Origin: a virus
Virus record (IMG/VR): IMGVR_UViG_3300045988_124743
Location: 1-42,274 of that record
Strand: one strand, 5' to 3'
Length of the DNA stretch: 42,274 nt
Under the pieces are notes generated by a model. It was not told where the DNA came from. It searched no databases and worked only from the letters and a program-made list of their open reading frames with translations. A program made the translations under genes and the position numbers. Shown piece by piece: positions 1 through 42,274 of this stretch. Each line of letters starts with the position of its first letter. Position 1 is the stretch's first letter.

Positions 1-55
1 CCCCCCATTTCCGCTCACTTGAGCGTACTCCATTAAAAAAACCGCATTAATTGCG
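1..55. repeat. 55-bp exact terminal direct repeat, identical to 42220..42274. Most likely the overlap of a circular assembly.
   Basis: Direct comparison: ccccccatttccgctcacttgagcgtactccattaaaaaaaccgcattaattgcg occurs at both contig ends. Joining the ends also reunites a split terL gene and a group I intron. Confidence 0.9.
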
Positions 56-68
56 GTTAGGATAGTCG

Positions 69-677
69 TTAAACTTTTTTTATTTTCATTCCGTTAATAA
101 CACATTCGTTTGATTTAGATAATTTATTTATTAATTTAGTTGATAAATTATATCTCTTTTGTAATTGATATCCGCTTATAAATACTTCACCTGTTGTCTC
201 GTTTATATACTTTCCAGTTAGTTCGATTTCTATAAGCTCTCCAGATTCAACCATTTTATAAACCTTATGCCTTGTAACACCTAAACAATCAGCAGCTTCT
301 CTCATTGATGAAAAACATTGTTTTCCATCTGGTGTAGAAACAGGCTTTCTTATTGAATTGTTTAGATCTTCTTTTTGTTCACCAGTCCATACATTTGCTA
401 TGGTCTTTTTGTGCTTTTCTGTATAAGCGATTTCTTTATCTATTGCATCTTTTTTTGTGCTTGCAGTATCAACGATTGCTATTTCAACATCTTTGAACAA
501 TTCAAGATTGTTTGCAATCATGTATTTATGTATTGGCTGTTGACGTGTTTTATCTCTGAAGCCTCTTCTATGCTCATTGATACGAGCACCGATTGTCCGT
601 GTGCTTCCTACATAAATAATCTTTTGTGTTTTAATTTCTCGAAATAGATATATGTAATAAAATGGTGTTTGTTTCAT
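69..677 (-). CDS. GIY-YIG homing endonuclease (I-TevI-like, with a C-terminal NUMOD/HTH-like DNA-binding region), encoded inside the intron
   Basis: N-terminus FYYIYLFRE...KIIYVGSTRTIGARINEHRRG matches the GIY-(10-11)-YIG plus R and E motifs. The C-terminal part CFSSMREAADCLGVTRHKVYKMV is HTH-like. The ORF sits between the two halves of terL. Confidence 0.85.
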   Translation of the reverse strand: MKQTPFYYIYLFREIKTQKIIYVGSTRTIGARINEHRRGFRDKTRQQPIHKYMIANNLELFKDVEIAIVDTASTKKDAIDKEIAYTEKHKKTIANVWTGEQKEDLNNSIRKPVSTPDGKQCFSSMREAADCLGVTRHKVYKMVESGELIEIELTGKYINETTGEVFISGYQLQKRYNLSTKLINKLSKSNECVINGMKIKKV

Positions 678-818
678 ATCTATATTTTACCATTATATTT
701 CATTCCAAGCAACAAACGAAAATAAAACTTAGCTTTTGATTGCCCTCTCTTTCGAGTAGGGTTTCCCAAAAATTAAAGGGGTTTTCATATAAAATCACTT
801 TTATATGCCGCAAAATCT

Positions 819-1344
819 ACGGGTTGAATGTAATCATCCACTGTTTCCAAAGATAAGGTGGTAACTCACCACGAATTGACTCATCTAGGGTATCAAAGTC
901 TTTTTCGCTCGTTATTTCATAAGCTTCTTCGAGCCATACCCAACATAGAAACCCATAATCTACAGTAATGGATGTTATTTTTAACGGATCATCAAGCCCT
1001 CTAAAGAGAATCTTTTGCCCAGTTGGAAGATATGTTGCCTCCAAAGGCGAATATTTAAATTCCCATAAGTGTTCAACCTCTAATCTTCTTGTCGCCCATT
1101 TTAAATCCGTGAAACACGAATCTTTAAGCGTTCGATAAGTCTTACGCACAACTAATGTATTTGACTTATCATATTTCATCATGTTGTATATGATGCGTAA
1201 TGCAGTTGTTTTTGACTTCTTAGAAGCACGAGAACCTTTGCATGCAGCGTAACGTCCTCTGAAGTTCCAATAAGATTTATATCCTTTCCCTACTATTTTA
1301 GGTAGCTTTATAGATTTAGTCTTCAAGCTCATCCTCTCCTTCAA
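819..1344 (-). CDS. terL: Terminase large subunit, exon 1 (ATPase domain; 175 codons plus 1 nt)
   Basis: Follows and overlaps terS. Has a Walker-A-like CKGSRASKKSKT, a Walker-B-like LCWVWLEEA, and ends in ITFNP. The in-frame stop at 817-819 lies in intron sequence. Confidence 0.8.
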
Positions 1345-1813
1345 ACTTAGGTACTACGATTTCTGTTTGAACTTTGTCTGTAAACAGTGAATATCTTTTT
1401 CCAAGTAATTCCGCAGCCTTATTTGCATCAGAAAGCTTTGCGGGAATCTCGACTATTTGAGGAACTTCTTCTTTGACTGTTTTCTTTCTTGGCTTTCCGT
1501 CTCCTGTATCGACATACTCCGATCGTTCTTTTGTCACTGTAACAACAACAGACTCCTTCATTTCTCGTCGCATTACTTTTGTGAGGTATTCCATGACTTC
1601 TTGAACATCTGCTATCTTTCCCGAACTGACTTTTTCGAGTTGTTCATCAATATAAGCTTTGATGTTAGCTTTTGTTAGCAATTTTGAAGCACATGCCCTT
1701 GCAGCACCATCTGTTTTTACATGTGGATATGCAACTTTATATGCTCTTGTCGCATTCAGATCAATCAAATACTCGTCTACAAATATTTTCTGCTTTTCTG
1801 TCAACTTAGCCAT
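1316..1813 (-). CDS. terS: Terminase small subunit (Terminase_2-type)
   Basis: MAKLTEKQKIFVDEYLIDLNATRAYKVAYPHVKTDGAARACASKLLTKANIKAYIDE is the typical TerS N-terminal HTH signature. RBS aaaggagg. Lies immediately upstream of terL. Confidence 0.85.
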   Translation of the reverse strand: MAKLTEKQKIFVDEYLIDLNATRAYKVAYPHVKTDGAARACASKLLTKANIKAYIDEQLEKVSSGKIADVQEVMEYLTKVMRREMKESVVVTVTKERSEYVDTGDGKPRKKTVKEEVPQIVEIPAKLSDANKAAELLGKRYSLFTDKVQTEIVVPKFEGEDELED

Positions 1814-1853
1814 AGGATTCCTCCTTTCATTATTTTGAAATTAAATATCTGTC

Positions 1854-2195
1854 TTAATGCCCTTTCATTCCTTTTCTTGGTGAGCCAGCTCCTATCACCC
1901 ACAATCGATCCACTTCTTTTGCTATTTGTCTTTTTAGACGACGTTGTTCTGAATCTTTATTAGCTAAATCTCGGCTTGTAAGCTTTTGTACTTTATAACC
2001 CATAGATTTTGCCCTAGAAGCTATATCGGATAAGGTCCTAGGAATTTCCCTACTTCCACTATCAGCAAATGATGCCCCAGAAAAAGAAAATACTTTCTTC
2101 CCTTTTTGCCTATACTCAAATACAGTTCCATCTCCTGTGGTAACAGTTAAACCAACTGTCCCCCCCCGATTTACATATTGTCCTCTTCCACCCAT
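1854..2195 (-). CDS. Hypothetical protein (Gly-rich N-terminus, basic C-terminus), first gene after the terminator
   Basis: Strong RBS aaggagg 7-8 nt upstream of the ATG. No recognisable motif. Confidence 0.5.
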   Translation of the reverse strand: MGGRGQYVNRGGTVGLTVTTGDGTVFEYRQKGKKVFSFSGASFADSGSREIPRTLSDIASRAKSMGYKVQKLTSRDLANKDSEQRRLKRQIAKEVDRLWVIGAGSPRKGMKGH

Positions 2196-2221
2196 AAGTA
2201 AATTTCCTCCTTATTCATGTA

Positions 2222-2253
2222 TAAAAAAAGCACCTTGAATTAACAAGATGCTT
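2222..2253 (-). terminator. Rho-independent terminator immediately upstream of the packaging genes
   Basis: - strand: AAGCATCTTG-ttaatt-CAAGGTGCTT (10-bp stem with one G-U) followed by TTTTTTT. Confidence 0.75.
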
Positions 2254-2295
2254 AGATAGCGTTTAAAATTTAAACTGATATTTTTTAACAAATCG

Positions 2296-2395
2296 AAAAG
2301 GCGCTCCGATTCGAACGGAGGTTTCCTCAGTGCATATCGTTTTGTGATATGCATACATCAAAGTGTAATCACCCCTATACGACTACCTTTTCTTA
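2296..2395 (-). ncRNA. Candidate structured RNA with a tRNA-like T-arm. Not a canonical tRNA.
   Basis: - strand: closing helix GAAAAGG/CCTTTTC, an 8-bp hairpin TGCATATC-ACAAAAC-GATATGCA, and a canonical T-arm CTCCG-TTCGAAT-CGGAG. A possible promoter TTGACC-18-TAAATA lies upstream (2400-2429) and a terminator lies downstream. Confidence 0.3.
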
Positions 2396-2456
2396 TTTTT
2401 ATTTAACCATAAGCGTTTTACACGGTCAACCATCTTTCTTTCAACTGCTTGTTCCT

Positions 2457-3095
2457 CTACCGTCCATGTTTTCTTGCCCTCTCTATTACTTTATTTTTAT
2501 AATAAATAACTTTTGTGCCTTTGAAATCATGTTCAATAGATTGGCCATAAATTAGAATTGCAGTGGGTTTAAGTTTATCAATCATGTAATCTACACCGTC
2601 TTTCCAAATTGATCTTGCATATTCATCCTTGATACATCCAATAGTTGAGATTGCTACAACTCCTCCTGGTTCAATGCCGTCAAAACAGAACGTATATGTT
2701 TCTCTTTCTGCCCAGGAAACTGTTGGAATCACACATATCCCTAAATTTTGAAGATATTGTCCAATAAGTCTGCTTCTATAGATGTTCCATACTTTCATAG
2801 CCCTAGGCATATCCATATAAAGAGAAAAATCAGGTGTTAGAATACAGTCATACTGTTTTAAGATATTTACATATCGTTCCGGAGTGTTCCAAATGCGCTC
2901 AAATTGATAATCATCAATAAACATATGAATTCCTGCTTGATAATTCTTTGAAGAGATAGCTTCATTGAATCCAATCAACTCCTTAGGAATATGAAGTGTC
3001 TTTTTAATTACTGGCATTTCAAATGGACCGTCTGTTTCATATGGATCATATAAATCTAGATTGTATTTTTTGATTGTTATTTCTCTTCCTGGCAT
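2457..3095 (-). CDS. DUF4417-like protein
   Basis: MFIDDYQFERIW...ILTPDFSLYMDMP...NIYRSRLIGQYLQNLGICVIPTVSW resembles the DUF4417 family that is common next to phage terminases. Start chosen at the ATG with RBS aaaggaggtg. Confidence 0.65.
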   Translation of the reverse strand: MPGREITIKKYNLDLYDPYETDGPFEMPVIKKTLHIPKELIGFNEAISSKNYQAGIHMFIDDYQFERIWNTPERYVNILKQYDCILTPDFSLYMDMPRAMKVWNIYRSRLIGQYLQNLGICVIPTVSWAERETYTFCFDGIEPGGVVAISTIGCIKDEYARSIWKDGVDYMIDKLKPTAILIYGQSIEHDFKGTKVIYYKNKVIERARKHGR

Positions 3096-3201
3096 GGAGC
3101 ACCTCCTTTCTTGCATAAAAAAAGCCAAGACCTCTGTCTTGACATAATTCTTATAATACTAGTTTACCACGGAATTCTTGTCCACTAGGGGACAAAATGC
3201 G

Positions 3202-4020
3202 TTATTCGTAATTTTTTACCTCAATAACTGTATAACTGATTGGATCTCCATTCTTTAATCTTACTCGCATTTTCGCATTCAATTTTGATACTAGTGGAAA
3301 GCTAATCTCTTTTTCCTTTACTTTTTTCAAAAAATTCTCATCCTCAATATCTGCATTGATTGTTTTTCCTAGGAATTTAAACTGCCATTTACTGTTTCCT
3401 AATAAATCAGGCTTCCGAACAGTTAGTACTCCTGTAGCTTCTTGTTCGGTGATATCACCATTTAGTGATTCAACATCGATAGGATTCCTAGTTCTCATTA
3501 AATCCTCTTTATCCATTTCAACAGTCTTTACTGTTTTATCATCAGTAACTGCGATAGAAAAGCCTGTCCGCTCACCATCTTCTGAAATAGTTCTTGATAA
3601 TTCTGATAAGCACTTTTCTATTGAGGAATCTCTTGTGTAAAGATTATATGTTCTGTTATCAATATAGGTTACATTACCAACACAAGACTTGACTATAGTA
3701 TTATTCCCTTCATGAATTACTTCTGCAGGCATTTGTCCACCAAGATTTTTCTTCAGCTCAACAATACTATTAAACGATTCTAGGATAGGTGGCATCAATG
3801 GAAATAATACAGTAGCCATTTCAACAATCTGCTCTATCGTTATCATAAAGCTACCTTTTTCGATATTCTTTACTTTAAATTTGCAAAAATCATTTTCGTT
3901 TAGTGACGAATCAGCAATTTTACCTAAAACCGCAACAACACAGTCTAGCGACTTAGATAATGTTTCTATATCAATGTCATTTTCGCCTTTAAACCTTAAT
4001 GTAAGTGTTTCTTTTTTCAT
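3202..4020 (-). CDS. Hypothetical protein (272 aa)
   Basis: Long ORF. Start chosen at MKKETL with RBS aagaggg. No motif recognised. Confidence 0.6.
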   Translation of the reverse strand: MKKETLTLRFKGENDIDIETLSKSLDCVVAVLGKIADSSLNENDFCKFKVKNIEKGSFMITIEQIVEMATVLFPLMPPILESFNSIVELKKNLGGQMPAEVIHEGNNTIVKSCVGNVTYIDNRTYNLYTRDSSIEKCLSELSRTISEDGERTGFSIAVTDDKTVKTVEMDKEDLMRTRNPIDVESLNGDITEQEATGVLTVRKPDLLGNSKWQFKFLGKTINADIEDENFLKKVKEKEISFPLVSKLNAKMRVRLKNGDPISYTVIEVKNYE

Positions 4021-4101
4021 GACATACCCTCTTTTAATCAACATTATTGTACCACCTCTTCTTTTAAACACTAATACCTATATGAACATTATCCACGTCA
4101 A

Positions 4102-4539
4102 TTAAACTAATTTACCAATTTCTCTGCGGATATGTTTGTACATTCCGTTCTTTGTATAACCATATTTTTCCGCTACATCCCATGCAGTCATATTCCAAAA
4201 GTATAGATCAAATAATATATTCTGGTCTCGCAAAGATAAAAGCTCTATCGCTTTACATTCATTCAAACGTCTACGATAATAGTTAATTTCTGCCACCTTT
4301 TGAGATTCTTCCTCCATCATTCCTAAAGGACTTGTATAAGAACCATGAAAGGTCGGCATAGGAGCATCTGATTTCTCCTGCTCCTTTGTCAACCTAATTG
4401 GATTATGACTAAGCCCTAACATTTTATGATTCAGAACTTCAAGTTCTTCGTTCAATTCAATAATTCGATAGCAGCAATAATTAGCCGACTTCAAGTCATT
4501 CAACATTTGATTTACTTTTAATTTGTTCAATTTAACCAC
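4102..4539 (-). CDS. Putative late-gene transcriptional activator (sigma-70 region-4-like HTH; ArpU/RinA/DUF1492-type)
   Basis: The C-terminus LSLRDQNILFDLYFWNMTAWDVAEKYGYTKNGMYKHIRREIGKL looks like a region-4 HTH. Its position upstream of the packaging module is typical for such activators. Confidence 0.5.
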   Translation of the reverse strand: MVKLNKLKVNQMLNDLKSANYCCYRIIELNEELEVLNHKMLGLSHNPIRLTKEQEKSDAPMPTFHGSYTSPLGMMEEESQKVAEINYYRRRLNECKAIELLSLRDQNILFDLYFWNMTAWDVAEKYGYTKNGMYKHIRREIGKLV

Positions 4540-4818
4540 CTACTTCTTCTTTGCGACAACTGACCCTCTATGCCAGGACTCATCCCCACTACGATATCTG
4601 CGTTCATTTGCTCTTTCCTGATGTAGTTTGTATTCTTTCAACCCTAAATTCTCACGCTCTAATTTAGCAATGTAATCAATGACGTGATCCAATTTATTGT
4701 CCAGGTCAAACGATTTGTCTTTCGTTGCATTTCGAACGAAACGAAAGTAATTCAACAATGATTCACATTCATCTTTGATTTCTTTGTTGTGAATATCATA
4801 TTCAGTTAAGCTCATCAC
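4540..4818 (-). CDS. Hypothetical protein
   Basis: ORF in the operon, abutting its neighbours (overlapping ATGA-type junction). Confidence 0.5.
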   Translation of the reverse strand: MMSLTEYDIHNKEIKDECESLLNYFRFVRNATKDKSFDLDNKLDHVIDYIAKLERENLGLKEYKLHQERANERRYRSGDESWHRGSVVAKKK

Positions 4819-5015
4819 TTCGTCTCCTCAAATCCTTCATAAGAACTAGCGTACATACATTTGTATGCTTGTAAGTCCTTCTTTTTTTGTTCTAGTTCAT
4901 ACATTAACTGTTCATTCTGGTGCTCCAGACTGTTGATCCTATCGGACACGATAACGGAATACAGCATCATCGCACCTAACCCTCCGACAAAGAACCCAAT
5001 CATAAAGTAGATCAC
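4815..5015 (-). CDS. Small membrane protein with a coiled coil
   Basis: N-terminal hydrophobic helix IYFMIGFFVGGLGAMMLYSVIV. Overlapping start/stop with its neighbours. Confidence 0.45.
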   Translation of the reverse strand: MIYFMIGFFVGGLGAMMLYSVIVSDRINSLEHQNEQLMYELEQKKKDLQAYKCMYASSYEGFEETK

Positions 5016-5242
5016 CCAACCACCTCACAGTTTCTTAAAATCTCATTGATAGCTACATTAGCTGGAACATTTTTAAAAAATCCTTGTTTCTTCAGGTCCG
5101 ATAAAGCTGCATACCTGCTAATCGACTTATTGCCAGGTTCTCCTTTAAAGGCCCGTAATAAATTGAATTCCTTCCAAGTTATCTTATATAGCGGCCTTTC
5201 ATTTTCTTTTCCAGACGCCGTAAGCCATTCCTGTCGTATCAT
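5012..5242 (-). CDS. Hypothetical protein that shares a C-terminal motif with the upstream gene
   Basis: LSDLKKQGFFKNVPANVAINEILRNCEVVG compares with LRGLKEKGYFKSVDANTPVHEILDNCEVIK in 5239..5754. Confidence 0.5.
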   Translation of the reverse strand: MIRQEWLTASGKENERPLYKITWKEFNLLRAFKGEPGNKSISRYAALSDLKKQGFFKNVPANVAINEILRNCEVVG

Positions 5243-5754
5243 TTGATTACCTCACAATTATCTAAGATTTCGTGAACTGGAGTGTTTGCGTCAACGCTTT
5301 TAAAATATCCTTTTTCTTTCAAACCTCTCAATTGCCTGCAATCACTGAATTTACAAGCTTCATGACACCCATCATATGTGCTGATTAAGTCATATTCGAA
5401 TTGAGATAGTTTGTATGTTGGCTTCTTGTGTGGACTTGCTAACCATTTAAATCTTTCTTTATCGCAATTGCCTTTACCAAAAGTACAAAAACCACACCCT
5501 ACATCACAGCAATCCTTGACTTTTCCGTGCATAAAGCAAAAGTGCCTTCCTATTTTTAACAAATCATTTAAATAATGTTCTGCGTTAGTCTCTGCTTTTT
5601 CTTCAAAACGCTCGTTTATTAATCCAGCTAGAAAATCCAAGTTAGTTTTAAAATTTTCTGTTGCTAGGGCTAAATTAACACTTTTAGCGTAAAAAGCATC
5701 CTTAATATTTTTAACAGCCTTTTCGTATTCTTCTTTTGTTGTCATTAAATCCAC
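5239..5754 (-). CDS. Cys-rich hypothetical protein
   Basis: CFMHGKVKDCCDVGCGFCTFGKGNC cluster. The C-terminal motif is paralogous to that of 5012..5242. Confidence 0.5.
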   Translation of the reverse strand: MDLMTTKEEYEKAVKNIKDAFYAKSVNLALATENFKTNLDFLAGLINERFEEKAETNAEHYLNDLLKIGRHFCFMHGKVKDCCDVGCGFCTFGKGNCDKERFKWLASPHKKPTYKLSQFEYDLISTYDGCHEACKFSDCRQLRGLKEKGYFKSVDANTPVHEILDNCEVIK

Positions 5755-5951
5755 CCCAATTCTTCCCTTTGCGTTTGAATAGCCAGTATCTCTTTGACGC
5801 TTAAAAACTTCGGAAAATATTCCCCTTTTTGGTCAAAGTAATAAGCGTTATAAGTTTTATCATTTAAATCAAACTGTATATAACAGAAACTAGTTCCGTT
5901 AGGCTTTCTATATGAAATAAAACGCTCATTTAGTGTTTTTTTCTTTTTCAT
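5745..5951 (-). CDS. Hypothetical protein
   Basis: ORF in the operon; overlaps the downstream start. Confidence 0.45.
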   Translation of the reverse strand: MKKKKTLNERFISYRKPNGTSFCYIQFDLNDKTYNAYYFDQKGEYFPKFLSVKEILAIQTQREELGWI

Positions 5952-5974
5952 AGCCTAATCTTTTGAACATTCCT

Positions 5975-6367
5975 TTAGCAGTTATTTTCATGTTCTAATT
6001 TTTCCTTTGCTTCTTTATATTCTTTTGCTTTTTCATACAACTGTTTAGCAAGCCTACTTACACGCTCACACCTGTTATCGGTATTTTTAAAATTGATATA
6101 AAGAACATTGATGTATTCGATTAGCCAATCTTTTGTCATTCTTTTTAAGGTGGAATTTGAATACATCTTAAAATGTAATAAGCCAAATGAATTACCATCT
6201 AACGGATGTTCTTCTTCAAAGATGCTTTTATAATCTCTTAACTTTTTATCCATGGCTTTCGCTTTACGTTCAATGTAATCTAGGCAACCCTTGATGCTCT
6301 CATCATCGCCAACCATTGAATCCAAATATTCAATACATTGGCTAATTGTCATTTCATCTTGTTTCAT
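5975..6367 (-). CDS. Hypothetical protein
   Basis: ORF in the operon. Confidence 0.5.
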   Translation of the reverse strand: MKQDEMTISQCIEYLDSMVGDDESIKGCLDYIERKAKAMDKKLRDYKSIFEEEHPLDGNSFGLLHFKMYSNSTLKRMTKDWLIEYINVLYINFKNTDNRCERVSRLAKQLYEKAKEYKEAKEKLEHENNC

Positions 6368-6779
6368 TAACGTTCTCCTTATATGGATTAGGAAAAGGCA
6401 TCCATGCTATAACTTTACAGTTTATGTTTTTCTTCTCGACAGTCCATTCCCCATCACGAGTAAATGCCTCTTTAACAATTACCGTACCGTCATTATATTT
6501 AATTGCTGCAATCACTCTATTTGATGTTGTTCTCCAAAACGCATTGCTCCATTTATCTGTTCCATACGATTTAGCAAAGACACTGTCATGCTCATCTGGA
6601 AGCTTTTCAGAAACAGGAATCCATTCAAATGAATTTGCTTTATTAGCTAAATCTGTTAACAAATCCATAGAATTAAACATTTCTTCCATTGTTGGTAAAT
6701 ATCCATCTTCTCTTTCTTCTCCACACATATGATGCAATACAGCATCTACGACTTTAATAGCTTCTTTATATTTATTCAT
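6354..6779 (-). CDS. DUF551-like protein
   Basis: The pattern WIPVSEKLPDEHD ... KVIAWMPFPNPY matches the DUF551 signature (W-I-x-V-x-x-x-L-P ... W-M-P-x-P). Confidence 0.55.
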   Translation of the reverse strand: MNKYKEAIKVVDAVLHHMCGEEREDGYLPTMEEMFNSMDLLTDLANKANSFEWIPVSEKLPDEHDSVFAKSYGTDKWSNAFWRTTSNRVIAAIKYNDGTVIVKEAFTRDGEWTVEKKNINCKVIAWMPFPNPYKENVNETR

Positions 6780-6869
6780 TTTCTTTCTCCTAAACTCTCA
6801 CGTAAATCGTCAGTATCTGTATGTAATCAAAAATAATCATTTTTGAGACTTCTCATTTTTTATTGATTA

Positions 6870-7013
6870 TCAAAATGGTAGTCTGACATTTTCCACTAAG
6901 ATGTATTCGATCATATTGCCAATTTGAGCTGCAAATTTAACTTCATATCCTTCCTCAAGTGCTTTACTAAGAGCTTCATAGTTGTCAGGATATGTTCTTA
7001 CTACAATTTGCAT
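6870..7013 (-). CDS. Small hypothetical protein (47 aa)
   Basis: Start chosen at MQIVV with strong RBS aaaggagg. The longer ORF in the track would overlap the ssb 3' end. Confidence 0.4.
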   Translation of the reverse strand: MQIVVRTYPDNYEALSKALEEGYEVKFAAQIGNMIEYILVENVRLPF

Positions 7014-7047
7014 TTTCAATCCTCCTTTAAAACTTCGCCATTCTTCA

Positions 7048-7557
7048 TCAGAAAGGCAAATCATCCGATGCAATCTCAAGAGCATCAACTTCAGCTTGTT
7101 GAGTCAAGCTTTGCGCATATTGCGCATTCGATTGATTGTGATTCCTTGTCTGAGCTCCATACGATTGATTCTGAGCGTAATTTTGAGTGCCATAGGTATT
7201 TGTAACCCCTAGAGTGTTTTGCTCGTTAAAATCATTTCTAGGTGTCAAAAACTGCACGTTCTCTGCGATGACTTTTGTGACATAGAATTTCTGTCCTTGC
7301 TGGTTGTCGTATGAGCGTGTATTGATTCGGCCTTCGATGCCTAGCTGATTGCCTTTCTTCTGGTACAGTTGGATGTTGTCGGCCAGTTTGTTCCATGCAA
7401 CGCAGTTGATGAAATCAGCATCTTGTGTTCCGTCCTGGTTCTGTCTTCGATTGACTGCCAAGGTAAACGAACATACACTTGTTCCGCTCTGCGTCTTTCT
7501 GAGTTCTGGATCACGTGTCAATCGGCCAATCAGAACCACTCTGTTGATATCCTGCAT
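7048..7557 (-). CDS. ssb: Single-stranded DNA-binding protein
   Basis: NRVVLIGRLTRDPELRKTQSGTSVCSFTLAVNR OB-fold signature, a Gln/Asn-rich linker and the acidic tip DDLPF. Confidence 0.9.
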   Translation of the reverse strand: MQDINRVVLIGRLTRDPELRKTQSGTSVCSFTLAVNRRQNQDGTQDADFINCVAWNKLADNIQLYQKKGNQLGIEGRINTRSYDNQQGQKFYVTKVIAENVQFLTPRNDFNEQNTLGVTNTYGTQNYAQNQSYGAQTRNHNQSNAQYAQSLTQQAEVDALEIASDDLPF

Positions 7558-7561
7558 AGGC

Positions 7562-8047
7562 TCACGCTTTCAATCCGCAATCATTCGCGATTGACTGCAT
7601 GGATTTGGCCATCAACTCACGCATCTTTTTCGTGTCTGCAGTAACCAAGTCGACCAGGTCGTTGAATTCCGCCATGTTGATCGTGCTCTTGAAAGCTTGA
7701 TACTTCTCAACAAGTGTCGGCTCGACATCTGGTTCTTCTTCCTGGATGGATTCAACCGCCTTAGGTTCTTCTGGTTTCTGCTTAGGTTCTGCATTGACTA
7801 CGACCTCCGTTTTTTCTTCGACTTGCTTTTTGGCAGCGGGTCTTCCACGTTGCTTTGCCACTTTCTCGATGATATCCGCTTCACGAATGTTCATTCCGTT
7901 GATTCGGTATGGTGCTACGTTGTCTGTATCGTCAACGTATGCGATAAGTCCTTCTCTGTCCACTCCTGCACAGTGATAAACGACTTTATCACCAGGAGCG
8001 TATTTGAGTTCTTGTTTTTCGGTTTGTTTTTTAGTTTTCATTTTCAC
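7562..8047 (-). CDS. Hypothetical protein (Lys/Glu-rich middle)
   Basis: ORF in the operon between the replisome organizer and ssb. Confidence 0.5.
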   Translation of the reverse strand: MKMKTKKQTEKQELKYAPGDKVVYHCAGVDREGLIAYVDDTDNVAPYRINGMNIREADIIEKVAKQRGRPAAKKQVEEKTEVVVNAEPKQKPEEPKAVESIQEEEPDVEPTLVEKYQAFKSTINMAEFNDLVDLVTADTKKMRELMAKSMQSIANDCGLKA

Positions 8048-8955
8048 AGTTCTCCATTTTTGATTTTTTCCTGCAGCTGCGCTAATTCGCTTTGCAGTTG
8101 CTCTTCTGGCATCTGGACTGGTTTAGCATAGAATTTCTCATCCAGCTGGATTGCTCCGGTTCCTGGATTGTCTTCTTCACGTTCCGCTTTGCTCCATTTC
8201 TTCAAAAGCCCTCTCCAGTCCCTGATAGGGTCATTGCCTGTCTTCCACCCGGTGGATTCGTAGTGTTTCCAAAACTTTTTTGCATCTACGTTCAAGTTGT
8301 GTTCCTGGATGTAGCCCACGATTTCTGAAATGGACGGTTTAACAAAACAGTCAGTCAAGTCAGTCTGCACATTTTCGTTTTTTGCACTTTTTCGCGTAAC
8401 GCCACTATCTAACTTTTGACTACTGACTGACTTATCTAGACTCTTATCTCTAGACTCTAGACTCTTGACTCTAGACTCTACGTTACGAAATAACGTTACA
8501 TCTTGCGTTACTGTAACGTTATCTGATAACGCTTTTTGACGTTCTCGGTAGCGTTTTTGACGTTCTGCGCCAAGCTTTTTCGTATGCTCATCTGTTTTCG
8601 AATTTCCAATCATAGCATCAAAGTTAGCTATATGTAACACATTGTCATCAGACACATTAATCAGTCTTAAGTTTTTGTATAACTCAAGGGCCACTCTGAC
8701 TGTGTCTGCGGAAAAGAACTTAGTGTCACGAGCAATCTTTTCAACACTGTACGGAATCAACATATTGCCTACTTTTGAGGCTAGAACACCATTTGTATTT
8801 GCTGTCATTGCACATAATTTTAGATACAACGCTACGTACTGGCATCCGTCTTTCTGGGACAACAAAAAGTCGATTGCGTCACTTTCGAAAAAATCAGTCT
8901 TCAACTTGATCCAATAATAAACTTTGTTATTATCCTTGATTTCCGACATAAGCAA
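8044..8955 (-). CDS. Phage replisome organizer (Phage_rep_org_N-like N-terminus, DnaD-like C-terminus)
   Basis: YYWIKLKTDFFESDAIDFLLSQKDGCQYVALYLKLC at the N-terminus and FWKHYESTGWKTGNDPIRDWRGLLKKW at the C-terminus. Internal DNA iterons are present. Confidence 0.8.
   Translation of the reverse strand: MLMSEIKDNNKVYYWIKLKTDFFESDAIDFLLSQKDGCQYVALYLKLCAMTANTNGVLASKVGNMLIPYSVEKIARDTKFFSADTVRVALELYKNLRLINVSDDNVLHIANFDAMIGNSKTDEHTKKLGAERQKRYRERQKALSDNVTVTQDVTLFRNVESRVKSLESRDKSLDKSVSSQKLDSGVTRKSAKNENVQTDLTDCFVKPSISEIVGYIQEHNLNVDAKKFWKHYESTGWKTGNDPIRDWRGLLKKWSKAEREEDNPGTGAIQLDEKFYAKPVQMPEEQLQSELAQLQEKIKNGEL
8435..8566. repeat. Putative replication origin: iterons embedded in the replisome-organizer gene
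   Basis: CTAGACTC occurs 4 times perfectly (8436, 8450, 8457, 8471) plus one degenerate copy. There is a cluster of AACGTTA/CGTTAC palindromic motifs at 8481-8532. The 13-bp direct repeat TTTTTGACGTTCT occurs at 8533 and 8554. Confidence 0.55.
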
Positions 8956-8963
8956 TCTCCTTT

Positions 8964-9395
8964 CTATTCTTCTTTTGATTCTATTTCATTTATAACTACC
9001 ATTACGCATGGTTTTTGCGCATATCTCTTGAAGACATGCAGGTCTGATACTTGCTTATCATCTTCGAAAGCCACTTTATTTAAAGAGTCCAGTACAACCT
9101 TTGCAATGTTGTCGGAATCTGGCTTCTTTTGTGGTTGGATTTCATTTGCAAGCATCTTATTTAGTTTCACTTTTGATACTTTCTTAGGTGGTGAGAAATA
9201 CGCGAAAATCTTCACTTCCAGGGACCCTTCCAGCATGCTTGGAGCGCTACACTGTTCCATGAAGCTTAATCGTACTAGATTCTCATATTCAACTGTTTTA
9301 GGTGGTGTATGCACACTTACATACTTACCACGATTAGAGAATCGAGGCCTTCCTTTGGACCCCGGTTCTCCTGGTACTACAAACTGATAACGCAT
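8964..9395 (-). CDS. rusA: RusA-family Holliday-junction resolvase
   Basis: FVVPGEPGSKGRPRF ... DSDNIAKVVLDSLNKVAFEDDKQV is the RusA signature. Confidence 0.85.
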   Translation of the reverse strand: MRYQFVVPGEPGSKGRPRFSNRGKYVSVHTPPKTVEYENLVRLSFMEQCSAPSMLEGSLEVKIFAYFSPPKKVSKVKLNKMLANEIQPQKKPDSDNIAKVVLDSLNKVAFEDDKQVSDLHVFKRYAQKPCVMVVINEIESKEE

Positions 9396-10201
9396 TATTC
9401 TTTGATTTCTCCGGTCACTGGATCTTCACCAGGTTGTTCCTGATATTCTGCATCAAAGAACTCATTTGGAACATCTGCCATATCTTCTTCAATCGTTGTC
9501 TTGATTGATTCATCTGTACTCATTTGCTTAACGAATTCAGTTTTCAAAGGAGCATATTTCAATAGCTTTTTCAAAACTGTTTTCTTGGCCATTTCATCAA
9601 AATTTGTTTTCCATGGACCACTTGAAAATGATTTTGAATATTTTTTCGCATGATCAAGAACATCTTCATACGACATGACCTGGAATCCTTGGCCACCATT
9701 CACTAATTTGAACGTTGCATAATAATAGATTGGCTTTCCTCGATTTGTTCTTGCAGGTTTATGTTTAAGCACTGGATCCATTCCAAGCTCATACTCAAAC
9801 TCATCGTTTTCATAAACGACTTGAGCATCAATCATCTTGACTTCGCCTGAACGATATGCCAGGTCAATCAATCCCTTGTAACCAATCTGGAACTGACAAG
9901 CTCCACCATATGGAATCAAATAGGCTTGTCCTAGTGGAGTATTTGGTTCCAAACCTAATTGTGCTGCATTCATCATTGCAGCCAAGAATGACTGTGGAGT
10001 ACATGATGCTAGCTTGGCATTATTAGATACTGCAGATAATGCGATTCGTGTGAATCGTTCTGGAGTCATTACACTAGGCAATGCCTTCGCGATTTCTCCT
10101 GACATCACAGAAATGTAATCTTTAATTGTTTGTGGCTGTTTTTTTGCCACTTTATTCGACTGCTTCTTTGCAATCATTCCTTGTTGATTTGTTGTTGTCA
10201 T
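9395..10201 (-). CDS. recT: RecT-family single-strand annealing recombinase
   Basis: AAQLGLEPNTPLGQAYLIPYGGACQFQIGYKGLIDLAYRSGE matches RecT motifs. It is paired with the upstream exonuclease. Confidence 0.9.
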   Translation of the reverse strand: MTTTNQQGMIAKKQSNKVAKKQPQTIKDYISVMSGEIAKALPSVMTPERFTRIALSAVSNNAKLASCTPQSFLAAMMNAAQLGLEPNTPLGQAYLIPYGGACQFQIGYKGLIDLAYRSGEVKMIDAQVVYENDEFEYELGMDPVLKHKPARTNRGKPIYYYATFKLVNGGQGFQVMSYEDVLDHAKKYSKSFSSGPWKTNFDEMAKKTVLKKLLKYAPLKTEFVKQMSTDESIKTTIEEDMADVPNEFFDAEYQEQPGEDPVTGEIKE

Positions 10202-10215
10202 AGATATTTATCCTC

Positions 10216-11232
10216 CTATTGTTCTTTGACTAAAAATCTTCTCATTTTTCTTTGAGTTAAGTATTGATCATAAAGTTCAGGTTCATCTTTTCTGAATTCT
10301 TTAGTATCGAATGTATTTGATACCGATGTTTTCCATGTAACTTTGAACTTGTCAGATGTTCCAATACCAGAATCACCTAAGTAGTTCTTAACTTCATTCT
10401 CATGCTTTTTCTGAATATTCTGGAGCTCCTTGATTTTATCTTTGACAAGCTTCAATGCATCCAGTTCCTGCTGCAATGGAGTTAGATCCACAATGTTGTC
10501 TTCATCATTCTCGACTGGATGAAGTTCACTGATTGCTTGTGCAGTAGAATCCGAACCATCGATTGGCGGTTCAATGTCGTTCTCCACACAGTTCCAGAAC
10601 TCTTTCTCCTGCTCGATCAGTGCATTGACTTCATCATCACTTCTAAGAACCTCGTAGCAATACAAGTCAACTCCAGGAATATAAATAGCTATATACCACT
10701 TAGAAAGTCCGGTAACTGCCATATAATGCATGCACTGTGCATAATACTGAGGTGGAATATTTCCTTTCGAATATATATCTTTGTTGTATTCAGACGTGGT
10801 CTTGATTTCTAGACCTGCATCCTCTCCAACAACCAATCTGTCAACGTTGGCCAACATGAATGGATGATCTACAGATTGAAATGAGAATCCACTCTTTCGA
10901 CATTTCTTGCCAGTTTCTTCTTCCCAACGTCTGGCCACATAAGCTTCCGCATCTCGACCAAATCGCATACGCTCATTGTCAATGTTCTTATGGATTCGGC
11001 CAGTCTTTTCACACCATAGTGCATAAGCCGATTTGTATTTGTTCATGCCTAGAACGGAACCGGCATCAGAACCACCGATTCCCTTTAGACGATTGTCCAG
11101 CCACTCTTCATGAGTAGCTGGTAACTTGTGCTTTGTCACTTTATTCATCTTCATTTGATTCATCCTCTTTTTCTTCTTCTGGTTCACCTGCATCATCAAT
11201 GTAACGATTGTCGTTCCATTCTCTCCAGTCAT
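10216..11232 (-). CDS. YqaJ-like (lambda Exo-type, PD-(D/E)XK) recombination exonuclease. The start codon is ambiguous (alternative ATGs about 70-80 nt downstream).
   Basis: HEEWLDNRLKGIGGSDAGSVLGMNKYKSAYALWCEKTG is the YqaJ N-terminal signature. LEIKT is a catalytic-like motif. Confidence 0.85.
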   Translation of the reverse strand: MTGENGTTIVTLMMQVNQKKKKRMNQMKMNKVTKHKLPATHEEWLDNRLKGIGGSDAGSVLGMNKYKSAYALWCEKTGRIHKNIDNERMRFGRDAEAYVARRWEEETGKKCRKSGFSFQSVDHPFMLANVDRLVVGEDAGLEIKTTSEYNKDIYSKGNIPPQYYAQCMHYMAVTGLSKWYIAIYIPGVDLYCYEVLRSDDEVNALIEQEKEFWNCVENDIEPPIDGSDSTAQAISELHPVENDEDNIVDLTPLQQELDALKLVKDKIKELQNIQKKHENEVKNYLGDSGIGTSDKFKVTWKTSVSNTFDTKEFRKDEPELYDQYLTQRKMRRFLVKEQ

Positions 11233-11256
11233 CGATATCCTTAAAGAATGGCATCG

Positions 11257-11526
11257 CTAGTTCTCCTTGAATGGTGGATGCTCCGCTAGAAATCTGTCCA
11301 TTTCATCATCGTAGCATTCTCTACAGACTGCAAATCCAAATCCGTATGCAGTATGTACTTCTCTCGATGTGTACATTTCACCATATTTATGCAATCTGCC
11401 ACACTGTGCGCATGGCACCATCTTTTTCCATGTCTTCTTCATATAATCTGCATTCATCAGGAAGAAGAATGTCTTCATACTTATGCAGCTTTGTATTGTA
11501 CTTTCTTGCTCTAATTGACATAGCAT
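11257..11526 (-). CDS. Small protein with a putative zinc ribbon (start uncertain)
   Basis: CAQCGRLH ... CRECY is a four-Cys arrangement. Several candidate ATG starts exist. Confidence 0.4.
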   Translation of the reverse strand: MLCQLEQESTIQSCISMKTFFFLMNADYMKKTWKKMVPCAQCGRLHKYGEMYTSREVHTAYGFGFAVCRECYDDEMDRFLAEHPPFKEN

Positions 11527-11915
11527 TTACCTCTTCTCTTTCCACCGTTAATTTCGCAATAACTTCTGAATTTTTGATTCATCTCAACATTGAATGCATC
11601 TACTGCACTTTCAAAGCAATCAGCTATCTGATCTGCTTCTAGACCGAATATAGATCCAATTGCATATATACTAGGATTTGCATGTGCTTCAATATCCAGC
11701 ATAGGCGAAATACTAACTTCGTACGCACTGTCTAAAGATTCCAAATATTCTTTAAGTTCAGATTTGATTTTCGCAAGATCATCAGGATTGTTAGATTTTG
11801 CGATATCTTCCTTTAATTTATCGAATCTTTCCTTGATTTCATTGATTTGAGCATTTCTTTCAAGTATTTCCTCTAAGCTTGCTTTTATTGGTCCGCGGTA
11901 TCCCTTTTTTTCCAT
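11511..11915 (-). CDS. Hypothetical early protein, paralogue of 11930..12307
   Basis: Shared segments: AYEVSISPMLD / AFELRVIPGLD, IFG, QIADCFESAVDAF / LIAECFKACTHAF. Confidence 0.5.
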   Translation of the reverse strand: MEKKGYRGPIKASLEEILERNAQINEIKERFDKLKEDIAKSNNPDDLAKIKSELKEYLESLDSAYEVSISPMLDIEAHANPSIYAIGSIFGLEADQIADCFESAVDAFNVEMNQKFRSYCEINGGKRRGKCYVN

Positions 11916-11929
11916 GTTGATATTTCCTC

Positions 11930-12307
11930 CTAATGAATCTGATGATCGACTTTGTTCATGTTGATTTGTCTTTCAAGTTCTTTTGAAAAAGCATGCGTAC
12001 ACGCTTTGAAACATTCAGCGATTAGATCAGGCTTCATATTTGTGGCAATTCCAAAGATTAAAGCACCGGCTTTGGATTCACCAGTTACAACCGGACTATC
12101 AAGCCCAGGAATCACTCTCAATTCAAATGCTGCTCCGCAATTCTTAATTAGATTCTGGAATTCTTCTATAATTGCGTCACCCTCTTCTTCCGATACATCA
12201 CCTTGCAGCTTTTCATAAAGCTCATTTAGCTTGTCATTCATTCTTTCATATTTTTTCGATTCTTCATCGAATTCATTCCCACTTTTCTTCAACACAAATT
12301 GTTTCAT
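11930..12307 (-). CDS. Hypothetical early protein, paralogue of 11511..11915
   Basis: RBS aaaaggagaaaa. Similarity to the downstream gene as listed there. Confidence 0.5.
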   Translation of the reverse strand: MKQFVLKKSGNEFDEESKKYERMNDKLNELYEKLQGDVSEEEGDAIIEEFQNLIKNCGAAFELRVIPGLDSPVVTGESKAGALIFGIATNMKPDLIAECFKACTHAFSKELERQINMNKVDHQIH

Positions 12308-12331
12308 TTTTGATTTTCTCCTTTTTGTCTG

Positions 12332-12567
12332 TTACTCAAACCCTGCAACCTGGATATCACAGTCTGCTGATAGCCTAAATTCGAATCATTTTTTTTGCTT
12401 TATCTTAGGAAAGTTTTATCAGTTAGTTGTGATTATGGATTTTTTTCTGACGTGCTTTGTTTATAGATAGAATAGGAGTATTGAAATATCATCAATCCAT
12501 TAAAGAAATATTATTTTTTTAGCAGACCACGTCACTTGGCAATACCCAGGTTGCAAGATTTGAGTTA
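12332..12567. repeat. Intergenic element E1, bounded by 22-bp imperfect inverted repeats
   Basis: 12332 TTACTCAAACCCTGCAACCTGG versus the reverse complement of 12546..12567, TAACTCAAATCTTGCAACCTGG (19/22). A nested 7-bp pair GTCTGCT (12362) / AGCAGAC (12521). AT-rich interior with no ORF. Confidence 0.6.
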
Positions 12568-12579
12568 TTTGTTTATAAT
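12551..12579 (+). promoter_or_regulatory. Near-consensus sigma-70-type promoter (TTGCAA-17-TATAAT) overlapping the right inverted repeat of E1
   Basis: TTGCAA at 12551-12556, a 17-nt spacer, and TATAAT at 12574-12579. Confidence 0.4.
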
Positions 12580-12599
12580 TTAGTTGTTCATTTTTGATT

Positions 12600-12628
12600 G
12601 GCCACTTTCACATGAGTGGTCTTTTTTT
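12600..12628 (+). terminator. Rho-independent terminator (+ strand)
   Basis: GGCCACT-ttcacatg-AGTGGTC followed by TTTTTTT. Confidence 0.6.
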
Positions 12629-12657
12629 ACATTAAATTCCATAGGAACCTTCTTTCA

Positions 12658-12906
12658 TTACCACACTTGTTTGTACAATAAGATAAAGTTCAACACTGTA
12701 ATGATGATTGCGAATGCATACATAATAAGCAAATCATCCTTTTCATCCTTGCTGATTCCACCCTTTTCAAAGATTACCTGGACATTCACTTCCGGTTGTT
12801 CCTTGACTGGTTGTCCAAAATTGAAATTAGGAATCTCCAATTGACTATCCATTACAGCATCTGCTTGTTTAGTCTTTGCTTTCGTCGATACATTTTCTTT
12901 TGGCAT
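12658..12906 (-). CDS. Small protein with a C-terminal transmembrane helix
   Basis: Start chosen at MPKEN (RBS gaagga). C-terminus LLIMYAFAIIITVLNFILLY. Confidence 0.45.
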   Translation of the reverse strand: MPKENVSTKAKTKQADAVMDSQLEIPNFNFGQPVKEQPEVNVQVIFEKGGISKDEKDDLLIMYAFAIIITVLNFILLYKQVW

Positions 12907-13189
12907 GTTTAAATCCTTCACTTTCTATTTTTTCCATTACTTCATCCAATTTAAATCTGAAATTGAACTCTTCAATATCCTGCATTCCCAGATAATATAG
13001 AAGATCAATATCTTCATGATTGAATACGTAACAATGGTCTTTATCCATATAACCTTCTGGCCATGGACATCCTGCATAGTCATACATTTTCTTTGTCTTT
13101 ACATTTTGTTGAAGTCTTCCGATAATCATCAACTTCTTAGTTCCTTCTTTAAGAACTACGACACTTCCGAGAGGTAATAATTCTTGCAT
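12869..13189 (-). CDS. DUF4176-like protein
   Basis: LPLGSVVVLKEGTKKLMIIGR ... YDYAGCPWPEG ... YVFNHEDI matches the DUF4176 pattern. Confidence 0.6.
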   Translation of the reverse strand: MQELLPLGSVVVLKEGTKKLMIIGRLQQNVKTKKMYDYAGCPWPEGYMDKDHCYVFNHEDIDLLYYLGMQDIEEFNFRFKLDEVMEKIESEGFKHAKRKCIDESKD

Positions 13190-13270
13190 GTTCTACTCCT
13201 TTCTATCTGTTGTGGTGTGCTGCGCAAACCTCCGCCATGTATAATGAATACTGTAGGAGGTATAAAATAA

Positions 13271-13621
13271 ATGAATACTAATTTTGAAAATATAAACCTT
13301 TATATCAACGAACGATATAAATTGTTCTGTTTAAGATGGACCAAGAAACAAGTAACAGAGGCTTACCTTGGTAAAGACTCTACCAGAAAGCTTGCTGCAT
13401 TACATTTTCTTAAAGCCCGTTATGAATTCAGTGATACTACAAAGGCCGATGTTATGACTTCTGCCTTCTATGAACTGACAGACACTTACTTCAGATACTG
13501 TGTTTGGAGAAGAAACAGGTTCTTCTATGGAACACTGTGGCCTCAGCTTGTTGCGGGTATCACATCTCTAATAGTCTCAGTACTAACAGTAGTAGTACTA
13601 ATGAGCTTAGGACTGCGATGA
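13271..13621 (+). CDS. Hypothetical protein with a C-terminal TM helix (moron-like, opposite strand)
   Basis: Strong RBS aggagg 8 nt upstream. A TATAAT hexamer lies at 13239-13244. TM helix LVAGITSLIVSVLTVVVLMSLGL. Confidence 0.5.
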   Translation: MNTNFENINLYINERYKLFCLRWTKKQVTEAYLGKDSTRKLAALHFLKARYEFSDTTKADVMTSAFYELTDTYFRYCVWRRNRFFYGTLWPQLVAGITSLIVSVLTVVVLMSLGLR

Positions 13622-13757
13622 TCAGATGATATTGCAGCCTTTTTTTATATAGAACCTGGAAGAACTCTTCTGTTGCTTCATCGATTCCATATTCCTTAAT
13701 AAACTGTTTTCTCAGCCTTTCATAATCTTCTTTTGTTTCATACATATGGGGTTTCAC
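13560..13757 (-). CDS. Hypothetical small protein (start GTG or a downstream ATG)
   Basis: ORF with aaaggag upstream. Its 3' end overlaps the convergent gene 13271..13621. Confidence 0.4.
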   Translation of the reverse strand: MKPHMYETKEDYERLRKQFIKEYGIDEATEEFFQVLYKKRLQYHLIIAVLSSLVLLLLVLRLLEM

Positions 13758-13765
13758 TTACTCCT

Positions 13766-13805
13766 TTCTACTGCGTTCTACTATGTTCTACTACGTTCTG
13801 GTGCA
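13766..13805. repeat. Four 10-bp tandem repeats (TTCTACTGCG TTCTACTATG TTCTACTACG TTCTGGTGCA)
   Basis: Read directly. The period equals one helical turn, and the last unit runs into the left inverted repeat of E2. Confidence 0.7.
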
Positions 13806-14074
13806 GTACTTGAGGTGCCACTTCACTAGGACATTTTGTCTTTTGCGAAAAGTTGGTATTTTCATGTCCTTGCTAAAAGCTGCTGGATCTCTGCTAAAGG
13901 GGTTTATTATATTTATTGACTATTGTTTTCTTTCAGTCACTTTGAATGTGATGTAGGTAGAGCACAGACTGAAAGAGCGTCATATGACTCGAACGAAATC
14001 ACAGGACCCAGTATCTTGCGGCGACAGGTTTTCCTTTCTAACCTGGGGAAATAGCACCTCAAGTACTGACCAGA
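13797..14074. repeat. Intergenic element E2, bounded by 21/22-bp inverted repeats, with nested internal hairpins
   Basis: 13797 TCTGGTGCAGTACTTGAGGTGC versus 14054 GCACCTCAAGTACTGACCAGA (15 bp perfect, a 1-nt bulge, then 6 bp). Internal stems: AGGACAT/ATGTCCT, CTTTT-GCG-AAAAG, CTTTCAGTC/GACTGAAAG, CAGGTT/AACCTG. Confidence 0.65.
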
Positions 14075-14143
14075 GAGTTTCTGTATTTATATGCACTTCT
14101 TAAGATTCGATGATACCATGTATCTTGGAAGGAGGTGATTTAT

Positions 14144-14740
14144 ATGTATAGTGAAGAAGACCTCGCAAAGCTTATTCAATTCAATACTTTATCCAGTACT
14201 ATTGAGTCCATTGATCGCATGAATGAAGCTCTAAGAAAAAGTTCCGTAATTTCTTTAAAAACTCCTGAAACTACTCTAAAAGCTATTGAAAGCATTCAGA
14301 AAAGTATCGATTCATTCAAATGTGAGAATATGTTTCCGAATCTTATGTCTTTATCAAAATCTCTTGATCATCTTAAGTCTTCATATTCCTCTGTTTCTTC
14401 AAGTCCCAATCAAGAAGAAACTGTTTCCGATGAAGCCTGTGATCTAGCAAACGGGATTGTCGATAAGATGGAAACGGATCTCGTCTTTAACAACTGCACT
14501 TTCAACATAAATGTTCCTGAGAGATCTAACAAATGGACACGCTCAGAAATTCTGAGTCTTATTCAACTAATCGTTGCGATATTAGCCTTTGTTGCTGGAT
14601 GCATCTATAGTCCATCAGATGAATCAAATGTTGCGGATGACTTCACGCAAGAAGTCAATCAATTGATTGTTGACACCAATAAGCTCGCTAATCTTAGTGT
14701 AGATTCCGTTAATCTTACACATTTGGATGAAACAGCCTAA
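14144..14740 (+). CDS. Hypothetical protein with one TM helix near the C-terminus
   Basis: RBS ggaaggagg 8 nt upstream of the ATG. TM helix ILSLIQLIVAILAFVAGCIY. Confidence 0.6.
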   Translation: MYSEEDLAKLIQFNTLSSTIESIDRMNEALRKSSVISLKTPETTLKAIESIQKSIDSFKCENMFPNLMSLSKSLDHLKSSYSSVSSSPNQEETVSDEACDLANGIVDKMETDLVFNNCTFNINVPERSNKWTRSEILSLIQLIVAILAFVAGCIYSPSDESNVADDFTQEVNQLIVDTNKLANLSVDSVNLTHLDETA

Positions 14741-14836
14741 AACAATTAAAATTACTGAGATTGCATTTAGGCAAATTGCTCTATCAAGACTTCGAACCCG
14801 ATCTTCGAGGTCTTTTATTCTTCTTTCTTGGTCCAT
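14624..14836 (-). CDS. Small membrane protein, antisense-overlapping the 3' end of 14144..14740
   Basis: Strong RBS aaaggagaaag 5 nt upstream of the ATG. TM helix AISVILIVLGCFIQ. Confidence 0.4.
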   Translation of the reverse strand: MDQERRIKDLEDRVRSLDRAICLNAISVILIVLGCFIQMCKINGIYTKISELIGVNNQLIDFLREVIRNI

Positions 14837-14923
14837 TTAACTTTCTCCTTTGTATGCTGCAAGCATACTTTTTCTAATTTTCTATGTGATACAATCTCCT
14901 TTTGGAAGGAGGTGAGTATACTT

Positions 14924-15127
14924 ATGTACAATTTGATACCCGTACGATCAAGTAGAATGAATGCTGTTGGATGGGATGAAGGCACCATGTACATTCAGTT
15001 CAAGAATGGAGCCATATATGCTTACTACAATGTCAGTGAACCTGAATACAAAGCCTTCATTTCTTCACCGTCATTAGGACAGGCACTAAATACGTTCCAG
15101 CATAGACATCCATATCGACGTGTCTAA
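14924..15127 (+). CDS. KTSC-domain protein
   Basis: VRSSRMNAVGWDEGTMYIQFKNGAIYAYYNVSEPEYKAFISSPSLGQ matches the KTSC pattern. RBS ggaaggaggtg. Confidence 0.75.
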   Translation: MYNLIPVRSSRMNAVGWDEGTMYIQFKNGAIYAYYNVSEPEYKAFISSPSLGQALNTFQHRHPYRRV

Positions 15128-15420
15128 TCTGTTGGAGTAGACAATTCCTTGCTTACAACAGTTACTCTATCTACATCTACAACTACAGAACACATAGGAT
15201 TAAAGTGACTTGTTAAGTACTCTTGCAAAGGCTTAGCAAGTACCTTTAATTCATCTGTATTGATTCTTGCTTTCGGAACCAATCTAACGTTTAAATCAGA
15301 ACTAGTTATTTCAACACCGTCACTGTTGATAATGACTAGTTTTTCTTTTGTTTTTGCATCTTCAACAATCAGTTCTTTCCAATCATTGGATAGAATCTTT
15401 GATGATTCATCTTCTGCCAT
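15124..15420 (-). CDS. Hypothetical early protein
   Basis: RBS gggaggaaagg. Its stop overlaps the stop of the convergent KTSC gene. Confidence 0.55.
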   Translation of the reverse strand: MAEDESSKILSNDWKELIVEDAKTKEKLVIINSDGVEITSSDLNVRLVPKARINTDELKVLAKPLQEYLTSHFNPMCSVVVDVDRVTVVSKELSTPTD

Positions 15421-15468
15421 ATAATTCCTTTCCTCCCATCCTCAAGTACCGCACCAATGTAAATTGGC

Positions 15469-15681
15469 TTATCCCCACATCTCCTTACATGCTTTTTTGA
15501 ATTCAGGAAAAACGTTGGTAAACATACTGATAGGAACCTGTTTGGCACCACAAATAACCTTAGATACATTTGAACTCTTGTATTCCTCAGATTCCTGAAC
15601 CATATGGATCATCCGATATGCCATTACTTTGTTGATTCCTAGTGACATTACGTCTTTGTATCCTAATAATGTTTTTGCCAT
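15469..15681 (-). CDS. Small DNA-binding protein, DUF3173-like (possible excisionase or regulator)
   Basis: LLGYKDVMSLGINKVMAYRMIHMVQE ... KQVPISMF resembles DUF3173 proteins found beside tyrosine integrases in streptococcal elements. Confidence 0.4.
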   Translation of the reverse strand: MAKTLLGYKDVMSLGINKVMAYRMIHMVQESEEYKSSNVSKVICGAKQVPISMFTNVFPEFKKACKEMWG

Positions 15682-15735
15682 GCGCTTTCCTCCTTTCTGT
15701 GGTAGTTATTAGTAGTATTCTTTATTCCTAGAAGG

Positions 15736-15897
15736 TTAAATAAGACCTTCTTTTTTTAATGCCAAATAAATTACCCTGCTTCTACAAACTTCAATCACCT
15801 GCTTTAAATACTCAATATCATTACAATCATTCAATTTCTCTAGAAATGATTCTCTTTCAACAGGATTAAGCGATTCGCAAAAGTTTTTATTTTCCAT
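15736..15897 (-). CDS. Possible small ORF (53 aa) not in the supplied track
   Basis: ATG at 15897 overlaps the cro-like stop by 11 nt. Translation is MENKNFCESLNPVERESFLEKLNDC... No clear RBS. Confidence 0.3.
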   Translation of the reverse strand: MENKNFCESLNPVERESFLEKLNDCNDIEYLKQVIEVCRSRVIYLALKKEGLI

Positions 15898-16138
15898 AAT
15901 GTGTTCTCCTTTCTAAACTTACGTTTGCATAAGTACATCTCTTAAAAAAAATAGCATCAAATTCTTCTGCTGTTAAATTTAATTCAAATCTAATTACTTG
16001 TAATTCTCTTCTTGTGAATTCACTTTCACCGATTCTCTTTCTATAATACGTTGAAGGAGCCATTTTCAATACATTTGCCATATATTCTTGGCTTTTTCCA
16101 CACTCCTTCATCTTCATTTCAAGTAGCAATGAGTTCAT
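15887..16138 (-). CDS. Cro-like HTH regulator, first gene of the lytic operon
   Basis: Divergent from the cI-like gene. KSQEYMANVLKMAPSTYYRKRIG is HTH-like. RBS aaggaga. Confidence 0.7.
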   Translation of the reverse strand: MNSLLLEMKMKECGKSQEYMANVLKMAPSTYYRKRIGESEFTRRELQVIRFELNLTAEEFDAIFFKRCTYANVSLERRTHYGK

Positions 16139-16277
16139 TTTTTCATCTCCTTACATTTACGTAAGTATAATAACACTTGCACACACGTAAGTCAATGCAT
16201 ATACGAAAGAATAATTGCAAATTTGTGTTGTTGCTTGCATTTTTGCAAGTTATAATACAATTAAGGAGATAAAATAT
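16139..16277. promoter_or_regulatory. Genetic-switch region: divergent promoters and operator-like repeats
   Basis: - strand promoter TTGACT (16195-16190), 17-nt spacer, TATTAT (16172-16167). A + strand TATAAT lies upstream of cI. Repeated (T/C)ACGTAAGT occurs twice, and there is a palindrome CTTGCA-tttt-TGCAAG. Confidence 0.6.
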
Positions 16278-16649
16278 ATGGAATATAAAGACATGGAATT
16301 AAAAGACATAATAAGATTCAGAAGAAAAGAATTAAATTTAAACTTGTTAGATATTGCTAAAGCTTGTGGTGTAAGTGAGGCTACTGTTTCAAGGTGGGAA
16401 AGTGGAAACATTGGGCAAATGAAAAGGAATCGTATTGCAGCGTTATCTAAAGTTCTTAATCTTTCACCAGCTATACTTGTTGGTACATCTGATAACAATG
16501 AAGAGAATATTACATCATTATCCGTTGAATTAACAAATCACGAACGCAAACACCTAGAAATTTATAGATCACTAGACGACAAAGGCCAACACACAGTGGA
16601 CACAGTAACACAGATGGAATATGAAAGAGTTAAGAAGGATAATAAGTGA
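16278..16649 (+). CDS. XRE-family cI-like repressor
   Basis: LKDIIRFRRKELNLNLLDIAKACGVSEATVSRWESGNIGQMKRNRIAALSKVLNLSPAILVG is a classic XRE HTH. RBS taaggag. Confidence 0.8.
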   Translation: MEYKDMELKDIIRFRRKELNLNLLDIAKACGVSEATVSRWESGNIGQMKRNRIAALSKVLNLSPAILVGTSDNNEENITSLSVELTNHERKHLEIYRSLDDKGQHTVDTVTQMEYERVKKDNK

Positions 16650-16679
16650 TTTAGGTATGATTATATAAGGAGGGATAAG

Positions 16680-17486
16680 ATGACTGAACAAGAAATAAGT
16701 AATAAATGTAAATCTTTGGATGCTAGTAACGATACTTTTAAAAACATCATTAAGGATTGTAAAAATCCTAAATTCAATAATTTAGATAGTTGGCAACATT
16801 TCCAAGCAGCAGCTTTCAAAAGAGAAAATAATCCTAGTAGAAAAAACAGATTCATTAAATATAAACGTGGAACTATTGTTATGGTAAACTTTGGCACTTC
16901 TATAGGGAATGAACTGAGTGGAAATCATTTTGCTGTAGTACTAAATAAAAAAGACTCTCCTAATTCTGGAGAATTAACCGTACTGCCATTAACCTCTAAA
17001 GCCAATAAATCTAATATCAATCTGGGGAATGAACTAATTCAAAATGTATTTAGTGACGTTTTGAAAAGTATGCAAGATCTTGTAGCTTTTTCTTCAATAA
17101 TAGAAGATTTATTAATGGATGAAAGCGGAACTTTTAAATATCATGAAGGGCAATCGGTCACGTTTCACGATCCTTTGATTGAACATTATTGTATGATAAT
17201 CAAACCGAAGAAGGCTGCTTCTGATGGTATAATTCATTATACGACTAATGAAATTGCAGATGTTATCAACAAAGCCTTGAATATGCTCCAAAATATAACT
17301 AATTTCTACAACGGAAAAGCCAAAGATTCATATGCAAAGATTTTATCTATAACAACAATTAGTAAATATAGAATTAAGAAATCGATTAATGCATTAGATC
17401 CAATTGGAAAAATACAGTTATCTAAAGAAACAATGGACAGAATTGACACTGAAATCGTAAAAGCTATAACCAACATCGCCTTGTAA
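16680..17486 (+). CDS. Long (268 aa) protein with a central MazF/PemK-like toxin fold
   Basis: KRGTIVMVNFGTSIGNELSGNHFAVVLNKKDSPNSGELTVLPLTSK matches the PemK/MazF core pattern (RGdiv-v-f-p-GsE-sG-RPavVl...vvPlTs). Flanked by about 60 aa on the N-terminal side and about 150 aa on the C-terminal side. RBS aaggaggg. Confidence 0.65.
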   Translation: MTEQEISNKCKSLDASNDTFKNIIKDCKNPKFNNLDSWQHFQAAAFKRENNPSRKNRFIKYKRGTIVMVNFGTSIGNELSGNHFAVVLNKKDSPNSGELTVLPLTSKANKSNINLGNELIQNVFSDVLKSMQDLVAFSSIIEDLLMDESGTFKYHEGQSVTFHDPLIEHYCMIIKPKKAASDGIIHYTTNEIADVINKALNMLQNITNFYNGKAKDSYAKILSITTISKYRIKKSINALDPIGKIQLSKETMDRIDTEIVKAITNIAL

Positions 17487-17605
17487 AACACTTGATTTTA
17501 AAGAAATTCATGTTATTATAAAGATGAATTTCAGTGATGATACATTATATCAGGCACTGCAGGTATTTATTTCGGTAACACATTTGTGGGTACCGCGGAT
17601 AAGGG

Positions 17606-17640
17606 AAAGCTATTCGATTTCGGATAGCTTTTTCTTTTTA
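17606..17640 (+). terminator. Rho-independent terminator of the cI / MazF-like operon
   Basis: AAAGCTATTCG-attt-CGGATAGCTTT followed by TTCTTTTT. Confidence 0.75.
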
Positions 17641-17649
17641 ACGAAGCAA

Positions 17650-17765
17650 AATAAAAAATCCCACTCATTGAGTGGGATCTAATCGGGGCGACGTACTTAA
17701 CATACGCTTAGTATTCTTAACCATCCACCGACTATTGACCTGTCGAGGAGTAAGTACCTCCGGTA
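17650..17765 (-). ncRNA. Candidate sRNA of about 110 nt (promoter plus terminator, no ORF)
   Basis: Downstream of TTGAAA-17-TATAAT. Ends at the terminator ATCCCACTC-aat-GAGTGGGAT followed by TTTTTT. Contains small hairpins (GGAG-gtactta-CTCC, CGAC-n9-GTCG). Confidence 0.4.
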
Positions 17766-17770
17766 TTCAA

Positions 17771-17846
17771 ATTATAATTCGCATTTTGCATATTTTCAAC
17801 AAAAAGCGTGCCCATCTATATTATCAAATCTTTGTGCGAACGTCAA
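17771..17846 (-). promoter_or_regulatory. Two tandem near-consensus promoters on the - strand
   Basis: P1: TTGACG (17846-17841), 17-nt spacer, TAATAT (17823-17818). P2: TTGAAA (17799-17794), 17-nt spacer, TATAAT (17776-17771). Confidence 0.45.
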
Positions 17847-17864
17847 ATTTATCTTATAAAATCA

Positions 17865-17897
17865 ATAAAAAACACCTGGACTTTTACATCCAGGTGT
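17865..17897 (-). terminator. Rho-independent terminator of int (the stem overlaps the int stop codon)
   Basis: - strand: ACACCTGGA-tgtaaaag-TCCAGGTGT followed by TTTTTTAT. Confidence 0.7.
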
Positions 17898-18990
17898 TCT
17901 TGTTTTTATCCATGAAATTAACAATATCTTTGTCGGCTTGTGGCAACCAATGTGCATATACTTGTAGCACTGTGTCTAATTCGTCGCCTAAGCGCTTTGC
18001 AATGTCATAGACGGAGAAATTGACCTTTCCCCCTGTAACCATATTGTTTATCATATAAGACGCGCTAGAGTGCCTTAAATCGTGCATTCGTAGCATTGGT
18101 ATCTTATCTTCATCTTTTAATCGTTTATTTAATGCATTTACATTGTTCTGTAATTGCTTGGTCACCTTTGACCTACTGAACGGTATGTCTATGCCAAAGA
18201 TGTATGAGTCATCTGGAACATCCAGTCTCGACTTTAGTGCTTTATACTCGTTGGCCAAAAACTGTGGCATGCTTATTTGTCTGTAGCTGTTTGGCGTTTT
18301 TGGTGTTGTGCACTTTCTGAGCTTGTCGTTCCATGTCTTATTGATTGTGATCGTGTTGTTTTCAAAATCTAAATCTTTCCATTGAAGAGCAAGTGCTTCT
18401 CCAATACGAGTACCCATGTAGAACTGGTTACTGAACAATAAATGAAAGATTGTTGAATCAACGTTGTTTATAAATTTGTTGAATTGTTCTTCTGTCCAAA
18501 ATACCATTTCTTCTTTGTGAAGATTTGGGTCTTTTTTTAGATCAACCTTATTACATGGATTGGTTGTTATGTACTCATGCTTCATAGCATAGCGCATAAG
18601 GACACATAGACGCATATAATACTCATTCACAGTAGAATACTTCTTGTCGGCAAGAAGTCGCTCTAAAACGTCCTGAATGTCTTCTGAGGTGATGTCTCTT
18701 AAAACTTTATCACCAAGGGCACTTCTCCATACGTTAAATTCAACTCTGTGATTATTGTAGGTGGATTCCTTGATTCTCTTTTCTGAGTATTCCTGATATA
18801 TGTCTATCATTGTACTCAGTGTCATTGTAGAGCCTGGATTCATCAAACTCTCTTTGAATTGTATCTCTGCTTTTATTGCATCTTGCTTTCTATCAAAGCC
18901 ACGCTTTTTGTATTGCTTAGTTTTGTTCCCTACTTTGTAAGAACCATAGTAATACCACTTGTTTGTGTTGTTGTCTCTTTTTACCGCCAT
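17884..18990 (-). CDS. int: Tyrosine integrase (lysogeny integrase)
   Basis: N-terminal arm-binding-like KWYYYGSYKVGNKTKQYKKRGF. Catalytic signature TRIGEALALQWKDL, LRMHDLRHSSASYMI and VLQVYAHW (R..HxxR..Y). Adjacent to an AT-rich attP-like region. Confidence 0.9.
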   Translation of the reverse strand: MAVKRDNNTNKWYYYGSYKVGNKTKQYKKRGFDRKQDAIKAEIQFKESLMNPGSTMTLSTMIDIYQEYSEKRIKESTYNNHRVEFNVWRSALGDKVLRDITSEDIQDVLERLLADKKYSTVNEYYMRLCVLMRYAMKHEYITTNPCNKVDLKKDPNLHKEEMVFWTEEQFNKFINNVDSTIFHLLFSNQFYMGTRIGEALALQWKDLDFENNTITINKTWNDKLRKCTTPKTPNSYRQISMPQFLANEYKALKSRLDVPDDSYIFGIDIPFSRSKVTKQLQNNVNALNKRLKDEDKIPMLRMHDLRHSSASYMINNMVTGGKVNFSVYDIAKRLGDELDTVLQVYAHWLPQADKDIVNFMDKNKNTWM

Positions 18991-19008
18991 AATGTTTTCC
19001 CCCAGCAT

Positions 19009-19403
19009 CTTATTTTATCAGAGCTAGAGTCATATTTAAATATAAATTTATGCCAATTTTATGCCATATATTAATATTATGCTTTAAATAAAGAGTAATA
19101 GACTTTTAACTAAAAAGATTAAAATTCTCTCTATATTATATATATGTCTCTAGCTACTATTATATTCTCATATTTATATTTGATTTTCTACAAATTCTCC
19201 ATTTATTTTATTTTTTAGAAAAATTTATGCCGGAATCTATGCCAATAAAAAAGAAAAAATATGCCACTACTTTAAATAATAAAAAAACGCAGAAACTGCG
19301 CTTATATTTAATGCTTGGAGTCCTTACAATATTATAACAAAGAAAAATAATTAATTTATTGCTTGCGTATATGCTAGCATTTTGCTATGACCATACTTTT
19401 TGA
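19009..19403. other. Putative attP region with repeated arm-type sites
   Basis: AT-rich, non-coding, and located between int and the lysin. (T)TTATGCC(A/G)-type motifs lie in the same orientation at 19047, 19058, 19224, 19237 and 19259. Confidence 0.55.
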
Positions 19404-19405
19404 GC

Positions 19406-19439
19406 ATAAAAAAAGAACCTACGCATTACACGTAGGCTT
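19406..19439 (-). terminator. Rho-independent terminator at the end of the late/lysis operon
   Basis: - strand: AGCCTACG-tgtaatg-CGTAGGTT followed by CTTTTTTT, 9 nt after the lysin stop. Confidence 0.7.
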
Positions 19440-19447
19440 CATTATAT

Positions 19448-20542
19448 TTATGCAATTTCTGTTAATGGTGTTGGGTCAACCCAAATACCGCCAATTTTAA
19501 CAATATTCTTTTGAGCATTCACTGCATCGACTCTGATTCGAGATACATAGACTACTGCATTTGTGGTATGCAATACATTGTCATTATATCCATCTGAATT
19601 AGGTACTTTGTCGACTAAACGAATTGGAAACCAACCGCCTAATTGAGCAAGATAAGCACATAAATCATCACCAATCTTTTTCAAGCCTTGATTACCAATC
19701 TTCATATGCACAGATGTAACATAGCTACCTTCATGCAAGATTTGGTCGATAGCTTCTGCACTAGACTGTGTTGCTCCAACTGGTGTGTGAGGGTCTGTAT
19801 CAATACCAGCATCATTAGTCCATCCAATCGCTACACCATTACGGTCTACTCGATACGGATATTTAGCACCTTTAATGACTCTGCCAATAGAACCACTCCA
19901 ATCACCTTTTACAATTTTAGAAGTTCCGTAGCAGTTAACGCTTAATGTATTTGTGCAGATAGGTATACCGACTGAATACTTCTCATCACTTGGAGTGTTT
20001 GGAGTACTTGGAGCACTTGGTGCTACAGTTTGACCATCCAATCTAGCATTTACTTCTTGTGCTAATTGAGGCATTTTCGAATGTAAATAAGGGCCTGGGC
20101 AAGATGTAGCTGCGAACATTCTATGTTCTGTCAAACTTCCAGTTGAATCACCAGTGTAGTTTAATCTGAATCCATATCGTTTACATACATCCACGCATAG
20201 ATTTACCAATGCATTCCATGCTTTTGATGAGATTGTCCATGCATCTGTATTATCATTAGCAATTTCAATTGTAATTGATTGGCAATCATTGTAGTAGTTG
20301 CTCGAAGTCCACGCTCTGTTTTCTTCGTCTACATTCGAAACAATCGTACCATCTGAACCGATGCAATAGTTTGCACTAGCCATTCTTCCGCTTACTTGGA
20401 ATGACTGAGCACATCGTTCTGCCGACCACGTGCATGCCATGTGATGAGGCGTGATTTTGCAAACTTTGTAGCCACCACGTCCACGCATATAGTTGTCTGC
20501 ACTAGCAGGAATATATTTATTTGTTAAGCTTGAATATGACAT
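19448..20542 (-). CDS. Endolysin: N-acetylmuramoyl-L-alanine amidase (Amidase_2/PGRP-type) with C-terminal cell-wall-binding repeats
   Basis: KITPHHMACTWSAERCAQSF...ASANYCIGSDGTIVSNVDEENRAWTSS...SITIEIAND and EHRMFAATSCPG match amidase_2 motifs. The position after the holin is typical. Confidence 0.85.
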   Translation of the reverse strand: MSYSSLTNKYIPASADNYMRGRGGYKVCKITPHHMACTWSAERCAQSFQVSGRMASANYCIGSDGTIVSNVDEENRAWTSSNYYNDCQSITIEIANDNTDAWTISSKAWNALVNLCVDVCKRYGFRLNYTGDSTGSLTEHRMFAATSCPGPYLHSKMPQLAQEVNARLDGQTVAPSAPSTPNTPSDEKYSVGIPICTNTLSVNCYGTSKIVKGDWSGSIGRVIKGAKYPYRVDRNGVAIGWTNDAGIDTDPHTPVGATQSSAEAIDQILHEGSYVTSVHMKIGNQGLKKIGDDLCAYLAQLGGWFPIRLVDKVPNSDGYNDNVLHTTNAVVYVSRIRVDAVNAQKNIVKIGGIWVDPTPLTEIA

Positions 20543-20628
20543 TCTTCTTCACCTTCTTCTTTTCCGTTACTCAACTCTGCTTGAGCTTCTTCTGATAATT
20601 CTTCAAATTTTACTTCTTTTTCTTCCAT
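20524..20628 (-). CDS. Possible very acidic 34-aa ORF not in the track
   Basis: Strong RBS aggagg 7 nt upstream of the ATG at 20628. Translation MEEKEVKFEELSEEAQAELSNGKEEGEEECHIQA. Overlaps the lysin start. Confidence 0.3.
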   Translation of the reverse strand: MEEKEVKFEELSEEAQAELSNGKEEGEEECHIQA

Positions 20629-20640
20629 ATTTCTGTCCTC

Positions 20641-21039
20641 CTAATTTTTTTCAACCAAGAAATCTTGGATTTCATTCCTAGTTTCGACAAGCTTTTCTTT
20701 GTCCGAATCAGACAATAAACCATTCAAGATTGCAATATTGGCTTTTAGTAATAAATTACTACGCTCTTTATCTTCGTCAAGACGATTATCATGTTCAGAT
20801 AAAATGCGAGTATGTTCATTTAGCTTATTACTTAAGCCTTCTTGCGAAATGACTAACTTTTCGATATTTTTAATTCTATCGTTATCTTGCTTTAACAATT
20901 CGTCATGTCTTAGAACCATCGCTTTTAAATCTTTATTTGGCTTTTGCCAATCTTGAAAAACCTTATAAGCACCACCGATTGTGATGACACCACCACATAT
21001 TACTAAGAATAGTTGGATTGATCTAATTACTTCTTCCAC
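20641..21039 (-). CDS. Membrane-anchored coiled-coil protein in the lysis cassette (holin accessory or XhlA-like?)
   Basis: N-terminal TM helix IQLFLVICGGVITIGGAY followed by a heptad-rich region. Lies between the holin and the lysin. Confidence 0.4.
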   Translation of the reverse strand: MEEVIRSIQLFLVICGGVITIGGAYKVFQDWQKPNKDLKAMVLRHDELLKQDNDRIKNIEKLVISQEGLSNKLNEHTRILSEHDNRLDEDKERSNLLLKANIAILNGLLSDSDKEKLVETRNEIQDFLVEKN

Positions 21040-21050
21040 AATCCAACACC

Positions 21051-21323
21051 CTATTCATCTTCATTTTTGCCTTCAATGAAACGTGTAAATGCCTGATGCA
21101 GTCCGGTAGATGCCAATCCCATCACTGCCCCATATACGGCACTTTCAATCGAAAGGCCTGATACCGCTAGATTTAATGTCATTCCAATTAAAGCAAGCAC
21201 TGTTGGAATATATTTGTTAGGAAAACTTGTAAATGATGTTTTTAAAATATATCCGACAACTAAGCATGCTACCAAAACAACTAAAACAAAATAATTTGTA
21301 ACTTGTGTAAAATCTAAATTCAT
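21051..21323 (-). CDS. Holin (90 aa, 2-3 TM helices)
   Basis: Start chosen at MNLDF with RBS aggagg. TM segments YFVLVVLVACLVVGYIL, IPTVLALIGMTLNLAV and AVYGAVMGLAS, with a charged C-terminus. Confidence 0.65.
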   Translation of the reverse strand: MNLDFTQVTNYFVLVVLVACLVVGYILKTSFTSFPNKYIPTVLALIGMTLNLAVSGLSIESAVYGAVMGLASTGLHQAFTRFIEGKNEDE

Positions 21324-21366
21324 ATAAAATCCTCCTATTAATATAAAAAAAGCGAGGTAAACAAAA

Positions 21367-22260
21367 ATGCTATATTCTGACAAATTACATTCTTGGCTTC
21401 GAGAAAAGAAAATCTATCTAAAATACAGCACTTACACAAATTATTGTAATGTGATTCACAATCACATACTGCCATCACTTGGCAGCTATCAGATTGAAGA
21501 TTTGAACAACGATATTCTTCAGGAGTTTATTCTTCAAAAGCTTGAAAACGGTCGTAAAGATGGAAAAGGTGGCATATCGTTTAAATATGCCAAAGACATT
21601 ATCCAAATTCTTAAATTTACACTTCCGTTCAAAGTCGATGTTCAGTTGCCTTACCATCCTCCTACGGCGGTAGAGATTTTTGAAAAAGAACATCAAGTTT
21701 CATTGATTAATCACCTCCAATCTGAAATAAACTGTAAAAACTTTGGAATCCTTTTATGCATCCACACTGGAATACGCATAGGTGAACTATGCGCTCTTAA
21801 ATGGTCTGATATAAACACTCAAACCAAATTGTTAAAAATAGATAAAACCATGATACGTACATACACAAAAGAAGACGGTAGTCATCTTTCAATAACACCG
21901 CCTAAATCACGTTCTAGCACTAGAATGATTCCCTTGAACACATGGATAATGCATTATGCAATACTGCTTCAAGGTGATGCAGACAACTATGTATTAACAA
22001 ATCAAGATAAACCAATAGAACCTAATAAATACAGATTGTATTACAATAAGCTGCTTAAAGAGCTCGAACTACCACATAGGAAGTTTCACGCACTTAGACA
22101 TACTTTCGCAACAAGATGCATTGAGTGTGGTTGTGACTATAAATCACTTAGTGAATTGCTTGGCCACTCCAACGTATCAATCACAATGAACATCTACGTG
22201 CATCCTCAAATGGAATTAAAACGCAAATGCGTTGAACTGCTTTGTGACTATTACAAGTAA
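21367..22260 (+). CDS. Second tyrosine recombinase (candidate tail-fibre invertase, shufflon-type)
   Basis: RIGELCALKWSDI, HALRHTFATRCI and LGHSNVSITMNIYVH give the R..HxxR..H..Y catalytic signature. One of the few + strand genes in the late region, it is directly followed by inverted tail-fibre tip cassettes. Confidence 0.85.
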   Translation: MLYSDKLHSWLREKKIYLKYSTYTNYCNVIHNHILPSLGSYQIEDLNNDILQEFILQKLENGRKDGKGGISFKYAKDIIQILKFTLPFKVDVQLPYHPPTAVEIFEKEHQVSLINHLQSEINCKNFGILLCIHTGIRIGELCALKWSDINTQTKLLKIDKTMIRTYTKEDGSHLSITPPKSRSSTRMIPLNTWIMHYAILLQGDADNYVLTNQDKPIEPNKYRLYYNKLLKELELPHRKFHALRHTFATRCIECGCDYKSLSELLGHSNVSITMNIYVHPQMELKRKCVELLCDYYK

Positions 22261-22264
22261 ATGT

Positions 22265-22522
22265 ATGTCATTTACTGTTAATACTACAGGTGGTGAGTAC
22301 GCACATACCTTGTCTTTATCCGAGATTCCACCTCATAATCATAAAGTGCCTGCTCAAGAAGATAGCAGTGCTTCATTGCGTGCATATAATCATCTAAGTA
22401 CATACAACGTAAACAAAGACAGTCACTATTGGTATACAACAACTAGTATTGAAGGAGAAGGCAAAGCTCATAACAACATTCCTCCATACGTTGTTGTTTA
22501 CTTCTGGAGACGTACTGCATAA
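22265..22522 (+). CDS. Silent alternative tail-fibre C-terminal cassette 1 (no RBS of its own)
   Basis: MSFTVNTTGGEYAHTLSLSEIPPHNH...GKAHNNIPPYVVVYFWRRTA is the second half of a tail-collar-like domain. It is inverted relative to the tail-fibre gene. Confidence 0.6.
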   Translation: MSFTVNTTGGEYAHTLSLSEIPPHNHKVPAQEDSSASLRAYNHLSTYNVNKDSHYWYTTTSIEGEGKAHNNIPPYVVVYFWRRTA

Positions 22523-22524
22523 GT

Positions 22525-22803
22525 ATGTCCTTTACGTCCAATAGCACTGGCGGTGAATTTAAACATAAACTTGTACTTGAAGAGATGCCCAATCATACGC
22601 ACTATATATTAGATCAACTTGCAGATGGCAATATTGGAATTAGCGGAGACCCAGGTGGAAAGTCGCCTTATACTAGAGCTACTGAACGTGCAGATAGAAC
22701 AAAAAAATATTGGTGGGGTACTACATACCCTTCTGGAGGAGATAAAGCTCACAATAACGTTCAACCATATATTGTTACCTATTTTTGGAGAAGAACAAAG
22801 TAA
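22525..22803 (+). CDS. Silent alternative tail-fibre C-terminal cassette 2 (no RBS of its own)
   Basis: MSFTSNSTGGEFKHKLVLEEMPNHTH...GDKAHNNVQPYIVTYFWRRTK. Its stop codon abuts the stop of the convergent tail-fibre gene. Confidence 0.6.
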   Translation: MSFTSNSTGGEFKHKLVLEEMPNHTHYILDQLADGNIGISGDPGGKSPYTRATERADRTKKYWWGTTYPSGGDKAHNNVQPYIVTYFWRRTK

Positions 22804-24546
22804 TTACTTGATTCTTTTCCAAAAGAATACAGTCATGTAAGGCTGAATATTATTATGTGGCTCATTACCTCCTTCTTCTCTTGTGTGCGCAGAATAATAT
22901 GAACCCAGTGGTATCGAAATTTCAGATTGATATGTTACATATTGGTCTGAAATATTTGGAGTACTACCATCGTTTCCAGTACCTTCACCGACCAAAGTTC
23001 TACCTTGTCCAAAACGCTCCCAAGTTCCACCCAAGAAGTTTCCAGGATTGTTATTGTCGTATGTAATATATACCGCACCAACTGGGAATATCTTATTCAA
23101 GAAAATAGGAGCTACAATATCACCTAATACTGTTAATGTATCTTTTTGATTGCTATCTTGGCCAAAGAATGTCAATGATCTTCCATCTTTTCCAAAGTTA
23201 ATTAACGAGTAAGTAGGTGTTACAGTAAATATTTGCCATGAATAGTCATTCATGAATTTATCTTTAACACCGAATGCCACCTCATACGAACTAGTTGCAG
23301 ATGTAAATAAGTTACCTGCTTTATAGTCTTGTTCCAACGTGTAGTTGTTATCCCATGAATTTATTTTCGTCCATGAACTAGCTCCACTAGCTCGATATTG
23401 GATATAGAATGATGTCACATTCTTACCAGTTAAACTAGTAAATCCAACTTTGAAGTGTAGCAGTGCATATGTACCACTTGCTTCATCTACTACATAACTT
23501 GAATCAGCACGATTTGCACTTACATTCGTTAAGCTAGGCGAACTATATGCAGATACAGTTACCTTTCCACTGACTTGTGAACTTCTACCACGTGAATCAT
23601 AGATTGTTGTCGTATAGCTAACACTTCCACTACCTTTTACAGTTCCAGTAGTAAATGAACTACCATTGTATGTTTGTCCTTCAAATTTGGTTGATACAGA
23701 TGTAACAGTTGAGCCTTGCGCACCACTGTAAGTTATTGCGAACTTCAGTCTAGATTGTGACTGAACTATCTGCCCAATTCCTACACATACTGAATTTGCA
23801 TCTGTTACTTCGATACCATCAATTGAAGGAACTACACTGCTTCTGACTTTAACAGTTGCATTTACGGATTTTGAGCCAACTGATGTTGAGCCACTGTATG
23901 TTTCTAAAGTAAAAGTAGCAATTTCACTTGTAGAGTTAGGCAAGTCCTTTTCCCATGCGGTTGGAATGGTATAAGAAAAGCTAGGGGTTGTTGTACCGCT
24001 AGCTATTGTTTTTATATGTGTTTTTGTTCCATTCCAAGTTACATAAACTTTATGACTGAATTTACTTGATGCACTTGTACCACTAATCTTGATTGTGCTG
24101 CCACATTCTAGACTTGGCTTATCAATAGAAGGACTTGTAGCACGTGGTATTGTCGTTAGCGTTAACGAGCCACTGCACGAACCACTTCTAGGTGCATAAT
24201 AATTTGTGCTATCACAACTAAACGAAGCACTCACAGGTATTTTTTTTGAACCATCTGAATCATGTGTGATTGTCGTTGTTCCTTGTGCAACATCAATTGT
24301 CTGACCTGCGCCACAAGTGATCGTGTGATTTGCATTATGCACTGTAGTACTGTTTATAACTACTTTGAAGTTTTCTGTTAATCCAGTGTGGCTATGATAT
24401 TGTGTGTTAGATCGAATACTAACTAGCCAATACACAACAGACGTGTTTTTTTCAACAGAATACGACTTTTCACGATATTGTAATATTAAAGAGTATTTAT
24501 TCTCTTCACCACTCGTAATTCGTATACTTCCACTACATTCTGCCAT
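22804..24546 (-). CDS. Tail fibre / receptor-binding protein (DUF859-like N-terminus, tail-collar-like C-terminus)
   Basis: The N-terminus KYSLILQYREKSYSVEKNTSVVYWLVSIRS...ITHDSDGSKKIPVSASF is DUF859-like. The C-terminus is FPVGAVYITYDNNNPGNFLGGTWERFGQGRTLVGEG...GGNEPHNNIQPYMTVFFWKRIK. Confidence 0.8.
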   Translation of the reverse strand: MAECSGSIRITSGEENKYSLILQYREKSYSVEKNTSVVYWLVSIRSNTQYHSHTGLTENFKVVINSTTVHNANHTITCGAGQTIDVAQGTTTITHDSDGSKKIPVSASFSCDSTNYYAPRSGSCSGSLTLTTIPRATSPSIDKPSLECGSTIKISGTSASSKFSHKVYVTWNGTKTHIKTIASGTTTPSFSYTIPTAWEKDLPNSTSEIATFTLETYSGSTSVGSKSVNATVKVRSSVVPSIDGIEVTDANSVCVGIGQIVQSQSRLKFAITYSGAQGSTVTSVSTKFEGQTYNGSSFTTGTVKGSGSVSYTTTIYDSRGRSSQVSGKVTVSAYSSPSLTNVSANRADSSYVVDEASGTYALLHFKVGFTSLTGKNVTSFYIQYRASGASSWTKINSWDNNYTLEQDYKAGNLFTSATSSYEVAFGVKDKFMNDYSWQIFTVTPTYSLINFGKDGRSLTFFGQDSNQKDTLTVLGDIVAPIFLNKIFPVGAVYITYDNNNPGNFLGGTWERFGQGRTLVGEGTGNDGSTPNISDQYVTYQSEISIPLGSYYSAHTREEGGNEPHNNIQPYMTVFFWKRIK

Positions 24547-24550
24547 TCAA

Positions 24551-27500
24551 TCACCCTACTTTCTTGAAGTCCAAAGAGCCATTTGCTCTTGGCACAAATC
24601 CAAATGCGTCTACTTTTAAAGACTGCGTAAATTGTCCATCTGTAATGTACATTGTTTGGTCGTTGATATATGTTACATTTGCACCATTTTTTTGAATCGA
24701 CCATTCTTTGTTTGTAATCTTAATTTTAAATGCGCTATCCGATTTACCTAAAGTTAATGCATCATTATCAAACGACATATAACTATTTACGTTGTCAGTG
24801 GTTTGCTTTAAACCATCAACACGACCATTTACACTGTCGATTTGACCGCCCATCTCATTCTTTGCATCAGTTACCGACTGATTGATTGACCATGTAAAGT
24901 CATTTTTTGTCTGAGTGAACTGAGTTGATACAGTATTTTGATAATGTTCAAATGCCGAATTTGATACATAAGTTTCTGATACTTTGCTTGTAATTTCATT
25001 CGCCTTTGTCTCAATAGCAGATTGTCGCTCAGTACGTTCTGTATTGATTGCTTCATCTACATCTTCAGGAGCTGGAGTCCAGTCTGTATTTTTATTTCCT
25101 AGCTCTAATTTAATCTTTTTAATATATATAGTTGCTGAATCTTGTCGTGTCAAAAAACATACTTTAGGAGTATCTTTTTTTATTCCCACAACAAATGTAG
25201 TGCTATAAAGTTTCCAATCTTTAGAGTCTATAGTTGCATAAGCCAGTGCAGCATTATTATAGCTATCATCTTTTATTTCTAATTGTACATTTGAATCGCA
25301 TTTGGCATAAAAAGAAATCGTGTATGTCTGTCCTAACACTAAATCAATGAACTGATATATATAATTTAAGAAACTATTACTTAAAGAAACATAATAGAAT
25401 CCATCTACATCTTTGGTTGGTGTTTCTGGTGCGCCGCTTAATCCGAAATTTGGTTTAAAAGTTTGAGTACTTAATAATAAATTACGCCCACCAATTTGTA
25501 AGTTATCAATCTTATTGTTAGCTTCAGTAATGGACTTTGCTTGTAATTTAATCGCATTTGCATTCTGCTCAATTGCAGTTGTATTTGAAGTAACTTTGTT
25601 TGTTAGTTCTGCAAGGTCTTTCTGAGCTTGTTCTGCTTTAGCTTTTGCATCATCCGCAACTCCTTGAGCCGCCTTTGCATCGTTGATTGCCGTAGTTGCG
25701 TTGCCTTGAGCCTTAGTTGCATCAGATTGAGCTTTCTCCACTGCAGTTTCTGCGTTTGTTAAACGAGTTTGAGCTTTAGTGATTTCAGATTCTGTCGCAT
25801 CCACTCTACCTGTAACTGTTTCTAGATTCGCTTTAGCATCTGCCAACTCTTTATTAGCGTTGTCTAAATTTGCTTGAGCACTATCTGCACTTCTCTTCGC
25901 TTCATCTGCTAAAGTTTGAGCGCTCTGAGCATTGCCTAAAGCTTTATCTGCTTGAGCCTGAGCATCCGTTGCTTTTTTAGTCGCATCAGTAATATCTTTC
26001 TGAGCTTGAGTTGTATCTGATTGCAACTTTTCAATTGAACTTGCTTGAGTTGTGATTGAATCTGCATTTTGTTGAATCTTAGTATTTAAACTACCTTCAA
26101 TGCTTGTTAAATCACTCTTAGAAGCATAAGTTTCTGATACAGTAGTCGACAATTCACCGACTTTCTTTTCAATCTCAGTACTTACATCTGCATGAATAGA
26201 TTTTGATTCAGTAGTTAAATCAACTTTAGTAGCATATGTTTCTTTAACGGTAGCAATTTCACTTGCGTTTGCGTTGGCTTTATCCACTGCATCTTGAATT
26301 TGTTGCTTTGAATCAGTGATATCACCTTTAATTGCATCAATTTGTTCTTGAGCTTTACCAGTGCTTGTGTTCGCATCTTGTGCTAGTTGCTTAGCTTCAC
26401 TTGATTGAGTGTTAGCGGTATTTGCCAATTCATTGGCTTTACTTGCATCTGTCTGAGCTTGTGTTGCTTTTTCAATTGCTTCTTTTGATTGCACATTCAC
26501 TTGAGACACTTGAGTGTGAATCTCACCGATTTTCGCATCAATTTCATTCCAAGTGTTATCAAAAATAGCTTTTGTATACTTGATTTCACTTGGATTAGCA
26601 TACGTACATTTCCATCTTTTCCAAAGAAACTTATCACTTTGATAAACCACATTACCAACAAACCACTCACCACCGACTAATTCGGTTTGTGATGTTGAAT
26701 AATAGAATTGTTCCTCGGCACTTACAAATGACTGACCATCTTCGCCTTTAATTGCACTCCATCGGTATTTGGTTGGGTCATCACTGCCATATTGTTTTGA
26801 ATCCGAATACTGACCAATAAATTTACGATTTGAATCCGTTAAACTGAAATCAACACGACCATCTGAACTATTGGCATAGGCAATATGCACATATGCGCTT
26901 GATCCATTCTGACCGTCTTGTAGTCGCATTACAGTGACTTCTGCACTTGCTTTAAGTATTTCACCACTCATTGCTTTAAATCGGTATACGGCCTTTTCTG
27001 TGAAGTCTGAAGCGTTGACTGTAATGGTCTGACTTGTCGATATTTGCTTATCATCTTTATACCAAATAATTGAATACTTAGATGTAATATCAACACCATC
27101 ATTTTTAACTAATGCGGTAAGCTTAGTTGAATCTGAATCGGTCTTAAACAAAACTCCATTTGAAGATACAATTGAACCTTCGTAAACCTTCTTCAATTCA
27201 ATCATCTTGTTCATTTCACTGATCAAAGCCGAACTAATCTGTGATTGTTTTTCTTCAAAGTTATCAAAAATAGTTTTGCATTTCTCTGAATCTGTAAAAC
27301 AAATCTCTTGTTCTGTGATTCGTGCTTCTAAATATAAAGTAGGACTATACTCAGCATCTTCAATCGTGAACGTATCACCGATATCCGCATCAATATATGC
27401 ATCTACATCATATGTAACTTTAGGAACACAATTCTTTTTCAATTGAGCTAGTGCTTGACCGTATAATGTCTCAACATTTTCAGTTTCATAAGACCAAATT

Positions 27501-28363
27501 TGTACTGCGTACATATCATTTGAATTATTCGTAAGTAAAGTTGAAGGAAATCTATCCCTTGATTGAGGTGCTAGTATGTTGTTTCCATTAACTTTATACA
27601 AAACATTTCCATTTGTATCTTTTACAACTCGACCACTAATTGAATATAACTGTAATCCATTTGTTCCTGTAGGCCTGATTGCAGTGTATAGCTCAGTAAT
27701 ATCACTTGTTTTCGTGATTCCATATACATCGTTTGGATACCTTAATGTCGTACTGCGCTTGTCACTTCCCATACCTTGAGCACTGTCTGAATGAGTTCTG
27801 TAAATATTCAAAACAAAATTCTTCAAAGAATAATCGTCATTCAATTGAGTTACGAACTCTAATTCTGCATCAAATACATTTGCGATTGAATACAATCGAG
27901 CTAGTACAGTATCACTTCCAGTCCACTCATGCGTGATACGTTTGTCTGATACCTCATTTTTGCCAATTACGAACGATTTCTCAAATCCATACGCATTTAC
28001 ATATTCTGCAAATGACATCGCTCTAGTAGCTTTATATGCATCTACATATTCATTCGTTAATTCAAGGCAAAGACCGTAGGCGGTAACAGTTGTTGTGTTA
28101 CCACCTTTTTCAACATTCATGATCGTTAAATAATAGCCTTTGTTTTTTCTTGTAAAGCTCAATTTATTTCCTTCAACTAAAAAGACTGCATCATCATGTG
28201 CAGTCAATGTAGTGAATTCAAATGTATATGCTGAGCCTTTCAAATATGTATGCAATGTTTCATCAAAGTAATGCATTGCACTAGATACTGTATTGTCTAA
28301 AAAAGCTAGAACCTTATCGTAAGGAGTTAATACTGCTATTCTGATTTGTTCCATTATAACCAT
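24551..28363 (-). CDS. Tail-associated protein (Tal-like minor structural protein) with a long Ala/Gln/Thr-rich coiled coil and a C-terminal binding domain
   Basis: The N-terminus IRIAVLTPYDKVLAFLDN...YTFEFTT...YYLTIMNVEK is typical of the 'phage minor structural protein N-terminal region' that follows Dit. 1270 aa. Confidence 0.8.
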   Translation of the reverse strand: MVIMEQIRIAVLTPYDKVLAFLDNTVSSAMHYFDETLHTYLKGSAYTFEFTTLTAHDDAVFLVEGNKLSFTRKNKGYYLTIMNVEKGGNTTTVTAYGLCLELTNEYVDAYKATRAMSFAEYVNAYGFEKSFVIGKNEVSDKRITHEWTGSDTVLARLYSIANVFDAELEFVTQLNDDYSLKNFVLNIYRTHSDSAQGMGSDKRSTTLRYPNDVYGITKTSDITELYTAIRPTGTNGLQLYSISGRVVKDTNGNVLYKVNGNNILAPQSRDRFPSTLLTNNSNDMYAVQIWSYETENVETLYGQALAQLKKNCVPKVTYDVDAYIDADIGDTFTIEDAEYSPTLYLEARITEQEICFTDSEKCKTIFDNFEEKQSQISSALISEMNKMIELKKVYEGSIVSSNGVLFKTDSDSTKLTALVKNDGVDITSKYSIIWYKDDKQISTSQTITVNASDFTEKAVYRFKAMSGEILKASAEVTVMRLQDGQNGSSAYVHIAYANSSDGRVDFSLTDSNRKFIGQYSDSKQYGSDDPTKYRWSAIKGEDGQSFVSAEEQFYYSTSQTELVGGEWFVGNVVYQSDKFLWKRWKCTYANPSEIKYTKAIFDNTWNEIDAKIGEIHTQVSQVNVQSKEAIEKATQAQTDASKANELANTANTQSSEAKQLAQDANTSTGKAQEQIDAIKGDITDSKQQIQDAVDKANANASEIATVKETYATKVDLTTESKSIHADVSTEIEKKVGELSTTVSETYASKSDLTSIEGSLNTKIQQNADSITTQASSIEKLQSDTTQAQKDITDATKKATDAQAQADKALGNAQSAQTLADEAKRSADSAQANLDNANKELADAKANLETVTGRVDATESEITKAQTRLTNAETAVEKAQSDATKAQGNATTAINDAKAAQGVADDAKAKAEQAQKDLAELTNKVTSNTTAIEQNANAIKLQAKSITEANNKIDNLQIGGRNLLLSTQTFKPNFGLSGAPETPTKDVDGFYYVSLSNSFLNYIYQFIDLVLGQTYTISFYAKCDSNVQLEIKDDSYNNAALAYATIDSKDWKLYSTTFVVGIKKDTPKVCFLTRQDSATIYIKKIKLELGNKNTDWTPAPEDVDEAINTERTERQSAIETKANEITSKVSETYVSNSAFEHYQNTVSTQFTQTKNDFTWSINQSVTDAKNEMGGQIDSVNGRVDGLKQTTDNVNSYMSFDNDALTLGKSDSAFKIKITNKEWSIQKNGANVTYINDQTMYITDGQFTQSLKVDAFGFVPRANGSLDFKKVG

Positions 28364-29877
28364 GCCTCCCTAATTCTAGCTTTTATAGTTGGTTTTGATT
28401 TTGACCAACTTGAACACGTAAGCTTCACTTCTGTTGTTCCTACTGGAGCTTTAAAATATTTAGTTCCTAATACCTCATCTTGAGGTCTACTCATACCATT
28501 TACATAAACATGAGATGATTTACCATCGATAGTAATCTTCGTGCCATTAGGATATCTGTTAGGAATGTTTCTCCATTTCGATACGTTGTTCTTTGTAAAA
28601 TCAATTGTATTAAATCCAATCATGTTCATCATTTTATTGCCACTACGGTCACCAACTTGCTTACATGAGATTTGAATTTTTGTACACTTCATATTTGAAA
28701 TTTCTGGAATATAGTAATAAAAATATTTGCCAAAATATGAAAACCTAAGATTTCCACCTTCTTTTAAAACATCGCAATTACTCCATGGCCAATACCAAGG
28801 ATTCTGATTTTTAAGATGTGATGTTGTGTAATTAAAGTTTGCAAGAATTTTTCCATTTCCCCAAATTTCATAATGTCCAGTGTTTCCAACCGCATCTGCT
28901 TTATACCAGTTACATCCGCATATGATTTTATTGTCTGAAGTTAAAAAGCTAATGCACATTTCACCAGTTTGCCCCATCAAACTAGCATAAAATATAGATC
29001 GCATATAGCAATAGAAGTTCTGAGCTCCACTAGCTCCATTAGAGTCAGCTGGTAACACTAAGGTTCTTAATCCACCACTTGAATACCCTTTTTTTGTTCC
29101 AGTTGAACCAAAGCCTAAGAAGTTTTGATTGAACCAAGTATGTTGAGAAAGTGTACCATTACTTCCATAAGTAGGATGCATATAATCTGTGCCACTTTTG
29201 TCATCTACACAATTTATAAAACTACTTATAGTTGCTAATCTTTCGCTTCGTTGATAAATTTCCGAATCTAATTCTTCAATCTTTCCATACTGCATTACTC
29301 CTTCAGTTGATACGATACCAATATATCCAGTTTCAGATGTTGTCTGAACCTCATAATCAATGCTTACAGGTACAGTTCCTTCATTGACAATGTTTAACAC
29401 TCCATCAGTAGCAGTAAATTCTTTTTCTATGGATGAATATTTCCTAGGGTCTGAGCAATAGATTTCGATTTCACCGATAACGTTATTACTTCCACCATCA
29501 ACTTGTGTATTAGATGTCTTAGTTCCAATGAAATACTTGTCGCTTTCATCATTAAAAATGACTTTTACTTGCTCACCACTCAACAATTTATTCATCTTGT
29601 TGTAAGCTTCACGAAATTCTCTGCTACCTCTAGCTTTTAACTGATATTTAACAGTAATCGTTCTTGCAGGAGTTGTTTTATATCTGTAATAAGAGCCATC
29701 CATTCCATCAATTTCAGTATGTTTTACCTCTGATTCCATCAACTCACGTCCTGTTACAGAAAGTGTACGATATCCATCTATTTCATTTTCTAAATATACA
29801 CCATTATATGACATGGCTTCTGTCGGTAGGTTAGTACCGACGATGCCACTATTTACTGTATTTACGAATGCATACAT
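28354..29877 (-). CDS. Distal tail protein (Dit, siphovirus tail component) with a C-terminal extension
   Basis: YRTLSVTGRELMESEVKHTEIDGMDGSYYRYKTTPARTITVKYQL is Sipho_tail-like. Lies immediately after the tape measure. Confidence 0.8.
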   Translation of the reverse strand: MYAFVNTVNSGIVGTNLPTEAMSYNGVYLENEIDGYRTLSVTGRELMESEVKHTEIDGMDGSYYRYKTTPARTITVKYQLKARGSREFREAYNKMNKLLSGEQVKVIFNDESDKYFIGTKTSNTQVDGGSNNVIGEIEIYCSDPRKYSSIEKEFTATDGVLNIVNEGTVPVSIDYEVQTTSETGYIGIVSTEGVMQYGKIEELDSEIYQRSERLATISSFINCVDDKSGTDYMHPTYGSNGTLSQHTWFNQNFLGFGSTGTKKGYSSGGLRTLVLPADSNGASGAQNFYCYMRSIFYASLMGQTGEMCISFLTSDNKIICGCNWYKADAVGNTGHYEIWGNGKILANFNYTTSHLKNQNPWYWPWSNCDVLKEGGNLRFSYFGKYFYYYIPEISNMKCTKIQISCKQVGDRSGNKMMNMIGFNTIDFTKNNVSKWRNIPNRYPNGTKITIDGKSSHVYVNGMSRPQDEVLGTKYFKAPVGTTEVKLTCSSWSKSKPTIKARIREAWL

Positions 29878-32800
29878 TATCTGTTACCTCGCAATCTTTC
29901 ATTGAATTTAGAACGTTTATCAAACTCACTCTGATTTGCTCTATATGTTGCACGTGCAAATTCACGATCATTGATGTAAAGAGGGGTTTCGATGGTTAAT
30001 TCAGCATTGTTTGTGTAGTCGTATTCTGAGTTCAAGTCGCTCACAATGCCTCCAAAAGCCATTTTAGGTGTATTCATCATAGGAAGATAGAATAAATTTT
30101 CTGAGGCTCTTTTTACGTCAGAATACATTGATTCAAGGCCTAGAACAAAGCCTTTTCCAATCCACATACCATCTTTTTTAGTAACCTTTGATGGAGATCC
30201 AATCTTAGCTTTAGCCTGAATTGCTGCATCCGCAGCAGCTGCTAAACTAGCGGCCGCCGCTCTGACTGAACCTTCGCTTGCTCTTAAACCATTGGCAAGT
30301 CCTTGGCCAATCATCTGGCCACAATATTGTGCTCTTGACTGACACGCATTAAATGCACTGATAATGTTATTGCATGACGATCTTGCAACAGACACGCCTT
30401 TTGATAAGCCTCCTTTAAGTCCTGATGTAAACTTAGTACCCATTGCAGTTCCTGAAGTAGTAGCTTTTGCTTCTGCATTTGTCATTGCGGTAACAATTGC
30501 GTTAATAGACGTTACTGATGCACTAGATGCACTTGTAAATGCACTACTAATTGTTGATGCTACTGTAACCAACACCGCAATACTTGTTGCAGTAGCCATT
30601 ACAGAACTTGCAACTGGTGCAATAGCTCCTGCAAATGCAGTCATAGCTCCACTTGCAACTGTTAATGGTTCTGAAATTCCGCTTAATGAGCTTAAAGCAT
30701 CTGATAATGATGGAATTGTTGCCGATAATGATTCAATACCTGCTTGAGTTGATACGATCATTGTTAATGCGCTTGCTAATGCCATCATTTGAGCACCAAT
30801 ATCACCCATTCCACTTGATGCAGTTGCAATAGCTCCAATTCCTACTGCTACCGCTCCTAGACTAGCTCCCATATCAATTAAGTTAAGGCTCGTAATAATT
30901 TGGATTCCTTTCGCTAATTCTTTAAATCCTTTACCCGCGTTTAGTGCCGACTGTCCAATAGATTTAATCACTCCAGATACTGAATTTAAGATTCCACTTA
31001 CTGTTTCACCAAATGATTGAATCACATTTGAAATCCCTTCAAAAACATCTTTAATAACTGGGCCACACGCAGATACAACATCTGCAACTCCCTCAAGAAC
31101 CGTTTGTAAACCTTCACCTTGTGAACCGACCAATGCCATAGCAGCACCAGTTGCAAGAATAGCCGCTGCCAACGCAAGCCATGTAGTTGGTGGTACCATT
31201 GCAATTGCAGTTCCTAAACCCGTAAATGCAGTGGCCAAACCTTGTCCAATACCTTGCGCTACTGTATTGATTGCAGTACCAAATGATTCAATAACAGTAC
31301 CGACTCCTTCTAACGCGGATTTGATTCCATTTCCAAGTCCTTCGAATACATTACTAACTGCATCTCCTAGACTGGTAATAATTCCTTTTGCTCCTTCACA
31401 CACAGAAGAAATAACATTTGAAATCCCTTCAAATGCAGAATTAATAATCTGTGCAGCTTTAGATGTTTTCTGTGCAGTTTGTATACTTGCATTTCCAATA
31501 TCAGATACACCACTTGAAGAAGGACTAGAAGTTGGAGTCCCTTCTTTTCCTCCGATGCCTTTTATCTTGTTAACGATTGATTGAAGTTTTGAATATCCAC
31601 TCTTTGCAGAGCCAACAACTCCACCAATCATACTAGATACTTTGCTACCAACTTTAATGCCAACAAATGCTCCAGCCAATAATTTGACTGCACCTGCAAA
31701 CTTCTTGACATCTTCTGTTTTAAGATTTGCGATAAAGTCTGCAATTTTACCAGTTACATCTTCTACTTTTGCAATGATATTTCCAATATCCTGTCCTAAC
31801 TGTTCAAAGACTTTACTGTCTTGTAACTTATCCATTACATTACCAATAGCATCTTTGATTTTATCGAACATTGTGATTGCATTTTGCACTGCATCCGTTT
31901 TCATGAATCCATCATAGAATTGTTGGATCATAGCTTTAGCGTTGTTTGCTCTGTCCGCAAGCCAATCCATAGCTTTTGATACATTTTCCATGACTTCTGG
32001 TTTAAAGTCCCATGTCAAACCATCGTCCTTAGTGTCCATAATTGAATTTCTGAAATCATAGATTTTTGATTTAATCTTTTCTAGATTATCAACTAATCCA
32101 CCCATAGCTTTCGACTTCAACATATTGTTCATAGCCGACATAAAGCCTTGTTCAAGGTTCTGTACCGCACTTTTAATATTTGTCATGGATGTTTTGACAC
32201 CTTTAGATGCTTCTAATGCAGTTTCTGCAAATCCACCTGTTTCTGTATCACATTCAATCATTGCATCATTAAACTGATCAAATGTAATCGTTCCATTCTG
32301 CAACGCTTCATACAATTCATTTGCATCTCCACTTGCAATACCTAGTTTCTTAGATACCTTAGTTAATGCAGGTGCCATTGTTTCCTGCAATGTTCTCCAT
32401 GACTGCATATCAACTGTTCCTTTAGCAAGCATCTGTGAATACTGTTGTAACCCACGTGATGCACCTTCAGAACTAGATCCACTTGCTAAAAACGCATGGT
32501 TTAATGCGATTGTAGTATCAGTTGCCTTATCAATATTGCCTGTTACGGCCGCTAACGATTTCGATGTTGTAACTACGTCTGCTAATGATGTAGGCAAGCC
32601 TTGTACAGACTGATTTAATTTTGCAACACTCTTTTGAGATTGCCCTACAGCGAACCCCAAAGACTTCATAACTTTTGGATAGGATTGCATGGTATCGAAT
32701 CTGTTAATTGCCCCATCTAACGAGGAACTTAAAACATTCATAGAAGCGCCTATTACTTTGGTGATTCCAACGCCCGCTACAATAGATTTAACTCTATCGC

Positions 32801-32897
32801 CAAAAGATTGACACGCTCCGATAGCTTTTTTCATTGTTGAAGACATATTTTTGTCAGTTGCCGACAATATAGCCTCAACACTAAAACTTTCTGCCAT
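29877..32897 (-). CDS. Tape measure protein
   Basis: 1006 aa. Core SLADVVTTSKSLAAVTGNIDKATDTTIALNHAFLASGSSSEGASRGLQQYSQMLAKGTVDMQSWRTLQE. Long Gly/Ala/Ser/Val-rich helical segments. Confidence 0.9.
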   Translation of the reverse strand: MAESFSVEAILSATDKNMSSTMKKAIGACQSFGDRVKSIVAGVGITKVIGASMNVLSSSLDGAINRFDTMQSYPKVMKSLGFAVGQSQKSVAKLNQSVQGLPTSLADVVTTSKSLAAVTGNIDKATDTTIALNHAFLASGSSSEGASRGLQQYSQMLAKGTVDMQSWRTLQETMAPALTKVSKKLGIASGDANELYEALQNGTITFDQFNDAMIECDTETGGFAETALEASKGVKTSMTNIKSAVQNLEQGFMSAMNNMLKSKAMGGLVDNLEKIKSKIYDFRNSIMDTKDDGLTWDFKPEVMENVSKAMDWLADRANNAKAMIQQFYDGFMKTDAVQNAITMFDKIKDAIGNVMDKLQDSKVFEQLGQDIGNIIAKVEDVTGKIADFIANLKTEDVKKFAGAVKLLAGAFVGIKVGSKVSSMIGGVVGSAKSGYSKLQSIVNKIKGIGGKEGTPTSSPSSSGVSDIGNASIQTAQKTSKAAQIINSAFEGISNVISSVCEGAKGIITSLGDAVSNVFEGLGNGIKSALEGVGTVIESFGTAINTVAQGIGQGLATAFTGLGTAIAMVPPTTWLALAAAILATGAAMALVGSQGEGLQTVLEGVADVVSACGPVIKDVFEGISNVIQSFGETVSGILNSVSGVIKSIGQSALNAGKGFKELAKGIQIITSLNLIDMGASLGAVAVGIGAIATASSGMGDIGAQMMALASALTMIVSTQAGIESLSATIPSLSDALSSLSGISEPLTVASGAMTAFAGAIAPVASSVMATATSIAVLVTVASTISSAFTSASSASVTSINAIVTAMTNAEAKATTSGTAMGTKFTSGLKGGLSKGVSVARSSCNNIISAFNACQSRAQYCGQMIGQGLANGLRASEGSVRAAAASLAAAADAAIQAKAKIGSPSKVTKKDGMWIGKGFVLGLESMYSDVKRASENLFYLPMMNTPKMAFGGIVSDLNSEYDYTNNAELTIETPLYINDREFARATYRANQSEFDKRSKFNERLRGNR

Positions 32898-32899
32898 TG

Positions 32900-33304
32900 T
32901 TATCCCTCCTTCTTTTGTTCTTGTATGAACTGTGCTAAACCATCAAACTTGCTTTTTTTCTTAATGCCCATTACTCTATCTAACGCTTTTTGATAATCAT
33001 AAAATTTAGTGAAGTTCGTATATACTGGTTTCACTTTTTTACCTGCTCTTTTTTTAGCTTGTGCAGACATATTCAAATATGCTTGTAAATGAATCCTGTA
33101 TTCTTCATCCACCATTTGTAGCTCTTTGGCTTTCATTAAAAGACGATATTCGTAAGGGGTAAGATTATTTACCTGATTCAAACTTTTGAAGTCTAGATAT
33201 CTAAAACAAGTCATAGCGACACGTTCATAAAATTCATTAAATGTTTCTTCTACTTCTTCTCTGCTTCCTGCGTGCTCACTAGTGGTCTCACTTCTTTCTT
33301 GCAC
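32900..33304 (-). CDS. Tail assembly chaperone, gpT-like part (probably expressed as a -1 frameshift fusion with 33250..33621)
   Basis: Overlaps the upstream ORF by 55 nt in the -1 frame. Lies directly upstream of the tape measure. Confidence 0.5.
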   Translation of the reverse strand: MQERSETTSEHAGSREEVEETFNEFYERVAMTCFRYLDFKSLNQVNNLTPYEYRLLMKAKELQMVDEEYRIHLQAYLNMSAQAKKRAGKKVKPVYTNFTKFYDYQKALDRVMGIKKKSKFDGLAQFIQEQKKEG

Positions 33305-33621
33305 GCATTCGCTTGAGATAAAAAATTGATTACATCCTCAAAAACTTTGTCGATATCATCAACGTCTTCTAGATAATTTTCGACATCCGCTTTCTTTAAT
33401 CTTGGTGTTTGTCCTACATTCATGTAGAAAATGCAATCTGCTAATGCATCAATATCACCATCAATGATGCTTGCAACCATAAATTTCAAGCCTACTTCTT
33501 TTTTCTTGCCTGTATTAGGTACATCTACAGTTACTTTTTTGTTTACCTCGTGCAAGAACCCAAATCCTGCTACTAGTTGATAAATTTCTCCATTTACTTC
33601 AATTTCCATGTTTTTACTCAT
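33250..33621 (-). CDS. Tail assembly chaperone (gpG-like)
   Basis: Positioned between the major tail protein and the tape measure. Acidic C-terminus. Confidence 0.6.
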   Translation of the reverse strand: MSKNMEIEVNGEIYQLVAGFGFLHEVNKKVTVDVPNTGKKKEVGLKFMVASIIDGDIDALADCIFYMNVGQTPRLKKADVENYLEDVDDIDKVFEDVINFLSQANACKKEVRPLVSTQEAEKK

Positions 33622-33647
33622 TCAAAATCCTCACTTTCTAAATACAA

Positions 33648-33672
33648 ATATAAAAGGGGCTTTTCTGCCCCT
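33648..33672 (-). terminator. Hairpin/attenuator after the major tail gene
   Basis: - strand: AGGGGC-agaaaa-GCCCCT followed by TTTTATATTT. Confidence 0.5.
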
Positions 33673-33678
33673 ATGTTT

Positions 33679-34224
33679 CTATACGTTTCCTGTTTCTTTA
33701 GTTACATCTTTATACACGTAAGATGCGATTTCCTGTTGTTCTTTAGTTACACTCGCATATCCATCTGCACCATTTCCATTAGCTCCAAACGTTAAATCAA
33801 CTTCAACAGAGCTTTCTGCTTCAGATGAAATCGAGCATTCTGTTAAATATCCTTGGTAGTATTTGGCTTTAAACTTACCAGCATTTGTTTCAGTTCCTTC
33901 TTCCGCTAGGTTTACTTCCCAACATTCGACTAGTTCATCTGACAACATAGCCTTTTCTAATTTATCAATGATTGCATCACCTTTTGGCATAATAGATGTC
34001 GATGTGATTTCAATCTCGGCTACTGATGGAGTACGAATTGTTCCATCTTTTGTAGCAGTAGTATCTGCATCCTTTGTAACGTTTCGTTCGTTTTCTGTTG
34101 GGAAAGCAATTGCACTAGCATTTTCTTTCTTTGAATCTTTTGCAACTCTGAAAAGATAAATAAGCTGCTTACCATTTACCGCTTCAATTACTTCATCTGC
34201 GAACATCTGTAAATCAAATTTCAT
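33679..34224 (-). CDS. Major tail protein (TP901-1-like) with an N-terminal Prp-type leader
   Basis: Size, position and composition fit. The N-terminus is MKFDLQMFADEV. Confidence 0.7.
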   Translation of the reverse strand: MKFDLQMFADEVIEAVNGKQLIYLFRVAKDSKKENASAIAFPTENERNVTKDADTTATKDGTIRTPSVAEIEITSTSIMPKGDAIIDKLEKAMLSDELVECWEVNLAEEGTETNAGKFKAKYYQGYLTECSISSEAESSVEVDLTFGANGNGADGYASVTKEQQEIASYVYKDVTKETGNV

Positions 34225-34634
34225 TATTTTATTCCTCCTGTAATTCTAAAATCCAACTCAAGAACACCGTGCATTAACGGTTCACTTGTACTTGTATCAG
34301 GCAATATCCGTTGGTTGATATTTTGGATCATAAAAGCAAAGTTGTTTGTGTGGTTAATTTGTCTAGCCACTTCCTTAATGGTTTGCATAATTTCCGATAA
34401 TTCTCCACGCTTCCTAGGATTGTTGTGCCAAATATCCACAACTTGCGTGATAGTGCCTAGAATCATCGTTTTATTTCCATAATCATCTACTAATTGACTT
34501 GAACCAATGTATACATATGGATATGGTGTCCCTTCGCACGGAAGGAACGTATCATATACACTAACTCCTTTGCTCTTTAATTCTTTTTTTAATTGCACTA
34601 GTAACGTACTAAATAATTCCTGCTGCGAATCCAT
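34224..34634 (-). CDS. Tail completion / tail terminator-like protein
   Basis: Synteny only (between the gp10-like protein and the major tail protein). Confidence 0.45.
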   Translation of the reverse strand: MDSQQELFSTLLVQLKKELKSKGVSVYDTFLPCEGTPYPYVYIGSSQLVDDYGNKTMILGTITQVVDIWHNNPRKRGELSEIMQTIKEVARQINHTNNFAFMIQNINQRILPDTSTSEPLMHGVLELDFRITGGIK

Positions 34635-34642
34635 ATCATCAC

Positions 34643-34990
34643 CTACTTAACTAGTTTTTTCATATCCGATTTGAATATTGGTACTTGTTGTTTAAACGCA
34701 GGTCTAACAAACGGTTGAGCATCCATAAAACGTGTTCCAAATTCAACATAAGGTGCATAATACGTTGTTGGTCCTTCTGCATATGTAAATCCGCCATCAC
34801 GTGTTTCACCTCTGATACTTCTTTTGGTTGTTCCTGTTGAATACCCTTTTGTAAATACTGCATTGCTAACAGTTTTACTTTGCAATTCAATACCATTTTG
34901 TTTGACTACTGTTTTCACATCATCAAGTGTGCAGTTCTTCTTCAGCTTCTTTTGAAGCTTGTCTAAACCTTTTATCTCAACCTTCGCCAT
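34643..34990 (-). CDS. HK97 gp10-family head-tail joining protein
   Basis: YYAPYVEFGTRFMDAQPFVRPAF is the gp10-family signature. Confidence 0.8.
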   Translation of the reverse strand: MAKVEIKGLDKLQKKLKKNCTLDDVKTVVKQNGIELQSKTVSNAVFTKGYSTGTTKRSIRGETRDGGFTYAEGPTTYYAPYVEFGTRFMDAQPFVRPAFKQQVPIFKSDMKKLVK

Positions 34991-35293
34991 CTAATGCACC
35001 TCCGATAAAACAAAAGACTCCTTTGTTCGGAGTCTTCTTGAATAATCAACTTTGTATTTCTTTGCGCCAATTCGAATATGATCAAAAGGCTTTTGATAAA
35101 TGTTCTGTATATGACAAGTAAGGCTTCCTTGTCTGATTTGCCCGTATACCTGCATCATAGTTTCAGTTCTTGTATCCATTACGGAAGCCATTACCATTTC
35201 TTCTACAAGCGAATCATCTTCATAGTTACCTGTATTCTTGTTATAAGAACCTTGCACAAATCTTTGAAAGTAAATAGGTTTATCGTACCTCAT
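34991..35293 (-). CDS. Head closure / head-tail adaptor protein
   Basis: Synteny and size (100 aa) between the connector and the gp10-like protein. Confidence 0.5.
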   Translation of the reverse strand: MRYDKPIYFQRFVQGSYNKNTGNYEDDSLVEEMVMASVMDTRTETMMQVYGQIRQGSLTCHIQNIYQKPFDHIRIGAKKYKVDYSRRLRTKESFVLSEVH

Positions 35294-35625
35294 AAAAACC
35301 GAACCTTCCCTTTATTTTGATTGGCTTGCTCATCTCTCCAAGATTGAATCTCAGAAGAGAAAGAAGAGAAGTCATCATCATTAAATGACATTGACTCCCC
35401 TTCAACTGAATGTGTTTGAACACCTTCAGAACCTATTCTATTAAAGCGTTTGATGGATACTTCAGTAATGATATATTCGAGTTCATCCGGTATGATTTTT
35501 ACGCTTAGAAGCGCTTTAAGTCGACCTTCCGTAAGTCTTACAATGGTCTCTAGCTTTTCATCATCAGTTTGCAAACCAAGAAGCAGTTTTACATCATTTA
35601 ATACGGTTGTTGTCGACATCTTCAA
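35290..35625 (-). CDS. gp6-like head-tail connector protein
   Basis: VLNDVKLLLGLQTDDEKLETIVRLTEGRLKALL matches the Phage_connect_1 pattern. Follows the major capsid gene. Confidence 0.65.
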   Translation of the reverse strand: MKMSTTTVLNDVKLLLGLQTDDEKLETIVRLTEGRLKALLSVKIIPDELEYIITEVSIKRFNRIGSEGVQTHSVEGESMSFNDDDFSSFSSEIQSWRDEQANQNKGKVRFL

Positions 35626-35629
35626 TCAC

Positions 35630-36835
35630 CTATGCCTTTAAATCAACAACTACATCGCCTTTTGATACTGCTTTGTAGTTTCTGTCACATTCAACTACTG
35701 TGCAATGATTAGATTCTGCTGCTTTGATATCTGCTCCTTCTTCGAAGTTCTTCCAAGATTTTACATCTGTACCATATTCCACTGCTTCTTCAGAAGCTCC
35801 TACCTTGAATTTGAATTTGTTATTCATAGATTGCAACTGTTCGTCAACTGCTACTTTTGTAGTTCCTGTTTCTTCGCCTTTAGAAGCCGTTAATGTTAAA
35901 TTACGCAATGTCTGAGTATCAGAACCACCTACTGCAAAGTGTGCAATTGCATCTTGGTATTCACACATTAAACGTAATCCCATGATAGCGAACATATCAG
36001 AAATAGCACGATCATAGTTCCCTTCTACATGGAATCCTAAGAAGCCAGTAGTACTGTCAGTAGTATATGAAAGTCCTGCTTTAACAAATTCAGAATCGCT
36101 TGGATCTACATAATATGCAATGATGTTGTTCATTGGAGTAGCCACTACTGTTTTTTCTGCAACTCGGTCTGTTAAGAATACAATATCTGCTCCTAAGAAG
36201 TTCTTAATGTATGTTAAACCGAATGCAGTCTGCATAGATACATTAGCTTCTCCTAAATAGCGGTAAGCATCCAAAGTATTTACGAATACAACAATACCAG
36301 TAGTATTTCGTTTCATTTGTTGGAATTTGTGTTTAACATTACCGATTGCCATTGCGATAGCCATTTGCCAAGTCGCTTCATGTCCTACTAAGCTACCTGA
36401 ATTTAATTGAGCATATAAGCGATCAGTGATGTTATCTTGCAAATCAATACGGAACTGTTCGTCAGTATCAGATACTGCAGCTTCATATCCTTTCTCTGCA
36501 ATTGCTTCAATAGGAACGGCTTTACGGAATTTCTCGATTTGAATTGTATCGAACACTTCTTCTTCAACTTTGTATTCGCTTAATGGAATTGATTCGCCTT
36601 CTGCTACATGTCCGTCCTGTAATGTTCCTGTTACTTTCTTTGTTTTCAAAACAGAACCGTTTGCTTTACGAATTGGACGAATAATTCCTAATACGTCCAA
36701 TAAAGCTTGGATGTTCTTTCCAAAACTAGTAACGAAATCAATTTCGTGTGCTCTAACTTGGATGTTACCTGTTCCTGTTAATCCTGTAGGTGCTGCAAAC
36801 ATTTGCAAGTTCATACCTTTATAAATTTTTTTCAT
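35630..36835 (-). CDS. Major capsid protein with an N-terminal Prp-type leader
   Basis: 401 aa, directly after the scaffold gene. N-terminus MKKIYKGMNLQMFAAPTG. Confidence 0.8.
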   Translation of the reverse strand: MKKIYKGMNLQMFAAPTGLTGTGNIQVRAHEIDFVTSFGKNIQALLDVLGIIRPIRKANGSVLKTKKVTGTLQDGHVAEGESIPLSEYKVEEEVFDTIQIEKFRKAVPIEAIAEKGYEAAVSDTDEQFRIDLQDNITDRLYAQLNSGSLVGHEATWQMAIAMAIGNVKHKFQQMKRNTTGIVVFVNTLDAYRYLGEANVSMQTAFGLTYIKNFLGADIVFLTDRVAEKTVVATPMNNIIAYYVDPSDSEFVKAGLSYTTDSTTGFLGFHVEGNYDRAISDMFAIMGLRLMCEYQDAIAHFAVGGSDTQTLRNLTLTASKGEETGTTKVAVDEQLQSMNNKFKFKVGASEEAVEYGTDVKSWKNFEEGADIKAAESNHCTVVECDRNYKAVSKGDVVVDLKA

Positions 36836-36857
36836 ATGTTATATCTCCTTTTTCTAT

Positions 36858-37493
36858 TTACTGGAATAAATCCATATTTTCCGCAATCATGCGTTGTCTT
36901 TCCATTGGATCAGTGATATTCAAGATTGATTCACGAGTTACCCCTTTGTTTGAACCACCACGTTTGGGACCGTTGCCTTTCAGTTTTTCTTTAACTGCTT
37001 TTTCTACTTCAGATTCAAACATCTTAACAAATGCATCAACCGCTTTCTTTGTTTTATCTGCATCTTTATTAACTAGAACAGATAAAAGTTCATCTCCAAC
37101 GTTAATATCATGCTCTGCGCACATTTTACGTGCTTCATTTGTCATTTCTGCGATTGCGTTTTTTGCTTTCAATTCATCTAGCTCTTTTTGCACCTTATCA
37201 CGTTCTGCTTCTGCTCGTTCTTGTGCATTCATTTCTGCTAAGCGCTTAGCTTCTTCTTTTTCTTTTTCTTGATCTGCTTTCCAACGTGCAAATCTTTTGT
37301 CAAGAATCGCATTCAAATCATCATCTGAATACTTCTTTTCAGATGTTTTGTTTTCTTCTTGGTTGTCTTGTCCTTCAGTTGATTGAGTATTTGTTGTTTG
37401 AGTATTTTTTGTTTCTGTACCCTCAGTTTCACCTGAAGTTTCATCTGCAAAAAGTTGTAAGCAAAAAGGTAGTCTGTCATTGAATTTTTTCAT
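36858..37493 (-). CDS. Scaffolding protein (DUF4355-like) with an N-terminal Prp-type leader
   Basis: Start at MKKFNDRLPFCLQLFADETSG (RBS aggagg). Acidic N-terminal part, then a Lys/Glu coiled coil FARWKADQEKEKEEAKRLAEMNAQERAEAERDK. Confidence 0.7.
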   Translation of the reverse strand: MKKFNDRLPFCLQLFADETSGETEGTETKNTQTTNTQSTEGQDNQEENKTSEKKYSDDDLNAILDKRFARWKADQEKEKEEAKRLAEMNAQERAEAERDKVQKELDELKAKNAIAEMTNEARKMCAEHDINVGDELLSVLVNKDADKTKKAVDAFVKMFESEVEKAVKEKLKGNGPKRGGSNKGVTRESILNITDPMERQRMIAENMDLFQ

Positions 37494-37651
37494 ATTTATA
37501 TTTCCTCCTATTTTTCTGACTTTGCTTGTCATTTCCCATATCTTTTTAAGGCTTAAATGCTTGGCCTATAACCCATACAGTTTAACGACGTGAATGCTTG
37601 GTCTTGTTTTGTAGTGTTGATATGTAGACTTTATAAGTCTTGGCTTTTCCA

Positions 37652-37688
37652 CAAAAAATGCACCGTTGATTACGTACTTCAACGATGC
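37652..37688 (-). terminator. Rho-independent terminator between prp and the scaffold/capsid genes
   Basis: - strand: GCATCGTTGA-agtacgtaa-TCAACGGTGC followed by ATTTTTTG. Confidence 0.65.
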
Positions 37689-37741
37689 ATTCTAGCCATT
37701 GATCAAAATAAACCTTTTCGACACGCTCCAAATATTTGTGA

Positions 37742-38050
37742 TTACACATCTCTCAGTTCCACACATTCAGGATATGCTTCTTCTGTGCCTTTGCATCCTA
37801 TTCTGAAGAAATTAATTGCTAGCTCTCCAGCAAGGTCCAAACTTGAGATATACAACGTCTTGCTATCTTTATCAGGTTCGTAATATCTGCAAAGTGCATC
37901 GGATGTTTCGTCGATTGAATTGGCCAATGTCAAAAATAGTACCGAGATAGCGCTGCAGACGATATCTTTTCCTATCGGAGCGTAACGAGCATGGCCATGT
38001 ACTTCAATCAAGCAATCACTTTCTGTCTGTTTAATCTTAATCTTTATCAC
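37742..38050 (-). CDS. prp: Prp-family (DUF464) cysteine protease
   Basis: MIKIKIKQ...LIEVHGHARYAPIGKDIVCSAISVL contains the GHA and DIVC (His/Cys dyad) motifs of the ribosomal-processing protease Prp. Confidence 0.8.
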   Translation of the reverse strand: MIKIKIKQTESDCLIEVHGHARYAPIGKDIVCSAISVLFLTLANSIDETSDALCRYYEPDKDSKTLYISSLDLAGELAINFFRIGCKGTEEAYPECVELRDV

Positions 38051-38298
38051 ATAGTATCACCTGTTTCGTTATTCTTTTTTAACACAATAGTTCTTTCGGA
38101 TAAAAAACTAGATGTAACTTGCACTTTTGGAAGCCAGTCATTATCTGGATTCAAGTTCATTTCTATCTTCAAATCCGTTAATAGATCATATTGATCCACA
38201 ATATCATCTGCATGATCAATAATACTTTGAGCAGCTTCTTTTATATGCTTCTTAATTTGTTCTGATCTATCTTCACCACGTGTGAAATAATAATCCAT
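38047..38298 (-). CDS. Hypothetical protein
   Basis: Start chosen at MDYYF with RBS aagggag. Overlaps the prp start. Confidence 0.5.
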   Translation of the reverse strand: MDYYFTRGEDRSEQIKKHIKEAAQSIIDHADDIVDQYDLLTDLKIEMNLNPDNDWLPKVQVTSSFLSERTIVLKKNNETGDTM

Positions 38299-38314
38299 AG
38301 TATCACTCCCTTGC

Positions 38315-38343
38315 ATAATAAAAGGCCACTCATTTGAGTGACC
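38315..38343 (-). terminator. Rho-independent terminator inside the head module
   Basis: - strand: GGTCACTC-aaat-GAGTGGCC followed by TTTTATTAT. Confidence 0.6.
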
Positions 38344-38364
38344 TGTGTTTTAAAGTTAAAATCT

Positions 38365-38583
38365 TTAGCACCAAGCAACAGTGCCTGCCTTTTCTCCTGC
38401 TGAAATACCCCATAAAGCATGGCCTGCATAATACTGTTTAACATCAACAGACGATTGCTCTAATACTTCACGATTCCCATTATCGTATATAGCAACTTTA
38501 CCTTTAGCCCTTGGATCTATGTCAGGCGAAAATGAATATACATATCTGCCGTTGTTATATTCTAATAGCTCAAATGTAATCAT
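38365..38583 (-). CDS. Small hypothetical protein downstream of MuF (possible immunity-like partner)
   Basis: 72 aa. RBS agagaggtg. Lies immediately after the extended MuF gene and before a terminator. Confidence 0.5.
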   Translation of the reverse strand: MITFELLEYNNGRYVYSFSPDIDPRAKGKVAIYDNGNREVLEQSSVDVKQYYAGHALWGISAGEKAGTVAWC

Positions 38584-38606
38584 TTTTTCACCTCTCTCTA
38601 TAGAGA

Positions 38607-40049
38607 TTATACATCATGATCCTTCAGATACTCAAGCAATTCTCTTTGATAATTATATACTTTTTGAACTCTTTCATGACTATCTTCATATATAACATCG
38701 AGGCTATCTTGCATTTCTTTCTCTTCAGCTAATTCATGATTTAACATTGTTATATCGTGTTTTTGAATATCCTTTCCCTGTCTAAGTCTAAGCCAAGAAT
38801 GTGCCATATAATAATCAGGATCAAATTTCTTTATTTCACCACTTCTAAATTTATGTTTACGAATAAACACATGTTCATATATATTACTTACTTCTTCCTC
38901 TGTAAAGCCTGAATTTTTAGCTACTTGTTTTATTTCAAAAGATTTTTTTCTATTTGTAATTTGAGCATACAGAGCTTCTGCAATCTCATCTCTCTTTTTA
39001 TAGTTTGGATCATTTTCGTTATTCCAAGCACCATTTAATGCACCAGAGTTATTTATTTTAGCCTCTAGTTCTTTCCACTCATCAAGCCTTAGATCATGTT
39101 CTCCATTTGCTAATCCATCTAGCCATTTTTCATACTCCTTACGGTCTGAATGTGGTGCCGTTGCACAATGACAATTTGGATGCATAGGTGGAGCGTTCTT
39201 GCCTATTTCCATGTCTTTAAGCTTGAATGTTTTGCCATCCATTTCTTTACATAATGGACACACATCTTTTAAGCCACAGGCTACATATTCATACTCATCT
39301 ATTCCATTCGCTTCGTAAGATTCAATCTGTGCTTGTGTTTGGACCCTTGCTATCTCTGTTCTTAACAATCTTTCTGCATTGCATCTTGATACATCGAATT
39401 TCTTTCGTATCTGAGGGATAAATTCTCTAGGATTCTTGCCTTGAATCAATGCATTGGATAGAACACTGGATAAACTATTTTTCAACTGTTCTTGATTGAC
39501 CCAAATTCGTTCTGAAAAGGTTGCATTCTTAAAAGATGAATCTGCTACTGTTTTGGCCATCTTCGCATTATCAATCACTGTATCACCTAAAATGGATGCA
39601 TTACGTTTGATTTCTTCTAAATAGGCTCCTTCAAGCTTATCACCAGTATACGACTTCAATTCGTCATGGCCTGCCACAAGCTCTAATCCAATGTTTGCTT
39701 TTAAAAGTTCCAATCGGTTGACTTTCATTGCTAAGTTATAAAGTCTCATCTGTTCATTGGCTTCATCTGAAAAGTTCTTTTCCTTTACATACTTCTTAGC
39801 TTTTCTTTGAAATGCTTTGATATCTATGTTTGAAACTCTTTTTTTAGCTTCTGCCATTGTGATGTTTTCTTTATTTGCATAGCGACTAAAAAAGGATTCG
39901 ATTTCCTTTTCAACCGAATCCATCATATTTGCATATATTTCTTGTATCTCATCCGCATATTGCTTTTCATCTTTTAAGCGTTTCTTTTTCCATTCAAGCT
40001 CACGATCTCGCCAATATGTTTTACTGCTCATCGTTTTGTGAATCCTCAT
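38607..40049 (-). CDS. MuF / SPP1 gp7-like head morphogenesis (minor capsid) protein with a C-terminal extension of about 170 aa
   Basis: VCPLCKEMDGKTFKLKDMEIGKNAPPMHPNCHCATAP is the MuF-domain end motif. A further ~170 aa follow (…FIRKHKF…DPDYYMAHSWLRL…MLNHELAEE…). Confidence 0.8.
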   Translation of the reverse strand: MRIHKTMSSKTYWRDRELEWKKKRLKDEKQYADEIQEIYANMMDSVEKEIESFFSRYANKENITMAEAKKRVSNIDIKAFQRKAKKYVKEKNFSDEANEQMRLYNLAMKVNRLELLKANIGLELVAGHDELKSYTGDKLEGAYLEEIKRNASILGDTVIDNAKMAKTVADSSFKNATFSERIWVNQEQLKNSLSSVLSNALIQGKNPREFIPQIRKKFDVSRCNAERLLRTEIARVQTQAQIESYEANGIDEYEYVACGLKDVCPLCKEMDGKTFKLKDMEIGKNAPPMHPNCHCATAPHSDRKEYEKWLDGLANGEHDLRLDEWKELEAKINNSGALNGAWNNENDPNYKKRDEIAEALYAQITNRKKSFEIKQVAKNSGFTEEEVSNIYEHVFIRKHKFRSGEIKKFDPDYYMAHSWLRLRQGKDIQKHDITMLNHELAEEKEMQDSLDVIYEDSHERVQKVYNYQRELLEYLKDHDV

Positions 40050-41379
40050 TATTTTGGAAGATTCGGTTTTCAGTTTCTACCATATCATTCTCATCTTCCT
40101 TTTTGATACGTTCCATTTCGGCATTTGTATCCTCAACTGCCGAGATAAACGACAACTGGGTTTCGTGAGACACGATTCCTGATAATTGTGCAGCAGTCTG
40201 TGCTTCTTCTAATAAGTTTGCAGGATAATTTTGTGTAAACTTGTATTCAACCTCAAGCCAGTCATTCTCAGAACGATGCGTGATCGCATTACTAAATAAG
40301 ACTCGATATCTACGATTCATTCCAGACGTGAACTTACGCTCTTTTGCTTTTGCCAGGTTCGACATAGAAAGAAGCTTATATCTCAGCGCAATACCTGATG
40401 ACGTTCCAAAGTTCTCATCATTAATATTGGCCACCATTGAGTTTTGGAAGATTAAACGCTCTAATCTGTTGATTAGATTTTCCTGTGTTGCATCTGCATT
40501 TGGTTTTGACATGAAATCAACTACAATTCCGTCACCACTTCCATCCATTGATTCAAAGTTAATTGTTCGATTGTCACGAATGTGTACCAAATCTGACTCT
40601 TCTAATTTTGGACCTAGGATTTTTAAATAGGCATCTGCAAAGTAATCAACATCATTTGCTTTTTCTGACATTGCTTTGTTGTAGGCATTAATCAAACTGT
40701 ATGTTGATTCAAAAATAGACATACGTTCTTCATTCTCAATAAATTCAGTGGCTGGAATATCATTGAATCCATGCTCTACACCATCAAATACATGAAGACC
40801 GCCTTTATCGTTGAACTCATACTTATATGTTTTGTCATAGATATATCCGCGCATTACTTCATCAACAATATGATATGTTACAAAATATCTAGGTTTCTGA
40901 ACTGTTGATTCATCATAAACCATGAAGCCTTCTCTTGGATCTAAATAGGTAATCCCTAGATTTCCATAATCATCATTGAAATACAATTCATATCCTTTTC
41001 CAAAAACACTACAAATCTTAGATAGTTCTGCATTGTTGTCGTCTTGGTCGTTGTACTTATCCAATAAGTTGATATAGTCATCAATTTCTTTTTTCTTAGA
41101 AGATACTTTGATAGGAATGCCAATAAAAAAACCGTTGAATGTATCAACAATGTATTTTGCAAAGTTGACCACCACACGGTTATCTGGTTTATAAGATTCT
41201 TTATCGGCTTGATGCAATATTGGATAATCACCAATATAGGCATCATATAACTTTTTATACCTGTCTGTTATTAACGATTTGTGTTTTGTTATCAATCCAT
41301 TCAACACTTCAATGTCAAGGATATCTTTATCATCAGATAGCTTAAATATCGTATCCGGTTTAATAATGTATGCGTTCAT
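40021..41379 (-). CDS. Portal protein (SPP1 gp6 family)
   Basis: YKKLYDAYIGDYPILHQADKESYKPDNRVVVNFAKYIVDTFNGFFIGIPIKV matches the SPP1-type portal N-terminal motif. Follows terL. Confidence 0.9.
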   Translation of the reverse strand: MNAYIIKPDTIFKLSDDKDILDIEVLNGLITKHKSLITDRYKKLYDAYIGDYPILHQADKESYKPDNRVVVNFAKYIVDTFNGFFIGIPIKVSSKKKEIDDYINLLDKYNDQDDNNAELSKICSVFGKGYELYFNDDYGNLGITYLDPREGFMVYDESTVQKPRYFVTYHIVDEVMRGYIYDKTYKYEFNDKGGLHVFDGVEHGFNDIPATEFIENEERMSIFESTYSLINAYNKAMSEKANDVDYFADAYLKILGPKLEESDLVHIRDNRTINFESMDGSGDGIVVDFMSKPNADATQENLINRLERLIFQNSMVANINDENFGTSSGIALRYKLLSMSNLAKAKERKFTSGMNRRYRVLFSNAITHRSENDWLEVEYKFTQNYPANLLEEAQTAAQLSGIVSHETQLSFISAVEDTNAEMERIKKEDENDMVETENRIFQNNEDSQNDEQ

Positions 41380-42121
41380 TAAAGTCCTCCTTTAAATGTT
41401 CTTACTTTAACTCGACCAAATGCATATTTTTCAACTGCATAACGCATCGAGTCCATTAAGTGGTTAAAATCATCAATTGGGCGGTTAATTTTGTTGCCCA
41501 ATCTATCTTCATCCCATGTGTAGTTTCCTATTTCAGTTATGAAATTAACACATCTAGGATGAATGATAATTTCGAAATCTTGAATATATTGAATCCCATG
41601 TGTAATGGAATCCTTTCCCTTTCGTGACTTTTCAACACGAAGTCCATACCCTCTAAGTTCATCAATCGACTTAGGTTCTGCACAGTCTGCCGTAAAAGAC
41701 TTCTTTTGATAATGTGAGCTTTCAATCTCTTCATATAGCTTTTTATTGGAAAGACCTTTTTTATAAATTTCATCCCAAACATAGAGCTTTTTATGTTCTG
41801 TATCAATGAAACCTATAAAAACTGCAGCAGGGTCATTTGTATAACCGAAGTCAATTCCATTTACAGAATCACAGTTAATTACCTGATCTAGTGTAAATTT
41901 TTCTTCTTTCCAATTCTCATAAACCAATCCATCAACAATACCCCAATTTCCTAATCCTGCAACTTGATATCGCCTAGGATTTTTCTCCTTCATGTTATTG
42001 AACAATCTTAAATCGGCTTCATCTAGCCATTCATTACACTTATAATTGGTTGTGATAGCTAATATATCAGGGTCATCCTTGGCATCAAAGAATCTTTTTT
42101 TAAGCCAGTGGTGTTCATTCC
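41379..42121 (-). CDS. terL: Terminase large subunit, exon 2 (nuclease domain)
   Basis: (W)NEHHWLKKRFFD... continues the PBSX/Terminase_3-type sequence after ITFNP of exon 1. It also contains FGYTNDPAA and DSMRYA nuclease-domain motifs. Confidence 0.8.
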
Positions 42122-42219
42122 CATTTGTGTTCATGTAAGGTCGTTAATCTTACACCGCTTTCGCAGCTCATTGTTACCAATGAGATCAGACTATATCACC
42201 ATCTTGAATTTTCAAGATG
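42122..42219 (-). mobile_element. Group I intron, 3' part (catalytic core strand, P9-type hairpins, terminal G)
   Basis: - strand: GGUGAUAUAGUCUG (the conserved GAUAUAGUC core motif, + coordinates 42189-42197). Hairpins CATCTTGA-aaa-TTCAAGATG, CTCATTG-GTAA-CAATGAG and CTGC-GAAA-GCGG. The last intron nucleotide is G at 42122. Confidence 0.75.
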
Positions 42220-42274
42220 CCCCCCATTTCCGCTCACTTGAGCGTACTCCATTAAAAAAACCGCATTAATTGCG
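42220..42274. repeat. Second copy of the 55-bp terminal repeat (equals 1..55)
   Basis: Exact identity with bases 1-55. Confidence 0.9.

Follow-up and report, generated by a model that had tools for sequence, protein, structure and literature searches.

A tyrosine-recombinase tail-fibre shufflon of gut Erysipelotrichaceae phages and a copy very probably disabled by a 114-bp deletion

Introduction

Tail-fibre shufflons are established phage biology, and the module described here belongs to them. The closest described system is the Rin shufflon of Bifidobacterium breve and Bifidobacterium longum prophages (Mavrich et al. 2018, PMC6109161), for which inversions were seen between genomes (PMC6109161); a shufflon of the Rin type was later found in prophages of Eggerthella lenta (PMC8778435). 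In the literature that we searched, shufflons of phage receptor-binding proteins (RBPs) that use tyrosine recombinases are described only for prophages of Actinomycetota. A preliminary description of the locus studied here had called a multi-cassette fibre switch with a tyrosine recombinase unusual, which was overstated since Rin has been known since 2018.

Here we compare these systems with a locus in a 42,274-nucleotide stretch of viral DNA (the window) and with its relatives, which are phages of Holdemanella and Floccifex (Erysipelotrichaceae). As in Rin, an arm-less tyrosine recombinase, distinct from the lysogeny integrase, lies beside the cassettes, and promoterless cassettes of alternative RBP C-termini (Rv) separate the recombinase from the constant RBP gene (Rc). 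Rin also has a short asymmetric 11-bp site, rix, before each cassette and inside the expressed gene, an arrangement found in the relatives but not in the window, and its alternative orientations among genomes are likewise seen in the relatives but not among about 10 contigs of the window genotype. The hosts of the phages described here belong to the Bacillota rather than the Actinomycetota, the site is GTATGTCNTTTAC rather than rix (TTCCCTAACCC), and the target is a T4 gp10-like Gp10_C domain, whereas the Rin target is a head resembling the TP901-1 RBP.

The shufflon of R64 (IncI1) shares with our module the multiple inversion, a tyrosine recombinase (Rci) beside the cassettes and the swapping of adhesin C-termini (pilV). 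The R64 sfx sites are short and asymmetric, with one arm conserved and the other variable; in the module described here, too, only a 13-bp core and its coding side are conserved at the sites. The resemblance is one of mechanism only, since the R64 target is a plasmid pilus adhesin and ours a phage fibre (DUF859 + Gp10_C), and both site and target protein are unrelated. The Gin, Cin and Min systems of Mu, P1 and p15B also provide alternative tail-fibre C-termini by inversion with the constant part outside the invertible DNA, and Min is also multi-cassette (PMC6109161). However, these are serine invertases of Gram-negative myovirus-type phages, whereas the enzyme here is a tyrosine recombinase (PF00589, with an invariant Tyr277).

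Results and Discussion

The locus and its recombinase

The open reading frames and coordinates of the recombinase, the two cassettes and the fibre gene (window 21367-24546) were confirmed. The shufflon tyrosine recombinase (21367-22260, + strand, 297 aa) is XerC/D-like and seemingly intact. It matches Phage_integrase (PF00589, E 3.8e-28) and Phage_int_SAM_3 and has no arm-binding domain, whereas the separate lysogeny integrase (17884-19008) does carry Arm-DNA-bind_4. Its NCBIfam matches, to Xer-like and invertase models, all stay below threshold. Residues R137, H241, R244, H267 and Y277 are invariant in 13 homologues (72-92% identical), and the catalytic residues are intact in the window copy. 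The 90% cluster of the recombinase holds 2,215 sequences, and the shufflon appears to be very common among human-gut Erysipelotrichaceae phages. Among GenBank phage records the best TBLASTN match to the recombinase was 39% identical, with none above 40% and most of them unannotated gut contigs, and megablast of the locus against GenBank phages returned no match. In every locus examined, homologues of the recombinase adjoin cassette arrays; from this adjacency, and by analogy with Rci and Rin, we infer that the recombinase catalyses the inversions.

Silent cassettes and the split Gp10_C domain

Silent cassette 1 (22265-22522, + strand) is an intact open reading frame of 85 aa from its MSFT start, and silent cassette 2 (22525-22803, + strand) is an intact one of 92 aa. 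They had been described as each following a 4-nt gap, but the gap ahead of cassette 2 is 2 nt (TAA at 22520-22522, ATG at 22525). Both converge on the tail-fibre gene (22804-24546, - strand, 580 aa), a PHROG 372 tail protein (E 1e-72) with a DUF859 match (E 1.3e-38). Its constant part (22972-24546, - strand), a tail fibre or receptor-binding protein, comprises DUF859 and the N-terminal part of Gp10_C. When the constant 170 aa of the fibre were used to query a protein collection, only fragments and distant Gp10_C proteins were returned, and the fibre itself was not among them.

The suggestion that the fibre holds the first half of a domain and the cassettes its second halves was borne out by profile comparison. 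The best-scoring Gp10_C stretch of the fibre (a second stretch was also counted) covers profile positions 2-43 at aa 483-523, while both cassettes match positions 52-139 of the 139 of Gp10_C (PF21939), with E 4e-10 for cassette 1 and 2.8e-09 for cassette 2. The GGE-H-L-E-P-H-H segment is, as first noted, present in both cassettes and missing from the expressed tip. Compared with its closest relative (contig L022), the expressed fibre is 38 residues short and without a complete Gp10_C domain. The full head domain, in the L022 form, aligns end to end with residues 54-204 of T4 gp10 in 2FKK (E 4e-6). T4 gp10 belongs to the baseplate and does not undergo inversion, whereas the shufflon splits this single domain, which is probably trimeric and intertwined, into constant and variable parts, and in the expressed fibre of the window 38 residues are missing from the middle of the domain.

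Since both small reading frames are intact, begin with ATG and are annotated by gene callers, they might be taken to encode independent products, for example accessory or assembly factors of the fibre. We give this very little credence. The ATG belongs to the recombination site and is an internal methionine (S-M-S-F-T) in the full-length fibres of relatives, the two reading frames span only positions 52-139 of one domain profile, and other contigs carry these cassettes joined to the constant part. In agreement with the preliminary description, a suitably spaced Shine-Dalgarno sequence is missing from both cassettes, and sites resembling promoters were not above chance.

The closest match to cassette 1 among the cassettes we fetched is 48% identical. 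Cassette 2 is the orthologue of the one silent cassette in L022-L024, and the distal part of the L022 tip is 95% identical to the expressed tip of the window (tip 3), of which a full-length cassette with site was seen only in L022-L024.

The 13-bp crossover site and rearrangements in related phages

In the relatives, a recombinase of the same family adjoins arrays of 1-7 Gp10_C cassettes, the largest arrays having 8 sites (contig L073). Contigs sharing one identical recombinase (P0068) differ in the number, order and orientation of their cassettes: blocks of 300-590 bp with 95-100% identity are inverted or permuted between them, as in L010, where positions 1731-2263 are 100% identical to L006 but inverted. 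The edges of rearranged blocks overlap by 13-17 bp, the overlap is GTATGTCNTTTAC, and this 13-mer bounds every rearranged block in the relatives. Seventeen of 82 cassette clusters were found both fused and silent. Judged by these genome comparisons, the module in the relatives is a true shufflon, of the kind and geometry proposed at the outset. Many contigs, and two contigs of metagenome-assembled genomes, end at or just past the first site, as expected where orientations are mixed within a sample. We also noted runs of N at sites in some of the relatives' scaffolds.

The site codes for S-M-S-F-T and opens every silent cassette in the Holdemanella and Floccifex phages, and an inverted copy sits at the border of the constant and variable parts of the expressed gene. 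We counted 190 site instances in 157 distinct contexts, all clustered directly downstream of the recombinase. At the expressed junction the left arm is constant (ggtagtacaa) and the right arm swaps; 45 distinct expressed-junction contexts read ggtagtacaa followed directly by GTATGTCNTTTAC. In two contigs (L053 and L059) the partner sites share one variant, GTATGAC, which suggests that the partners must be identical.

In the window, GTATGTCNTTTAC occurs exactly twice, against 0.01 expected from shuffles, and both copies open a cassette. Site 1 (GTATGTCATTTAC, 22263-22275) and site 2 (GTATGTCCTTTAC, 22523-22535) are exact matches at the 5' ends of cassettes 1 and 2, precisely where the cassette-side crossovers had been predicted. 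Both lie on the + strand and are thus direct repeats, and the - strand of the window gave no site when up to 1 mismatch was allowed. The reported absence of long inverted repeats at the predicted crossovers was confirmed: our search within 21300-24600 gave no such repeat shared by the fibre junction and the cassettes. The true site is only 13 bp long and was revealed only through the comparison of contigs.

Loss of the expressed-gene site

Relative to the 618-aa fibre of L022, the window is short by exactly 114 bp, or 38 codons, the L022 fibre being the window fibre plus SMSFTTGSTGGEYKHSLTKKEMPSHFHTTVKGKDDGST. The alignment gap is clean, and in L022 an 11-bp direct repeat, GATGGTAGTAC, flanks the stretch on both sides. 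By blastn, the window matches L022 in two segments that share window 22961-22971 (- strand), where one copy of the repeat survives (coding DGST). The 114-bp stretch holds the expressed-gene site together with the GGE-H-L-E-P-H-H segment. The fibre crossover had been placed at 22955-22975, an interval that turns out to be the deletion junction, with no site present. Likewise, the expressed tip (22804-22960, - strand, coding PNISDQ...FFWKRIK) had been taken for a third interchangeable half; since its cassette has lost the site along with 38 codons from the start, it is instead a truncated remnant.

An alignment of two sequences cannot by itself separate a deletion from an insertion, and the short tip might therefore be native, with the 114 bp inserted in L022 and the window never having had a fibre site. 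This is very improbable. All 45 distinct expressed-junction contexts mentioned above have the site right after ggtagtacaa, the additional 38 aa are conserved Gp10_C core that aligns with T4 gp10 in 2FKK, and the direct repeat at both ends of the stretch in L022 is a deletion signature. The deletion most likely arose by slippage or microhomology between the GATGGTAGTAC copies.

About 10 public contigs of the window genotype, from at least 4 samples, show a single arrangement and are 100% identical over up to 12.9 kb; alternative orientations were found in 0 of these about 10, and a 99.8% variant (L084) likewise carries the deletion. The check proposed at the outset, whether the block occurs in other orientations in related genomes, thus came out positive for the relatives but not for the window genotype. 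Invertible regions are often misassembled, and the runs of N in relatives' scaffolds are a reminder of this, so both deletion and fixed orientation could in principle be assembly artefacts. We consider this extremely unlikely, since different assemblies of at least 4-5 samples (ENA contigs of k119/k141 style, scaffolds and Logan contigs) gave the same sequence, the 99.8% variant was recovered as well, and the k-mer sizes suggested by the ENA contig names exceed the 11 bp of the repeat.

Another way to account for the locus is that the window shufflon is still active and fuses cassette 1 or 2 through a degenerate or cryptic inverted fibre site. The intact recombinase and cassettes would fit this, as would an in-frame look-alike with 2 mismatches on the - strand (GTAGTTCATTTAC, 23651-23663) and a remnant, AATATTTCA, that resembles part of the core. 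However, the number of window matches with at most 2 mismatches (7, against 4.55 expected) is in line with chance, and none on the - strand has 0 or 1. The look-alike at 23651-23663, the sole candidate in the fibre with at most 2 mismatches, was rejected as a chance match; it differs in the middle of the core, and an inversion there would cost the fibre its C-terminal half. The shared core variant in L053 and L059 also suggests that partner identity is needed, and all contigs of the genotype run through the locus in one orientation. Continued activity is thus quite unlikely.

We infer that loss of the site abolishes switching. Since the site is missing and about 10 contigs show one orientation, we regard the module as descended from a shufflon but locked in the window; this copy probably does not switch, and, with the switch site of the expressed gene deleted, its fibre probably keeps a single, shortened tip. 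That the recombinase and both cassettes are still intact reading frames would be unexpected if the system were long dead. The lock may be recent, hence the intact frames.

Proposed mechanism

The reading that we hold to be very probable is that of a Rin/R64-type shufflon of a siphovirus fibre tip, disabled here by the 114-bp deletion. In phages linked to gut Erysipelotrichaceae (Holdemanella, Floccifex), the arm-less tyrosine recombinase would recognise GTATGTCNTTTAC, embedded in coding sequence at the border of the constant N-terminal and variable C-terminal parts of a T4-gp10-like head domain. One copy of the site lies in the expressed gene, with copies in the opposite orientation opening each promoterless cassette, and an inversion that pairs the expressed copy with any one of the cassette copies would fuse a new C-terminal part in frame. 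In the window, the in-frame deletion between two GATGGTAGTAC copies would have disabled this system, leaving an intact recombinase, two intact silent cassettes with direct-repeat sites and a fibre with a fixed, shortened tip.

For this shufflon, the analysis defines a 13-bp crossover site, a reading-frame logic and a cassette repertoire. Such shufflons break short-read assemblies, with contigs ending at the site, and blur host-range prediction. The window shows that a small microhomology deletion can freeze a shufflon, and it represents a natural locked mutant with the same recombinase and cassettes but the fibre site gone, a ready negative control.

A further reading, which we regard as unlikely, gives the locked state a role. 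With its retained recombinase and stranded cassettes, the locked phage might act as a donor or acceptor of cassettes through intermolecular exchange at GTATGTCNTTTAC, its partners being relatives with an intact fibre site that reside in or infect the same cell, or a recurrent, selected deletion next to the site might freeze host range while a minimal head domain is kept. In either case, phage tail-fibre shufflons would gain a further layer at the level of the population.

The stop-codon hairpin

A scan of the locus for promoters and terminators gave nothing above chance. Where the stop codons of cassette 2 and the fibre abut, the 18/21 palindrome described earlier was confirmed; it folds into a hairpin (22783-22824, -11.4 kcal/mol, z = -4.1). 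We rejected it as a crossover site, as no rearrangement boundary of the relatives maps there; the palindrome exists because two homologous ...FW(R/K)R..* ends converge. The hairpin may serve as a putative terminator.

Results and Discussion

Organization of the locus

The window genome looks complete and is that of a siphovirus. Its late region has only one plus-strand block, situated between the lysis genes (Amidase_2 endolysin, 19448-20542; holin, 21051-21383) and the tail genes, which include those for the fibre, a 1270-aa tail protein, a 507-aa protein and the tape-measure protein (29877-32897). The block comprises a 297-aa tyrosine recombinase (21367-22260; Phage_integrase and SAM_3 in Pfam) and two short ORFs, cassette 1 (22265-22522) and cassette 2 (22525-22803), both of which match positions 52-139 of the 139-position Gp10_C profile (PF21939). 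Convergent with all three, on the minus strand, is the 580-aa fibre gene (22804-24546), in which Pfam detects DUF859 and Gp10_C, the latter with its best-scoring stretch at positions 2-43. Pfam finds an arm-binding domain in the lysogeny integrase (17884-19008) and none in the recombinase. The domain assignments made for these genes in the preliminary description are thus backed by Pfam, and PHROGs, which also places the cassette and fibre products in tail or tail-fibre families, agrees. We confirmed that the GGE-H-L-E-P-H-H segment is present in both cassettes and missing from the window fibre, and that the locus contains no long inverted repeats. The gap of 4 nt described before each short ORF is 2 nt for cassette 2; the rest of that observation stands. 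At 22783-22824, where the stop codon of cassette 2 abuts that of the fibre, lies a hairpin-forming palindrome (-11.4 kcal/mol, z = -4.1), which arises because two homologous ...FW(R/K)R ends converge there.

Rearrangement at a 13-bp site in relatives

Comparison of related loci establishes that the recombinase/cassette family is a real shufflon. One recombinase, P0068 (73% identical to that of the window), is encoded as an identical protein on multiple contigs, on which 1-4 small cassettes, varying in number, order and strand from contig to contig, adjoin a short, oppositely oriented Gp10_C gene; contigs encoding a second recombinase, P0050, show the same pattern. Pairwise blastn revealed DNA blocks inverted or relocated between contigs at 95-100% identity, for example positions 1731-2263 of locus L010, inverted in L006 (100% over 533 bp), and 896-1218 of L010, inverted in L007 (99.4%). 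Neighbouring blocks share an overlap of 13-17 bp, which in each case is GTATGTC(N)TTTAC. Scanning all loci, we found this 13-mer at the start of every silent cassette. The expressed gene carries it too, inverted, where its constant part meets its variable part; the left flank there is constant (ggNaaYgaYggtagtacaa) and the right flank is the cassette fused at present. The reading frame of the 13-mer is AGT ATG TCN TTT ACN, coding S-M-S-F-T. The 190 instances (157 distinct contexts) all lie directly downstream of the recombinase, with 0 in the flanks, and have in common only the 13-bp core plus weak conservation just upstream. The cassettes are highly diverse; among those fetched, the nearest to cassette 1 shares 48% identity with it. 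Of 82 cassette clusters (≥90% identity over 120 nt), 17 occurred both silent and joined to the constant arm. The same behaviour was seen in another 49 IMG/VR loci, which have 2-8 sites each and whose recombinases reach 97% identity to that of the window.

In two loci both partner sites carry GTATGAC in place of GTATGTC (L053, +12 and +742 after the recombinase; L059, +12 and +501). This paired change suggests that strand exchange takes place in the centre of the 13-mer, where the partners would have to match. Back-to-back sites ~18 bp apart start divergent cassettes in L039 (+549, minus, and +580, plus), L040, L044, L061 and L073, the last being the largest array (8 sites); some invertible segments, like those of the R64 shufflon, therefore have a cassette at either end. 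In L056 the flank at the end of the recombinase gene, gattattacaaatagtcaat, recurs inverted ~700 bp downstream, beside a site (+707, minus), which points to chimeric assembly at the shufflon or else to an unusual duplication.

Relation to known systems, and hosts

A tyrosine-recombinase version of a tail-fibre switch, which the preliminary description considered unusual for a Gram-positive siphovirus, had already been described: Rin of Bifidobacterium prophages, termed the first phage-encoded tyrosine-family invertase, combines an arm-less tyrosine invertase with Rv cassettes, an Rc gene and 11-bp rix sites (PMC6109161), and a Rin-type shufflon was later reported from Eggerthella lenta prophages (PMC8778435). 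Tail-fibre genes with programmed inversions are a recognised class (PMC9881135). The window's family shares the Rin design but departs from it in the phylum of its hosts, the sequence of its site and the domain it targets. Functional analogues are the R64 Rci/sfx shufflon and the serine-invertase systems Gin, Cin and Min. Gene adjacency and the precedents of Rci and Rin lead us to propose that the recombinase catalyses inversion between oppositely oriented sites, so that a different C-terminal part would be fused to the head domain in frame each time. The value of the result lies in defining, at the family level, a shufflon prevalent in gut phages and in a natural, probably locked control, and not in a new principle.

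Relatives of the recombinase number thousands in metagenomes, one 90% cluster alone holding 2,215 sequences, and the best 120 are 70-92% identical to that of the window. GenBank phage records held no close counterpart (<40% recombinase identity), and NCBIfam gave the window recombinase sub-threshold Xer-like matches only. Many relatives' contigs stop at or just past the first site (for example L018-L020, L029, L030, L062 and L070), often 6-120 bp beyond the recombinase, and runs of N stand exactly at the sites in scaffolds L006 and L011. Such ends are typical of within-sample heterogeneity. The shufflon systematically disrupts short-read assembly, which has probably left its phages under-assembled in databases. 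The contigs that stop early include two from Holdemanella sp. and Floccifex sp. metagenome-assembled genomes, which end 15-17 bp past the recombinase, indicating that these Erysipelotrichaceae are hosts of shufflon phages.

Loss of the fibre site in the window

The window has two perfect sites, 22263-22275 and 22523-22535, both on the plus strand (0.01 expected by chance), and its minus strand has none with 0 or 1 mismatch. The single minus-strand match with two mismatches, GTAGTTCATTTAC (23651-23663), lies inside the fibre gene in the frame of true sites and codes G-S-S-F-T-T, with both mismatches in the core centre; at this level the window yields 7 matches against 4.55 expected, which is chance level.

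The closest fibre relative is that of L022 (recombinase 86% identical; fibre ~91% at the DNA level), which ends ...GEGTGNDGST-SMSFTTGSTGGEYKHSLTKKEMPSHFHTTVKGKDDGST-PNISDKYVTY...FFWRRTY, compared with ...GEGTGNDGST-PNISDQYVTY...FFWKRIK in the window. Their DNA aligns with a single clean 114-bp gap. Two copies of GATGGTAGTAC bound this stretch in L022, and the blastn segments overlap by those 11 bp (window 22961-22971). The inverted site (GTATGTCATTTAC) falls within the missing 38 codons, as does the GGE-H-L-E-P-H-H segment. In relatives, 45 distinct junction contexts have the site immediately after ggtagtacaa, and the full head domain can be aligned with T4 gp10 over its whole length (2FKK, E 4e-6). 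The short form seen in the window is therefore derived, by deletion, and does not reflect an insertion in L022. The affected cassette, tip 3, was intact in L022-L024, deleted in the window genotype and found nowhere else. A word-indexed protein search with fibre residues 360-529 (170 aa ending ...GNDGST) missed the 580-aa window and 618-aa L022 fibres, both in the collection, making its negatives unreliable for the fibre.

We consider it highly probable that the window carries a shufflon locked by this 114-bp microhomology deletion. By analogy with Rci and Rin, and given the adjacent recombinase, its two remaining direct sites would permit excision of cassette 1 at most, and no tip switching. 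The earlier proposal of an active shufflon with three interchangeable tips is borne out in part. It named the right kind of system and placed the cassette sites correctly, but activity of this copy is not supported: the fibre site is deleted and the window copy occurs in one arrangement among public contigs. Contigs carrying the window recombinase, cassette 2 or fibre number 9-10 for each, come from at least 4 samples and all show that arrangement. Every fetched contig of the genotype extends straight across the locus, with 100% identity over stretches of up to 12.9 kb, and a 99.8% variant (L084) has the deletion too. Two features that define the Rin type are missing from the window: the inverted site in the expressed gene and, among the public contigs of the genotype, any alternative orientation. 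The uniform arrangement fits a heritable, locked state, whereas relatives with intact sites give assemblies that are fragmented and permuted.

By sequence comparison the window recombinase is intact, the catalytic residues R137, H241, R244, H267 and Y277 being invariant, and both cassettes are intact. Probably, then, the lock arose recently; otherwise the enzyme is retained for another reason. The family includes further decayed copies: truncated recombinase genes are joined directly to cassette DNA in L071 (residues 1-216 only) and L074 (residues 1-153 only), and the expressed-junction site of L050 is mutated to ...TTTGA, from which we infer that switching has been lost repeatedly in the family. 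Upstream of the window fibre, the 1270-aa tail protein (24551-28363, minus strand) has a long mid-protein, low-complexity, Ala/Gln/Lys-rich coiled-coil-like stretch. This protein may itself form the main distal part of the tail or make the principal receptor contact, a role that bears on the dispensability of the shortened fibre tip.
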